Below are positions 1-64,000 of a stretch of 64,000 bases of DNA, piece after piece. Both the position numbers and the translations under genes were made by a program. This stretch comes from a virus (lineage: Duplodnaviria; Caudoviricetes), in IMG/VR virus record IMGVR_UViG_3300020045_001617, positions 7,107-71,106 of that record; one strand, 5' to 3'. Under the pieces are notes generated by a model, which was given only the letters and a program-made list of their open reading frames with translations, was not told where the DNA came from and ran no database searches. How positions within the stretch are numbered: position 1 is the stretch's first letter; each line of letters opens with the position of its first letter.

Positions 1-540
1 GCGAACAAGGCGGCTGTAATTGCAGCACTGGAAGCGGTCGGTGAAGAGAAGTGGGGCAACAAGGAAAAGTACAAGACCATCGCAAAGAAAGACCCCAAGC
101 GCGTCCAGTACCGCAAGGGCGACTACTTCACCGACAAGGACGACGTTCCGTACAAGGGATACGACGGTGCAATGGTTGTCCCCGGCTATGGTCCCGGTGG
201 TACCAAGAACCCGAAGCGTCCGGCAATCATGGACCGGAAGAAGAACTGGGTCTGGAATCCTGACAAAGGGGCTGAGAACGTCGGCAAGATTCTCGATGTC
301 TGCTACAGCGGCGTATACGCCGATGTTCGCGTCGAGTTTTACCCGGTGGACGGCGCTGACGCGGGCGGGGACGGCATCTTTTCTGCCATCCAGTTGATCC
401 GGTCGCGTCAGACCGGCGACAAGATGTCGGGCGGATACCGTGTTGACGACAGCGACGCGGATGAGTTCGAGGATCTGGAAGACGACCTCGAAGATGACGA
501 TGCAGCATCGTCAGACAGCGACGACGATCTGTTCGGCTGA
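1..540 (+). CDS. Single-stranded DNA-binding protein (DUF2815/Gp2.5-like), 5'-truncated by window edge
   Basis: Frame 1 is open from base 1. Long acidic C-terminal tail ending DDDLFG; lies directly upstream of the DNA polymerase as in Chi-like phages. Confidence 0.75.
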   Translation, partial: ANKAAVIAALEAVGEEKWGNKEKYKTIAKKDPKRVQYRKGDYFTDKDDVPYKGYDGAMVVPGYGPGGTKNPKRPAIMDRKKNWVWNPDKGAENVGKILDVCYSGVYADVRVEFYPVDGADAGGDGIFSAIQLIRSRQTGDKMSGGYRVDDSDADEFEDLEDDLEDDDAASSDSDDDLFG

Positions 541-568
541 ACGGACACCTGAATAGTCGTTTTCGTTG

Positions 569-608
569 GGCGGGGGTGGTTTTGGAAGGCTGCCCCCGCC
601 GCTTTTTA
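569..608 (+). terminator. Putative intrinsic terminator between SSB and polymerase
   Basis: GGCGGGGG...CCCCCGCC stem followed by a T-run (gcttttt). Confidence 0.55.
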
Positions 609-623
609 TGTCGTAGGATTGAT

Positions 624-2582
624 ATGCTAACCAAGGCCCAACTTCTCAGCTTCACCGGCCTTACGCCGCCCGATCCCGAAGCCGACAACGTCCTGATGAT
701 GGACATCGAAACCTACCAGAACTTCTTCTGTATCAGTTTCTACTGTCCGCGCCGTGACATTGTGAAATCGTTCTACCTGACACAGGATAGCGGTGAACTT
801 CCGTATGATCGCATCTACGCGATTATGAAGAAGAACACGATTGTCACGTTCAATGGGGCAAGTTACGATATTCCGATGCTGTATTACGCGCTGACTGGCG
901 CGAACAACCAGCAACTCATGGACGCTTCGAACTACATCATCACCAAGCGCGTGATGCCGTGGATATTCGCGCGTGAGAAGGGTTTCCGCATCCCAGACAT
1001 TGACCACATCGACATTATCGAAGTGGCACCCGGCATGGTCGGCCTGAAGTTATACGGCGCTCGGGCGATGTGCCCCAAGCTACAAGACCTCCCATATCCG
1101 GTTGGCGCGACTCTCACACCAGAGCAGATGCAGAACATCTTGGCCTACAACATAAACGACCTTCATGTCACTTATGCGCTTTACCTGAGCCTTATCGAGC
1201 AGATACGCCTGCGTGAAACGATGCAGCCGATGGCAGGCGTCGATCAATGGGGTCGCAAGGTTGACCTTCGCTCGAAGAAGGACGCGCAGATCGCGTCAGC
1301 AGTGCTTCGCTACCAGATGGAGCAGCGCGACGGCGTAGCGCCGCAGAAGCCTACCGACATCACGCCGGGGATGCGCTTCAAGTACGATGCGCCTGATATG
1401 CTGGTCTACGAGACGCCCGAGATGCAGCAGGTGCTTGCCGACGTGCTTGCCTCAGACTTCGAGGTTCCGCCAGACGGCAAGAAACTGATGCTGCCGAAAG
1501 CCTTGGAAGGCCGCGACGTTCGGATTGGCGACTGTGTTTATCGTATGGGCATTGGCGGTCTGCACTCCCAAGAGGAAAGTGTATCGCACATCGCTGACGA
1601 AGAAACGATGATCGTGGATCGAGATTTTGAATCTTTTTATCCGAATATGATGCTGAATTTCCACTGGTGCCCGAGACATTTAGGAAATGTATTCTTTGAA
1701 GTCTTTTCTGGTATTGTTGAGACACGACTAAAAGCAAAAGCCAATAAAGACATGGTTGTTGCAAATTCTCTCAAGGTGGTGGTCAACAGTACGTTCGGCT
1801 TGACCGGATCGAAGTATTCATTCCTCTACGACCCCAAGGTGATGATCCAAGTCACGCTGACCGGACAGTTGATCCTGCTTTATATGATCGAGCGCGCCCA
1901 TGTCGCGGGCATCAAGGTTGTGTCGGCAAACACGGACGGCGTGGTCGTCAAGATACACCCCGACCAGTACGACGCATGGAATGCGATCATCGCAGAAGTC
2001 GAGGAAAAGACGCGCATCAAGACTGAGGAGACTCGCTACAGCGCGCTCTATTCCCGCGATGTAAACAACTACATCGCCGTCAAGACGGACGGCAAGGTGA
2101 AGATGAAGGGTGCCTATTCGCAGACCGGTGTGCAGAAGAACCCCATGTTCGAAATCTGCAACAAGGCCGTGGTCGAATACATCACCAACGGAACACCGCT
2201 CGAAGACACGATTTCCGCCTGTGAAAACATCCGCCAGTTCGTCGGGGTTCGTACTGTGAAGGGTGGGGCGATCTACCGGGATGACGGTGACTATTTGGGC
2301 AAGGTCGTGCGCTGGTACTTTTCAAAGGGCAGTGACGGTTTCATTCGCACCGTCGATACTGGCGACCGTACCGGCAACTGGAAGACTGTTGCCAAGACTT
2401 CGGGCTGCAAGCCTCTCATGGATCTGCCAGAGGGTTTCCCAGATGACGTGGACATCGACCGGTACGTGCAGGAGGCGCGGGAGATTCTGATGGACATCAA
2501 CTGTGTTCAGCGACCCGACCCAGTGAAGCCCATCCGCCTGTATAAGTGGAGCGCGCCGCTGTTCTGGGCGTTGGCGGTATGA
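624..2582 (+). CDS. DNA polymerase, family B type, with N-terminal 3'-5' exonuclease
   Basis: Exo motifs DIETY and FNGASYD; polymerase motifs DFESFYP, KVVVNSTFG and ANTDG. ATG at 624 follows an AGGA RBS. Confidence 0.85.
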   Translation: MLTKAQLLSFTGLTPPDPEADNVLMMDIETYQNFFCISFYCPRRDIVKSFYLTQDSGELPYDRIYAIMKKNTIVTFNGASYDIPMLYYALTGANNQQLMDASNYIITKRVMPWIFAREKGFRIPDIDHIDIIEVAPGMVGLKLYGARAMCPKLQDLPYPVGATLTPEQMQNILAYNINDLHVTYALYLSLIEQIRLRETMQPMAGVDQWGRKVDLRSKKDAQIASAVLRYQMEQRDGVAPQKPTDITPGMRFKYDAPDMLVYETPEMQQVLADVLASDFEVPPDGKKLMLPKALEGRDVRIGDCVYRMGIGGLHSQEESVSHIADEETMIVDRDFESFYPNMMLNFHWCPRHLGNVFFEVFSGIVETRLKAKANKDMVVANSLKVVVNSTFGLTGSKYSFLYDPKVMIQVTLTGQLILLYMIERAHVAGIKVVSANTDGVVVKIHPDQYDAWNAIIAEVEEKTRIKTEETRYSALYSRDVNNYIAVKTDGKVKMKGAYSQTGVQKNPMFEICNKAVVEYITNGTPLEDTISACENIRQFVGVRTVKGGAIYRDDGDYLGKVVRWYFSKGSDGFIRTVDTGDRTGNWKTVAKTSGCKPLMDLPEGFPDDVDIDRYVQEAREILMDINCVQRPDPVKPIRLYKWSAPLFWALAV

Positions 2583-2911
2583 GCGCGGACGGCGAAGACT
2601 GGGATTTCCAGCCAAGTCGCAGCGAACGCGAAGCACCCATCGAAGACGACGTGGTAGCATTTGCGGAGAACAGAGGCTGGCTTGTTCGCAAGATGCAGTA
2701 TCCGGGTCGCAGAGGCTGTCCTGACAGGTTCTTCTGGAAGTCTGGTAAACTGGTCATCATGGAACTAAAGCGGCAGAACAAGAAGCGCGCAGACCCGACA
2801 CAGGTTCGCGAGCATGAGCGATACGCAGCAGCCGGTTGGACGGTCCACATCGTGAATGACCGCGACCAAGCTGCGCGGCTACTCGGATACGAGAGGTATG
2901 AGCGTGACTGA
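2579..2911 (+). CDS. VRR-NUC domain nuclease
   Basis: E..IE...V.FA..RGW.V.K...PG.RG.PDR....G....MELK pattern; ATGA overlap with the polymerase stop. Confidence 0.85.
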   Translation: MSADGEDWDFQPSRSEREAPIEDDVVAFAENRGWLVRKMQYPGRRGCPDRFFWKSGKLVIMELKRQNKKRADPTQVREHERYAAAGWTVHIVNDRDQAARLLGYERYERD

Positions 2912-3440
2912 ACCTTCAATCGACATTATAAATGCAAGTTTCGAATACGATCCCGACACAGGGGTCATAACATGGAAAGACCGCCCTTGGGTTCGTCCTT
3001 GTGTGAATGCGCGTGTCAGGGGTACGCCCGCTGGTGCAAAGACCGATAACTATAATCGGATCGCCGTGGTGATTGACGGCAAAACCCGTTACCTCTTCGG
3101 TCACCGCATTGCATGGATGCTTTACTACGGTGAGTGGCCAGATGGTGAAATCGATCACAAAGACGGAGATGGGAACAATAATCGTATAGCAAATCTGAGA
3201 AGGGCAGACTCTCAGAAAAATAAGTTCAATCGCGCTACAAAACTCGGTGCGACACCATTAAAAGGTGTCCATCTGGATAAGCGTAGAGGTGTTTATCGCT
3301 CTTCCATAATGGTTGACCGAAAGCCAATCTACCTCGGCACATTCGAAGATCCAATTCTTGCAGCAAGGGCGTATGATCGGGCTGCGAATCACTATTTTGG
3401 TGAGTATGCGAGAACTAACGAGATGTTGGGACTTCTATGA
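2898..3440 (+). CDS. HNH homing endonuclease with C-terminal AP2-like domain
   Basis: HRIAW...IDHKDGDGNNNRIANLR core; KGVH...YLGTF.....AARAYDRAA AP2-like tail. Confidence 0.9.
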   Translation: MSVTEPSIDIINASFEYDPDTGVITWKDRPWVRPCVNARVRGTPAGAKTDNYNRIAVVIDGKTRYLFGHRIAWMLYYGEWPDGEIDHKDGDGNNNRIANLRRADSQKNKFNRATKLGATPLKGVHLDKRRGVYRSSIMVDRKPIYLGTFEDPILAARAYDRAANHYFGEYARTNEMLGLL

Positions 3441-4870
3441 CTAATCTACGCCCCCGCTCCATGCTGCGTGACCAGCAGCAGTTCATCGTTGAGCAGATCA
3501 AAGAAAAGGAAGCAGTGTTGATCGTCAGCGCCATGGGTTCCGGTAAGAGCGGGGCTACGTTGACGGCAATGATTGACATGCTCGAAACTGGTGAGGTTAA
3601 GCGCTGGTTGGTCATTGCACCGCTTCGCGTAGCTAATACGACTTGGCCAGACGAAATCGCCATCTGGGAGCATTCGCAGAAGGTGTCGTTCGCTGTCTGT
3701 GTCGGCGCACCAGAGGCTCGCCGTTACGCGCTGCGCAAGAACGCACAGATCACGATGGTCAACCGCGAGGTTCTAACATGGCTGGCAAAGGAACTCGGTA
3801 GCGTCGAGAACTGGCCGTGGGATGGTTTGTGCATTGACGAATCGAGCATGTTCAAAGCCGCAAAGCGACGCACCAGCAAAGTCAAGCGGAAGCGCGCAGA
3901 CGGCACCACCGTCGTCAGCAAAGGCGGCAAGCAGACAGCGTTCGGAGTCCTTGCCACAGCGCGAAAGAAGATCAACCGCGTCGTGTTGCTGACCGGCACC
4001 CCCGGCGAACTGATCGACCTGTACGGCCAGATTTATTTGATCGACCGTGGCGAGCGACTGGGTGCCACGATGGAGGACTTCAAGGCACGATGGTTCGACG
4101 AAAACCAGTACAGCCGGGAAATCAAACCCCGCTCCTACGCGCATGACGACATCGTGGGTCGGATTGGCGATGTCATGGTGTCGCTGCCCGCGCTACAACT
4201 GGTCGAACCGCCAGTCCACATCTCCGTCAATGTGAAACTCGACGATGCAACGATGGTCGAATACAACCGCTTCCGGCGAACACTGGTTAGCGATCTGCAC
4301 GACGTGGAAGCTGTCAATGCCGGGGTGCTGACGAATAAGTTGCTCCAATGGGCCTCCGGGTCATGTTACAGAGACGACCGCTCCGTTGCTGCGGTTCACA
4401 GCGCGAAGTTTGACGCGCTGGACGAACTGATCGAACAGGCAAACGGTGAACCTGTCCTCATCTTCTACGGCTTCCAGCACTCACTGGCCGAAATCCTCAA
4501 GCGACACCCCGACGCCGTAGTCTTCAACCAGTCACCCACCGCCATCAAGGACTGGAACGAAGGCCGCATCAAGATACTACTGATGCACCCGAAGTCAGGT
4601 GGTCACGGCACAAACCTACAATACGGCGGACACATCGCAATCTGGTTCGATCTGACATGGAGTCTGGAACTCTACCTTCAGGCCAACGCGCGACTGCCGC
4701 GACCGGGCCAGAAGAACATTGTCGCGATCTACAAGATCCTCGCAGAAGGGACCGTGGACGACCGCGTAGTGTCGGCGCTGGACAGCAAAGAGACGAATCA
4801 GAAGGCGATTATCGAGGCGGTGGAAGCCGAAATCGTCAAGGACTTCGACTTCGAGGCGATGTTCAGTTGA
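3437..4870 (+). CDS. SNF2-family helicase
   Basis: Walker A MGSGKS, DESS, LLTGTP, GHGTNLQ and QANARLPRPGQ motifs. Confidence 0.9.
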   Translation: MTNLRPRSMLRDQQQFIVEQIKEKEAVLIVSAMGSGKSGATLTAMIDMLETGEVKRWLVIAPLRVANTTWPDEIAIWEHSQKVSFAVCVGAPEARRYALRKNAQITMVNREVLTWLAKELGSVENWPWDGLCIDESSMFKAAKRRTSKVKRKRADGTTVVSKGGKQTAFGVLATARKKINRVVLLTGTPGELIDLYGQIYLIDRGERLGATMEDFKARWFDENQYSREIKPRSYAHDDIVGRIGDVMVSLPALQLVEPPVHISVNVKLDDATMVEYNRFRRTLVSDLHDVEAVNAGVLTNKLLQWASGSCYRDDRSVAAVHSAKFDALDELIEQANGEPVLIFYGFQHSLAEILKRHPDAVVFNQSPTAIKDWNEGRIKILLMHPKSGGHGTNLQYGGHIAIWFDLTWSLELYLQANARLPRPGQKNIVAIYKILAEGTVDDRVVSALDSKETNQKAIIEAVEAEIVKDFDFEAMFS

Positions 4871-4878
4871 AAAGCGTT

Positions 4879-4920
4879 TCAACAAAGACTTGACAATCCA
4901 CGACTCGTCCTTCAGATAGA
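4879..4920 (+). promoter_or_regulatory. Sigma70-type promoter of the repressor, overlapped by a putative operator
   Basis: TTGACA at 4890-4895, overlapped by TCAAC-N5-CTTGA (4879-4893); CGACTCG at 4901-4907. Confidence 0.5.
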
Positions 4921-4955
4921 CGGTGGGGTATGAATGAGAATGAGGAAGCGTCGTC

Positions 4956-5642
4956 ATGGCACTTGCACGGAAAACCAACCCTACCGTTACACCTGAACGC
5001 ATCATCCGCGATCCCGAGTTCGCCAAGCGACTGGACAATGCGTGTAACGCCAATGGGCACTGCCCGCCACTCCACAAAGGCCGGTTGACGTGGGTTCAGG
5101 CAGAACTGAAGCGTCATTTCAAGGAAAAGATCAGCGTCGAGACGGTGCGGAAGTGGTTCGCAGGCGAGGCAAAGCCCCGTCCCGAGAAGGTCGCGATGCT
5201 GGCAGAACTGCTTCAGGTGGACATTTCGTGGCTGTCGCTGGGTGTCGATAAGGGCATGGCACCGCGTGAACTGAAGGCCCGTGGCCGTGAAATCGACGGT
5301 GCGGTGAACATCGTAGCGGGACTGGTCGAGATGGACGGCGGACACGCAGCGTTCGCTACCGAAGCAGACCAGAAGCGCGGTGTCGATCTTCACGCAATCA
5401 TCAAGGGCGCGAAGTATGACTTCCATGTGGTTGTACCAGAAGAAGGCGTTTACCGTGTTCCGGCCAAGCGCGAGGGCATCGTAGTGCTGGGCTTGCTGAA
5501 GAAGGGCATGGGTATCGAGGTCACCGAGATTCCTGAAGACGTTATCGACCGTGCCGGGACAAACCGGGGCGGGGTGGTCGAGGTCAAGGTTTCGGCGCGA
5601 GGGTTGAAGAGAGTCGAAGGGTTTGCACAGCGACTAGGTTGA
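4956..5642 (+). CDS. XRE-family HTH transcriptional regulator (candidate immunity repressor)
   Basis: HTH segment SVETVRKWFAGEAKPRPEKVAMLAELLQVDISWLSLG; own promoter; near the integrase. Confidence 0.75.
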   Translation: MALARKTNPTVTPERIIRDPEFAKRLDNACNANGHCPPLHKGRLTWVQAELKRHFKEKISVETVRKWFAGEAKPRPEKVAMLAELLQVDISWLSLGVDKGMAPRELKARGREIDGAVNIVAGLVEMDGGHAAFATEADQKRGVDLHAIIKGAKYDFHVVVPEEGVYRVPAKREGIVVLGLLKKGMGIEVTEIPEDVIDRAGTNRGGVVEVKVSARGLKRVEGFAQRLG

Positions 5643-5644
5643 AC

Positions 5645-5665
5645 TGTCAACAATAAAGTGATAGG
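5645..5665 (+). promoter_or_regulatory. Putative late-promoter motif TGTCAA-N7-GTGATAGG (copy 1)
   Basis: Same motif and spacing at 14628-14648 and 33671-33691, each ahead of virion genes. Confidence 0.55.
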
Positions 5666-5701
5666 TGCTTTGGCAGGTTTCATTCTGCCAAGGTGCCGTG
5701 T

Positions 5702-7324
5702 ATGCCAACATCTGCCGAGTTTCAGGCCGGTCTCGAAAAGGCCGTTGTCAACATGGACCGGCTCGATGGCTTTCTGAATGGCACGTCTGGCGGATCGGTC
5801 GTAACTGACAATGGGACGCTACCGAACCTACCAACCCTTGTCAGCGGCATCGGCGGAACGGCGAGTGCGTCAATCGCATTCTCCCATGCTTCCAGTTATC
5901 CAATCGGCAGCGTTGGCGCAGCGGTTGCGAGTATCGTTGGTGTCAAGAATGCACCGTACAACGCTGTCGGCGACGGTGTTACAGATGACACGGTGGCGCT
6001 TCAGAACGCGCTTGATACAGGGAAGCCGATTTTCATCCCTCCGGGTGTTTACAAACTGACGGCCAAGCTGACTTCCACCGGAAAAGCCGTATCAATTTAC
6101 ACGGCAGGCGGGGTTACGCTTAAGTGGGTTGCGGCATCCACAACACAGGGTCTGGACTTCACGTTCTCCAACCTGACGACGCACACACTTTCGATTGGTG
6201 ATATTGAACTGGTCACTGAGAAGGAGGGCGGCGGGACTGCGATCAAGGCGGCTTGGCCCACAGGTGCAAGCGGGTTCAATCGACTGTGGCAGTTGGGTAA
6301 GATCCGCGTCCGTGGCTCTGATATTGTTGGGCAGGTTGGATATTGGGACTACGGCCTCGACACCACTAACGGGTGGCTTGGTTTCTGCGACACGCTGGAC
6401 TTTTACGGCAAGGGTTCCGGCGTCACGCCACTATCGACTGCGGCATGGGCGGCGCGGGGGACTTCGACCGATAGCCGGGTTCATATCCGCGCGCGATACG
6501 CCAAGTCCATGTTGCTAATCGCTGGGTTCTCGGAAGGTCTGGACATTTCCGGGTCGTTCGCTGTGGCCTGCGATTATGGCGTCGATTGTACCGGTACGAC
6601 CGGTCTCAACACTCCGGGTTTTGTCTGGATCGGCGGGCACGCAGCTTGCTTCAAGGGCGGCATTCGTGCGGTCAATATCCTGCAAGGCAATGTCTCGGAC
6701 CTGCTGGTCTACAAGCGGACCGACAGCGCTCAGAATTTCATCGGATTCGACTTCGATAGCGCTTCGTCGGAGTGGCAGGTTTCCGACTGCAAGGTCTTCA
6801 GCCTCGGCAATCCCGGTGGCGGCAATACAACCGCCCTCAAGGACGCAGGTGTAAACAATAGTTCAACCAACGTCCGCACTGTAGGCTGTGATGTGGATGT
6901 GAACATCGTCAGCGGCGCTTCAGGTTTTAACCACACCTTTAGCCGGTCTCAAGGTGATCGGGGTGTAATCACGCAGGGGGATACGGATGGGCAGGTGATC
7001 TGTCTCCCCGGTGGATCACTTGGCGGCACAACCAGTTACTTTGACGTGTTGACTGCGAACAGTGCCACGCCTTCCATCCTCGGCTACCGCAAGTGGGGGT
7101 CGTGTGGACACATCCTGACGGCCAATTCGTCAGCCACAACTATTACAAATTTCACCGGAGGTTTCCCCGGCGATGAATTTGTTTTGCAGGCCAACGATGC
7201 GAACACGACTGTACAGCATAATGCAGGATTGCAACTTAACGGGGCTGCCAACAAGGTTATGGCGAGCGCCGAAACCATCCGTCTTCGCAGGGTCTCATCG
7301 ACCGCGTGGAAGCAAATCGGTTAA
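5702..7324 (+). CDS. Tailspike/fibre-like protein, pectate-lyase-like beta-helix (putative depolymerase 1)
   Basis: YNAVGDGVTDDTVALQNALDTGKPIFIPPGVY is a typical beta-helix entry motif; Gly/Ser/Thr-rich; N-terminus similar to the next gene. Confidence 0.75.
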   Translation: MPTSAEFQAGLEKAVVNMDRLDGFLNGTSGGSVVTDNGTLPNLPTLVSGIGGTASASIAFSHASSYPIGSVGAAVASIVGVKNAPYNAVGDGVTDDTVALQNALDTGKPIFIPPGVYKLTAKLTSTGKAVSIYTAGGVTLKWVAASTTQGLDFTFSNLTTHTLSIGDIELVTEKEGGGTAIKAAWPTGASGFNRLWQLGKIRVRGSDIVGQVGYWDYGLDTTNGWLGFCDTLDFYGKGSGVTPLSTAAWAARGTSTDSRVHIRARYAKSMLLIAGFSEGLDISGSFAVACDYGVDCTGTTGLNTPGFVWIGGHAACFKGGIRAVNILQGNVSDLLVYKRTDSAQNFIGFDFDSASSEWQVSDCKVFSLGNPGGGNTTALKDAGVNNSSTNVRTVGCDVDVNIVSGASGFNHTFSRSQGDRGVITQGDTDGQVICLPGGSLGGTTSYFDVLTANSATPSILGYRKWGSCGHILTANSSATTITNFTGGFPGDEFVLQANDANTTVQHNAGLQLNGAANKVMASAETIRLRRVSSTAWKQIG

Positions 7325-7333
7325 GGACACACA

Positions 7334-9319
7334 ATGACGACACCAACAGAGATGCAGGCGAAGGTCGATAAGACGGTCACGAACATGGACCGCATCGACG
7401 ACTTCGTGAACGGTGGTCCGACAGAAGACGTGGTGCTGGATGGGGCGACTGTGGTCCCGTCGATTCAGAAGATGGTTGCTGAAAGCGGTTTGGCGTCGGG
7501 GAGCGCTGCTGCTGCGGGGGAAAGTGCAACTGCTGCATCTGAATCTGCCACCCTCGCCCAAGCATGGGCATCAGGCACCGTACCGGGCGGGCCGGGGACG
7601 AAGAGCGCGCTGGAATGGGCGGGGGAGGCTGGTGTTAACGCTGCATCGGCAGAAGCAGCATCCGGCCCAACCTACGCCAGCACGGCAGCAGGCATTGCGG
7701 CCACCACGGATGGGCAGTCCTTCGCGGTCGATAACGGCGATGGCACGGTCACGATTTACCGGAACACTGCCGGGGCCGCCGTAGCGCAGCGGACCTTGGC
7801 GACAACGGGCTACCTCGCCATGTGGGGGATAAATGCGCAAGGACTAGACGCTACCGGGGCAACCAACATCAGCGCAGCCCTGCAAGCCTTGATTGGTGTT
7901 TATCCGGTCATCTATCTGCCAGCGGGCACGTTCTACGCAGCGATCAACGTGACATCTCCGACCGTCATCGTAGGCGCTGGTCGCGACGAGACGATCCTGA
8001 CCACGGAGGCACTGACCAACGGAACCACGGTCACGGTCAATGCGGATCTGGAATTGCGCAATTTGACTGTGAAAGGTCACCCGACGAACGCCAGCAGCAA
8101 GACGATTTCCCATGCTGGTGCCTACACGGTCCGCGCGCGCAACGTATTGTTTACGGGCACTAACCATGATCCCAGCGTTGGATTGAGCGCAGGCGGAACC
8201 TACATCGATTGTCAGTTCCACACGACGGTTCAACCTGCGGGCCTTGGTGCGCGTTGCTTCTCGGCCCTTGCGGTCTTCACTGGTTGCAACTTCACTGGCG
8301 CGCGGACTGTTGAGGCGCGGGATAGCAAGTTCTTTTCCTGCAACATTGGAGATACCACGACGGTCAGTGCAGTCCATATTCCGGACGGAGCTACATCCAA
8401 TGACGGTTCTGCCACCGGGTACAGTGGTATATCTGAATACTGGTATTGCAATATCACAGCAGCCGGTACGGGCATAACTGAGGGCAACGAAGGTAAAGCC
8501 AAACTGCGCTTCTGCACAGTGCGCGCCGGACTCTCGCTCACGGGAAATGCAGGTCTTTACGCACGCTCCAAATCGACCTTCGACATCCAAGATTGCGATA
8601 TTTCGAGCGCCAGTAATGGCACTGCCGTTTCATTCGCGAAAACGGTTGGGCAAGCCGCTGGTATCGGTCCGAGCGGTGTCAGTGTCATCAAGCGGACGCG
8701 GATCGAAGGGGCTTTTAACGCGCTGGCCATACCGACGCTTTCGGATACTTATCCAGCAAGCGTAGGTAACGTGCGTATCGTTGATTGCGAAATCATTGGT
8801 GGCGATACCAAGATCAGCCCTAACACATCGACATACCATGTGTTCGAAACCGAGCGCGTGACCAGCTACTCTAGCACTGCGGTCTATACGGCTGACGCAG
8901 AGACACAGCGCATCCGGTTCCGATCCAATAATCAGAGTGTCGTGGTGTATGGCTCCGACGCGGCCAAGACGGGATGCAGACTCTCCCATCTGGACGCAGT
9001 GACCGGGCTACCATTGCCAGATGGTATGCAAATCACGCTGCGGTACGGCGGTACGTCAAACAGGTTCGTGACATTTTCGAGCGGAGCTACAGCTGACGGC
9101 GGCACAATGTACTTTGCCGATGGGGTTTCTGCTCTGACGACATCGCAGTTCGGTGCATATCAGTTTAGGCTTGTGGGCACCTCTTGGCGTCAGATTGACG
9201 GCAGTTCTGGTCCGGCTGCTACCATTGCCAACCTCGCGGGCGGCGCTGACCTACCCACGACCGTTACCACAGTGAACACGATTCTCGCGGCGTTGCGGAC
9301 ATCTGGGGTGATCATCTGA
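7334..9319 (+). CDS. Tailspike/fibre-like protein, beta-helix (putative depolymerase 2)
   Basis: LDATGATNISAALQAL....VIYLPAGTF motif; Ala-rich linker; fibre-type C-terminus VNTILAALRTSGVII. Confidence 0.75.
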   Translation: MTTPTEMQAKVDKTVTNMDRIDDFVNGGPTEDVVLDGATVVPSIQKMVAESGLASGSAAAAGESATAASESATLAQAWASGTVPGGPGTKSALEWAGEAGVNAASAEAASGPTYASTAAGIAATTDGQSFAVDNGDGTVTIYRNTAGAAVAQRTLATTGYLAMWGINAQGLDATGATNISAALQALIGVYPVIYLPAGTFYAAINVTSPTVIVGAGRDETILTTEALTNGTTVTVNADLELRNLTVKGHPTNASSKTISHAGAYTVRARNVLFTGTNHDPSVGLSAGGTYIDCQFHTTVQPAGLGARCFSALAVFTGCNFTGARTVEARDSKFFSCNIGDTTTVSAVHIPDGATSNDGSATGYSGISEYWYCNITAAGTGITEGNEGKAKLRFCTVRAGLSLTGNAGLYARSKSTFDIQDCDISSASNGTAVSFAKTVGQAAGIGPSGVSVIKRTRIEGAFNALAIPTLSDTYPASVGNVRIVDCEIIGGDTKISPNTSTYHVFETERVTSYSSTAVYTADAETQRIRFRSNNQSVVVYGSDAAKTGCRLSHLDAVTGLPLPDGMQITLRYGGTSNRFVTFSSGATADGGTMYFADGVSALTTSQFGAYQFRLVGTSWRQIDGSSGPAATIANLAGGADLPTTVTTVNTILAALRTSGVII

Positions 9320-9420
9320 TGACTGACGGCAACGCAGCACAGACGCGCGTGATCTTCAGACAAAAGCGGTCTCACAGCGGTCCAGAGACTAAAATCATAA
9401 CAAAATCAACGTCGTAACGC

Positions 9421-9437
9421 TCCCTCTCCCGCTACCA
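9421..9437 (+). mobile_element. Putative attP core (3' end of a tRNA, probably tRNA-Met(CAT) type)
   Basis: TCCCTCTCCCGCTACCA reads as T-arm 3' side + acceptor strand + CCA; lies ~150 bp upstream of the integrase. Confidence 0.65.
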
Positions 9438-9465
9438 GACACTGTCCACAGCAGTCCCACCGAAG

Positions 9466-9493
9466 CCCAGCACCCTTGAATGTGCTGGGTTTT
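9466..9493 (+). terminator. Intrinsic terminator downstream of the att core
   Basis: CCCAGCAC-8nt-GTGCTGGG followed by TTTT. Confidence 0.6.
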
Positions 9494-9583
9494 GTGTGTC
9501 AGGGTGTCCCAGCGCGTCCCACCAGTCTGCGGTCCCAGTGCGGTCCAGACCCTAAAACCGGGACCGCAGCAAAGTGAGGGACG

Positions 9584-18180: not shown

Positions 18181-19895
18181 TGGGCGGCGAGTTCGACCAC
18201 CTGTTCGATGACGGCCCCTCCCTTCCGTCCATCGAAGCGCCCGCTGGCAACACGGTGACGGTCCCCGCCGTGCCAGCGGGCGACATGGCAATGGGTCCAT
18301 TTGAAGCCGCTGATCGCTTTGACAGCAGCATCGCACTGTGGTCGTCGCCGCTTAAGTCGGCTGACGCGGAAATCCTTCCCGAGAAGCAGACCATCGACGG
18401 TCGCGCTCGCGACGTGTTGCGCAACGACGCCTACATTCAGGGCGGCAGCAATCTTCACAAAGACAACATCGTTGGCAGCCACTACCTGCTGAACAGCCGC
18501 CCGCTGTCGAAGGTAGCATTCGGCAAGCAGGACGATACGTGGGAAGAAGAGTTTCAGGAAGAAGTCGAAGAGAAGTGGGAACTTTACTCCGACTCTGCCG
18601 ACCACTGGGTTGATGCGGCGCGCACCAATAATTTCACGCAGCAGGTTCGTCTTGCCGTGGGGGTTCACTTCATGGCGGGCGAAATGCTGGCTGCGGTCGA
18701 GTGGATCAAGGATGACGGCGCACCATTCAACACGTCGATTCAGTTTGTCGATCTGGACCGTCTCAGCACCGCACCGCTCTCGCTTAACCAGAGCGACGTG
18801 CGCAACGGTATCCGCTACAACAATCGCGGCGCACCGACGCACTACCAGATCCGCACCGAACACCCCAGCGACTTTGGCCCGCTGTTTGGCCGCACCGCTG
18901 TTCCCGAGTGGAAGGAAATCGCGGTACGCAAGCCTTGGGGTCGCCTTCAGGTCATCCACCTGTTCGAACAGCTTCGCCCTGACCAGTCGCGCGGCATCAC
19001 GGACCTTGCGACTTCGCTGAAGGCGACGAAGATCGGCCATACGTGGCGTGACCTGAACATCCAGCACGCGGTGACGCAGGCGATGTATGCCGCTGCGATC
19101 ACTTCGGAACTGCCGAGCGATCAGGTCTTCGCGGCCCTTGGTGGCGGTCAACCCACTCCCGACAAGGTTCAGGAGATGGTGACCAACTACGCAGAAGGCT
19201 ACCTGTCTTCGGTTGCGCAGTACGCCGGAACCAATCGCGGGCTTCAGATCGACGGTGTGAAGATCCCGCATCTGTACCCCGGCACGAAGCTGGAACTTCT
19301 CAGCCCCGGCAAGTCGGGTATTCAGCCAGAGTTCGAAGCATCGCTGCTGCGTTACATCGCGGCCAGCATGGGTGTCTCCTACGAACAGTTGAGCCGCGAC
19401 TACACCAAGACGAACTACTCGTCGGCCCGTGCTGCGATGACCGAGACGTGGAAATTCATGCAGTCGCGCAAGAAACTGGTGGCCGACAAGTACGCGACCA
19501 TCGTGTTCCGTCTGTGGCTGGAAGAAGCGATCAACCGCAACGAAATCTCCACGATGCCGAAGAACCGCGCATCGCGGCTCTACACTGGCGGTCGTCTAAA
19601 TCTGAACTTCGACGCGATTTCCAAGTGTGACTGGATCGGCGCATCGCGCGGCCAGATCGACGAATACAAGGAAACGCAGGCGGCGGTGCTTCGCATCACC
19701 AATGGCCTCTCGACGGCGGAAGATGAACTGGCCCGTCTCGGTAAGGACTGGCGCAAGGTTTATCGCCAACTGCGTCGTGAAATGCAGATGCGCGAAGCAA
19801 TGGGTCTGATGTTCACGGGCACCGACCCTGCCGTTCTGGCTGCAAACGCCGCAGCGATGGCATCCAACCAGCAGGACAACAGCAATGGCGAATAA
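18180..19895 (+). CDS. Portal protein, lambda family
   Basis: RARDVLRND, QLRPDQSRG, GVSYEQLSRDYTKTNYSSARAA motifs. Confidence 0.95.
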   Translation: MGGEFDHLFDDGPSLPSIEAPAGNTVTVPAVPAGDMAMGPFEAADRFDSSIALWSSPLKSADAEILPEKQTIDGRARDVLRNDAYIQGGSNLHKDNIVGSHYLLNSRPLSKVAFGKQDDTWEEEFQEEVEEKWELYSDSADHWVDAARTNNFTQQVRLAVGVHFMAGEMLAAVEWIKDDGAPFNTSIQFVDLDRLSTAPLSLNQSDVRNGIRYNNRGAPTHYQIRTEHPSDFGPLFGRTAVPEWKEIAVRKPWGRLQVIHLFEQLRPDQSRGITDLATSLKATKIGHTWRDLNIQHAVTQAMYAAAITSELPSDQVFAALGGGQPTPDKVQEMVTNYAEGYLSSVAQYAGTNRGLQIDGVKIPHLYPGTKLELLSPGKSGIQPEFEASLLRYIAASMGVSYEQLSRDYTKTNYSSARAAMTETWKFMQSRKKLVADKYATIVFRLWLEEAINRNEISTMPKNRASRLYTGGRLNLNFDAISKCDWIGASRGQIDEYKETQAAVLRITNGLSTAEDELARLGKDWRKVYRQLRREMQMREAMGLMFTGTDPAVLAANAAAMASNQQDNSNGE

Positions 19896-21174
19896 GACTC
19901 TCCATCCCATCGCCGCTGAGTTCTCCAATCAGCCGGTTCTGGTTTCGAATGAACACGGCGCACAGTTCGACGCGCTGCTGGGCAACATCGTTGCAAGCGC
20001 CGATTTCGCGCGTCTCAGCGAAGCAACGACCCGAATGGGCGACGACTTCTGGGACTGTGACGAATGGGAAGCCACGTTCCGCCCTTACGAGGTCAATGGG
20101 GACGGTATCCTGTTCGTACCGGTGCGCGGCGTCCTGCTGCACAACTTCCCTTACGCGCTGGGCAACTACGCAACGGGATACGAATATATCATGCAGGCTG
20201 TGTTGCGCGGCCTCGACGACGCCAACGTGAAGGGTATTGCGCTGCTGTGCAACAGTCCCGGTGGCATGGTCGCGGGCTGCTTTGAAGCGGCTGACAAGAT
20301 TTATGACCGCAAGGGTGAAAAGCCCATCCGCGCATTTGCCCACGAGTCTGCGTACTCGGCAGCTTACGCCATCGCTTCGGTGGCAGACAGCATTGTCGTC
20401 AGCAAGACTGGTGGCGTCGGCAGCATCGGTGTCGTCACGTCTCACGTAGACCTGTCGAAGATGTACGACGAAATGGGCGTCAAGCAGACCTTCATCTTCG
20501 CAGGCAAGCACAAGGTTGACGGCAACGCCGCCGAGCCGCTGCCCGCTGATGTGAAGGATCGCATTCAGGTTCGCATCGACGAACTTTACGATGTTTTCGT
20601 GTCCAGCGTGGCACGGAACCGGGGCATGGAAGAGCAGGCTGTCCGCGACACGGAAGCCTTGACCTACACAGCCACGCAAGCAGTGTCGATTAGGTTGGCC
20701 GATTCCATTGGTCCGCTTGACGACGCCGTGGCGCAGTTTTGCGCCGATCTGTCAACTCCCACAGGAGAAGAAAACATGTCCAACCAGACGGACGCGGCGG
20801 TCGTTGAACAGGCCGCACACGAACAGGCAATTGTCGCAGCCCGCGCCGAAGGTAACGCTGAAGGCATGGCTGCTGCCACTGCCCGCATCGGTGCCATTCT
20901 CGGCAGCGAAGACGCCAAGGGTCGCGGCGACCTCGCGAACCACTTCGCATTCAAGACGACCATGAGCGCTGAAGACGCCATCGCAGCACTGGCGGTTTCG
21001 CCCAAGGCTGCCGCCCCTGTTGCTGCGGTTGCCGACGACGGCGGCTTCGATGCAGCGATGGAGCAGGGCAACCCGAATGTCGGCGCTTCGGCACCGAACA
21101 CCGAAGCTGAAGCGAACGTGGCGGAAGAGACGCTGGCGCTTGCCAAGCAACTCGGCCTTGGTTTCGCCAAGTAA
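19885..21174 (+). CDS. Head maturation protease (S49, gpC-like) with C-terminal scaffold region
   Basis: NSPGGMVAG, AYSAAYAIAS, GGVGSIGV; Ala-rich C-terminus. Confidence 0.92.
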   Translation: MANKTLHPIAAEFSNQPVLVSNEHGAQFDALLGNIVASADFARLSEATTRMGDDFWDCDEWEATFRPYEVNGDGILFVPVRGVLLHNFPYALGNYATGYEYIMQAVLRGLDDANVKGIALLCNSPGGMVAGCFEAADKIYDRKGEKPIRAFAHESAYSAAYAIASVADSIVVSKTGGVGSIGVVTSHVDLSKMYDEMGVKQTFIFAGKHKVDGNAAEPLPADVKDRIQVRIDELYDVFVSSVARNRGMEEQAVRDTEALTYTATQAVSIRLADSIGPLDDAVAQFCADLSTPTGEENMSNQTDAAVVEQAAHEQAIVAARAEGNAEGMAAATARIGAILGSEDAKGRGDLANHFAFKTTMSAEDAIAALAVSPKAAAPVAAVADDGGFDAAMEQGNPNVGASAPNTEAEANVAEETLALAKQLGLGFAK

Positions 21175-21191
21175 CCTGAAAGGATCGACAC

Positions 21192-21641
21192 ATGCCGACT
21201 TATCCCAACTACCAGAACTCGGGTTCCAACACGCACGGTGTTCCGGCGTTCGAAACCATCGACACCTATTTCAACCAGTTCCTTCTGGCGCAGAACGAAC
21301 CGGGTCTTCAGCAGCCTGTCCGACTCCTTCTCGGTGACTCGCTGACGCTCGCGCAGTTCACCGTGGTCGGCCTTTCGGGCGGCAAGCTGGTCAAGGCCAC
21401 CTACAACGCCACCGAAGCCAGTGCGATCAAGCCGATTGGCGTTCTCGCGCAGCCTGCAACTTCCGGCGCTTCGAACACCACCATCCTCGGTGAAGTGTTC
21501 CTCGAAGGTTCGTTCAACACCGACGCAGATTCGCCGCTGGTGTGGGATGCCACCTACGACACGGTTGCGAAGAAGCAGGGCTACAACGTCACTGACTCGC
21601 GTCTGCGCTTCGTCAGCCGCACCTCGACCTCGGCTATCTGA
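21192..21641 (+). CDS. Head decoration protein (gpD-like)
   Basis: Position between protease and capsid; PIGVLA...VFLEGSFN pattern. Confidence 0.8.
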   Translation: MPTYPNYQNSGSNTHGVPAFETIDTYFNQFLLAQNEPGLQQPVRLLLGDSLTLAQFTVVGLSGGKLVKATYNATEASAIKPIGVLAQPATSGASNTTILGEVFLEGSFNTDADSPLVWDATYDTVAKKQGYNVTDSRLRFVSRTSTSAI

Positions 21642-21656
21642 TAAAGGAATCTGGAA

Positions 21657-22739
21657 ATGGCTAATCCGTATGAACTTTGGGACACCCGCACCAGCCTCGG
21701 CATGATGCGCGCTACCAAGCCTGAGACGTGGCAGTTTGGCAAGTATTTCACGCGCCAGATCAACACCGAGTCCGAGTGGATCGACTTCGAAAAGCTGCCG
21801 GTGCCAAGCCGCAAGCTGGCCGCATTCGTGAAGCCGATGGGCCGTGGCACCAGCATCTACACCGACAGCAGCGTCACGAAGCGCTTCAAGCCCGCGAACA
21901 TCGTGGTCGAAGAGCAGATCGACCCATTCCGCCTACTTTCGACGGCACCCGGCATCGACTCGATGCTGAACCCGATGACGATCAGCCCCATGCAGCGCCA
22001 GAACCTGCTTCGTGCAGAAATGACCTCGCAGGCAATGACGGCCATCGAACGCCGCTGGGAGTGGATGCGCGCCAAGGCGATCATCGACGGCACCATCACG
22101 GTGAAGTACGAGTCGGGTGAACCGGTCACCGTGGACTTCGGTCGCGCCGCTGGTCACACCCAGACGCTGACCTCGGGCAACCGCTTCGGTGACTCGGGCA
22201 TCGCCTTCATGGACAAGGCTCAGGGCGTCATCGACACCATGACCGACGCTGAGTTCGGCGGTATCCCCGTTGACATCATCATGGGCGGTTCGGTCTGGGC
22301 TGTCGTGAAGAACGACACGGGTCTTCAGAAGGCTATGGAGTTCGAAGCACAGCGCGGCGATGTCAACATTGAACGCGGCCTCATCGGTTCGACCGGCAAG
22401 GTGTTCAAGGTCGGCACCATCTCGGTTGGCGGTCCAAGCGGCCAGACGCTGAACCTGTGGGTCAACAACGAAACCTACGTGGACAACAGCGGCGTTGCAC
22501 AGCGTTACCTTGGTGCCAAGGAAATGGTGTTCTGCGCAGCGCCGGAAGCCATCATGGGCATCCAGTGCTTCGGTCGCATCGTTGACATGGACGCCAACTT
22601 TGCCGCTCTGCCTATCTTCCCGAAGAACTTCATCAAGGGTGATCGCGTCAAGACCGAGCATATGTCGTTCGAGTCGGCACCGCTGATGGTTCCTGTGAAC
22701 CCTGACGCCACCTACAAGATCGCATCGGCTGTTGCGTAA
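21657..22739 (+). CDS. Major capsid protein (lambda gpE family)
   Basis: KLAAFVKP, IERRWEWMRAKAIIDG, ESAPLMVP motifs. Confidence 0.93.
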   Translation: MANPYELWDTRTSLGMMRATKPETWQFGKYFTRQINTESEWIDFEKLPVPSRKLAAFVKPMGRGTSIYTDSSVTKRFKPANIVVEEQIDPFRLLSTAPGIDSMLNPMTISPMQRQNLLRAEMTSQAMTAIERRWEWMRAKAIIDGTITVKYESGEPVTVDFGRAAGHTQTLTSGNRFGDSGIAFMDKAQGVIDTMTDAEFGGIPVDIIMGGSVWAVVKNDTGLQKAMEFEAQRGDVNIERGLIGSTGKVFKVGTISVGGPSGQTLNLWVNNETYVDNSGVAQRYLGAKEMVFCAAPEAIMGIQCFGRIVDMDANFAALPIFPKNFIKGDRVKTEHMSFESAPLMVPVNPDATYKIASAVA

Positions 22740-22745
22740 ATGAAC

Positions 22746-22777
22746 TGAGACGGGGTAAGGCCGTGTTCCCCGTCTCA
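22746..22777 (+). terminator. Hairpin/terminator after the capsid gene
   Basis: TGAGACGGGG/CCCCGTCTCA 10-bp stem; weak U-tract. Confidence 0.55.
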
Positions 22778-22792
22778 ACTTACAGGTGATGA

Positions 22793-23059
22793 ATGACTGA
22801 GAAAGTTGAAAAGACTGCTGTTGCTGCCAAGCCTGCTACCCCGAAGAAGGCAAAGCAGGTTCTGGTTGCCGTCCACAACATCAACGGTGTGATCGAACCC
22901 GGCACCCCGTTCACCGGCTCCACGAAGGATCTGGTGGAACTGCTGGACCTCGGTGCTGCCCGCCAGCCTGAAGAAGCCGAAGCGGCACTCTTCGAAAAGT
23001 TGGGTGACACCGTCTTCGATCTGGCCGGTGGCGACGACCTCGCTGCGGCGCTGGACTGA
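22793..23059 (+). CDS. Hypothetical head-associated protein
   Basis: 88 aa in the conserved post-capsid position. Confidence 0.6.
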   Translation: MTEKVEKTAVAAKPATPKKAKQVLVAVHNINGVIEPGTPFTGSTKDLVELLDLGAARQPEEAEAALFEKLGDTVFDLAGGDDLAAALD

Positions 23060-23064
23060 TAACG

Positions 23065-23448
23065 ATGGGCCGCTTCCGAGAAATCAAACGCGAAATGCGT
23101 CTCGCTGTTCACAGCGAAGCCTCGGTTGCGGCCCTCTATATTCCTGTGCCTAACGCGACCCCGGTGCCTGTCACTGTGCGGGTCCATAGGCGCTCTGACA
23201 TGCCGAACATTGGCGAGTCTTCAGTTTACGGCGGTGAGGCGTTGATGGCGATCACGGAAGATCGACTCCGCTTCAAGCGTTCCGAGTTGCCCGACCACCT
23301 TCGCGTCAAGTCGATTGTCTCGGTGGAAGCCGGTGAAGCATATCGTATCGAGTTCTGGTATCCGCGTGACGACCAGTTCGTGACGGCGCGGGTTACGCCG
23401 ATGCTGGAAGCCGAAGCCGAAGGGCTGCCGGTGCCTACAGATGGCTGA
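23065..23448 (+). CDS. Head-tail joining protein (gpFII-like)
   Basis: Synteny; size; VPVTVRVH beta-barrel pattern. Confidence 0.65.
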   Translation: MGRFREIKREMRLAVHSEASVAALYIPVPNATPVPVTVRVHRRSDMPNIGESSVYGGEALMAITEDRLRFKRSELPDHLRVKSIVSVEAGEAYRIEFWYPRDDQFVTARVTPMLEAEAEGLPVPTDG

Positions 23449-24046
23449 GTACGCGGTGTTTATCCAAGGGCTATCTGACACACTGGAAGATGTGTCACAG
23501 TTGCCCGAGCGCACTAAGCGCGCCATTGCGCTAACCATTCCGCGTGTCACGCAGCGCGCTCGCACTGAAGCCAGCCGCAGGATGCGCGCACAGATTAACT
23601 GGACCGCATCGTATCTAAACGACAAACTAACCATGAAGATTGACACCGGGGAAACCTACGAAGGTGTAATCAGCACCACATTTCGCCCGACCAGCCTTGC
23701 GCAGTTCGCCAGCGGCTCGAAGCAACCGTGGACGCAGGCTAAACGTCTGCACGTAGGCGAATCCAGTTTCAGGACGCTGAAAAACCCGCTGCTGTTTGTG
23801 CCGCTGCGTAGGGGTACTGCTGCGATCACCGAAGAAAACCGGAACATTGGTTTGGCAGTTCGCCTTAAAAACGGCGAGACGATCAAAGGAAAATATAAGG
23901 TTCGTCCGATCAGCAAAGGTTTGTATCTTTTGTTCGGCCCGTCCAGTTCGCAGGTCTTCTACACCGTGGCAGAAGACCTTATCCCCGATGTGTCGGGTTG
24001 GCTCGACCAAGAGTTCACGCGCCAGATGAACCGAAAGGATCTGTGA
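23441..24046 (+). CDS. Neck/tail completion protein (gpZ-like)
   Basis: Synteny; basic composition; RPTSLAQF and LLFGPSSSQVF. Confidence 0.65.
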   Translation: MAEYAVFIQGLSDTLEDVSQLPERTKRAIALTIPRVTQRARTEASRRMRAQINWTASYLNDKLTMKIDTGETYEGVISTTFRPTSLAQFASGSKQPWTQAKRLHVGESSFRTLKNPLLFVPLRRGTAAITEENRNIGLAVRLKNGETIKGKYKVRPISKGLYLLFGPSSSQVFYTVAEDLIPDVSGWLDQEFTRQMNRKDL

Positions 24047-24588
24047 TGGCAGAACCCACGAAACTGACGATCCTGAAGGCATTGGTGGACGGTCTCAAGA
24101 CTATCACCTCTGCCAACGGTTACGAGTCTGACCTGTCTGACTTCGATCCCGGCGACGGCAACGACACGGCTCGCATTTACCGTGGTCGCGCGTTCTTCGG
24201 TGACGGTGATCCTATCCCCATGATTTCGGTGCTGGAAGCGGCGTCGGAAACGGACCTCATCAACGACACACTGGCTGACCTGCCCACGTCTGAATACTGG
24301 TGGCCGCTGATTCTTCAGGGCTGGGTTGTCGATGACCCACTGAATCCAACCGACCCCGTTTACCCGCTGCTGGCTGACGTTCGCAAGTATCTCGCAACAC
24401 AGTTGAAGGCTCGCAGCAGTGACGGGTGGCGCAACATTTTTGGGCTGCACGAACACACCTACGGCCTGACAGGTATTCGATTTGGCAGCGGTACGGTGCG
24501 ACCAGCAAACGAACTGTCAGCCTACGCTGGCTTCCACCTGATGCTGGAACTGTGCATCGTGGACAAGGCTGACGAGGCTTATGTATAA
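24046..24588 (+). CDS. Tail terminator protein (gpU-like)
   Basis: LKTITSANGYESDL N-terminal pattern; ATG overlaps the upstream TGA. Confidence 0.7.
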   Translation: MAEPTKLTILKALVDGLKTITSANGYESDLSDFDPGDGNDTARIYRGRAFFGDGDPIPMISVLEAASETDLINDTLADLPTSEYWWPLILQGWVVDDPLNPTDPVYPLLADVRKYLATQLKARSSDGWRNIFGLHEHTYGLTGIRFGSGTVRPANELSAYAGFHLMLELCIVDKADEAYV

Positions 24589-25432
24589 AGGTTTGGAGCC
24601 AAATCGCGTTGCCGCTAAAGAGCGCGGCGAAGGGCGATACGCCACAGAGCGTCCATGCAAGTGGGGCCACGCTGACTTCCGCTACACTAAAAACGGCGTT
24701 TGCTGTTCGTGTTCAGTCGGACGGGATGTCAAACGCGATCCCAATCTTGATCCGACAAAAGTCAATGCTCGCTATCGCAAGATTGCCAAGGAAAACGGCA
24801 ATACTCGCTTCATGTCGCCCTTCCCCTGCCCAAACGGCCACCATGCCGAACGCGGTACAAGCGACGGTAAGTGTGTGGAGTGTGTTGGGAAGCGGCATCG
24901 CCGTTACATGGAAAGACCCGAGATTGCTGAAGTGCAGAAGGCTCGGCAGGCGGTGTGGAGAGAGGAGAACCGCGAACACGTCCTCGCAGAGAAGCGTCGA
25001 TGGTACGAAGAAAATAAGGACTACGCCAAGCAACTGAGCAAAGAGTGGTGGGCGGACAATAAGGACAAGCATCGCGAATACATGCGTATTGTTCGTAAGC
25101 GTAACCCGCTAATCTATCGCGCTCATTCAAAGGCGTACGGTAAAAGGGTGAAACAAGCCACGGTTCCGTTTTCAGATATGCGCAAGATCGAGAACACCTA
25201 CATCTTAGCGCCAATTGGGTATGAAGTTGACCACATCGTCCCGCTTAAAGCCGCAGGTGCAGACCGCGTTCAAATCGCGTGCGGACTGCATGTGCATGGA
25301 AATTTGCAGTACCTAACCAAGTCTGTAAATTCGTCCAAGAGTAATTTCTGGACGGAAACGGGGTCTAAGGACTCCTGTGCCATTGTTCCCTTTTCATGGG
25401 AGCACTTTCTCGTTATAAGTGAACAAGCATAA
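24581..25432 (+). CDS. HNH homing endonuclease with two N-terminal CxxGH...CxxC repeats
   Basis: YEVDHIVPL...CGLHVHGNLQYL...NSSKSN; AT-richer; inserted between terminator and tube genes. Confidence 0.85.
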   Translation: MYKGLEPNRVAAKERGEGRYATERPCKWGHADFRYTKNGVCCSCSVGRDVKRDPNLDPTKVNARYRKIAKENGNTRFMSPFPCPNGHHAERGTSDGKCVECVGKRHRRYMERPEIAEVQKARQAVWREENREHVLAEKRRWYEENKDYAKQLSKEWWADNKDKHREYMRIVRKRNPLIYRAHSKAYGKRVKQATVPFSDMRKIENTYILAPIGYEVDHIVPLKAAGADRVQIACGLHVHGNLQYLTKSVNSSKSNFWTETGSKDSCAIVPFSWEHFLVISEQA

Positions 25433-25446
25433 AGGAGTTGAATCTC

Positions 25447-26226
25447 ATGGGCCTCAATCTCGGCAATCAAACTCTCGGTCGCGGCAAGGTTTACGTCTCG
25501 ACTTTTCTTTCTGGAACCCACACCCCGGCAGGTTTCCGCTACGTCGGCAACTCAAGTTCATTCTCGCTGAATGTGGCACAACAGAAATTAGATCACTTTA
25601 ACTCCGACTACGGAATCCGGGTCAAGGACAAGTCGGTTGTGCTTCAGGTTGACATCACCGGCAACCTTGTTCTTGACGACATCAACACTGATAACCTTGG
25701 GCTTTTCTTCCTCGGTTCGCAGTCCATCGTCAGCCAGACCTCGGCCACGTCGCAGACGGAATCGTTTGTCGGTGTGAAGCAGGGTTACATCTACAAGTTG
25801 GGCATCAACTCGGCCAACCCCACCGGGGTTCGCACGATCACCAACGTAGTTGTCACTGTTTCCGCGTCGCCCAAGACGCTGGGCACCGACTACACTGTGG
25901 ACGCCGCCCGTGGTTACATTCAGATTGTTGAAGGCGGTACGATTGCTGAAAATGCCACGATCAGCGTAACCTATGATCGCGCCGCAGTGAACCGCAAGCA
26001 GTTCGTCTCGGGCACTACGCAGATCGAAGGTGCAATCTGGTTTGAATCGTTCAACCCGCAGGGTGAAAAGAACGACTTCCTGATGCCGTATGTGCGTCTG
26101 GGACCGAACGGAGACTTCAACCTGAAGGCCGACGAATGGCAGCAACTTCCGCTGACCGCCGAAATTCTGGAAGACTCGGCCTACAACAAAAAGGCCATCT
26201 ATCTTGACGGCCAAGCGTACGTTTAA
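25447..26226 (+). CDS. Major tail (tube) protein
   Basis: LGRGKVY...GFRYVGNSSSFSL; synteny before chaperone and tape measure. Confidence 0.85.
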   Translation: MGLNLGNQTLGRGKVYVSTFLSGTHTPAGFRYVGNSSSFSLNVAQQKLDHFNSDYGIRVKDKSVVLQVDITGNLVLDDINTDNLGLFFLGSQSIVSQTSATSQTESFVGVKQGYIYKLGINSANPTGVRTITNVVVTVSASPKTLGTDYTVDAARGYIQIVEGGTIAENATISVTYDRAAVNRKQFVSGTTQIEGAIWFESFNPQGEKNDFLMPYVRLGPNGDFNLKADEWQQLPLTAEILEDSAYNKKAIYLDGQAYV

Positions 26227-26244
26227 CGGAAAGGCATAGGGACC

Positions 26245-26703
26245 ATGTCACTCCGCAACATCACAATACCGAAGCGTGAAGTCCCCGTTGGCAGTGAGCA
26301 GAAGTTCACTGTCAGCGGGGTTTCCGCCGATCAGGTATTCGGACTCTACAGCCGCCACCGGGAAGACCTTGGCGTGCTATTCGACAATCTGGCAGGACGC
26401 GACCGCGCTGAACGCTCTGAAGTGCTTAACAGCATCGAAGGCATCATCGCACAGTTTCCACTGGTCATCGCAGAAGCAATTGCGCTGGCCTCTGGGTCAA
26501 AGCCTGACAGCGAACACTGGGACGAAGAAGTCGCCGTCGCTCGGTCGCTGCCGATGCCGGTTCAGGTCGATGCGCTGATGAAGGTTGGCGAGTTGACCTT
26601 CTCACCGGACATGCCGCCAAAAAAGTTCTTCGCCCTGCTGGTGGGCATGATCCAGCAACTGAACGGGACCAGTCCGACATTGGCAGTTGGGTCCGACAGT
26701 TAA
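26245..26703 (+). CDS. Tail assembly chaperone (gpG-like)
   Basis: Synteny; contains slippery A AAA AAG at 26619-26625. Confidence 0.8.
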   Translation: MSLRNITIPKREVPVGSEQKFTVSGVSADQVFGLYSRHREDLGVLFDNLAGRDRAERSEVLNSIEGIIAQFPLVIAEAIALASGSKPDSEHWDEEVAVARSLPMPVQVDALMKVGELTFSPDMPPKKFFALLVGMIQQLNGTSPTLAVGSDS

Positions 26704-26930
26704 GGGCGCACTGTAGCCTGTTGCTCGACCACGGGCATCCTGAAGTCTACGCTTATCCTATATCTAGGATTTGGGAAGAAGCGGAATTGGTGGTAGAGAG
26801 GCAGAATAGGAATTTAGTCAGTCTCGCGGTGATTATCCAGAAGGCGACCGGCACCACGGGGATGACTGCTTCCAAAGAGTCGGTGAAGGATTTCAACGAC
26901 TTTATTAAGAAAATGAACGGAGAAGCGTAA
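26619..26930 (+). CDS. -1 frameshift extension of the chaperone (gpGT-like)
   Basis: -1 frame is open from the slippery site through LLDHGHPEVYAYPISRIWEE to the stop at 26930. Confidence 0.75.
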   Translation, partial: KKVLRPAGGHDPATERDQSDIGSWVRQLRAHCSLLLDHGHPEVYAYPISRIWEEAELVVERQNRNLVSLAVIIQKATGTTGMTASKESVKDFNDFIKKMNGEA

Positions 26931-29900
26931 TGGCCGGTCGCAGCGTCAATGTTGAACTGAGGGTCAAAGCGCAGGATGAAGCATCCAAAGCGCTAGACAC
27001 GGTCGCAAAGTCGCTGAAGGATCTGGGCAGCGCTGGAACTGCGCTCCAAGGTGGAACGGGCGGCGTCGGGAAGTTTGTCGAGAATATCGGCAAGAACCTT
27101 GGTAGTCTCGACGCCGTCGCCGCCAAGTTCGAAAACAACATCGACAAGATTGGCAAGTCGGAAGCGGTTCTTGGCTCGCACCTAAACACGCTGACAAAGT
27201 CTGTCGATGCGCAGAAGGCGAAAATGGAAGAACTGGTCGCAGTACGCGACCGCTACCAGCAGCAGTTGTCCAAAGGTTTCGTTGGTCCGGTTGAGTCCGG
27301 CGTCAATACAAAGTCGCTACGGGGGCTTGACAAGGAAATCGGCACTCTGAGCAAGAGTGTTGAAACGAATCTCCGAGGCATTGATTCCACGATTGGCAAG
27401 ATTGCCGATGGGCGCGAGGCTCTGCGGTCCTACCGACTTGCGCAGATCGAAGTTGAAAGCGCTGCGGTACAGGTCACAGCGGAACTGCTTCGCCAAGAAC
27501 AGGCGCTCGTAAAACTCACCGCTGCCGAGAAGCAGGCAGGGGCCGCCGCTGAACAAGCCGCAGCGAACCGCCGTGTCGGCGCGACGGTGAATCGTGTTAC
27601 CGGTGTTGATCGCGCACCTGTAGACAATGCTGGACTCCGCGCACAGCGTGAAACCGATCTTGCCAAGACCTTTGCGCCAGTGTTCGCCGCCGAAGACGTG
27701 GCAGCAACCCGCGAAGCCGCCGCCGCCTTTGACGTTGCAGAGAAGCAGGCCAAGGAAGCTGCCAGTGCTCTCGCGCAGATGCAGCAGTACGCCCGTGACG
27801 TGGCAGAAGCGCTGGACCCCGCAGCCAAGGCAACGCGCCTACTGGCAGCAGAGCAAGAGCGTCTCGACGCAGCGGTGTCGGGCGGCTTCCTGAGCAAAGG
27901 TCAAGCCGACGCACAGATTGGTCGCTTCAAGGCGCAGTTGGACGGTTCTGCGCTTGCCGCTGAGAAGACCAGTCGCGAGTTCGACAGCCTGTCTACCTAC
28001 GTGCAGGAACTGCGTCGCGAGTTTGATCGTGCCGGTTATGCTGAACAGTTTCTTACCCGTGAGACTGCTAAACTTGATTTGGCACTGAAGACCGTTGACA
28101 AGACGACCGGCAAGTCGATCCTTCAGCAGCACGAATACGTCAAAGCACTGGAAGCCGTTAAGCGTAAATCGGAACAGTTGGGTGAACAGTCCAACCCGAA
28201 ACTGTTTGGTCTGAATCCTTATCAGACGCAGAACCTGCTTTACCAGTTCAATGACATCGGGACGCAGTTGGCGTCAGGTACGTCAATAACTCAGACGCTC
28301 GCGCAACAGGGCGGACAGATCCTTCAGTTGTTCCCGAAGGTGGGGAACAGCATGGTGTCAGCCTTCCGTGGTGCTGGTGCCGCTGGCGGGGTGTTGGTAG
28401 GCGTACTTGCCGCTGTTGTCATTGGCATCAATGAGGCACTAACCGCAGCAGATCGTTTGCGCGACCTCGAAGCCATCCTTCGCGGAACGGCAGACGGTGC
28501 GAACTACAGCGCAACGGAATTGGTCAAGACTGCCAAGTCGATGCGGGAAATCGGCATCGCTACCGACGATGCGATGAAGATTGTCCGCATCGCGATGAAG
28601 TCTGGGTTCGACCAGTCTGCAATTGCAGGGTTTGGCGAAGCTGCCAAGGGTTTGGCGGTGGTGCTAGGTACTGACATCCCAAGTGCCGCACAGACACTGG
28701 CTGACGCACTCACAGGCGGCTACGACGCACTGGTAGACCTCGACAAGCAGACCAACGTCTTCACCGACAGCGAACTCAACAATCTTCGAGCGATGATTGA
28801 AAATGGGGACGCCCTTGGTGCGAATGCGGAAGCTGCGCGCATTCTCACTGATAGGTACGGAACGCTCGCGAAAGAAGCAGACGGCCCGTGGGACAAGGCA
28901 CTTAACAAACTCACGGACTCATGGGGACGGCTGAAAGAAAGCCTCGCCAATAGCGGTGTGATTCAGGGGTTGGTTACGGCACTAACCGCTGTGGCTGACG
29001 CTGTTTCCGACATTGTCGATGGCGTTGATAAACTGGCTTCCAACCCCGTCGGCGCATCTATATTCGGCGGCACGTTTGCAATAAACCCAGCCGCTGCCGT
29101 ATTCGCAGCAGGGGTTGTAGGGCGTCAAGCGCCAACGCCGCCTGTGGCCGCACCGGCTGCGAATCCACGCGGAACCGCCCCTCAGTCTGAACTCGACGCG
29201 ATATTGGCTCGCGCTGGGAGTGCAATAAAGCGTACAGGTAACACCTTCTCGGGTGCGACTGCTGGGGATGCAGCATTCTACGCCGCCGAAATCAAGCGCG
29301 CCAACGAACTTCTAGGTATCCTGAATCAGCAGAAGGGCACTGTTCGCGACATTTACCGCGATACGCTTGAACGCGCCAAGGCTGATGGCAAGGTTACGAC
29401 AGAAGCCGAGAAGCAACAGAAACTGGCCGATGATCTTAAGCGCATCCGCGTCGAAGTGAATCGTGACCTCGGGGCACCGCGCAACGCAGAAGAACGTCGC
29501 ATTGCCGAAGAGGTGGTCCAAGAGCGCCTGAACAAAAAGGCAGAAGAATACACCGGTCAACTCAAGCAGATTGCCGATGCACGCAAGCGCGCAGCAGATC
29601 AGGCCGAACGCGAATCTGCGGCACTTGCCAAACAGCAAAACACCGGCCTGTATCAAGCCAAGGCGCTGCTGCGCGAACTGGAAGGTATTGGCGGAAAGTT
29701 CAGCCAGAAGGCGTACAACGACGAAGGGACTCCCCGTCTCGGCTTTGGTAGTGACACCATCACCAATCCAGACGGCACCTATCGTCGTGTGCAGTACGGC
29801 GACACCACCACCAAGGATGGCGCAGAGCGTGACCTTGACCGCCGCATCAACAGTCTCATCGACGTTCTGGAAAAGCGCCTCGGTGGCGAACGCTTCAAGA

Positions 29901-31420
29901 ATTTCAGTGCGCAGCAGCAGGGCGCAATCGTCTCGCTGTATTACAACTACGGCATCAACTCTGAACGTCTATCGAAGGTGCTTGAGCCGGTGTTGCGCGA
30001 AGGCGACGAGGCGAAAATCGCGGCTGCAGTGCGCATTCTTGCCAACGATACAACGGCAAGTGAGCGCGCCGCAGGGCGCAACCTTGGACGCAACGGGAAA
30101 CCGATCAACTACGCTCGCCGTATGCGCGAATCTGATATTCTTGCGCAACCCAATGAGTCGGTGGCAGAAGGCGCAAGGGAAGTTGCCAAGGACCGAGATG
30201 CAACACAGGGCCAGTTCCTTACGGATCTGGCGCAGGAGAACGCACAGCGCGAACGCTCCGTGGCCTCACAGCGCGAACTCATTGGTCTACAAGGCGAAGC
30301 CCTTCTTCAGAAGCAAAAGGAACAGGCGATTGCCGAAGCCATTGCCAAGAAGGAAGAGGAACTTGTAAAACTTAACGAAGCCCGTCTGAAGTCTGGCAAG
30401 GCTGCAATTCAGACGACGCTGACCGACGCACAGAAGACTGACATTGGGCGAACTGTTGGTGAGGGCTTCGACCTTCAGCGCAACACCGTTGTCCAGACAG
30501 ACCTACAAACCAAGGTCAACGAATTGCTGGCGCTGCGTGACAGCATCCAAGCGCAGATCCAGAGCGAACTGGAACGCGGCAACACCGGCACAGCCAAGAA
30601 CCTTGAAGCGCAACTGGGCGACATCAATGGTCGGCTGCGCACGTCAGCACAGGAACTGCTGGACTACCAGATTGCGAATGCTGAAGCGCTAGGGCTGTCT
30701 GCCGAAGCCATCGACACGCTGAAGATGAAGCAGGATGCGCTGAACGAATCCACGCGCCAGTGGGTCAGCATCCTCGGCATCGGTGGCGAGCAGATTGCGA
30801 ATACGTTCACCAATCTTGCGGTAACGGCCCTCGACCAGTTCGCACAATCTGTCGCCAACGGCGAAAACGTGTTCAAGTCGATGTGGACGGCTTTCCGCCA
30901 GTTTGCTGCCGACTTCCTGTTGCAGATGGCGAAGATGATCCAGCAACAGATCATCTTCAATCTGGTTAGAGGTTTGCTGTCGAGCATCGGAGGTATTTTC
31001 GGTGGATCAGCAGCAGGTGCAGCAACGAACAGCCTCGGTGGCGGCTTCTCCAACTTCGATCTAGGCAGCCTTCAGTTCCACAAGGGCGGCGTGGTTGGCG
31101 GCGGTGGCGGCGAGTTCCGTTCGATCAACCCCAGCGTCTTCGCCAACGCCAACCGCTACCACTCTGGCGGCATCGCTGGCCTGAAGCCCGGTGAAGTCCC
31201 CAGCATCCTGATGCGCGGAGAGGAAGTGCTGACGCGCGACGACCCACGCCACATGCTCAACAGTGGTGGCGGGGGCGGCGGCAACGTGAAGATCGTTAAC
31301 ACCTTCGACGCCGAAGACTTCTTCAGCAAGGGTGCCAACACCAAGGCCGGGGAAAAGGCGATCATGAATCTGGTTCGCTCCAACCCCCGCGCCTTCAAGC
31401 AAGCGATGGGTGGTGCTTGA
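26930..31420 (+). CDS. Tape measure protein with embedded GH24 lysozyme-like domain
   Basis: 1496 aa Ala-rich helical; QNLLYQFNDIGTQLASG TMP motif; FHKGGVV/YHSGG C-terminus; LEG..AYND.G...GFG near 29660-30145. Confidence 0.92.
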   Translation: MAGRSVNVELRVKAQDEASKALDTVAKSLKDLGSAGTALQGGTGGVGKFVENIGKNLGSLDAVAAKFENNIDKIGKSEAVLGSHLNTLTKSVDAQKAKMEELVAVRDRYQQQLSKGFVGPVESGVNTKSLRGLDKEIGTLSKSVETNLRGIDSTIGKIADGREALRSYRLAQIEVESAAVQVTAELLRQEQALVKLTAAEKQAGAAAEQAAANRRVGATVNRVTGVDRAPVDNAGLRAQRETDLAKTFAPVFAAEDVAATREAAAAFDVAEKQAKEAASALAQMQQYARDVAEALDPAAKATRLLAAEQERLDAAVSGGFLSKGQADAQIGRFKAQLDGSALAAEKTSREFDSLSTYVQELRREFDRAGYAEQFLTRETAKLDLALKTVDKTTGKSILQQHEYVKALEAVKRKSEQLGEQSNPKLFGLNPYQTQNLLYQFNDIGTQLASGTSITQTLAQQGGQILQLFPKVGNSMVSAFRGAGAAGGVLVGVLAAVVIGINEALTAADRLRDLEAILRGTADGANYSATELVKTAKSMREIGIATDDAMKIVRIAMKSGFDQSAIAGFGEAAKGLAVVLGTDIPSAAQTLADALTGGYDALVDLDKQTNVFTDSELNNLRAMIENGDALGANAEAARILTDRYGTLAKEADGPWDKALNKLTDSWGRLKESLANSGVIQGLVTALTAVADAVSDIVDGVDKLASNPVGASIFGGTFAINPAAAVFAAGVVGRQAPTPPVAAPAANPRGTAPQSELDAILARAGSAIKRTGNTFSGATAGDAAFYAAEIKRANELLGILNQQKGTVRDIYRDTLERAKADGKVTTEAEKQQKLADDLKRIRVEVNRDLGAPRNAEERRIAEEVVQERLNKKAEEYTGQLKQIADARKRAADQAERESAALAKQQNTGLYQAKALLRELEGIGGKFSQKAYNDEGTPRLGFGSDTITNPDGTYRRVQYGDTTTKDGAERDLDRRINSLIDVLEKRLGGERFKNFSAQQQGAIVSLYYNYGINSERLSKVLEPVLREGDEAKIAAAVRILANDTTASERAAGRNLGRNGKPINYARRMRESDILAQPNESVAEGAREVAKDRDATQGQFLTDLAQENAQRERSVASQRELIGLQGEALLQKQKEQAIAEAIAKKEEELVKLNEARLKSGKAAIQTTLTDAQKTDIGRTVGEGFDLQRNTVVQTDLQTKVNELLALRDSIQAQIQSELERGNTGTAKNLEAQLGDINGRLRTSAQELLDYQIANAEALGLSAEAIDTLKMKQDALNESTRQWVSILGIGGEQIANTFTNLAVTALDQFAQSVANGENVFKSMWTAFRQFAADFLLQMAKMIQQQIIFNLVRGLLSSIGGIFGGSAAGAATNSLGGGFSNFDLGSLQFHKGGVVGGGGGEFRSINPSVFANANRYHSGGIAGLKPGEVPSILMRGEEVLTRDDPRHMLNSGGGGGGNVKIVNTFDAEDFFSKGANTKAGEKAIMNLVRSNPRAFKQAMGGA

Positions 31421-32784
31421 TGGTCGAAACTTTCCCCTTCAAGCCGAACTGGTCCGAAGCGCCCGAAGTCACGCTGTCCTATAAAACAGACATCTTCACG
31501 TCGCGCTCTGGGCTTGAACAGCGTCGCGCGCTACGCAGCACCCCGCGTCGGCGTGTCGATTACACCAGTCTCGCCCACCAGAGCGACATGGTGGCGTTCA
31601 ACCGGCTGATGGCAACCAAGCAGAACGTCGACTTCCTGTTCCCCGACTGGATGCGCGTTGCACGGACTCATGGTGTCACCAGCGGCGCGACCCACCTGTC
31701 ACTGCGCAGTCTTGCTCCTGACTGGGTGGTTGCAGGGCGTCAGGTGTTCCTGTGTGACGGCGACACGCTGACGCTGGTTACCATTGCGTCGGTGAGCGCC
31801 TACACGGTTGAACTGACAACCCCTGTTGCGCAGAACTACAGCGCCGGGGCATCGCTGCGTCCGGTGTATGCGGGGCAACTTGCCACGGTCACCTCGACGC
31901 TGAACACCAGCAACACCGTATCCGTGGCGGTCAGTTACGATGTGACTCCCGGCACGGTGGCGAACAGCACCAACGCTTTCTTCCCCTTCGTGGTGGACGG
32001 CAAAGAGGTCTTCGCGTTTCCGTGGAACTGGGGCGACGCCGTTACTGCCGAGTTCTCATGGGCGGTGGAGAACGTGGACTTTGACCGGGGTGTCATTGTC
32101 ACGCATCGGCCCGTTGACTTCGGCAAGGTCGGCCAGTCTGCCACGGTGGTACGCCACGGTGCGGAGCAGATCGACTACATGCAGCGCTTTATCGAGCGCC
32201 AGAAGGGTCAGCGCGGCCAGTTCTGGATGCCGAGCGGCACCGAAGACATGGTGGTCGCCTCTGACATTGCCAATGGAACGTCGTCCTTCACCGTGACAGG
32301 CACCGAAGTTGCCAACAGCTTCGGACTCAGCGAGGTCTATAAAGGTGTTGCGTTCTATCTGCGTGACGGGCGCAAGGTCTATCGCAAGATCAACAGCATC
32401 ATCGCATCGGGCGGCAATTCAGTTGTGTCGCTGTCGGCTGCGTTCACCTTCGCCATCCCGTCCAGTTTGATTGCAAAGATCAGTTGGATGCGACCGGCGC
32501 GCTTTGCCAGCGATGAAGTGACGCTCGAATATCTGTCAGACAGCGTTGTGCAGTGGAAGTCTACCACCACCACTGTTACATACGGTTCAGACGAACAGGA
32601 TTACGTGGCTCTCGACGGCGCAGGAGATTGGGTCATGGATAACTGGGGCGAGATGTCAGAAGCGACCATGGATGCGATTGACTACATGACGAACATCGCG
32701 CTGCCGTTTGGTGACGTTGCTACGCTGGGACTCGATGCGTTCGACGATTTTGTGAACAATGAGATGTGGGGAGCCTTGGGATGA
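31420..32784 (+). CDS. Distal tail/tail-tip structural protein
   Basis: FKPNWSEAPEVTLSYKTDIFTSRSGLEQRRALRSTPRR; follows the tape measure. Confidence 0.7.
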   Translation: MVETFPFKPNWSEAPEVTLSYKTDIFTSRSGLEQRRALRSTPRRRVDYTSLAHQSDMVAFNRLMATKQNVDFLFPDWMRVARTHGVTSGATHLSLRSLAPDWVVAGRQVFLCDGDTLTLVTIASVSAYTVELTTPVAQNYSAGASLRPVYAGQLATVTSTLNTSNTVSVAVSYDVTPGTVANSTNAFFPFVVDGKEVFAFPWNWGDAVTAEFSWAVENVDFDRGVIVTHRPVDFGKVGQSATVVRHGAEQIDYMQRFIERQKGQRGQFWMPSGTEDMVVASDIANGTSSFTVTGTEVANSFGLSEVYKGVAFYLRDGRKVYRKINSIIASGGNSVVSLSAAFTFAIPSSLIAKISWMRPARFASDEVTLEYLSDSVVQWKSTTTTVTYGSDEQDYVALDGAGDWVMDNWGEMSEATMDAIDYMTNIALPFGDVATLGLDAFDDFVNNEMWGALG

Positions 32785-33635
32785 GTTTTGAGTCTTACGA
32801 AGAGTCGATCTACCACGGTGAGCCGATTGACCTTTACACGTTCGTCTATGGATCTGGCGCAAACGAGCGTCACTATTTCGTAGACTGTGAAGGTGCTGTC
32901 ACCGTGGCAGGCATCACCTATACTCCGGTTGCGATCAGGCGCGGCGCGATCAACTCGTCTGGCACCCTCGACAAGTCGTCGCTGAACATCGAAGTCGATG
33001 CGCTGTCGCCCATTGCCGAACTGTTCCGCGTCTATCCGCCAACGCAGCCGGTCACACTGGTCATGCAGCACGGCCACGTTGGCGACCCCGACGAGGATTT
33101 CAAGGTCGTCTGGACTGGTCGTGTTCTGGGCTGCGGGTGGGAGGAAAGCATCGCCACCTTGAACTGTGAGCCGGTGTCCACGTCGATGCTGCGCACCGGG
33201 CTTCGCCGCCACTGGCAGTACGGTTGCCCACATGCTCTGTACATGGGCGACGAGAAGGGCGGTTGTCGTGCTGACAAGGACGCGGCGACGCAGACCACCA
33301 CGGTTTCTGCTGTGACCGGTTCCATCGTTACGCTGCCGGTGGGCTGGAACGGAACACGCGACAAGGCCAAGTTCGTCAATGGACTGGTCGAATGGGACAA
33401 CGGTTCAGGTTCGTTTGAGCGTCGCGCGATCCTGAAGGTGAACACCGCCGCAAACGTCATCACGATTGGTGGTCCCATCGTCGGCATGGCAGCAGGTAAC
33501 GGACTGCGCGTGATACTGGGGTGCAACCACCAGATGACCGACTGTGACGATCTGCACCACAGCATCAACGACTTTGGCGGGCAGCCGTGGATTCCTACGA
33601 AGAACCCGTTCGGGAACACCCAGAACTACTACTGA
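32781..33635 (+). CDS. Tail-tip protein, DUF2163/BR0599 family
   Basis: GCPHALY...C and GCNHQMTDC...NDFGGQPWIP..NPF Cys motifs. Confidence 0.85.
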   Translation: MSFESYEESIYHGEPIDLYTFVYGSGANERHYFVDCEGAVTVAGITYTPVAIRRGAINSSGTLDKSSLNIEVDALSPIAELFRVYPPTQPVTLVMQHGHVGDPDEDFKVVWTGRVLGCGWEESIATLNCEPVSTSMLRTGLRRHWQYGCPHALYMGDEKGGCRADKDAATQTTTVSAVTGSIVTLPVGWNGTRDKAKFVNGLVEWDNGSGSFERRAILKVNTAANVITIGGPIVGMAAGNGLRVILGCNHQMTDCDDLHHSINDFGGQPWIPTKNPFGNTQNYY

Positions 33636-33670
33636 TGGCGATTCGCTGACGCTGCGACTGATGCTTCCAT

Positions 33671-33691
33671 TGTCAACCAAATAGTGATAGG
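33671..33691 (+). promoter_or_regulatory. Putative late-promoter motif (copy 3)
   Basis: TGTCAA-CCAAATA-GTGATAGG upstream of the tail-tip operon. Confidence 0.55.
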
Positions 33692-33699
33692 GAACCCTA

Positions 33700-33933
33700 A
33701 TGGTTGCAGGTTGGCTCATAGCACTGGCGATTTCGGTTGCGGTATCCATCGCTTCCTACCTCATCATGCCCAAGCCAAAGGCACCGAAGCCAGAGGCAGC
33801 CAAGGAACTTGAGAACCCGTCAGCGGAAGCGGGTATTCCGGTCAAGGTGGTGTTCGGTTCAAAGATCATCAAAGACCCCAACGTCCTCTGGTACGGCGAC
33901 AAGTCCATCCGCACCTACAAGGTGAAGGCTTGA
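33700..33933 (+). CDS. Small tail-tip assembly protein
   Basis: N-terminal hydrophobic helix; PSAEAGIPVKVVFGS...PNVLWYGD. Confidence 0.8.
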   Translation: MVAGWLIALAISVAVSIASYLIMPKPKAPKPEAAKELENPSAEAGIPVKVVFGSKIIKDPNVLWYGDKSIRTYKVKA

Positions 33934-34130
33934 TGCGTATCACGATCACCGACATTCGCAACGCCGGTCACTGTGTCGCTGGTGCGCGCACATGGTTTGG
34001 CGAGTACGACCTCGACTTCCGCGACTTCCTGAAGAACGGCATTGACGCTGATGTGTTGCTGGCAACCGGCGACGCGATGGCAGTTCAAGTCGTCGAACGC
34101 AAAATAGAGCGAGAGCACTCCGATGGGTAA
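33933..34130 (+). CDS. Small tail assembly protein
   Basis: HCVAGARTWF...DFRDFLKNGI pattern seen in this tail-tip cluster. Confidence 0.75.
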   Translation: MRITITDIRNAGHCVAGARTWFGEYDLDFRDFLKNGIDADVLLATGDAMAVQVVERKIEREHSDG

Positions 34131-37100
34131 GAAGGGTGGCGGCGAAATTGAGGTCAACGAGTACCTCATGTCAATGCACGTTGGGCTGTGCAGCGAAATT
34201 GACGAACTGACTTCCATCTACGTCGGTGAAAAGCAGGCGTGGGCTGGCAATCAGGCCGACCCCGCTGCACTGGCAATCAGCAAGCCGTCGCTGTTCGGCG
34301 GCGAAAAGAAGGAAGGCGGTGTCCGTGGCACCGTTCTTTATCTCCCCGGTCGTCCAGATCAGGTGTTGCCCGACGCTATGGCGCAGAAGTTCGGTCGTGC
34401 GTCTGGTGCCGACTGCCCCGGCTTCCGTGGAGTCGCGTCGCTGTTCTTCACGGGTGGCAGTTATAGCGGCCCGTTTGCAGGCGGGCTTGGTGGGATCAGC
34501 GGCGCTAAGATGAGCGGCTTCTTTCCCGGTTACAGCACATCTGGTTTCCACTGGGTCAGCAACAACCCGTACATGAAGGATGTCTGGGTCGGGGTGAAGC
34601 GTGCGCCCAAAGGACTCAGCCCAAACACCGCACTGATTCCGCGCCTCGGCAGTAGCGGTCTTGTGCAGTTCACTCCCGGTGCAACCCTAGAACTAAAGTG
34701 GTGGCAGAGTACCTACAACCAAGGCACCAGCGCCGACGACCAAGCGCGCATGGGCGTACAGTATGTCTACGAGCACGGGATAACGCTTGACCCCGATGAC
34801 GCTGGTTCCACTGACATAATTTGGGCACCACTGCTTGCCACTGCCCCAATGGTATGGACCGAGCGCACGTTCACGTCCATCGTCCCGACCGGCACCTACG
34901 CTATCCGTGTCTACATGGAAATGCAGAAGATGACCGGCAGTTACAACGACGGTTACATCGACGACATCACGATGACCATCGACGGTTTGGCGCAGCCGCT
35001 CACCAATCCCGGCAACGAGACTCACAACGGTTCGGGCTGGACGGAAGAAGTCGGCGGCTTGGGGGTGCGTTTCAGCAACCCTTTGCCTCACAGTGGCACC
35101 GCGTACTTCACAGGTTCCAGCAACACACTGACTCGCGCCTACCAGTCGTTCACTCAACTTTCGACCGGTCCTGATGCGAACCCGGCACACATCATCTACG
35201 AGTGCCTGACGAACACCGACTGGGGAATGGGTGCCGCTTCGACGATCATCGACACCGCCTCCTTCGAGAGCGCTGCCGTGACGCTGTTGTTCGAGCGCTT
35301 CGGCTTGTCGCTGATGTGGACGAACCAGACCACCATCGAAGCGTTTGTCAGCGAAATCCTCGACCACATTCAGGCGATGGTGTTCGTCAATCCCCGCACC
35401 GGACTCCTCACGCTGAAACTCATTCGCGGGGATTACGACCTAACCACGTTGCGCGAAATCACGCCAGACGACGCCAAGATGCCGAAGTTCCAGCGGATCG
35501 CGTGGGGCGAAATCACCAACGAAATCGTCGTCACTTGGACCAACCCTGAGAATGAACAGGAAGAAACGGTTCAGATTCAGGACAACGCGGCGATTGCGGC
35601 GCAGGGTGGCATCGTTTCGGACAGCCGCAACTACTACGGCATCCGCAGTTCCGCTCTCGCGATGGCGGTGGCAGCACGGGATCTGCGCACTTCGTCAACC
35701 CCGCTTGCCAGTTGCGAGGTTGAACTCGACCGTCGCGCGTGGGACGTTCTACCCGGCGACGTGATTAAGGTGACGTGGCCCGAGTATGGTTTGAGCGGCG
35801 TTCCGATGCGCGTGGGACCGGTTGACTATGGCAGGCCGGGTGACCCGAAGATCAGCGTCAGTCTGATCGAAGACATCTTCGCCTACGCCACCACGGATTA
35901 CAACACGCCGCCGACGACAGAGTGGCAGGACGATGACGTTGTTCCGCATCCGATGGACAACAGCAAGATCATCACCGTCCCTTCGTTCTTCGCGGCGAAC
36001 TACCTGCCGACCGTGGGTACGGGTCTGGCCGACATTCAGTATCCTGAAGTGGTTGCTGGGGTGCTGGCCTCATCGACCAATGCTGTCGCCTACGACATTT
36101 ACGGCCAGCGGGTTGCGGTGGACGGCACAGCCTATGACTCTTCGATCACCACCAACACCGTAGCGGGTCGCGCGCTGCTGTCCACGGCGCTGCTGCGTGA
36201 CGCCACGACCACGTTTGTAGGCTTCAGTGACTTCACCGGACAGGTTGGACCGGCGCAGAATGTGTTCGCCTTCATCGGTGGTGACGAACTGGGTGACGCT
36301 GAGTGTGAGATTGCGCTGATCGCGGAAGCGACCGGCAACAGTTACACGCTGAAGCGGGGTATCCTCGACACTGTGCCGCGCGCATGGCCTGTCGGGACGC
36401 CCGTCTACTTCATCGACGTGAGTACCAAAGTCAGCGACCTGTTGATCCGGTCTGACGCTGAGTCAGTGACATACAAGTTGCTGTCGCGCACCATCGGCGG
36501 GATTCTGTCTGTTGAAGCCGCACCGGACCTCACGTCTACGCTGAACGGTCGTCCGCATTACCCGTTGCGCCCTGCCAATGTGAAGGTTGACGGCGAAACG
36601 TTCACCTCGATTGACATTGCAGGATTGGACCCCGTGCCGGTGACGTGGTCGAACCGCAACCGGGCTATGGAAAACAGCCAAGTCGTCTACTGGGACGAAG
36701 CGACTGTGACGCCGGAAACCGGGCAGACGACGAAGATCCGGTTGCTCACCAGCACCGGCACCCTGATTACGACGTTCACAGGTCTCACCGGCACCAGTTA
36801 CGATATTCCTGCGTCATCTTTCGCAGGCAACACGAACTGTTTCATCCGCGTCAGTTCGGAACGCGATGGCCTTGAATCGCTGCAATACACCGACATCAAC
36901 GTCTACTCGGACGGTAGCGGTGGTACAGGCGAGACGGGTGGCACAGGTGCTGGTAGCGGCGGTACGGGAGACTTCCCACGCACTGCAACATGGTCGGACT
37001 TCGTAACGGTCAGCACGACCACCTACTCCATGATCGGCAGCGTCACCACGTTGTCGCTCTACGCAGGCGACACTGTTACAGCCAACGCCGATCTGACTTA

Positions 37101-37389
37101 CGAAGTAATCGGAACAGGCAGCCGCACCTTGTCGGCCAAGTGGCAGTACGCCGTAGCAGGTTCTGGAATCTGGTATGACTTCGACGCAGCAGTGACAGGG
37201 TCGCTTGCAGCGAACATCCCGGCCAAGGACATCTTTGACGTTGGTGCCCTGTCATTTGAGCAGGAACTGATTGCGATACCGTCCAACGACTACGACATTC
37301 GCTTGGTCGCCATCGTCAGCGCAGGCGGCGTCTACCTCGACATTTACGGCACCGCGTCGGTTGTTGCCGCTGGTGGTATTGCACCTTAA
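34123..37389 (+). CDS. Central tail/tip attachment protein (J-like) with inserted CBM-like domain and C-terminal extension
   Basis: DANPAHIIYECLTNTDWGMG and LKLIRGDYD motifs; insert at ~34645-35170; Gly-rich linker and C-terminal beta domain. Confidence 0.85.
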   Translation: MGKKGGGEIEVNEYLMSMHVGLCSEIDELTSIYVGEKQAWAGNQADPAALAISKPSLFGGEKKEGGVRGTVLYLPGRPDQVLPDAMAQKFGRASGADCPGFRGVASLFFTGGSYSGPFAGGLGGISGAKMSGFFPGYSTSGFHWVSNNPYMKDVWVGVKRAPKGLSPNTALIPRLGSSGLVQFTPGATLELKWWQSTYNQGTSADDQARMGVQYVYEHGITLDPDDAGSTDIIWAPLLATAPMVWTERTFTSIVPTGTYAIRVYMEMQKMTGSYNDGYIDDITMTIDGLAQPLTNPGNETHNGSGWTEEVGGLGVRFSNPLPHSGTAYFTGSSNTLTRAYQSFTQLSTGPDANPAHIIYECLTNTDWGMGAASTIIDTASFESAAVTLLFERFGLSLMWTNQTTIEAFVSEILDHIQAMVFVNPRTGLLTLKLIRGDYDLTTLREITPDDAKMPKFQRIAWGEITNEIVVTWTNPENEQEETVQIQDNAAIAAQGGIVSDSRNYYGIRSSALAMAVAARDLRTSSTPLASCEVELDRRAWDVLPGDVIKVTWPEYGLSGVPMRVGPVDYGRPGDPKISVSLIEDIFAYATTDYNTPPTTEWQDDDVVPHPMDNSKIITVPSFFAANYLPTVGTGLADIQYPEVVAGVLASSTNAVAYDIYGQRVAVDGTAYDSSITTNTVAGRALLSTALLRDATTTFVGFSDFTGQVGPAQNVFAFIGGDELGDAECEIALIAEATGNSYTLKRGILDTVPRAWPVGTPVYFIDVSTKVSDLLIRSDAESVTYKLLSRTIGGILSVEAAPDLTSTLNGRPHYPLRPANVKVDGETFTSIDIAGLDPVPVTWSNRNRAMENSQVVYWDEATVTPETGQTTKIRLLTSTGTLITTFTGLTGTSYDIPASSFAGNTNCFIRVSSERDGLESLQYTDINVYSDGSGGTGETGGTGAGSGGTGDFPRTATWSDFVTVSTTTYSMIGSVTTLSLYAGDTVTANADLTYEVIGTGSRTLSAKWQYAVAGSGIWYDFDAAVTGSLAANIPAKDIFDVGALSFEQELIAIPSNDYDIRLVAIVSAGGVYLDIYGTASVVAAGGIAP

Positions 37390-37475
37390 CTGTCAGGCGA
37401 GGTTAGTTTGACCTGACGCCTGCACTGTGTTAGGGATCACCTAAATGGTGAACCTACACGGTTACGGGTGAATCT

Positions 37476-37709
37476 ATGTCGCTGTTCTCGAAGATCCTGA
37501 CAATTCAAGAGATGGCGCTCTGCCTCGTTCGCAAGTGGTGGCGTCCGCTGACTCAGATCAGCATTGCAGCGGCATTGTTCGTTAACGGCGTCATCATTCC
37601 CCTGTGGACGTGGACGGTCCCCAACATGGCGGAACTTGCAGCATACGTTGCAGCGGCCACGGCGGCATTCGGTGTCCGTGCCTACGAAAAGGTGAAGGAC
37701 GTAGCATGA
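37476..37709 (+). CDS. Holin (GTA-type 3TM family-like)
   Basis: WWRP then hydrophobic segments, ending FGVRAYEKVKDVA; directly upstream of the endolysin. Confidence 0.7.
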   Translation: MSLFSKILTIQEMALCLVRKWWRPLTQISIAAALFVNGVIIPLWTWTVPNMAELAAYVAAATAAFGVRAYEKVKDVA

Positions 37710-38320
37710 GCCTCGGTGACCCACGCCCATTCTTCCAACGGTTGCGCGTTGGTCACATGCTCGGGCCAGACCTGACTCGCGCCGAAGTGGACGGCTGCAA
37801 CGCGCTACTGGATGCTTTTGCTGCTGCCAAGTGGCCCTTGGCTTTTGCCGCATACGGCCTCGCAACAGCGTATCACGAAACCGGCCACACGATGCAGCCG
37901 GTAAAAGAGTTCGGTGGACCCAAGTATTTTGCGAAGTATGACACTGGCAGGCTGGCTGCTGATTTGGGTAACACCCCTGCTGCTGACGGTGACGGCATCG
38001 CCCTCGCAGGTCGCGGCTATGTCCAGATCACCGGCTTCACCAACTACAAGCGCGCCTCCGACGAACTTGGCGTGAACTTCATCAAGACGCCCGACCTCGC
38101 GCTGAACCCCAAGTACGCCGCCGACATCATGGTGCGCGGTTGCAGCGAAGGATGGTTCACCGGCAAGGCGTTCCGCAACTACCTGCCGAAGAACGGCCCC
38201 GCCGTTGCTGCGCAGTTCCGCGAGTGTCGGCGGGTCATCAATGGCATGGATCGCGCCGACCTCATCGCCGGTTATGCTGTCGAGTTCCAGAAGGCGCTTC
38301 AGGCAGGGATTTGGCAGTGA
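37706..38320 (+). CDS. Endolysin, glycoside hydrolase 19-like
   Basis: LATAYHET...PVKE...GRGYVQITGFTNY...RRVING.DRA motifs. Confidence 0.88.
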   Translation: MSLGDPRPFFQRLRVGHMLGPDLTRAEVDGCNALLDAFAAAKWPLAFAAYGLATAYHETGHTMQPVKEFGGPKYFAKYDTGRLAADLGNTPAADGDGIALAGRGYVQITGFTNYKRASDELGVNFIKTPDLALNPKYAADIMVRGCSEGWFTGKAFRNYLPKNGPAVAAQFRECRRVINGMDRADLIAGYAVEFQKALQAGIWQ

Positions 38321-38712
38321 TCGAACGTCTCCTGACTGCCAAGTGGGTGATTGGCACCTATGCGTTTGGTGCAGCGACAATCGGCCTCGGCGTCGGATGC
38401 TTCATCCTTAACGGACAGAACCTGACGCTGCGTACCGAAATCCAGACTGTGCGTATCGACCTCGCCCAAGCCAAGGCGAACAACGTCGTTCTGGAATCTG
38501 CCATCGACGACCAGAATGCTTCACTGGAAGCCCTCGCCGCAGAATCACAGCGACGCCTCGACGCTGCCAATGTGAAACTGGCAGCCGCGCAGAAGGCTCG
38601 CAAGGTCGCAGAGGGTAGGGTGACTATCCTTCTCGACAAACCCATCCCCGGTTCGACACTTGAGGAACGCATCCTCGCCGTGGATGCAATGGTGCTGGAG
38701 TCCCTGCGATGA
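38317..38712 (+). CDS. i-spanin (Rz-like)
   Basis: GTG start overlapping the lysin stop; N-terminal TM then coiled coil. Confidence 0.75.
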   Translation: MIERLLTAKWVIGTYAFGAATIGLGVGCFILNGQNLTLRTEIQTVRIDLAQAKANNVVLESAIDDQNASLEALAAESQRRLDAANVKLAAAQKARKVAEGRVTILLDKPIPGSTLEERILAVDAMVLESLR

Positions 38713-38996
38713 GGTTCACCCCGCTGCTGCTTCTCCTGCCACTCGCTGCCTGTGCAGGCCGACCAGAGCCTATCGTTCGCACCGTTACCGTGAAGGTGCC
38801 CATCGCGCTTGAGTGCGTCCCCGTCTCCCTTTCCGATGCGCCCGAGTATCCCGACACCGACGAAGCCTTGCTGGCCGTGGTGGACGCCGCAGAGCGCTAC
38901 CGCCTCCTGTTTGCTGGTCGCGTGTTGCGTGATGCGCGTCTCGGGGAAGTCGAGCCGGTGCTACAAATTTGCCGAAACCATGAGGTTGCCAAGTGA
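38709..38996 (+). CDS. o-spanin (Rz1-like lipoprotein)
   Basis: Signal peptide with lipobox LAAC; Pro-rich mature part. Confidence 0.8.
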   Translation: MRFTPLLLLLPLAACAGRPEPIVRTVTVKVPIALECVPVSLSDAPEYPDTDEALLAVVDAAERYRLLFAGRVLRDARLGEVEPVLQICRNHEVAK

Positions 38997-39283
38997 GCGA
39001 AGACGTAATCGACATTGCTCGTAAAGCACTGGAATTGGCAAGAGATGTGGAGCGTCGCGTAGACGGCCACGAAGACATTTGCGCCATCCGCTACCGCCAA
39101 TTGGAAGGTAGCATCGGTGACGTGAAGAAAATCATAACGTGGGCTGGCACCACGGGCTTCGGCATCATCATGGCGGCACTGGCGTTCTTCATCAACGGCC
39201 AGTTCGACGCCAACAAAGAGATGCAGAAGACCATACAGAATCTGCAACAGCAACAATCGAGTCAGAATGAGCGACACGAATGA
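38993..39283 (+). CDS. Membrane protein with N-terminal coiled coil
   Basis: HEDICAIRY segment followed by one TM helix. Confidence 0.6.
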   Translation: MSEDVIDIARKALELARDVERRVDGHEDICAIRYRQLEGSIGDVKKIITWAGTTGFGIIMAALAFFINGQFDANKEMQKTIQNLQQQQSSQNERHE

Positions 39284-40439
39284 TCTTGATTCGCTTCGCC
39301 CGTGGGCGACCCCTCGACAGATAGAATACATTGACGGCCTGATTGCCACCGGGAGCCACCGCGCTCTCGCCAAGATGTTGGGCGTGTCACGCGGCAGCAT
39401 TTCCGGGTCGCTGAAGTCTTTGCGCAAACGTGCTGCTGCGCAGGGGTTTTCGCCGGAACACAATTTCACACAACCTGTTCCTGACGGCTTCAAACTCAAG
39501 CGCCACTCCCAGTATTACGACGCTGAGGGTAAGCCGCGTGGTAAGTGGGTCATCGCGACAGCAGACGAACAGCGCCAGAAGGAACTGTTCGACGGTGTTG
39601 TTGCTGCCATGTGTGACGACATTCCCCGCATGTCGCCAGTTGTCGCACCGCAGCAGGGTAACGACAAACTCTGCAACCTGTTCACCATCACCGACTACCA
39701 CGTCGGAATGTTGGCATGGGGTGAAGAAACTGGTGCTGACTGGGATCTGGAAATAGCCGAAGCAACACTGGTCGCGGCATTCTCACACCTGATCGCCAAT
39801 TCCCCCAAAGCCAAAGTGGCTGTGATTAACCAGCTTGGTGATTTCTTGCATTTTGATTCATTCGAAGCTGTTACACCGATGCACAAGCACTTGCTCGACG
39901 CTGATAGCCGTTTCCCCAAGGTGGTGGCTGTAGCCATCAGGTTACTACGTAGAGTGATCGACATGGCGCTCGCAAGCCACGCAGAAGTCAAGTTGTTGAT
40001 TTGTCAAGGCAATCATGATCTATCATCATCAGTGTGGTTGCAGGCAATGTTCACGGCACTATACGAAAACGACCCGCGCATCTCTGTAGATCAGACTGTG
40101 TTGCCATATTACGTTCACCAGCACGGCAAGGTGATGCTTGGCTTCCACCACGGCCACATGAAGAAGAACGAAGGGTTACCGCTTCACTTCGCTGCCAGTT
40201 ACCCAGTGATCTGGGGAACCACAGCCAAGCGGTACGTCCACGTTGGGCATAGACATCACGTCGAAGAGAAGGAACACGCAGGTGTAAAAGTTGTGCAGCA
40301 TAGCACCCTTGCCGCCAAGGACGCTTACGCAGCCCGAGGGGGGTGGTCAAGCGAACGTCAGATGTTGTCGATCACCTATCACTCTGAATTTGGAGAAGTG
40401 GCTAGGGCTACTGTTACCCCTGAGATGCTTTGCGTTTGA
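39267..40439 (+). CDS. Calcineurin-like metallophosphoesterase with N-terminal HTH
   Basis: DYHVG, GDFLH, GNHD, FHHGH and HVGHRHH metal-binding motifs. Confidence 0.8.
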   Translation: MSDTNDLDSLRPWATPRQIEYIDGLIATGSHRALAKMLGVSRGSISGSLKSLRKRAAAQGFSPEHNFTQPVPDGFKLKRHSQYYDAEGKPRGKWVIATADEQRQKELFDGVVAAMCDDIPRMSPVVAPQQGNDKLCNLFTITDYHVGMLAWGEETGADWDLEIAEATLVAAFSHLIANSPKAKVAVINQLGDFLHFDSFEAVTPMHKHLLDADSRFPKVVAVAIRLLRRVIDMALASHAEVKLLICQGNHDLSSSVWLQAMFTALYENDPRISVDQTVLPYYVHQHGKVMLGFHHGHMKKNEGLPLHFAASYPVIWGTTAKRYVHVGHRHHVEEKEHAGVKVVQHSTLAAKDAYAARGGWSSERQMLSITYHSEFGEVARATVTPEMLCV

Positions 40440-41118
40440 TCCAACTTAACCGAACACTTTCTGAACGCTTTTGTCGGGTTTCGTCACTAATGTTTCTGGC
40501 AGATTCGGCACGCCTTGCTCGTAGATTCGGACACTGATTGGTCAATTTCGCAGTTTCAGAACGTTTACGTCGCGTCTCATCTGAAATGTTGCGGGCACGG
40601 TCTGACAATTTTGCACGAGTTTCTGCGCTGGGTGGAGCGCGACCTAAAGCAGCAAGACGCATGTTTTCCTTGTGCTGCTCGGGCAAAGGCTTTCCTATCC
40701 GACTGAGCGATTGGAGGAAGCGCGTGTATTCCGAGACATATCTACCTTTCATTTTTTCCGACATGTGGCGTCGCAACTCGGCAGATTTTGGCGGCATCTT
40801 CAAACCCAGTGTTGTGCCGCCCACCGTGGCAGTATTGTATACTCCGCCCATGTCACTCAGGAGAGCAATCCATTGTGTCTCCATCTGTAACATTTCGCAC
40901 TGAGTTTCACACTCATCAATTACGGTAAACGTAAAAACGTCTTCCCCATGCTTTATCCATGACCGTTGAAGATGTTTGCAATGATGCACTCCGTTGCGTA
41001 GTTGCCATCTATGCGTGGTCCACCTGCTGCGCACTTTCGCACTAGAGCCGACATAGGTTACGCCGGTCCTTGTGTTTTTAATCGTGTAAATCACGAATTT
41101 ATTGATACCCGCAACCAT
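40414..41118 (-). CDS. GIY-YIG homing endonuclease with NUMOD3-like repeats
   Basis: VIYTIKN....YVGSS...RW..H...LR; repeated SDETRRKRSE-type tail. Confidence 0.88.
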   Translation of the reverse strand: MVAGINKFVIYTIKNTRTGVTYVGSSAKVRSRWTTHRWQLRNGVHHCKHLQRSWIKHGEDVFTFTVIDECETQCEMLQMETQWIALLSDMGGVYNTATVGGTTLGLKMPPKSAELRRHMSEKMKGRYVSEYTRFLQSLSRIGKPLPEQHKENMRLAALGRAPPSAETRAKLSDRARNISDETRRKRSETAKLTNQCPNLRARRAESARNISDETRQKRSESVRLSWIKRKASQG

Positions 41119-41196
41119 AAGTTGACGAGTAGCAAAATATCAACCACTATGCAACTTCACGCATTATCGTCCCCCTGAACACCGGGCCTACGCCGT

Positions 41197-41442
41197 ATGA
41201 CCGCAACCCACACCGACGAAGAATGGTACACGCTCGACACGCTGACGTTCCTCGACTGGGATTCGTTCAACCCGCACAACTATACCTGCCAAGTCACGAT
41301 GAAGATTGTCGAGGGGTTGACCTCGACCGGCGACACCGTGGAGGTAGTATATTACGCTACGGGAGATTACGAGGACCGCTGGGTCGATGTTACTGGTACG
41401 ATGCGTGACATCATCTATTGGCGTCCGTGTCGAGACCGTTGA
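41197..41442 (+). CDS. Hypothetical protein
   Basis: 81-aa ORF with plausible composition. Confidence 0.45.
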   Translation: MTATHTDEEWYTLDTLTFLDWDSFNPHNYTCQVTMKIVEGLTSTGDTVEVVYYATGDYEDRWVDVTGTMRDIIYWRPCRDR

Positions 41443-41689
41443 CTGCCAGTTCGATCACCCGCTGGCAAAAGCCGACCTCGACGCCTGTCCACTGACCTTT
41501 TTCGACCATGTCTCGCATCGACGCCGTAAACATACACAACGCTTCCTGTTTCGATGCGAGACAACCTACGACCAGTTCTGCGCGGGTGCGTCCCGTGATG
41601 CAGTCTTCAGCCCAGTTTCCGGTCGCTGCGTCGGACCAGAAGTCCTTGCCGACGATGACGTGCTCTTTACGCAGCGCCACAACATTCAT
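41411..41689 (-). CDS. Hypothetical protein
   Basis: 92-aa ORF at the end of the leftward operon. Confidence 0.5.
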   Translation of the reverse strand: MNVVALRKEHVIVGKDFWSDAATGNWAEDCITGRTRAELVVGCLASKQEALCMFTASMRDMVEKGQWTGVEVGFCQRVIELAVNGLDTDANR

Positions 41690-41748
41690 ACGTGCCCCCT
41701 ACCACCCTGTTGATACATTGAATTGCACCTGTGCGGGTTACTGATTGA

Positions 41749-42405
41749 TTAACCGAAAAGCGCGTCGAAGTTTGAGTCAGAAACGGCCCGTGGCGGGGCA
41801 TTTGTCACCCTTCGGATAGGGTAATATGCAGTAGGCCCAACGTGGTCGCGCTGCCACACCACCCAGATGACATCCATGAGCGGGCTACTGCCGCGTTCCT
41901 TTTCCAAGAACGATGGTCGCCATGTCAGTGGTAAGATCCGTGCGGGCGGATGTGTTTCAAAGAGACTGCGCCGCTTGGCCGCGTGCCAATACTGCGACTT
42001 CAGTAGCATGGCGACCACTGGTGCCTGCTTCATGCTATGAGCGATAAATTTATCTGCTATGTTGAATGGCGGGTTCGTGATTACCGCATCATAGCCCAAA
42101 TCCGAAAAGTCGGTTTCCAGATAATCGACACCGCCATCGCCATAGCCCGAATCTTCGCGCAGATCGCATCCGTAGACATCGTAGCCACATTCTACCAGTG
42201 CCTTCGCCATTGCCCCATCACCGCAAGCTGGCTCTAACACAAGAGACCTCTCGGGCAACATGTCGATGATGTGCGGCAGCAAACTGTATGTCACATCTGG
42301 CGGTGTCGGGTAGAAGTCAGCAGGCTTACGCTCCCACTTCTGCATTGCACCGACAATGGCGCTGGAAAGATGGCCAAGGGGCGCAGCGGTGGTAGGCTCA
42401 GTCAC
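41749..42405 (-). CDS. SAM-dependent DNA methyltransferase (amino-MTase, NPPF)
   Basis: DFYPTP, LEPACGDG motif I and ITNPPF motif IV. Confidence 0.85.
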   Translation of the reverse strand: MTEPTTAAPLGHLSSAIVGAMQKWERKPADFYPTPPDVTYSLLPHIIDMLPERSLVLEPACGDGAMAKALVECGYDVYGCDLREDSGYGDGGVDYLETDFSDLGYDAVITNPPFNIADKFIAHSMKQAPVVAMLLKSQYWHAAKRRSLFETHPPARILPLTWRPSFLEKERGSSPLMDVIWVVWQRDHVGPTAYYPIRRVTNAPPRAVSDSNFDALFG

Positions 42406-42770
42406 TCAAACATACTCCCGAAATCAACAGATTCATCCAGCGTAATCGTGCCGACCACTGTGTCAGTGCGAACTAGGCTGTCTTGCGGACCTTCGCCGTC
42501 ACCCAGATCAACGACACCACGGAACACTGTATCCCCAACCTTGGCAGACTGCGCATAACGCCGTTCCAGATCACGACTGCGACGCTCATCCTCGATCAGC
42601 GCAGCACGCAACGCAGCGACCGGGTCATCCGACACCTTGCCATCGTGCGTCAGCCGCTTCGGCTCGTAGTGATACACCGATGCCTGCCAGCCTTGGTCGT
42701 CGCGAAACAACTGAATGTGGCCGTAGTGCATCCGCGTCGAACGCAGCAGATCGTCGATGGAGTCAGTCAC
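42402..42770 (-). CDS. Hypothetical protein
   Basis: Coupled overlaps; ends DFGSMFE. Confidence 0.6.
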   Translation of the reverse strand: MTDSIDDLLRSTRMHYGHIQLFRDDQGWQASVYHYEPKRLTHDGKVSDDPVAALRAALIEDERRSRDLERRYAQSAKVGDTVFRGVVDLGDGEGPQDSLVRTDTVVGTITLDESVDFGSMFE

Positions 42771-42952
42771 AGGTTCACCGTTTTCCAGCGCTGCTTGCCG
42801 TGGCGCATCTGGACGACCACAGGGCCATCCTGACCGTACATGTTGGCGTAGTGTGCCGTTTCACGCGCAACGCTGTCACGGTCGTATCCAGACACGCCAG
42901 CGACAGGTTGACCGGCTTCAACGATGCGACCGTAGTAGAGCGTGTCACTCAT
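42767..42952 (-). CDS. Hypothetical protein (61 aa)
   Basis: Internal ATG (MSDTLYYG) overlaps the upstream gene end. Confidence 0.5.
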   Translation of the reverse strand: MSDTLYYGRIVEAGQPVAGVSGYDRDSVARETAHYANMYGQDGPVVVQMRHGKQRWKTVNL

Positions 42953-43190
42953 CTGGCGTCTCCCAGCGAAACTCCACACCGCCACTGCGCTTCTCGAAAT
43001 GCACACCCGCTGGTCCACACCGCGAAAACATGGTGAGGAACCGGTCGCGGATCGTCGCTTTGCGCTCGCTCTCGCACGTCGGGTAGAACGGTTCACCGGT
43101 TACGCTGTTGACCATTGCTGGTCTACGAGTGCAGCGGTGGTCGAACGTGTGCTTGGTGCAGTCCTTGCACAGTGGCGGTGTGGCGGTCAT
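42945..43190 (-). CDS. Hypothetical Cys-rich protein
   Basis: CKDC...C...C..ER...CG pattern. Confidence 0.6.
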   Translation of the reverse strand: MTATPPLCKDCTKHTFDHRCTRRPAMVNSVTGEPFYPTCESERKATIRDRFLTMFSRCGPAGVHFEKRSGGVEFRWETPDE

Positions 43191-43477
43191 TCGAACATGA
43201 GTCCGATTGCGCAGGCCATTCCGTCGTACATGGCGCGCTCGGCTGCAAGATCGTCGCGGTTCTTTTTGCGGTCGCGGATCAGTTGCTTGAACACCTTACC
43301 ATCGTAGCCGAGGCTCTTCAGTTCCGTGACGACATCCTTCTGGTCGTCAGCGATACCCTTCTTCTCTTCGTCGAGTCGCTCGTAACGCTCTACGAATTGA
43401 ACAAGGCGGGCATCGGTTGCTGAAACATTATCACCAGCGCCGCGCGTGTCCTCAACGTCGTCTTCATCGTCAAACAT
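43187..43477 (-). CDS. gapR: GapR/DUF2312-family nucleoid-associated protein
   Basis: LVQFVERYERLDEEKKGIADDQKDVVTELKSLGYDGKVFKQLIRDRK matches the DUF2312 pattern. Confidence 0.85.
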   Translation of the reverse strand: MFDDEDDVEDTRGAGDNVSATDARLVQFVERYERLDEEKKGIADDQKDVVTELKSLGYDGKVFKQLIRDRKKNRDDLAAERAMYDGMACAIGLMFE

Positions 43478-43488
43478 AAACAGTCTCC

Positions 43489-43740
43489 CTAATTAACCGT
43501 GGGTTGTCCCGCAGCGTCCATCATCTCAGTAGCAACATCCAAGCAACCACTCATCGACAGCGCCAACTGCGGGACCGTATTCGTTGCGACGGACCATTCG
43601 CCCAGTGTCGCAAGGAACATGCCGACTGCGCTACCCAGCCCATGTGCTTCGAGAATATCCTCGAAAACACCTTGCACGATTTCGTGCCATTCTGCTTCGG
43701 TGGGCGGGGTGTCGTCGTCAACTTGTTCCATGCGAATCAC
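43489..43740 (-). CDS. Hypothetical protein
   Basis: 83-aa ORF in the operon. Confidence 0.5.
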   Translation of the reverse strand: MIRMEQVDDDTPPTEAEWHEIVQGVFEDILEAHGLGSAVGMFLATLGEWSVATNTVPQLALSMSGCLDVATEMMDAAGQPTVN

Positions 43741-43759
43741 CGTAAGGTTGAATCAGTTT

Positions 43760-45709
43760 TTAGTCAACCGGCTTCTGTGCGTCCACGATTTCACACGCAT
43801 TCCCGACACAGGCAAACTCGCGCGTCCCTGTTACGGTGTCGATGCCCTTCTCGTAGAACGACAGATCGCCCCAGTCGATGTCCGCAGGCATGGCAGCCAG
43901 CATCGTGTCGTACTGTTCCTTGGTGATCGTCTCATAGGGCATCTGCGTGTAGGTGCTGTCACCTTCGAAGTGCGGCAGGAACGACAGCCCCACCATGTCG
44001 TCAAAGTGGTCGAACACCCAACCACCGACACTCGGCCACTCGTTTTCCTTGACGCTGATAGTGCAGGACATGTTGTGTTCTGCCCAATGCTGGTTGTACG
44101 TTTTGACCAGTTCCAGATGCTCGATGGCCGTAACACCGTCGCGGGTGACGGTGCCTGCACCCAACTTCACGGGGAAACTGAACACGGTCATTTGCTGAGG
44201 CTTGGCGGCGTGTGGTTCGTTGGGGATTCCGGCATCCGACATGAACGCGGTAATCGGGTCTGACGAATCGCCAGTGACGCGACGAATGTAGTATTCAGCG
44301 TGTCCTTGGTGGATACCACTTGGGCAATTCACCAATTGACTGACGGTTCCGCTGGGTTTCCCGCAAGTGGTAGCAGCAGACGGGTTGATGTTCAGATCGT
44401 AGGCAGTAAGACGGTTGGTCTTTACTACCGTTGACTTCATCTTCTCAAGCGCGCTTCCGAGTTTACTGAGTCCGTTGTCTCCGCGCATGAACGCATTGTC
44501 ATAGATGCCGGTCCACGAAACACCGAGAAGGCGTTCGTCTTCTGCGTTCTTCGTCCACTCCGGTTCAACGAAGTTGTAGCGCGTCAAGGTGGACTGCCAC
44601 GTTCCGAGGATGGCAGCGAGACGCGCCTTTTCCTTAAGTTCCGAAACGCTGTCCGTGTCGCGAACGATGCCTTCGGTAAGGTTGCACAGACCACGGGGGC
44701 GAAGGAGGATTTCGCCGCACGGGTTCAAACCGAAGTTGAAACGATGATCGCGGCGACCGAGTTTCAGGATCTTGTGAACCGCACCGTCACGATTGAAGAT
44801 GCCGCGTTCGCCTGAACGACTGCGGTACAGCGACGACCATTCGTCCATGAACTGTCCGACTTCGGGCTTCTCGGTATAGGCTACGCTGTTGTTCGCTAGT
44901 GCCAGATGCGGCTTGTCCGACCACCAGCTTCCTGACTTCGCATCGCGCATCCGCTGATCGGAGAGGTTTGACAGACTGATGAGTGCAGAACGACGCACAC
45001 CTCCGACGACGACGATTTCACCCGTCTTGCAGACCAGTTCATGCACTTCGAGGCTGTTGAGGCGACGACCCGCTGCATGGCGAAACATGCGGATGGTAAA
45101 CTCAAACAGGTCGCGCAGCGGATCAGGACCGGAGGCGCGACCCCCGAACACCTTCAACCGTTCACCTGCTGGTCGAACCTGCGAGTAGTCGATAGTAGGA
45201 AGGCGACCGGCGTAAAGATGATTGATGAGTTGTTCAAACGCATCGGCCCAACCCATCTTCGAGTCACCAACGACGATTTCATAGGCGACCTTGCTGAAGT
45301 CAGCAGGCACTTCTGGCAGATTGGCGATTTCTTGCCGTTCGCAGGAGAAGCCGACGCCGGTTCCGCATAGCAGCACGTAGAGCGCTTCAGCGAAAGCGCG
45401 AGGGCGGTCGATAGGGAGATATGAACAGTTGAATCCTGCAATGTTCTCGCGCTTCAACGCTTCACCAGCAGTCATCAAGGCACGCATTGATGGCATGATT
45501 GCAAGATTTAGAACAGCGTCTTCCAGTTCGGAACGCAGACTCTGCGTGACGGTGTAGCCGTTATGCTCGGCCAGTTCTGCTTCGAAGAAGTCGAAATAGC
45601 GACCAACTGTTTCATGCCAGTGTTCGCGGCGTCCGAGGTCGTCGCGGAAGCGCGCGTACCTGCTTTTCGCGATGTAGTTTTGATAATCGGTCGGAAGAGA
45701 CACAGACAT
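43760..45709 (-). CDS. nrdJ: Class II (adenosylcobalamin-dependent) ribonucleotide reductase, monomeric type
   Basis: PSMRALMTAG, GGVRRSALI, NPCGEILL..CNL, KPSGTVS and C-terminal FACVGNACE; AGGGAG RBS. Confidence 0.93.
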   Translation of the reverse strand: MSVSLPTDYQNYIAKSRYARFRDDLGRREHWHETVGRYFDFFEAELAEHNGYTVTQSLRSELEDAVLNLAIMPSMRALMTAGEALKRENIAGFNCSYLPIDRPRAFAEALYVLLCGTGVGFSCERQEIANLPEVPADFSKVAYEIVVGDSKMGWADAFEQLINHLYAGRLPTIDYSQVRPAGERLKVFGGRASGPDPLRDLFEFTIRMFRHAAGRRLNSLEVHELVCKTGEIVVVGGVRRSALISLSNLSDQRMRDAKSGSWWSDKPHLALANNSVAYTEKPEVGQFMDEWSSLYRSRSGERGIFNRDGAVHKILKLGRRDHRFNFGLNPCGEILLRPRGLCNLTEGIVRDTDSVSELKEKARLAAILGTWQSTLTRYNFVEPEWTKNAEDERLLGVSWTGIYDNAFMRGDNGLSKLGSALEKMKSTVVKTNRLTAYDLNINPSAATTCGKPSGTVSQLVNCPSGIHQGHAEYYIRRVTGDSSDPITAFMSDAGIPNEPHAAKPQQMTVFSFPVKLGAGTVTRDGVTAIEHLELVKTYNQHWAEHNMSCTISVKENEWPSVGGWVFDHFDDMVGLSFLPHFEGDSTYTQMPYETITKEQYDTMLAAMPADIDWGDLSFYEKGIDTVTGTREFACVGNACEIVDAQKPVD

Positions 45710-45780
45710 AGATACTCCCTGCTTCGGTGGTCGTTGGTACAATATGTAGTGGAACAGTCACGAATATAGTGAAACGCCGC

Positions 45781-46437
45781 TCAAAGCAACATCTCTGGCC
45801 GAATTACCGTAGACCCTTTGGGGGTGCGACCGTAACCCATGGCCTGTAGTTCCATGGCTTTGTCGATCATGCGATACAGGTCACGCAGCGACCCGGTGTT
45901 GTGGATCAGGAAGTCGGGGTTCAACCGGTCCACGCGCTCGGAATCGTGGACGCCGCGCATGATGCCGAAGGTCTGGTAGAGCCACTTGCCGACGCCACCC
46001 TTGAACGCAGCAGGACCGGCACCGGGTCGCACGATCATGATCGTCAGGCCGTTGCGTCGCCGGATACCATCTTCCTCGTTGGGGAAGCGAACGGAGTCGT
46101 TCATGGCAAGACCACTGGGTATCCGCGACGCACGCGCTTCCCAGCAACGCTGCCACAAGTCGGGGTGGATCTGGTTGCGCCCCCACTCGGTTCCGAGGGT
46201 GATCTGCGCATGGCGAGACGTGACTCCCAGTTCGGGGATGACTTCCTCCTTCAGCGGACCTTCGAGGTATGCCCAAACGTCATTTCGGTTGTAACCAAAA
46301 TCGGAGAGAAGGGAGTCAAGCATCTTACGCAACGGATCTGCGATGTGCAGTCGCGTGTAGCCGTATTCTGATTGCAGGTATTCTGCGGCGGTGGTTTTAC
46401 CTGACTTGGCGAAACCTGATAATCCGATTGCTGTCAT
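45781..46437 (-). CDS. Deoxynucleoside monophosphate kinase
   Basis: GLSGFAKSGKTT, TLGTEWGR and DSVRFPNE motifs. Confidence 0.9.
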   Translation of the reverse strand: MTAIGLSGFAKSGKTTAAEYLQSEYGYTRLHIADPLRKMLDSLLSDFGYNRNDVWAYLEGPLKEEVIPELGVTSRHAQITLGTEWGRNQIHPDLWQRCWEARASRIPSGLAMNDSVRFPNEEDGIRRRNGLTIMIVRPGAGPAAFKGGVGKWLYQTFGIMRGVHDSERVDRLNPDFLIHNTGSLRDLYRMIDKAMELQAMGYGRTPKGSTVIRPEMLL

Positions 46438-46727
46438 TTCTTATTCCAATCGCGGGCTTCGATGGCATTGGCGATGTCATCATGGTGCAAGGTTTCGGGC
46501 TGACTGTTCAACCAATCCACGATCCTCACCCGCTCTGCATCAGCACCTGCCTGCATCGCCATTGCAAGGGCGGTGTCGTTCGCTTGGCGCGCCTCGGCAA
46601 GTTCGGCTTGCAGGGTGGTGATGGCGGTGGCTGCTTCAATCATGGCAAGCCGAACGACTGAGCGTAATTGCTCACGCATGGCATAGCCCGACAACTGATC
46701 TACCAACTCGCTGTAGTCACTCTGCAT
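46434..46727 (-). CDS. Hypothetical coiled-coil protein
   Basis: Overlapping operon gene. Confidence 0.55.
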   Translation of the reverse strand: MQSDYSELVDQLSGYAMREQLRSVVRLAMIEAATAITTLQAELAEARQANDTALAMAMQAGADAERVRIVDWLNSQPETLHHDDIANAIEARDWNKK

Positions 46728-47106
46728 GTCTGGCTCCTAGGGCTTGGCGGGTCACGCTGTCGCCCCACGCATCATTCTCAACATCGACGGTCAAATCGAA
46801 CGCCGCGTCATCGGATAGGCAATCGCGGGCGCACTGGTACCCATTACGCCAAGCCGCCTCCACCACATCACCGCTCGGCTCAAGTGCGGCGGCTGCGCGG
46901 GTGTTCCATGCGGTGATAGCTTCGGGCATACCAGAACGCTCTGCCCATCCGTTTGGACCTTGGGGATCGCTTACCCTGACCATTGCCGGGCAGTCTTTGC
47001 AGCGAATCACATTTATGCCGCAGTACCCGAAACGCTCATCTCGGCTTTCTCGCGCTTCAATTGCTTCACCGCCACAAAACGGGCAAGGCTTCAGCTTATC
47101 AATCAT
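46717..47106 (-). CDS. lar: Lar-family restriction alleviation protein
   Basis: LKPCPFCGG...C..C...AITAWNTR. Confidence 0.8.
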   Translation of the reverse strand: MIDKLKPCPFCGGEAIEARESRDERFGYCGINVIRCKDCPAMVRVSDPQGPNGWAERSGMPEAITAWNTRAAAALEPSGDVVEAAWRNGYQCARDCLSDDAAFDLTVDVENDAWGDSVTRQALGARHAE

Positions 47107-47279
47107 CGCTTGCGTCCTTTGCTTTGAGTGAGGCGCGTTCGATCCGATCGATCCTCGGCTTCATTCTCCGCGTCGATGCGGCTCCAGCCCTTCATGCGGA
47201 GGCCATGGATGATGCTTTCGCGCAACGTCACATGCCCCGGCTGCGCTGCTTCGATGCGGGCGATTAGGTCACTGGTCAT
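47103..47279 (-). CDS. Hypothetical protein (58 aa; not in ORF track)
   Basis: MTSDLIARIEAAQ...; TGA overlaps the ATG of lar. Confidence 0.5.
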   Translation of the reverse strand: MTSDLIARIEAAQPGHVTLRESIIHGLRMKGWSRIDAENEAEDRSDRTRLTQSKGRKR

Positions 47280-47499
47280 GGTTGGGGCTTTCGGGTTTGT
47301 AGGCGATGATGTGCTGAAAATCGTAACGATAGCGATGATCCCAAAAGTTTCCCGGCGTCACCCAAAACCGGGCTTTTTGTCCTGACTTCGCATGACCATC
47401 TCTGAACAAAACACTAGGCATGCTGTCGAGAGACACCGGACACCGCTTGCCATCATGCTCAATCCACCCATCGGCGATCATTTCAGGTGTCAGTGACAT
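47269..47499 (-). CDS. Hypothetical phage protein (W..HDG..CPV domain)
   Basis: Same domain at the C-terminus of 54589-55314. Confidence 0.6.
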   Translation of the reverse strand: MSLTPEMIADGWIEHDGKRCPVSLDSMPSVLFRDGHAKSGQKARFWVTPGNFWDHRYRYDFQHIIAYKPESPNHDQ

Positions 47500-47773
47500 T
47501 GCGGGCCTCCAATGTGGCGGTGATGTCCTTGCGCATGCGACCAGTTGATGAGAATCCACGCTCTTCCAACTCAAAGTCCAATGCGCCCAAAGCCGCCTCC
47601 AACTCCGCAATCCGCGCCTTGTCCTGCGCCATCGCAGCGGTGATGACGGGCATAACGCGCTTGGCGATGTTGAGTGGCGCCCATTCGAGACGCTTGTCGC
47701 CCTCGTCAAAATCAAGTTCGATTATGAGGCCTTCGGTGACAGCGACTTCAATCAGGTTCAGCGTGTCGGTCAT
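47483..47773 (-). CDS. Hypothetical protein
   Basis: Coupled operon gene. Confidence 0.55.
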   Translation of the reverse strand: MTDTLNLIEVAVTEGLIIELDFDEGDKRLEWAPLNIAKRVMPVITAAMAQDKARIAELEAALGALDFELEERGFSSTGRMRKDITATLEARNVTDT

Positions 47774-48006
47774 GGCTGTTGCTCCAGTATGGCGCGGACT
47801 TGTTGGCCGAGGGGTGTGAGCCTGACGCGGGTGTCACTTGCTCCAAGTTCAATCAGGCCTTTACCATAGAGGGCGTTCAACGTGCCCACTCGCAGGACTA
47901 GGCAATATTGATCGGGATTGCCCCATACGTCATGCGACCTTGGTTGAGTTACAAGTGCTTCACGCTGCGCCTCTGTCAGCCCTTTCGCGATCTGCTCTGG
48001 CGTCAT
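47770..48006 (-). CDS. Hypothetical protein, winged-helix-like
   Basis: TLNALYGKGLIE...VRLTPLGQQVRAIL. Confidence 0.55.
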   Translation of the reverse strand: MTPEQIAKGLTEAQREALVTQPRSHDVWGNPDQYCLVLRVGTLNALYGKGLIELGASDTRVRLTPLGQQVRAILEQQP

Positions 48007-48170
48007 GGCTTGTCTCCCGTAGCGAGGGCGATGGCGGCAAGGGCGCGGTCGTAAGCGTCACCATGCACGTTGCCAGTCATCCACCCGTCACTGCCTTTGT
48101 GTTCAAGCTCCGATATGAGAGCTTCCAACGCCTCAAGCATCGCACGCTCTCTGTCTGTCAGGTTGCTCAT
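48003..48170 (-). CDS. Hypothetical protein (55 aa; not in ORF track)
   Basis: MSNLTDRERAMLEALEALI...; ATGA overlaps at both ends. Confidence 0.55.
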   Translation of the reverse strand: MSNLTDRERAMLEALEALISELEHKGSDGWMTGNVHGDAYDRALAAIALATGDKP

Positions 48171-48553
48171 TGGGGTGTGTCCTGTGGGAGGTGTTCGCCG
48201 CGCTCGATTGCGTTGGTTGCATTACGCGCGAACCATGCTGCCGTACCTAACTCGCCCATTGATCGACCTGTGATATTGCCAGCCTTCGTCCGGTTGACCC
48301 ACAAGTTCATGTTTTCCACAATGGTATCTGGATCTTGCAGCCAAGCCACGATTGCCGCACGTTCGGCTTGCACAGCGTCGAGGATGGCAGAGGCAGGGTA
48401 GAGCGGGGTTTCGGTCCAGTCTTTTGGTTCATCACCTGTGCGGACGAATGACGGGTGCAGTTCCTCCTCGCCGTTCGGTCCCCGGAAAATCCATGCGCTA
48501 GGCTTCGCAGCCCGCAGGATCGCTTCGGCGTGGTGTTCGGTCTGGTTGGTCAT
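48167..48553 (-). CDS. Hypothetical protein
   Basis: Coupled operon gene. Confidence 0.55.
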   Translation of the reverse strand: MTNQTEHHAEAILRAAKPSAWIFRGPNGEEELHPSFVRTGDEPKDWTETPLYPASAILDAVQAERAAIVAWLQDPDTIVENMNLWVNRTKAGNITGRSMGELGTAAWFARNATNAIERGEHLPQDTPQ

Positions 48554-48807
48554 GGCCGGTCCTTTGGGGTGTGGGGTGTTCGGCGGGCCTCAATCTGTGC
48601 AAGATGAGATTGCGAAACCTTACCGCCGTTGATTGTGCGGATGCCCGTAGCCTCGCAGTAATCACAGCGGCCCTTCATGCTGAAATATCCACCTCCGCAA
48701 CCAGCGGTGTAGGTTTGCAGATATTCCCCATCACCTCCGCACATGCGGCAGGTTTCGAGGTAGTCCATACCTTCGATATGATCGCAGTTTCGTTCGGTCT
48801 TATCCAT
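48550..48807 (-). CDS. DnaJ-type zinc-finger small protein
   Basis: CRMCGGDG and CDYCEATG repeats. Confidence 0.6.
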   Translation of the reverse strand: MDKTERNCDHIEGMDYLETCRMCGGDGEYLQTYTAGCGGGYFSMKGRCDYCEATGIRTINGGKVSQSHLAQIEARRTPHTPKDRP

Positions 48808-49069
48808 GACTGGCCTCGCGTGATTTGAGGGCTTGGCGGATAACTTGTTCTGCATCCACGCAGTGTGGGTGAGGTAAGTAATCTACGTATTTCGCTAGTT
48901 TACCTAAAGCCCCCACCAGATCGGCCTCGCGTGCTGCAAAGGCGAGTTGGATGGTGAGGGCGGCGGCGTTGTCGCTAATCGGGTGAGTTGCTGTGGCGCA
49001 GACAAATGTCGTCAACCACAACTCACGCGCCCACTGCTCGGGCTGCTCGGCGTGGTGTTCGTCGGTCAT
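48800..49069 (-). CDS. Hypothetical protein
   Basis: AGGGAG RBS; first gene after the promoter at ~49095-49127. Confidence 0.55.
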   Translation of the reverse strand: MTDEHHAEQPEQWARELWLTTFVCATATHPISDNAAALTIQLAFAAREADLVGALGKLAKYVDYLPHPHCVDAEQVIRQALKSREASHG

Positions 49070-49094
49070 ATCGAATCACTCCCTATGTGTTGGA

Positions 49095-49127
49095 TCAACG
49101 CTAAGTTGAAACCGTCACACCGTCAAT
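49095..49127 (-). promoter_or_regulatory. Sigma70 promoter with overlapping operator
   Basis: Minus strand TTGACG-N17-TAGCGT; TCAAC-N5-GTTGA at 49095-49109 overlaps the -10. Confidence 0.65.
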
Positions 49128-49476
49128 CGAAAATGGATTCGAACTCATCAGCAACAGGTGCAACCCGTCCCGCGAGAGCGTCTAGTATCCGATCCAGTTC
49201 GGCATCACAGCGACCTGACTTCCGGTAGGCGTCTTCCATTGCAGCGAGAGACGTTTTTCCCTTACCGTCAGCAAGGTGCCAGCTTTGCCAACCACCGTGT
49301 GTCGTCTTGGTCAGCGTGAACGCCGTAGCCTGCCCCTGCTTGATGTTGTCGAAATAGAGACCCCGCTTCCCCGCCTCCTTGTGGAAGTCCTTCCAGTGTT
49401 GCGACTTGCGCAGCAGTTCCACTTCAGGATCGGGCTTGAAAAACATCGAGTCACTGACCAGCGTTAGGGGTTTCAC
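49123..49476 (-). CDS. Hypothetical protein
   Basis: 117 aa; ends EFESIFD. Confidence 0.6.
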
Positions 49477-50471
49477 TTAGACACCTCTGCCCGAATTGCA
49501 GGATGCGGATCGTAGTTTTCCAGCGTGAAGTCCGTCCACTCGTAACTTCCGTCAAGGATCGACTTTCCTTCGCTGTTGATGCGCAACGTGGGCGAAACCA
49601 CCGGCAGACGCTTGCACTGTTCGATGGCCTGCTCGACGTGATTGGCGTACAAATGAACATCGCCAAACGAATGCACGAAGTCACCAACTTCAAGTCCCAC
49701 CTCGGCTGCGATCAAGTGCGTCAGCAGTGCGTAGCTGGCGATATTGAAGGGTACGCCAAGGAACACGTCAGCCGAACGCTGGTAGAGTTGGCACGAAAGT
49801 CGCCCGTCACTGACGAAGAACTGGAACAGGCAGTGACACGGTGGCAGCGCCATGTCGTCAATCTCAGCCGGGTTCCACGCTGTCACGATGTGGCGGCGTG
49901 AGTGTGGATCGCTTTTTAGGGCTTCGACGACGTTGCGTATCTGGTCGATTTCTGGAAAGCCGGTTGTCGGATGATATTCACCCTGCCAACTGCGCCACTG
50001 CGCACCATAGACCGGTCCAAGTTCTCCATCGGGTGAAGACCACTCGTTCCAGATCGTCACACCGCGCCCTTGCAGGTAACGGACATTCGTTTCGCCACGA
50101 AGGAACCAGAGTAATTCGACCGCCACGGACTTCCAGTGGACCTTCTTCGTCGTCAGCAATGGGAAGCCCTTGCGCAGATTAAAGCGCATCTGGTGACCGA
50201 AGAGTCCGTAGGTTCCGCCGTTACGACCTTCACGATAGACTCCGGTACGGCGCACCGTGTCGAGCAATTCAAGATATGGATGGTCGTGGTAAATGCTGCT
50301 CGCAGTTTCCACAGGTAACAGGGCAGCCTCGGGGTAGATTTGCACAGAACCGACTTCCCTTTCGCTTTCGACATCCCAGCCCTGTTCGGTCAAGTCGGTG
50401 CTGTATTGTCCGACGATACGACCGTGCCAGTCGGAGCCGGACTTCTTCTTTACGCGGTCACCGATCTGCAT
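49473..50471 (-). CDS. thyA: Fusion: R67/DfrB-type dihydrofolate reductase domain + thymidylate synthase
   Basis: N-terminal [27 protein letters not shown]...[11 protein letters not shown]; ThyA motifs [34 protein letters not shown]. Confidence 0.92.
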
Positions 50472-50686
50472 CAATTCTCTCCCATCCAACGAAACACGTC
50501 ACGCTGCGTCGGGTCGCGGCGGTAACTATGTGTGGTGACCATCAGGTCGCGGAACGCCTTGGTCGCGTTCGACAGCAACGTGGTCGGCAGCGGTCTTGTC
50601 AGCGTCACGTAGTCGCCGCCATCCCACTTCATATCGACGTTGTTATGTGGACCGCCGACGAGGCGGATGCGTTCGAAGTCGGTCAT
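50471..50686 (-). CDS. Hypothetical protein
   Basis: 71 aa, coupled to thyA. Confidence 0.55.
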
Positions 50687-51090
50687 GCTTCGTCCTCCGA
50701 CCCAGCGTAATGGATGGTGGGTTCGTCCGCTTCCTCGTATCGGCTATAACCGATCATCGTACGGAAGCCCTCGTCCACCACGTACGGCGACAACCAATCT
50801 ATCAGATGCTCGATTTCACTGTCATAGTTCTTCAGGTCGCATCGCACCACGAGACACCAGTGCTTACCGATGTCGTCATATGATAATTGCTGAACCGATA
50901 CCGGCGTGAAGTAGTGGCTGCATGAATGGAACATCCAATCCCAGCGACTCGTGTCAAACAGCGGATGGTTTGGCAGAGTGGCGGGTAGGGTTCCCTGAGT
51001 TTTACCCTCGACCATGTATTGCAGAACCTCAACCACGGTGGAGTCGTTCTTGATGCGACAAGACAGAACCAATTCAGTATACATACCCAT
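50683..51090 (-). CDS. Hypothetical conserved phage protein
   Basis: MGMYTELVL...LKNYDSEIE..IDWLSPY pattern; AGGGAG RBS. Confidence 0.65.
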   Translation of the reverse strand: MGMYTELVLSCRIKNDSTVVEVLQYMVEGKTQGTLPATLPNHPLFDTSRWDWMFHSCSHYFTPVSVQQLSYDDIGKHWCLVVRCDLKNYDSEIEHLIDWLSPYVVDEGFRTMIGYSRYEEADEPTIHYAGSEDEA

Positions 51091-51115
51091 AACGAATCAC
51101 TCCCTAATCAATGTT

Positions 51116-51388
51116 TCAACCGTAACGTGAAACACGGGACATGCAAGATTTAATCGCCTGCCACGGCGACCTCCCATCGAACGCGCGTCGGAGGACATAC
51201 TGTCGCGCGATGCTGACGATTGTAAATATCGCTGTGATGGACAGACTGGTGGTCGCCGTCATCTGGATGCCGTAGAGCCGCGCGACGACGATCCACGTTA
51301 CCAGCGACACCAGAAACCCGATGGCGGTGTTGGTCAGGCTCTCGCAAAAGCTGTCGATGCGTGACTGGGTGTGTGCGGGACGGTTCAT
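51116..51388 (-). CDS. Small membrane protein
   Basis: QSRIDSFCESLTNTAIGF followed by two TM segments. Confidence 0.65.
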   Translation of the reverse strand: MNRPAHTQSRIDSFCESLTNTAIGFLVSLVTWIVVARLYGIQMTATTSLSITAIFTIVSIARQYVLRRAFDGRSPWQAIKSCMSRVSRYG

Positions 51389-51771
51389 TCCGAGTCTCCA
51401 TTATCAGGATGGAAGTACTCGTCGTTGCGCTGTCTACAAAACATTTCCGGTTGGACGAAACAGACGCTCCACTTTGCCAACCAGTTGTCGAGCAACTGCT
51501 GCAATTCCGCGTCAGCCTGCTTTACAAATTCTTCGCTGCCGTACCGCGCGGGTTCCGAATAGTCTCCGCTGAAATAATCTTCGCAGTCAAAATACTGGTC
51601 GTTAATTAGTCGCTCTGCGCTGAACGTGACGACGTGTCGTTCAGCTTCGATGACATAGCCACCATCACCGTCAAGCGCTTCAATTGCATCTTCACGGGTC
51701 TCAAACGGCCCATTGGTGAAATGTTCATCGTTGTCGCCAGACCACCACTGCCAGTTGCTCTTTACCATCAC
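51385..51771 (-). CDS. Hypothetical acidic protein
   Basis: WWSGDNDEHFTNGPFETREDAI pattern. Confidence 0.6.
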   Translation of the reverse strand: MMVKSNWQWWSGDNDEHFTNGPFETREDAIEALDGDGGYVIEAERHVVTFSAERLINDQYFDCEDYFSGDYSEPARYGSEEFVKQADAELQQLLDNWLAKWSVCFVQPEMFCRQRNDEYFHPDNGDSE

Positions 51772-51953
51772 CCCCAGCCTCCCGCTAACCAGACCAGCGC
51801 CGCCTCGCCAAGCAGCGCAGGAACATAAATCCCTGCATGGAAGCGATACGAAGGTATCATTTTACCGTGGCGCGATAGTGCGCCGATGATGCTGCCCAAC
51901 AGGAACAGCGCGAGCAAGATCCGTGCGATGCTCTGAATCATGACAGACCCCAT
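51768..51953 (-). CDS. Small membrane protein
   Basis: Two hydrophobic segments. Confidence 0.5.
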   Translation of the reverse strand: MGSVMIQSIARILLALFLLGSIIGALSRHGKMIPSYRFHAGIYVPALLGEAALVWLAGGWG

Positions 51954-52147
51954 TCGATGACGCCGCCCCAGAAGGTTGGGAGTCCGATGAACACGATGGC
52001 CGCAACGATCACTTTCATCGGGACGATCCTGTAGCCTTCTTCGACGATGGTTAGGTCGATTGCCATCAACGTCAACCAGAGACCTAGTCCGATGTAAAAT
52101 CCGATTTCCATTCTATTTCTCCGTGATTCCAAGAGACTCAGCAACAC
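51938..52147 (-). CDS. Small membrane protein (true start probably MEIGFY)
   Basis: Two TM segments. Confidence 0.5.
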   Translation of the reverse strand: MLLSLLESRRNRMEIGFYIGLGLWLTLMAIDLTIVEEGYRIVPMKVIVAAIVFIGLPTFWGGVIEWGLS

Positions 52148-52412
52148 CGACGCCCTCTTTCGTGAGCGTCCATGTCCAAGCCTTGTCGAAGGGCCGCTGG
52201 CGCAACCGCGTTACCCAGCCACGGCTGACCATCTCATTCAGGTCACGCTGCTTGTACGGCGTCCCATCGACAGTTGGTGGCAGTGTGGCAGTGACGCCGT
52301 GCTTCAGCGCTGCGACGACACCGGGCCGGTTGGCGCTGATAAACGGTGTGTCGGTGTAGGTGGGGAGGTTGGGGCTGCTCATTTGCGCCTCCATGCTGCG
52401 CGGCAGCCCCAA
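52113..52412 (-). CDS. Hypothetical protein, winged-helix-like
   Basis: LNEMVSRGWV...WTLTKEG. Confidence 0.5.
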   Translation of the reverse strand: MGLPRSMEAQMSSPNLPTYTDTPFISANRPGVVAALKHGVTATLPPTVDGTPYKQRDLNEMVSRGWVTRLRQRPFDKAWTWTLTKEGVGVAESLGITEK

Positions 52413-52567
52413 GCGGAGTACACCACCATCAGGCCGTTAAACGCAGCAACGCCGAACTCATGGGCGGTGAGACTGGCACCGATGTTGATCCCGTTGATAA
52501 CCGTCAGTCCCAGCCAGCTTTCGGGGCTTCCCAATGCCGAGACTACCCCTTTCCAGAAACCATTCAC
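52379..52567 (-). CDS. Small membrane protein
   Basis: Hydrophobic 62 aa, coupled. Confidence 0.5.
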   Translation of the reverse strand: MNGFWKGVVSALGSPESWLGLTVINGINIGASLTAHEFGVAAFNGLMVVYSAWGCRAAWRRK

Positions 52568-52749
52568 CCCTCATTCCTTTCCATATAATCTCGAATCCGT
52601 GCCCACATCTTCGGGCGCGGCACTCGGCCAAAAGTCCGCATATCCCCGACCAAGCGGGGATCGTTTGCCACGTCACGTCCGAAGCGCGTTTCAGCGATGC
52701 CGGTGCGCTTCAGGAACGTGGTGATTTCGTGCAGCGTGGTCATGGTCAC
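52564..52749 (-). CDS. Small Cro-like HTH protein
   Basis: FLKRTGIAETRFGRDVANDPRLVGDMR..RVPR pattern. Confidence 0.6.
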   Translation of the reverse strand: MTMTTLHEITTFLKRTGIAETRFGRDVANDPRLVGDMRTFGRVPRPKMWARIRDYMERNEG

Positions 52750-52850
52750 TTGGTGTCAGTGCCCCAGCGCTTCACATATTCGTCGAGCGGTGCGTAACCG
52801 GCTTCGACCAGTGCGCGATGGGTTGCCCTGTCGAGGTCTGCGAGTTTCAT
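52746..52850 (-). CDS. Small hypothetical protein (34 aa; not in ORF track)
   Basis: MKLADLDRATHRALVEAGYAPLDEYVKRWGTDTK; GAGG RBS; GTGA overlap. Confidence 0.45.
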   Translation of the reverse strand: MKLADLDRATHRALVEAGYAPLDEYVKRWGTDTK

Positions 52851-52854
52851 CGCC

Positions 52855-53067
52855 TCAAGCCCCCAGCAACTGTGCCATGCGGCGCTGTGCTTCCATGCGT
52901 CGGGCCGACACGCTGCGCCAGCCACGGGTGGGGTGCAGCACCGAGTAACTGCCGTCTTCGTGCTGCACGTAGGACTGCGTCTTGGTTTCCTTGTGGGTGG
53001 CGATTTCAGTGGCGGTCATGCTGCGCTTTGCGATGCGGCGACCCATGCGACGAACGAAACTGGACAT
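52855..53067 (-). CDS. Hypothetical basic protein
   Basis: GGAG RBS before MSSFVRR. Confidence 0.55.
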   Translation of the reverse strand: MSSFVRRMGRRIAKRSMTATEIATHKETKTQSYVQHEDGSYSVLHPTRGWRSVSARRMEAQRRMAQLLGA

Positions 53068-53080
53068 TTGGTATGCTCCC

Positions 53081-53719
53081 TTACTTGGTGCTGATCGACA
53101 CGACGAATGTCGCGCCGGAAGTGGTGGTGATTTCCATGCGGTCGCCCGCAGTGATGAGGATGCCGGTGATGTCTGCACCGACGACGGTGTGTTTCATCAC
53201 GTCTGCGAAGCCTTGCGGGACAGGCAACCCTGTGACGGTCATGGTGGGCAGATCGACGGTAGGTGTTGCGGGTTGCTCTACGCGGTTGCGGACACGGATA
53301 CCTTTGCAAGCTTGCATCCGCGCACCGTTTTCCTGCCAGTGTGCTGTACGGGTCAGTGTGTCAGTTTGGGCTTTGGTAAAATTTTTGCCGTCTACGCGAG
53401 TCAGCTGATAGTCACCATCGCTGTCAGGGCCGTACACAACCTTCACCGGAGTCCCGTCTTCCAGTTCCAGCGGCTTCGTCCAGTCGATTGGCAGCACCTC
53501 TTCTACGCAGTTGCGGACAAACCACTTATTTGAGACGCACCAGTCACGACCATCCTCGTGCCAATACTCATTGGTGGTGTCACTGGCAGGAACCTCATTC
53601 GTGAAATACATGAAGCAGTTGTATGACTCCGACCACTCGCGGCCATCGTAACTCACAGTCACAACGCGATCCGTAGCCTTTTCCACCGCCTCAATGGGCT
53701 TGCTCCAATCCACACTCAT
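53081..53719 (-). CDS. Hypothetical protein with internal tandem domain duplication
   Basis: VDWSKPIE...FVRN and IDWTKPLE...RVRN repeats. Confidence 0.6.
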   Translation of the reverse strand: MSVDWSKPIEAVEKATDRVVTVSYDGREWSESYNCFMYFTNEVPASDTTNEYWHEDGRDWCVSNKWFVRNCVEEVLPIDWTKPLELEDGTPVKVVYGPDSDGDYQLTRVDGKNFTKAQTDTLTRTAHWQENGARMQACKGIRVRNRVEQPATPTVDLPTMTVTGLPVPQGFADVMKHTVVGADITGILITAGDRMEITTTSGATFVVSISTK

Positions 53720-53765
53720 TGCGCTTGCTCCCTAGTCTCTGCGAATCAACTGACTCGCTGTGTAA

Positions 53766-53798
53766 TCAACACTAGGTTGAACCCAACAGCGCGTCAAG
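53766..53798 (-). promoter_or_regulatory. Sigma70 promoter with overlapping operator
   Basis: Minus strand TTGACG-N17-TAGTGT; TCAAC-N5-GTTGA at 53766-53780. Confidence 0.65.
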
Positions 53799-53801
53799 CG
53801 A

Positions 53802-54380
53802 TCAAAACTGCTTACCGCCCACTTTCATGCGGTTCTCGGGCTTATGATCCTCGCGGGTGCGGTTCTTCTCCCGCTTCGCCTCGATCACTTCGATCATGCT
53901 GTGCGCCCCGTAAAACGCCGACATAGCGTAGAGCGACCCGAGACACTGGAACAGTGAGTCCAGAAACACATCGCGCTTACCCTTGCGATAACCTTCCATC
54001 GCAGCGCTGACCATGTTGACCAGTAGCATCAGATCATACAGACCACCGCGTGTTAAGACCGGGAACGCTCTGTCCGCAGCAACCACTGCCTCATTGAAGT
54101 CGATGCCGCCTGCTTCACAGCCCAGCAGATCGTAGATGCGGATTGCGGCGTCTGCCAGTTCCACGTCGAACATGCGATACTGTGGCAACTTGTCATCCAG
54201 CAGGCCGCCCAGCCACCCTTCTGCGGCTTCGCTGAGTTCACTGACGATCAGCATCAGCATTTCGGGGCGGTTGCGGGTGTGGACGATAGACTCACCGGTT
54301 GCAAGGTTCGTCCACCAGCCTGCGCGGATGTTGTCGGCGTGGATCTGTTGCGCGAGTTCGGTGTGATTGATGATGGTCAT
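53802..54380 (-). CDS. MazG-like nucleoside triphosphate pyrophosphohydrolase
   Basis: LIVSELSEAAE...VELADAAIRIYD...K..KN..R.DH all-alpha NTP-PPase pattern. Confidence 0.75.
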   Translation of the reverse strand: MTIINHTELAQQIHADNIRAGWWTNLATGESIVHTRNRPEMLMLIVSELSEAAEGWLGGLLDDKLPQYRMFDVELADAAIRIYDLLGCEAGGIDFNEAVVAADRAFPVLTRGGLYDLMLLVNMVSAAMEGYRKGKRDVFLDSLFQCLGSLYAMSAFYGAHSMIEVIEAKREKNRTREDHKPENRMKVGGKQF

Positions 54381-54592
54381 ACGTGGAATCCCTTGAATTG
54401 AACGGTGTGACAGTCGTCATAACTGTTGCTCTGAAGCAGGCGGAACGGAAACGCGCGAGGCACTACCGCAGACGGGCGACCGTTGATCTTGTTGTCGTGC
54501 AACAGATTGACCAGAGCGTCGAGCAACGTCGTCTTCCCGCTGCCTTGCGGGCCAGAAACGGTGATGGTTACGGTGAGGGGTTCAGGTGTCAC
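54377..54592 (-). CDS. 71-aa protein with a Walker A motif
   Basis: GTG start; VSGPQGSGKTTLL. Confidence 0.5.
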   Translation of the reverse strand: MTPEPLTVTITVSGPQGSGKTTLLDALVNLLHDNKINGRPSAVVPRAFPFRLLQSNSYDDCHTVQFKGFHV

Positions 54593-55314
54593 GCTGCTTC
54601 TCCGATGATCTTGAAGCGGACAATATGGTCGTCGGTCCGGCAGTTTTGGTAAGCCCACCAGTCCGCTCTGCCCACTTCCGTGGGGCCGAAACCGCTAGCC
54701 GCCTCGCCATCGGTGTCCTGATACCCGTCGCGGGTTTGAATATGGACCTTGGTATCCGGCTCAACGGGACACGGCCCGCCGTTCCAGTTGTACCATTTGC
54801 CGACTTCGAATACCGCTCGGTAGTCAGTGTCAATAGAACAAACGCGGCTACCCATCTTCCAGAGTACAGAGTTGACTTCCAAGGTGCGCGACGAGCGCAT
54901 CTGATATAGCCATCCAATTGGGAAATTTGGCGTAAGTTCATCGGTGGGCGTGACCCACGGGCCGAAGACGTACTGCGGCTTCTCGACCACCGGCATATCT
55001 GATGGTGCAATCAGTTCCTTCAGGTGTGCTTTCTGCTTGTCGAGGATGAACTGTACCAGTTCCCGATAACTGTCGTTGACATCACTGGTATCCAACCACT
55101 CAGCCACCAGTTTCTCAGCCTCGGATTTCTCCGGGGGATGAAGCAACGCCGCCAAGATGTCCATCGGATGCGTGGTGTAGGTCCACGTTTCGACGAGTTC
55201 GCCGGGACCGGGATGATAGGGCCGCCGCTTCCAATCGCGACGGTATTCCCCGCTACCCTTCAGCGCTTCAATACAGCGCTGCACAGTTGCGGCGTCGATG
55301 GGTGTCTCAGTCAC
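54589..55314 (-). CDS. Hypothetical multi-domain protein; N-terminus duplicated at 63828
   Basis: GTG start; C-terminal WNGGPCPV domain; paralog at the window end. Confidence 0.65.
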   Translation of the reverse strand: MTETPIDAATVQRCIEALKGSGEYRRDWKRRPYHPGPGELVETWTYTTHPMDILAALLHPPEKSEAEKLVAEWLDTSDVNDSYRELVQFILDKQKAHLKELIAPSDMPVVEKPQYVFGPWVTPTDELTPNFPIGWLYQMRSSRTLEVNSVLWKMGSRVCSIDTDYRAVFEVGKWYNWNGGPCPVEPDTKVHIQTRDGYQDTDGEAASGFGPTEVGRADWWAYQNCRTDDHIVRFKIIGEAA

Positions 55315-55345
55315 GGGCGATTTCCTTTTTGTATTGAGCGACTGC
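55142..55345. repeat. Inverted repeat arm A (left); partner 63797-64000+
   Basis: Reverse-complement near-identity with scattered substitutions. Confidence 0.9.
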
Positions 55346-55597
55346 GCGGGTGAGGGCGGCATTGTCTGAAATTTCTCCAGTTTTGTAGCCGTAAAATTGC
55401 GCAATAATCCGCTTCACCGCCTCAACATCAGGATCAACTGGCGGCTTGATTGGTGGGGCGATCAGGGCATCGCATAGGGCCTTGAATGATCCAAAATACG
55501 TTTCTCGTAGAACTTCCGGCTTGAGTTGACCCCACCCTGCCAGCTTCGCCGCTTCAATCAGCACCCAATCGGCTGGCATTGTCCCGTTAGTAGTCAC
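55307..55597 (-). CDS. Hypothetical protein, paralog of 63536-63835
   Basis: Shared DWVLIEAAK, PPVDPDVEAVKRI and RAVAQYKKEIARD. Confidence 0.7.
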   Translation of the reverse strand: MTTNGTMPADWVLIEAAKLAGWGQLKPEVLRETYFGSFKALCDALIAPPIKPPVDPDVEAVKRIIAQFYGYKTGEISDNAALTRAVAQYKKEIARD

Positions 55598-55821
55598 GCC
55601 ACTTCTCCCACCATCTCACGCTCGACGCGCTCGAACACGCAGTCGGGATCGCTGTTCCACCAGCAGGCGATCACAGTGCCCTCGTCGTCGGTGATTTCGA
55701 AGTCGTAGACAGTTGGTATCACTGACGGTGTGACTTCATATTCGCGGCCCACTGTGTAGGTGCCGAACATTGGCGCGTCGTCCAGAAGCGCGATTACGAG
55801 TGCGTATGTTTTCGTGGTCAC
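55594..55821 (-). CDS. Hypothetical protein (75 aa), near-identical paralog of 62998-63225
   Basis: GTG start after GGGAGCAACACA. Confidence 0.75.
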   Translation of the reverse strand: MTTKTYALVIALLDDAPMFGTYTVGREYEVTPSVIPTVYDFEITDDEGTVIACWWNSDPDCVFERVEREMVGEVA

Positions 55822-55864
55822 TGTGTTGCTCCCTAATGCCCCAACCGGGGGTCTGTGATTCACT

Positions 55865-55904
55865 TCCTAAGCGAGTCGGTGTTGGGTTGTCAACCGTGTG
55901 TTGA
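55865..55904 (-). promoter_or_regulatory. Triplicated early promoter (TTGACA) with operator and GANTC site
   Basis: TCAACACACGGTTGACAACCCAACACCGA(C/T)TCGC; other copies at 62049 and 62595. Confidence 0.7.
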
Positions 55905-63083: not shown

Positions 63084-63225
63084 AGTCACACCGTCGGTGA
63101 TACCGACTGTCTACGACTTCGACATCACCGACGACGAGGGGACTGTGATCGCCTGCTGGTGGAACAGCGACCCTGACTGCGTGTTCGAGCGCATCGAGCG
63201 TGAGATGGTGGGAGAAGCAGCGTGA
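62998..63225 (+). CDS. Hypothetical protein (75 aa), paralog of 55594-55821
   Basis: GTG start; near-identical sequence. Confidence 0.75.
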   Translation: MTTKTYALVIALLDDAPMFGTYTVGREYEVTPSVIPTVYDFDITDDEGTVIACWWNSDPDCVFERIEREMVGEAA

Positions 63226-63539
63226 CCAGCACCATCGAAACCCACATTCTGCGCATGACCGTGGACGCGCTGCTGACGATCACGGGCAAGGTCGGACTCT
63301 GTTACGAGGACGACTGGGACGGTGATCTGACCATCACCGCAGAAACGTCATGGGAAACCATCCAAGCCGAAGCCTATGCCTGCGACTCCTGTACGCTGCG
63401 CGTCGGGTCGAAGTGGGTATGGTTTATCTGGGATAATGGGGAGGACGGGTTGACCTGCATCGCTGACTACACGGTGTCGCTAGAAGACGTGATGATGCCG
63501 GTGTTCGACTGGATCGAAGTGGAGGAGTCGGAACAGTGA
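63222..63539 (+). CDS. Acidic hypothetical protein (present only in the right arm)
   Basis: GTGA overlaps at both ends. Confidence 0.65.
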   Translation: MTSTIETHILRMTVDALLTITGKVGLCYEDDWDGDLTITAETSWETIQAEAYACDSCTLRVGSKWVWFIWDNGEDGLTCIADYTVSLEDVMMPVFDWIEVEESEQ

Positions 63540-63835
63540 CTGATACACCCCCTGATTGGGTGCTGATTGAAGCTGCGAAGCGGAGTGGGTGGGATTGGGC
63601 CACACCGTCCATCACTATCGAAACTTACAAAGAGAACGGTCCATTCCGCGCCCTCTGCGACATGATCGCCAAGCACGAACAGCCGCCGGTTGATCCCGAT
63701 GTTGAGGCGGTGAAGCGGATCTTGGAAGCGTACTGGCCGAAGATGGCTCGACATGGCACCAGATACCTCGAAGGACATTTTCTCGACCTCGACCGTGCCG
63801 TCGCCCAATACAAAAAGGAAATCGCCCGTGACTGA
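63536..63835 (+). CDS. Hypothetical protein, paralog of 55307-55597
   Basis: Shared motifs; diverged middle. Confidence 0.7.
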   Translation: MTDTPPDWVLIEAAKRSGWDWATPSITIETYKENGPFRALCDMIAKHEQPPVDPDVEAVKRILEAYWPKMARHGTRYLEGHFLDLDRAVAQYKKEIARD

Positions 63836-64000
63836 GACACCCATCGACGCCGCAACTGTGCAGCGCTGTATTGATGCGCTGAAGGGTAGCGGGGAATACC
63901 GTCGCGATTGGAAACGGCAGACGAATCAGCGCGGACCCGGCAAACTGGTCGAAACGTGGACGTACACCACGCACCCCACGGACATCTTGGCGGCGTTGCT
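63828..64000 (+). CDS. Paralog of 54589-55314, 3'-truncated by window edge
   Basis: MTETPIDAATVQRCIDALKGSGEYRRDWKR... Confidence 0.75.
   Translation, partial: MTETPIDAATVQRCIDALKGSGEYRRDWKRQTNQRGPGKLVETWTYTTHPTDILAAL

Follow-up and report, generated by a model that had tools for sequence, protein, structure and literature searches.

The question raised by this locus is whether the thymidylate synthase (ThyA) gene of a siphovirus encodes, in the same chain, an R67-type (DfrB) dihydrofolate reductase (DHFR), and what such a protein would do for the phage. The gene is located in a stretch of 64,000 nucleotides (the window), which corresponds to bases 7107 to 71106 of a 71,106-bp IMG/VR virus record rated complete by CheckV. 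A sequence-only reading of the window had reported that the first ~54 residues of ThyA align with the R67 core, with an intact VQIY motif, and had proposed a search with the DHFR_2 profile. That search matched residues 2 to 52 of the protein (P0001) with 66.1 bits, against a cut-off of 25 (Pfam PF06442; E = 2.5e-18), and a six-frame search of the record gave 70.8 bits for the same profile. The R67 DHFR chains 1vie, 2rk1, and 6ny0 matched residues 3 to 52 with an E value of 6e-16 (phmmer against the PDB). Matches of this strength lie far outside what chance would give. The interval given for the domain, 50310-50471, was correct and encodes residues 1 to 54. The features of the locus are collected in Table 1.

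A hand count on the phmmer alignment gives the N domain an identity of about 64% to the core of R67. All 19 columns that are invariant among 36 standalone homologues are conserved in it, including the equivalents of K32 (K9), W38 (W15), V66, Q67, and Y69 of R67. The equivalents of S65 and I68, which occupy nearly invariant columns, are also present (S42-V43-Q44-I45-Y46). The R67 residue numbers used here agree with the offsets of the PDB chains in the alignment. At the position of R67 H62, the protein has E39. We rejected the view that this substitution is a defect, because Glu is the commonest residue at that position among homologues and the majority state in the environmental ones (ESERE.GSVQIYP). 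In the AlphaFold2 (AF2) monomer model, the N domain forms five β-strands (residues 6-9, 16-24, 30-36, 42-45, and 51-53; pLDDT 71-79), that is, the SH3-like five-stranded barrel of the R67 family.

The isolated N domain (residues 1 to 60) is predicted to form an R67-like homotetramer with a central pore. Complex prediction with four copies gave an ipSAE of 0.92, versus 0.01 for the best of three controls; among proteins of known structure, 20 of 30 homomers and 1 of 23 single chains attained the mark set for this score. The runs agreed in at least 95% of the contacts, with pLDDT values of at least 86. The two interfaces in the prediction (residues 20-28/33/35/41/43/45 and 12-16/36/38-44) correspond to the monomer-monomer and dimer-dimer surfaces of R67. 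Since R67 structures have already been solved, the prediction may be a recall of these structures and shows likeness rather than proof of assembly.

The remainder of the protein is a full-length thymidylate synthase. Profile PF00303 (Thymidylat_synt) matched residues 65 to 331 with 359.5 bits over profile positions 2 to 265 of 266, and solved ThyA structures matched this half end to end (phmmer, E values of 1e-97 to 1e-100). The ThyA model superimposed on the E. coli and M. tuberculosis enzymes with TM scores of 0.92 to 0.94 at 55 to 58% identity (Foldseek). The motifs of the family are present, with the catalytic Cys212 in PPCH, RRH at 192-194, and QRSAD at 231-235, the latter two holding the arginines for the dUMP phosphate, and the invariant residues C212, R192, R193, R232, S233, D235, N243, H273, and Y275 are all kept. 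The full-length AF2 monomer (mean pLDDT 85.6, pTM 0.82) consists of the N domain, a linker of lower confidence, and the ThyA domain.

Table 1. Features of the fusion locus and of its surroundings, in coordinates of the window.
Feature	Position	Strand	Remarks
DfrB-ThyA fusion gene (P0001)	49473..50471	-	332 codons plus stop; two Pfam domains in one frame
DfrB (R67-type, cluster I) SH3-like domain, residues 1-52	50316..50471	-	PF06442, R67 PDB chains, invariant columns, AF2 strands
Active-site β4 motif VQIY, residues 43-46 (R67 V66-Y69)	50334..50345	-	Codons GTG CAA ATC TAC; aligned to R67
Linker, residues 53-64	50280..50315	-	Between the Pfam envelopes; lowest pLDDT block (64); same in P0002
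ThyA domain, residues 65-332	49476..50279	-	PF00303, phmmer, Foldseek, invariant columns
Lineage-specific insert relative to syntenic sister phages (residues 1-60), 179 bp	50292..50470	-	blastn/tblastx of L027 and L033
Upstream 71-aa gene, function unknown	50471..50686	-	Stop overlaps the fusion ATG; kept in sister phages
Ribonucleotide reductase	43760..45742	-	phrog_367, E = 3.5e-170
dNMP kinase	45781..46437	-	phrog_139, E = 1e-37
P4-type tyrosine integrase, complete	9584-10738	+	Arm-DNA-bind_3, Phage_int_M, Phage_integrase

We propose that the fusion protein is a bifunctional, trimethoprim-insensitive DHFR-thymidylate synthase (DHFR-TS) that works in the dTMP synthesis of the phage, its assembly relying on the DfrB tetramer and the ThyA dimer. 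The sequence analyses show the family membership and motifs of both domains, their genomic context, the lack of another DHFR or of ThyX, the conservation of the fusion, and where the insert came in; we infer catalysis, stoichiometry, and drug insensitivity, and we assign this reading a probability of about 0.85. The C-terminal ThyA would methylate dUMP to dTMP, with release of dihydrofolate. Four of the N-terminal 52-residue DfrB domains would form an R67-like tetramer, whose central pore would reduce dihydrofolate to tetrahydrofolate with NADPH, and the phage would run its thymidylate cycle without a FolA of its own. The reductase half should be insensitive to trimethoprim because DfrB enzymes are intrinsically so. 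Tetramers or larger assemblies of the protein are to be expected, given that ThyA dimerizes and DfrB tetramerizes. Profile searches of the whole 71-kb record detected neither a FolA-type DHFR (PF00186), also absent from the fusion protein itself, nor ThyX (PF02511), and found a single DfrB domain and a single ThyA domain.

A protein of the same architecture, DfrB-TS (BBD027md-00173_03685), was reported in September 2025 (Mol Biol Evol 2025;42:msaf215; PMC12486381). The published enzyme displayed dihydrofolate reductase and thymidylate synthase activities, conferred a trimethoprim-resistance phenotype in E. coli, and eluted as tetramers and octamers in size exclusion chromatography (PMC12486381). 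It belongs to cluster II, carries the motif LHIY, and is 31% identical to DfrB1; the motif VQIY occurs exclusively in cluster I, to which the clinical enzymes DfrB1-10 belong, and the VQIY homologues tested were catalytic (PMC12486381). NADPH-dependent, trimethoprim-insensitive reduction of dihydrofolate has been demonstrated both with the LHIY fusion and with other VQIY homologues of cluster I (PMC12486381). For viral genomes that lack FolA and have dfrB linked to thyA, the same study argued that dfrB serves dTMP synthesis, and it pointed out the convergence of DfrB-TS with eukaryotic DHFR-TS (PMC12486381). Three further proposals of the sequence-only reading are in line with these data. A native phage role is supported by the lack of another DHFR and of ThyX in the phage and by the published argument, and a higher-order assembly by the predicted tetramer of the N domain and the published oligomers (PMC12486381). 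A bifunctional enzyme convergent with that of protozoa is supported by the full-length domains, the catalytic motifs, and the absence of PF00186, the activity of the present protein being putative.

Alternatively, the N domain could be mainly an oligomerization or tethering module for ThyA and not a reductase of physiological relevance, with dihydrofolate recycled by the host FolA. A native role of DfrB domains in protein-protein interaction, with the fusions exploiting multimerization, has indeed been proposed, and DfrB enzymes are catalytically poor, with kcat/KM values of 0.007 to 0.17 (PMC12486381). In addition, a sister phage contig (L027) encodes an unfused thyA and no DHFR detected in a record that is 71% complete; since this phage manages in such a way, the reductase may be dispensable. 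We nevertheless consider a purely structural role unlikely, because the protein retains all positions that line the pore or form the active site in the catalytic cluster I, whereas a scaffold would need neither K32 nor S65-VQIY. Furthermore, all seven fusions tested were functional reductases (PMC12486381), and three subtypes of the domain are fused specifically to the enzyme that produces dihydrofolate, which favors a catalytic link.

The genomic context bears on what a bifunctional DHFR-TS would be used for. The plus strand of the phage encodes a DNA polymerase, a helicase, a portal, a major head protein, a tape measure, and a tail protein (PHROGs), and the fusion gene sits in a minus-strand nucleotide-metabolism module together with the ribonucleotide reductase (RNR) and the dNMP kinase. 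Just upstream of the fusion locus, two conserved genes of unknown function (50686-51090, minus strand, phrog_4334; 51119-51388, minus strand, phrog_4276) are syntenic in L027 and in a second sister contig, L033. The portal is 53 to 55% identical to those of Achromobacter phage AchV4 and Ruegeria DSS3-P1-like phages. Among cellular ThyA proteins, the closest come from alphaproteobacteria (Sphingomonas, Agrobacterium, Novosphingobium, Ensifer, and Rhizobium; 64 to 68%). Tentatively, a proteobacterium is the probable host, perhaps an alphaproteobacterium. The integrase gene has tail-like genes on one side and the packaging/head module on the other, in a phage otherwise equipped with a DNA polymerase, a helicase, and an RNR of its own. 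Because this P4-type tyrosine integrase is complete, a temperate lifestyle, as remarked in the sequence-only reading, is plausible.

Temperate behavior would be compatible with a different use of the fusion gene, namely, as lysogenic-conversion cargo carried mainly to provide the lysogen with a trimethoprim-insensitive DHFR. The integrase, with its arm-binding, central, and catalytic domains, and the membership of the domain in the branch of the clinical DfrB1-10 enzymes both speak for this possibility. We regard it as most unlikely, since the gene is placed within the minus-strand early/nucleotide-metabolism block, co-oriented with the RNR and dNMP kinase genes, and not at a moron position close to an attachment site, with no repressor or lysogeny-module context seen near it. 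It is also translationally coupled to a conserved phage gene, and its fusion to thyA makes sense for phage DNA synthesis.

The coupling takes the form of a stop-start overlap. In the sequence TGATG, the stop codon of the upstream 71-aa gene (TGA) shares its A with the ATG of the fusion gene (50471-50469), and a Shine-Dalgarno sequence (GGGAGAG, 50483-50477) is located 6 nt ahead of the ATG. The fusion gene is thus translationally coupled to the 71-aa gene, and the ATG at 50471 is its likely start because of the Shine-Dalgarno sequence and the overlap, two features for which the TTG at 50489 listed by the ORF finder was rejected. From this ATG, a single uninterrupted open reading frame encodes the 332 residues. 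A thymidylate synthase-only product initiated internally was also rejected, since no further Met intervenes from residue 1 up to residue 95.

The same fused architecture, with a continuous frame and the same linker, was found in an independent metagenomic protein (P0002) encoded on a 1.5-kb contig and 85% identical to the phage protein overall (83% for the N domain and 86% for the thymidylate synthase). Because P0002 shares architecture and linker independently, the fusion is not an assembly artefact and, judged from the two proteins, is real. That a stop codon lost or a frameshift introduced in sequencing or assembly joined separate genes is barely credible: dfrB and thyA do occur as separate neighbors in other phages, at L127 and as a published pair 5 bp apart (PMC12486381), but the linker contains neither a Met or other plausible internal start nor a remnant stop, the frame is equally unbroken in P0002, and DfrB-like/ThyA fusions of two other subtypes number at least 44.

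How the fusion arose can be approached through phages of the same kind. Comparison of the 12 kb around the gene with deposited phages by megablast gave zero matches. The IMG/VR contig L027, which encodes an unfused thymidylate synthase (P0174), is syntenic with the window on both sides of the fusion locus. The homology of L027 and L033 to the window stops at 50471, at the stop of the upstream small gene, and restarts at 50291, at residue 61 (blastn and tblastx). The slot measures 527 bp in L027, with two unrelated small open reading frames and a stop 2 codons before the thyA start; in the window, it is filled by the 179 bp of the DfrB domain and linker.

Phylogenetic analysis is compatible with these breakpoints. 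In a 128-row thymidylate synthase tree, the phage protein, P0002, and the unfused P0173 and P0174 formed a clade with 99% support, nested in a clade (97%) that mixes EHIF-type fusions with unfused synthases, and all LHIY-type fusions were placed across a branch with 96% support. The N domains of the phage protein and of P0002 paired with 99% support in their own tree, and they are 50 to 77% identical to standalone cluster I DfrB proteins, versus 22 to 33% to the other fused types. Because the syntenic sister phages have an unfused thyA, the simplest reading is that this fusion was a recent event, distinct from the one behind the LHIY type. A standalone cluster I (VQIY) dfrB would have been inserted recently, in frame and directly 5′ of thyA, in this lineage, with a donor that, like P0027 and P0028, had M-[QK]-IGDRV as its very N terminus. 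The LHIY-type linker contains a conserved Met (GNMADHQYL) that aligns with the N terminus of the unfused X2_30 thymidylate synthase, which suggests a different route for that type, in which an adjacent upstream gene was read through into the old thyA start.

Searches for homologues revealed fusions of two other subtypes. With the full protein as the query (tblastn), Rhizobium phages RHEph10, N1_10, N1_15, and N2_6 matched residues 5 to 332 (RHEph10 fusion, L003:3983-4999, JX483881.1 61483-62499; RHph_N1_10 fusion, L004:3983-4978). In these four cultured phages, thyA is annotated ~50 codons too late, at an internal Met, and the 187-nt "intergenic" gap ahead of it encodes, in frame, an SH3-like LHIY domain whose start codon is TTG and whose ribosome-binding site is AAGGA. 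As gene callers overlook TTG starts, as in RHEph10, some of the synthases counted here as unfused may in fact be fused. The LHIY domain is below the detection limit of the Pfam DHFR_2 profile. On the basis of the shared LHIY and of the low identity to DfrB1, we equate these proteins with the published type, of which the RHEph10-type phages would carry an unannotated DfrB-TS. A word-index search with the LHIY domain retrieved 19 further fusions of this type, all labeled as thymidylate synthase alone. A search with the thymidylate synthase half of the phage protein retrieved a third type of fused N domain, which is shorter, SH3-like, and characterized by the motif GW[E/D/Q]HIF, in 18 proteins (including P0176, P0179, P0181, P0184-P0186, P0192, P0195, P0196, P0200, P0205, P0211, P0227, P0234, P0256, P0272, and P0282). 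HHalign probabilities were 98.7% for LHIY versus EHIF and 95.5 to 96% for both types versus cluster I (96% over the first 26 columns for EHIF), and by this comparison the three types of fused N domains (VQIY, LHIY, and GW[E/D/Q]HIF) are homologous.

Fusion of the canonical VQIY domain appears to be the exception. P0002 was the sole other VQIY-type fusion among the matches listed. None of 20 IMG/VR loci with a canonical DfrB domain was fused or had ThyA within 3 kb, and none of 51 genome or metagenome loci, drawn from the best 80 of at least 600 stretches, was fused. Of these 51 loci, only one has a ThyA nearby (L127, metagenome contig Ga0164243_10033960, 2054-3153); there, a separate canonical dfrB gene is located 38 nt after thyA, in an order that is the reverse of the domain order in the fusion protein. 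In most cluster I homologues, the DfrB domain is C-terminal, whereas it is N-terminal in the phage protein, which counts against the bifunctional reading. A search of 1.84 billion representatives with residues 1 to 110 returned none spanning both halves, a search that cannot count fusions because at 50% identity the fused proteins are absorbed into ordinary ThyA clusters.

Other departures from the usual domain layouts were observed among the homologues. P0024 (1596 aa) has 12 separate DfrB-domain matches (39% identity), apparently tandem DfrB-like SH3 repeats. Two ThyA homologues, P0242 (463 aa) and P0255 (494 aa), have an insertion of ~200 residues after about residue 85, which may be an intein or an endonuclease; P0255 also has an EHIF-type N domain. 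Three others (P0187, P0218, and P0239) have N-terminal extensions of 45 to 70 residues that are apparently helical and not DfrB-like, and the N terminus of ThyA seems to be a hotspot for added domains. In the sister contig L033 (4289-5221), thyA homology ends at residue ~98 and is followed by sequence related to positions 40077-41698 of the window, which suggests a rearrangement or a mobile endonuclease cassette. The window contains an open reading frame for a GIY-YIG endonuclease at 40414-41118 (minus strand), and Rfam detected no group I intron in L027, in L033, or in positions 38 to 52 kb of the window.

It is an even bet, in our view, that DfrB-type SH3 domains were acquired by thymidylate synthases of phages several times over, in independent events, in at least three subtypes (VQIY, LHIY, and GW[E/D/Q]HIF), with gains and losses interleaved on the thymidylate synthase tree and with the window holding the most recent event, between syntenic fused and unfused sisters. 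If so, infecting phages would be under strong, recurrent selection to keep the step that makes dihydrofolate physically coupled to the one that reduces it. Integrase-bearing phages would house the clinically relevant DfrB fold of cluster I natively and in mobile form, and the published "bacterial" DfrB-TS would really be a phage gene.

These results bear on the origin of the plasmid- and integron-borne DfrB genes for trimethoprim resistance. The complete phage genome, in which a VQIY-type DfrB is joined to ThyA and no other DHFR is encoded, is direct genomic evidence of a native metabolic task for the clinical branch, which would be the recycling of the dihydrofolate made by the phage thymidylate synthase. 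The fused and unfused sister phages amount to a clean natural experiment on the birth of a bifunctional enzyme, and the three fused subtypes add to the evidence for a recurrence of DfrB-ThyA fusion in phages. In practical terms, the GenBank annotations of the cultured phages RHEph10, N1_10, N1_15, and N2_6 hide a reductase domain, a systematic annotation error.

Several known systems share part of this design. The T4-like frd-td genes of Rhizobium phages RHph_N34 and Y68 also provide a phage thymidylate cycle with linked DHFR and thymidylate synthase, but as two genes and with a FolA-type DHFR. The DHFR-TS enzymes of protozoa, plants, and giant viruses resemble the fusion protein in combining, in one chain, an N-terminal DHFR and a C-terminal ThyA-type synthase for consecutive reactions. 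However, their reductase domain is of the FolA type (PF00186), which the phage protein lacks, is monomeric per chain, and is antifolate sensitive. Thus, the likeness to the protozoan enzymes is convergent and not homologous.

Standalone phage dfrB genes, some of them beside thyA (Rhizobium phages RHph_N3_2 and TM3_3_3, Sinorhizobium phage phiM9, and Ochrobactrum phage ZX86; IMG/VR loci L006-L025; L127) encode the same domain with 57 to 73% identity. They occur in tailed phages of Proteobacteria, presumably with the same role in thymidylate recycling, but as separate small genes. R67 DHFR (DfrB1; 1vie and 2rk1) belongs to the same family and cluster and shares K32, W38, S65, VQIY, and the two predicted interfaces. 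It differs in being a standalone plasmid- or integron-encoded protein of 78 residues with a disordered N-terminal tail, whereas the phage domain starts at residue 1 and is followed by a ThyA of ~270 to 280 residues.

The closest system is DfrB-TS (PMC12486381), in which a DfrB-type SH3 domain at the N terminus is joined by a short linker to ThyA at the C terminus, likewise with a proposed coupling of consecutive steps of the folate cycle. It shares the architecture of the phage protein but is not its orthologue, since it belongs to cluster II (LHIY) and the phage protein to cluster I (VQIY, detectable with Pfam DHFR_2). LHIY-type N domains are only 22 to 33% identical to that of the phage protein and escape Pfam detection, the thymidylate synthase domains of the two types are separated by the 96%-supported branch, and the linker of the phage protein, devoid of Met, is 4 residues longer than that of the LHIY type. 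DfrB-TS was described as bacterial (PMC12486381), whereas the present fusion is encoded by a complete phage genome. The core idea of a bifunctional DfrB-type DHFR-TS has already been published with biochemistry, and the protein described here is a further, separately arisen example that represents an incremental gain; what is new is a canonical cluster I fusion beside unfused sister phages.
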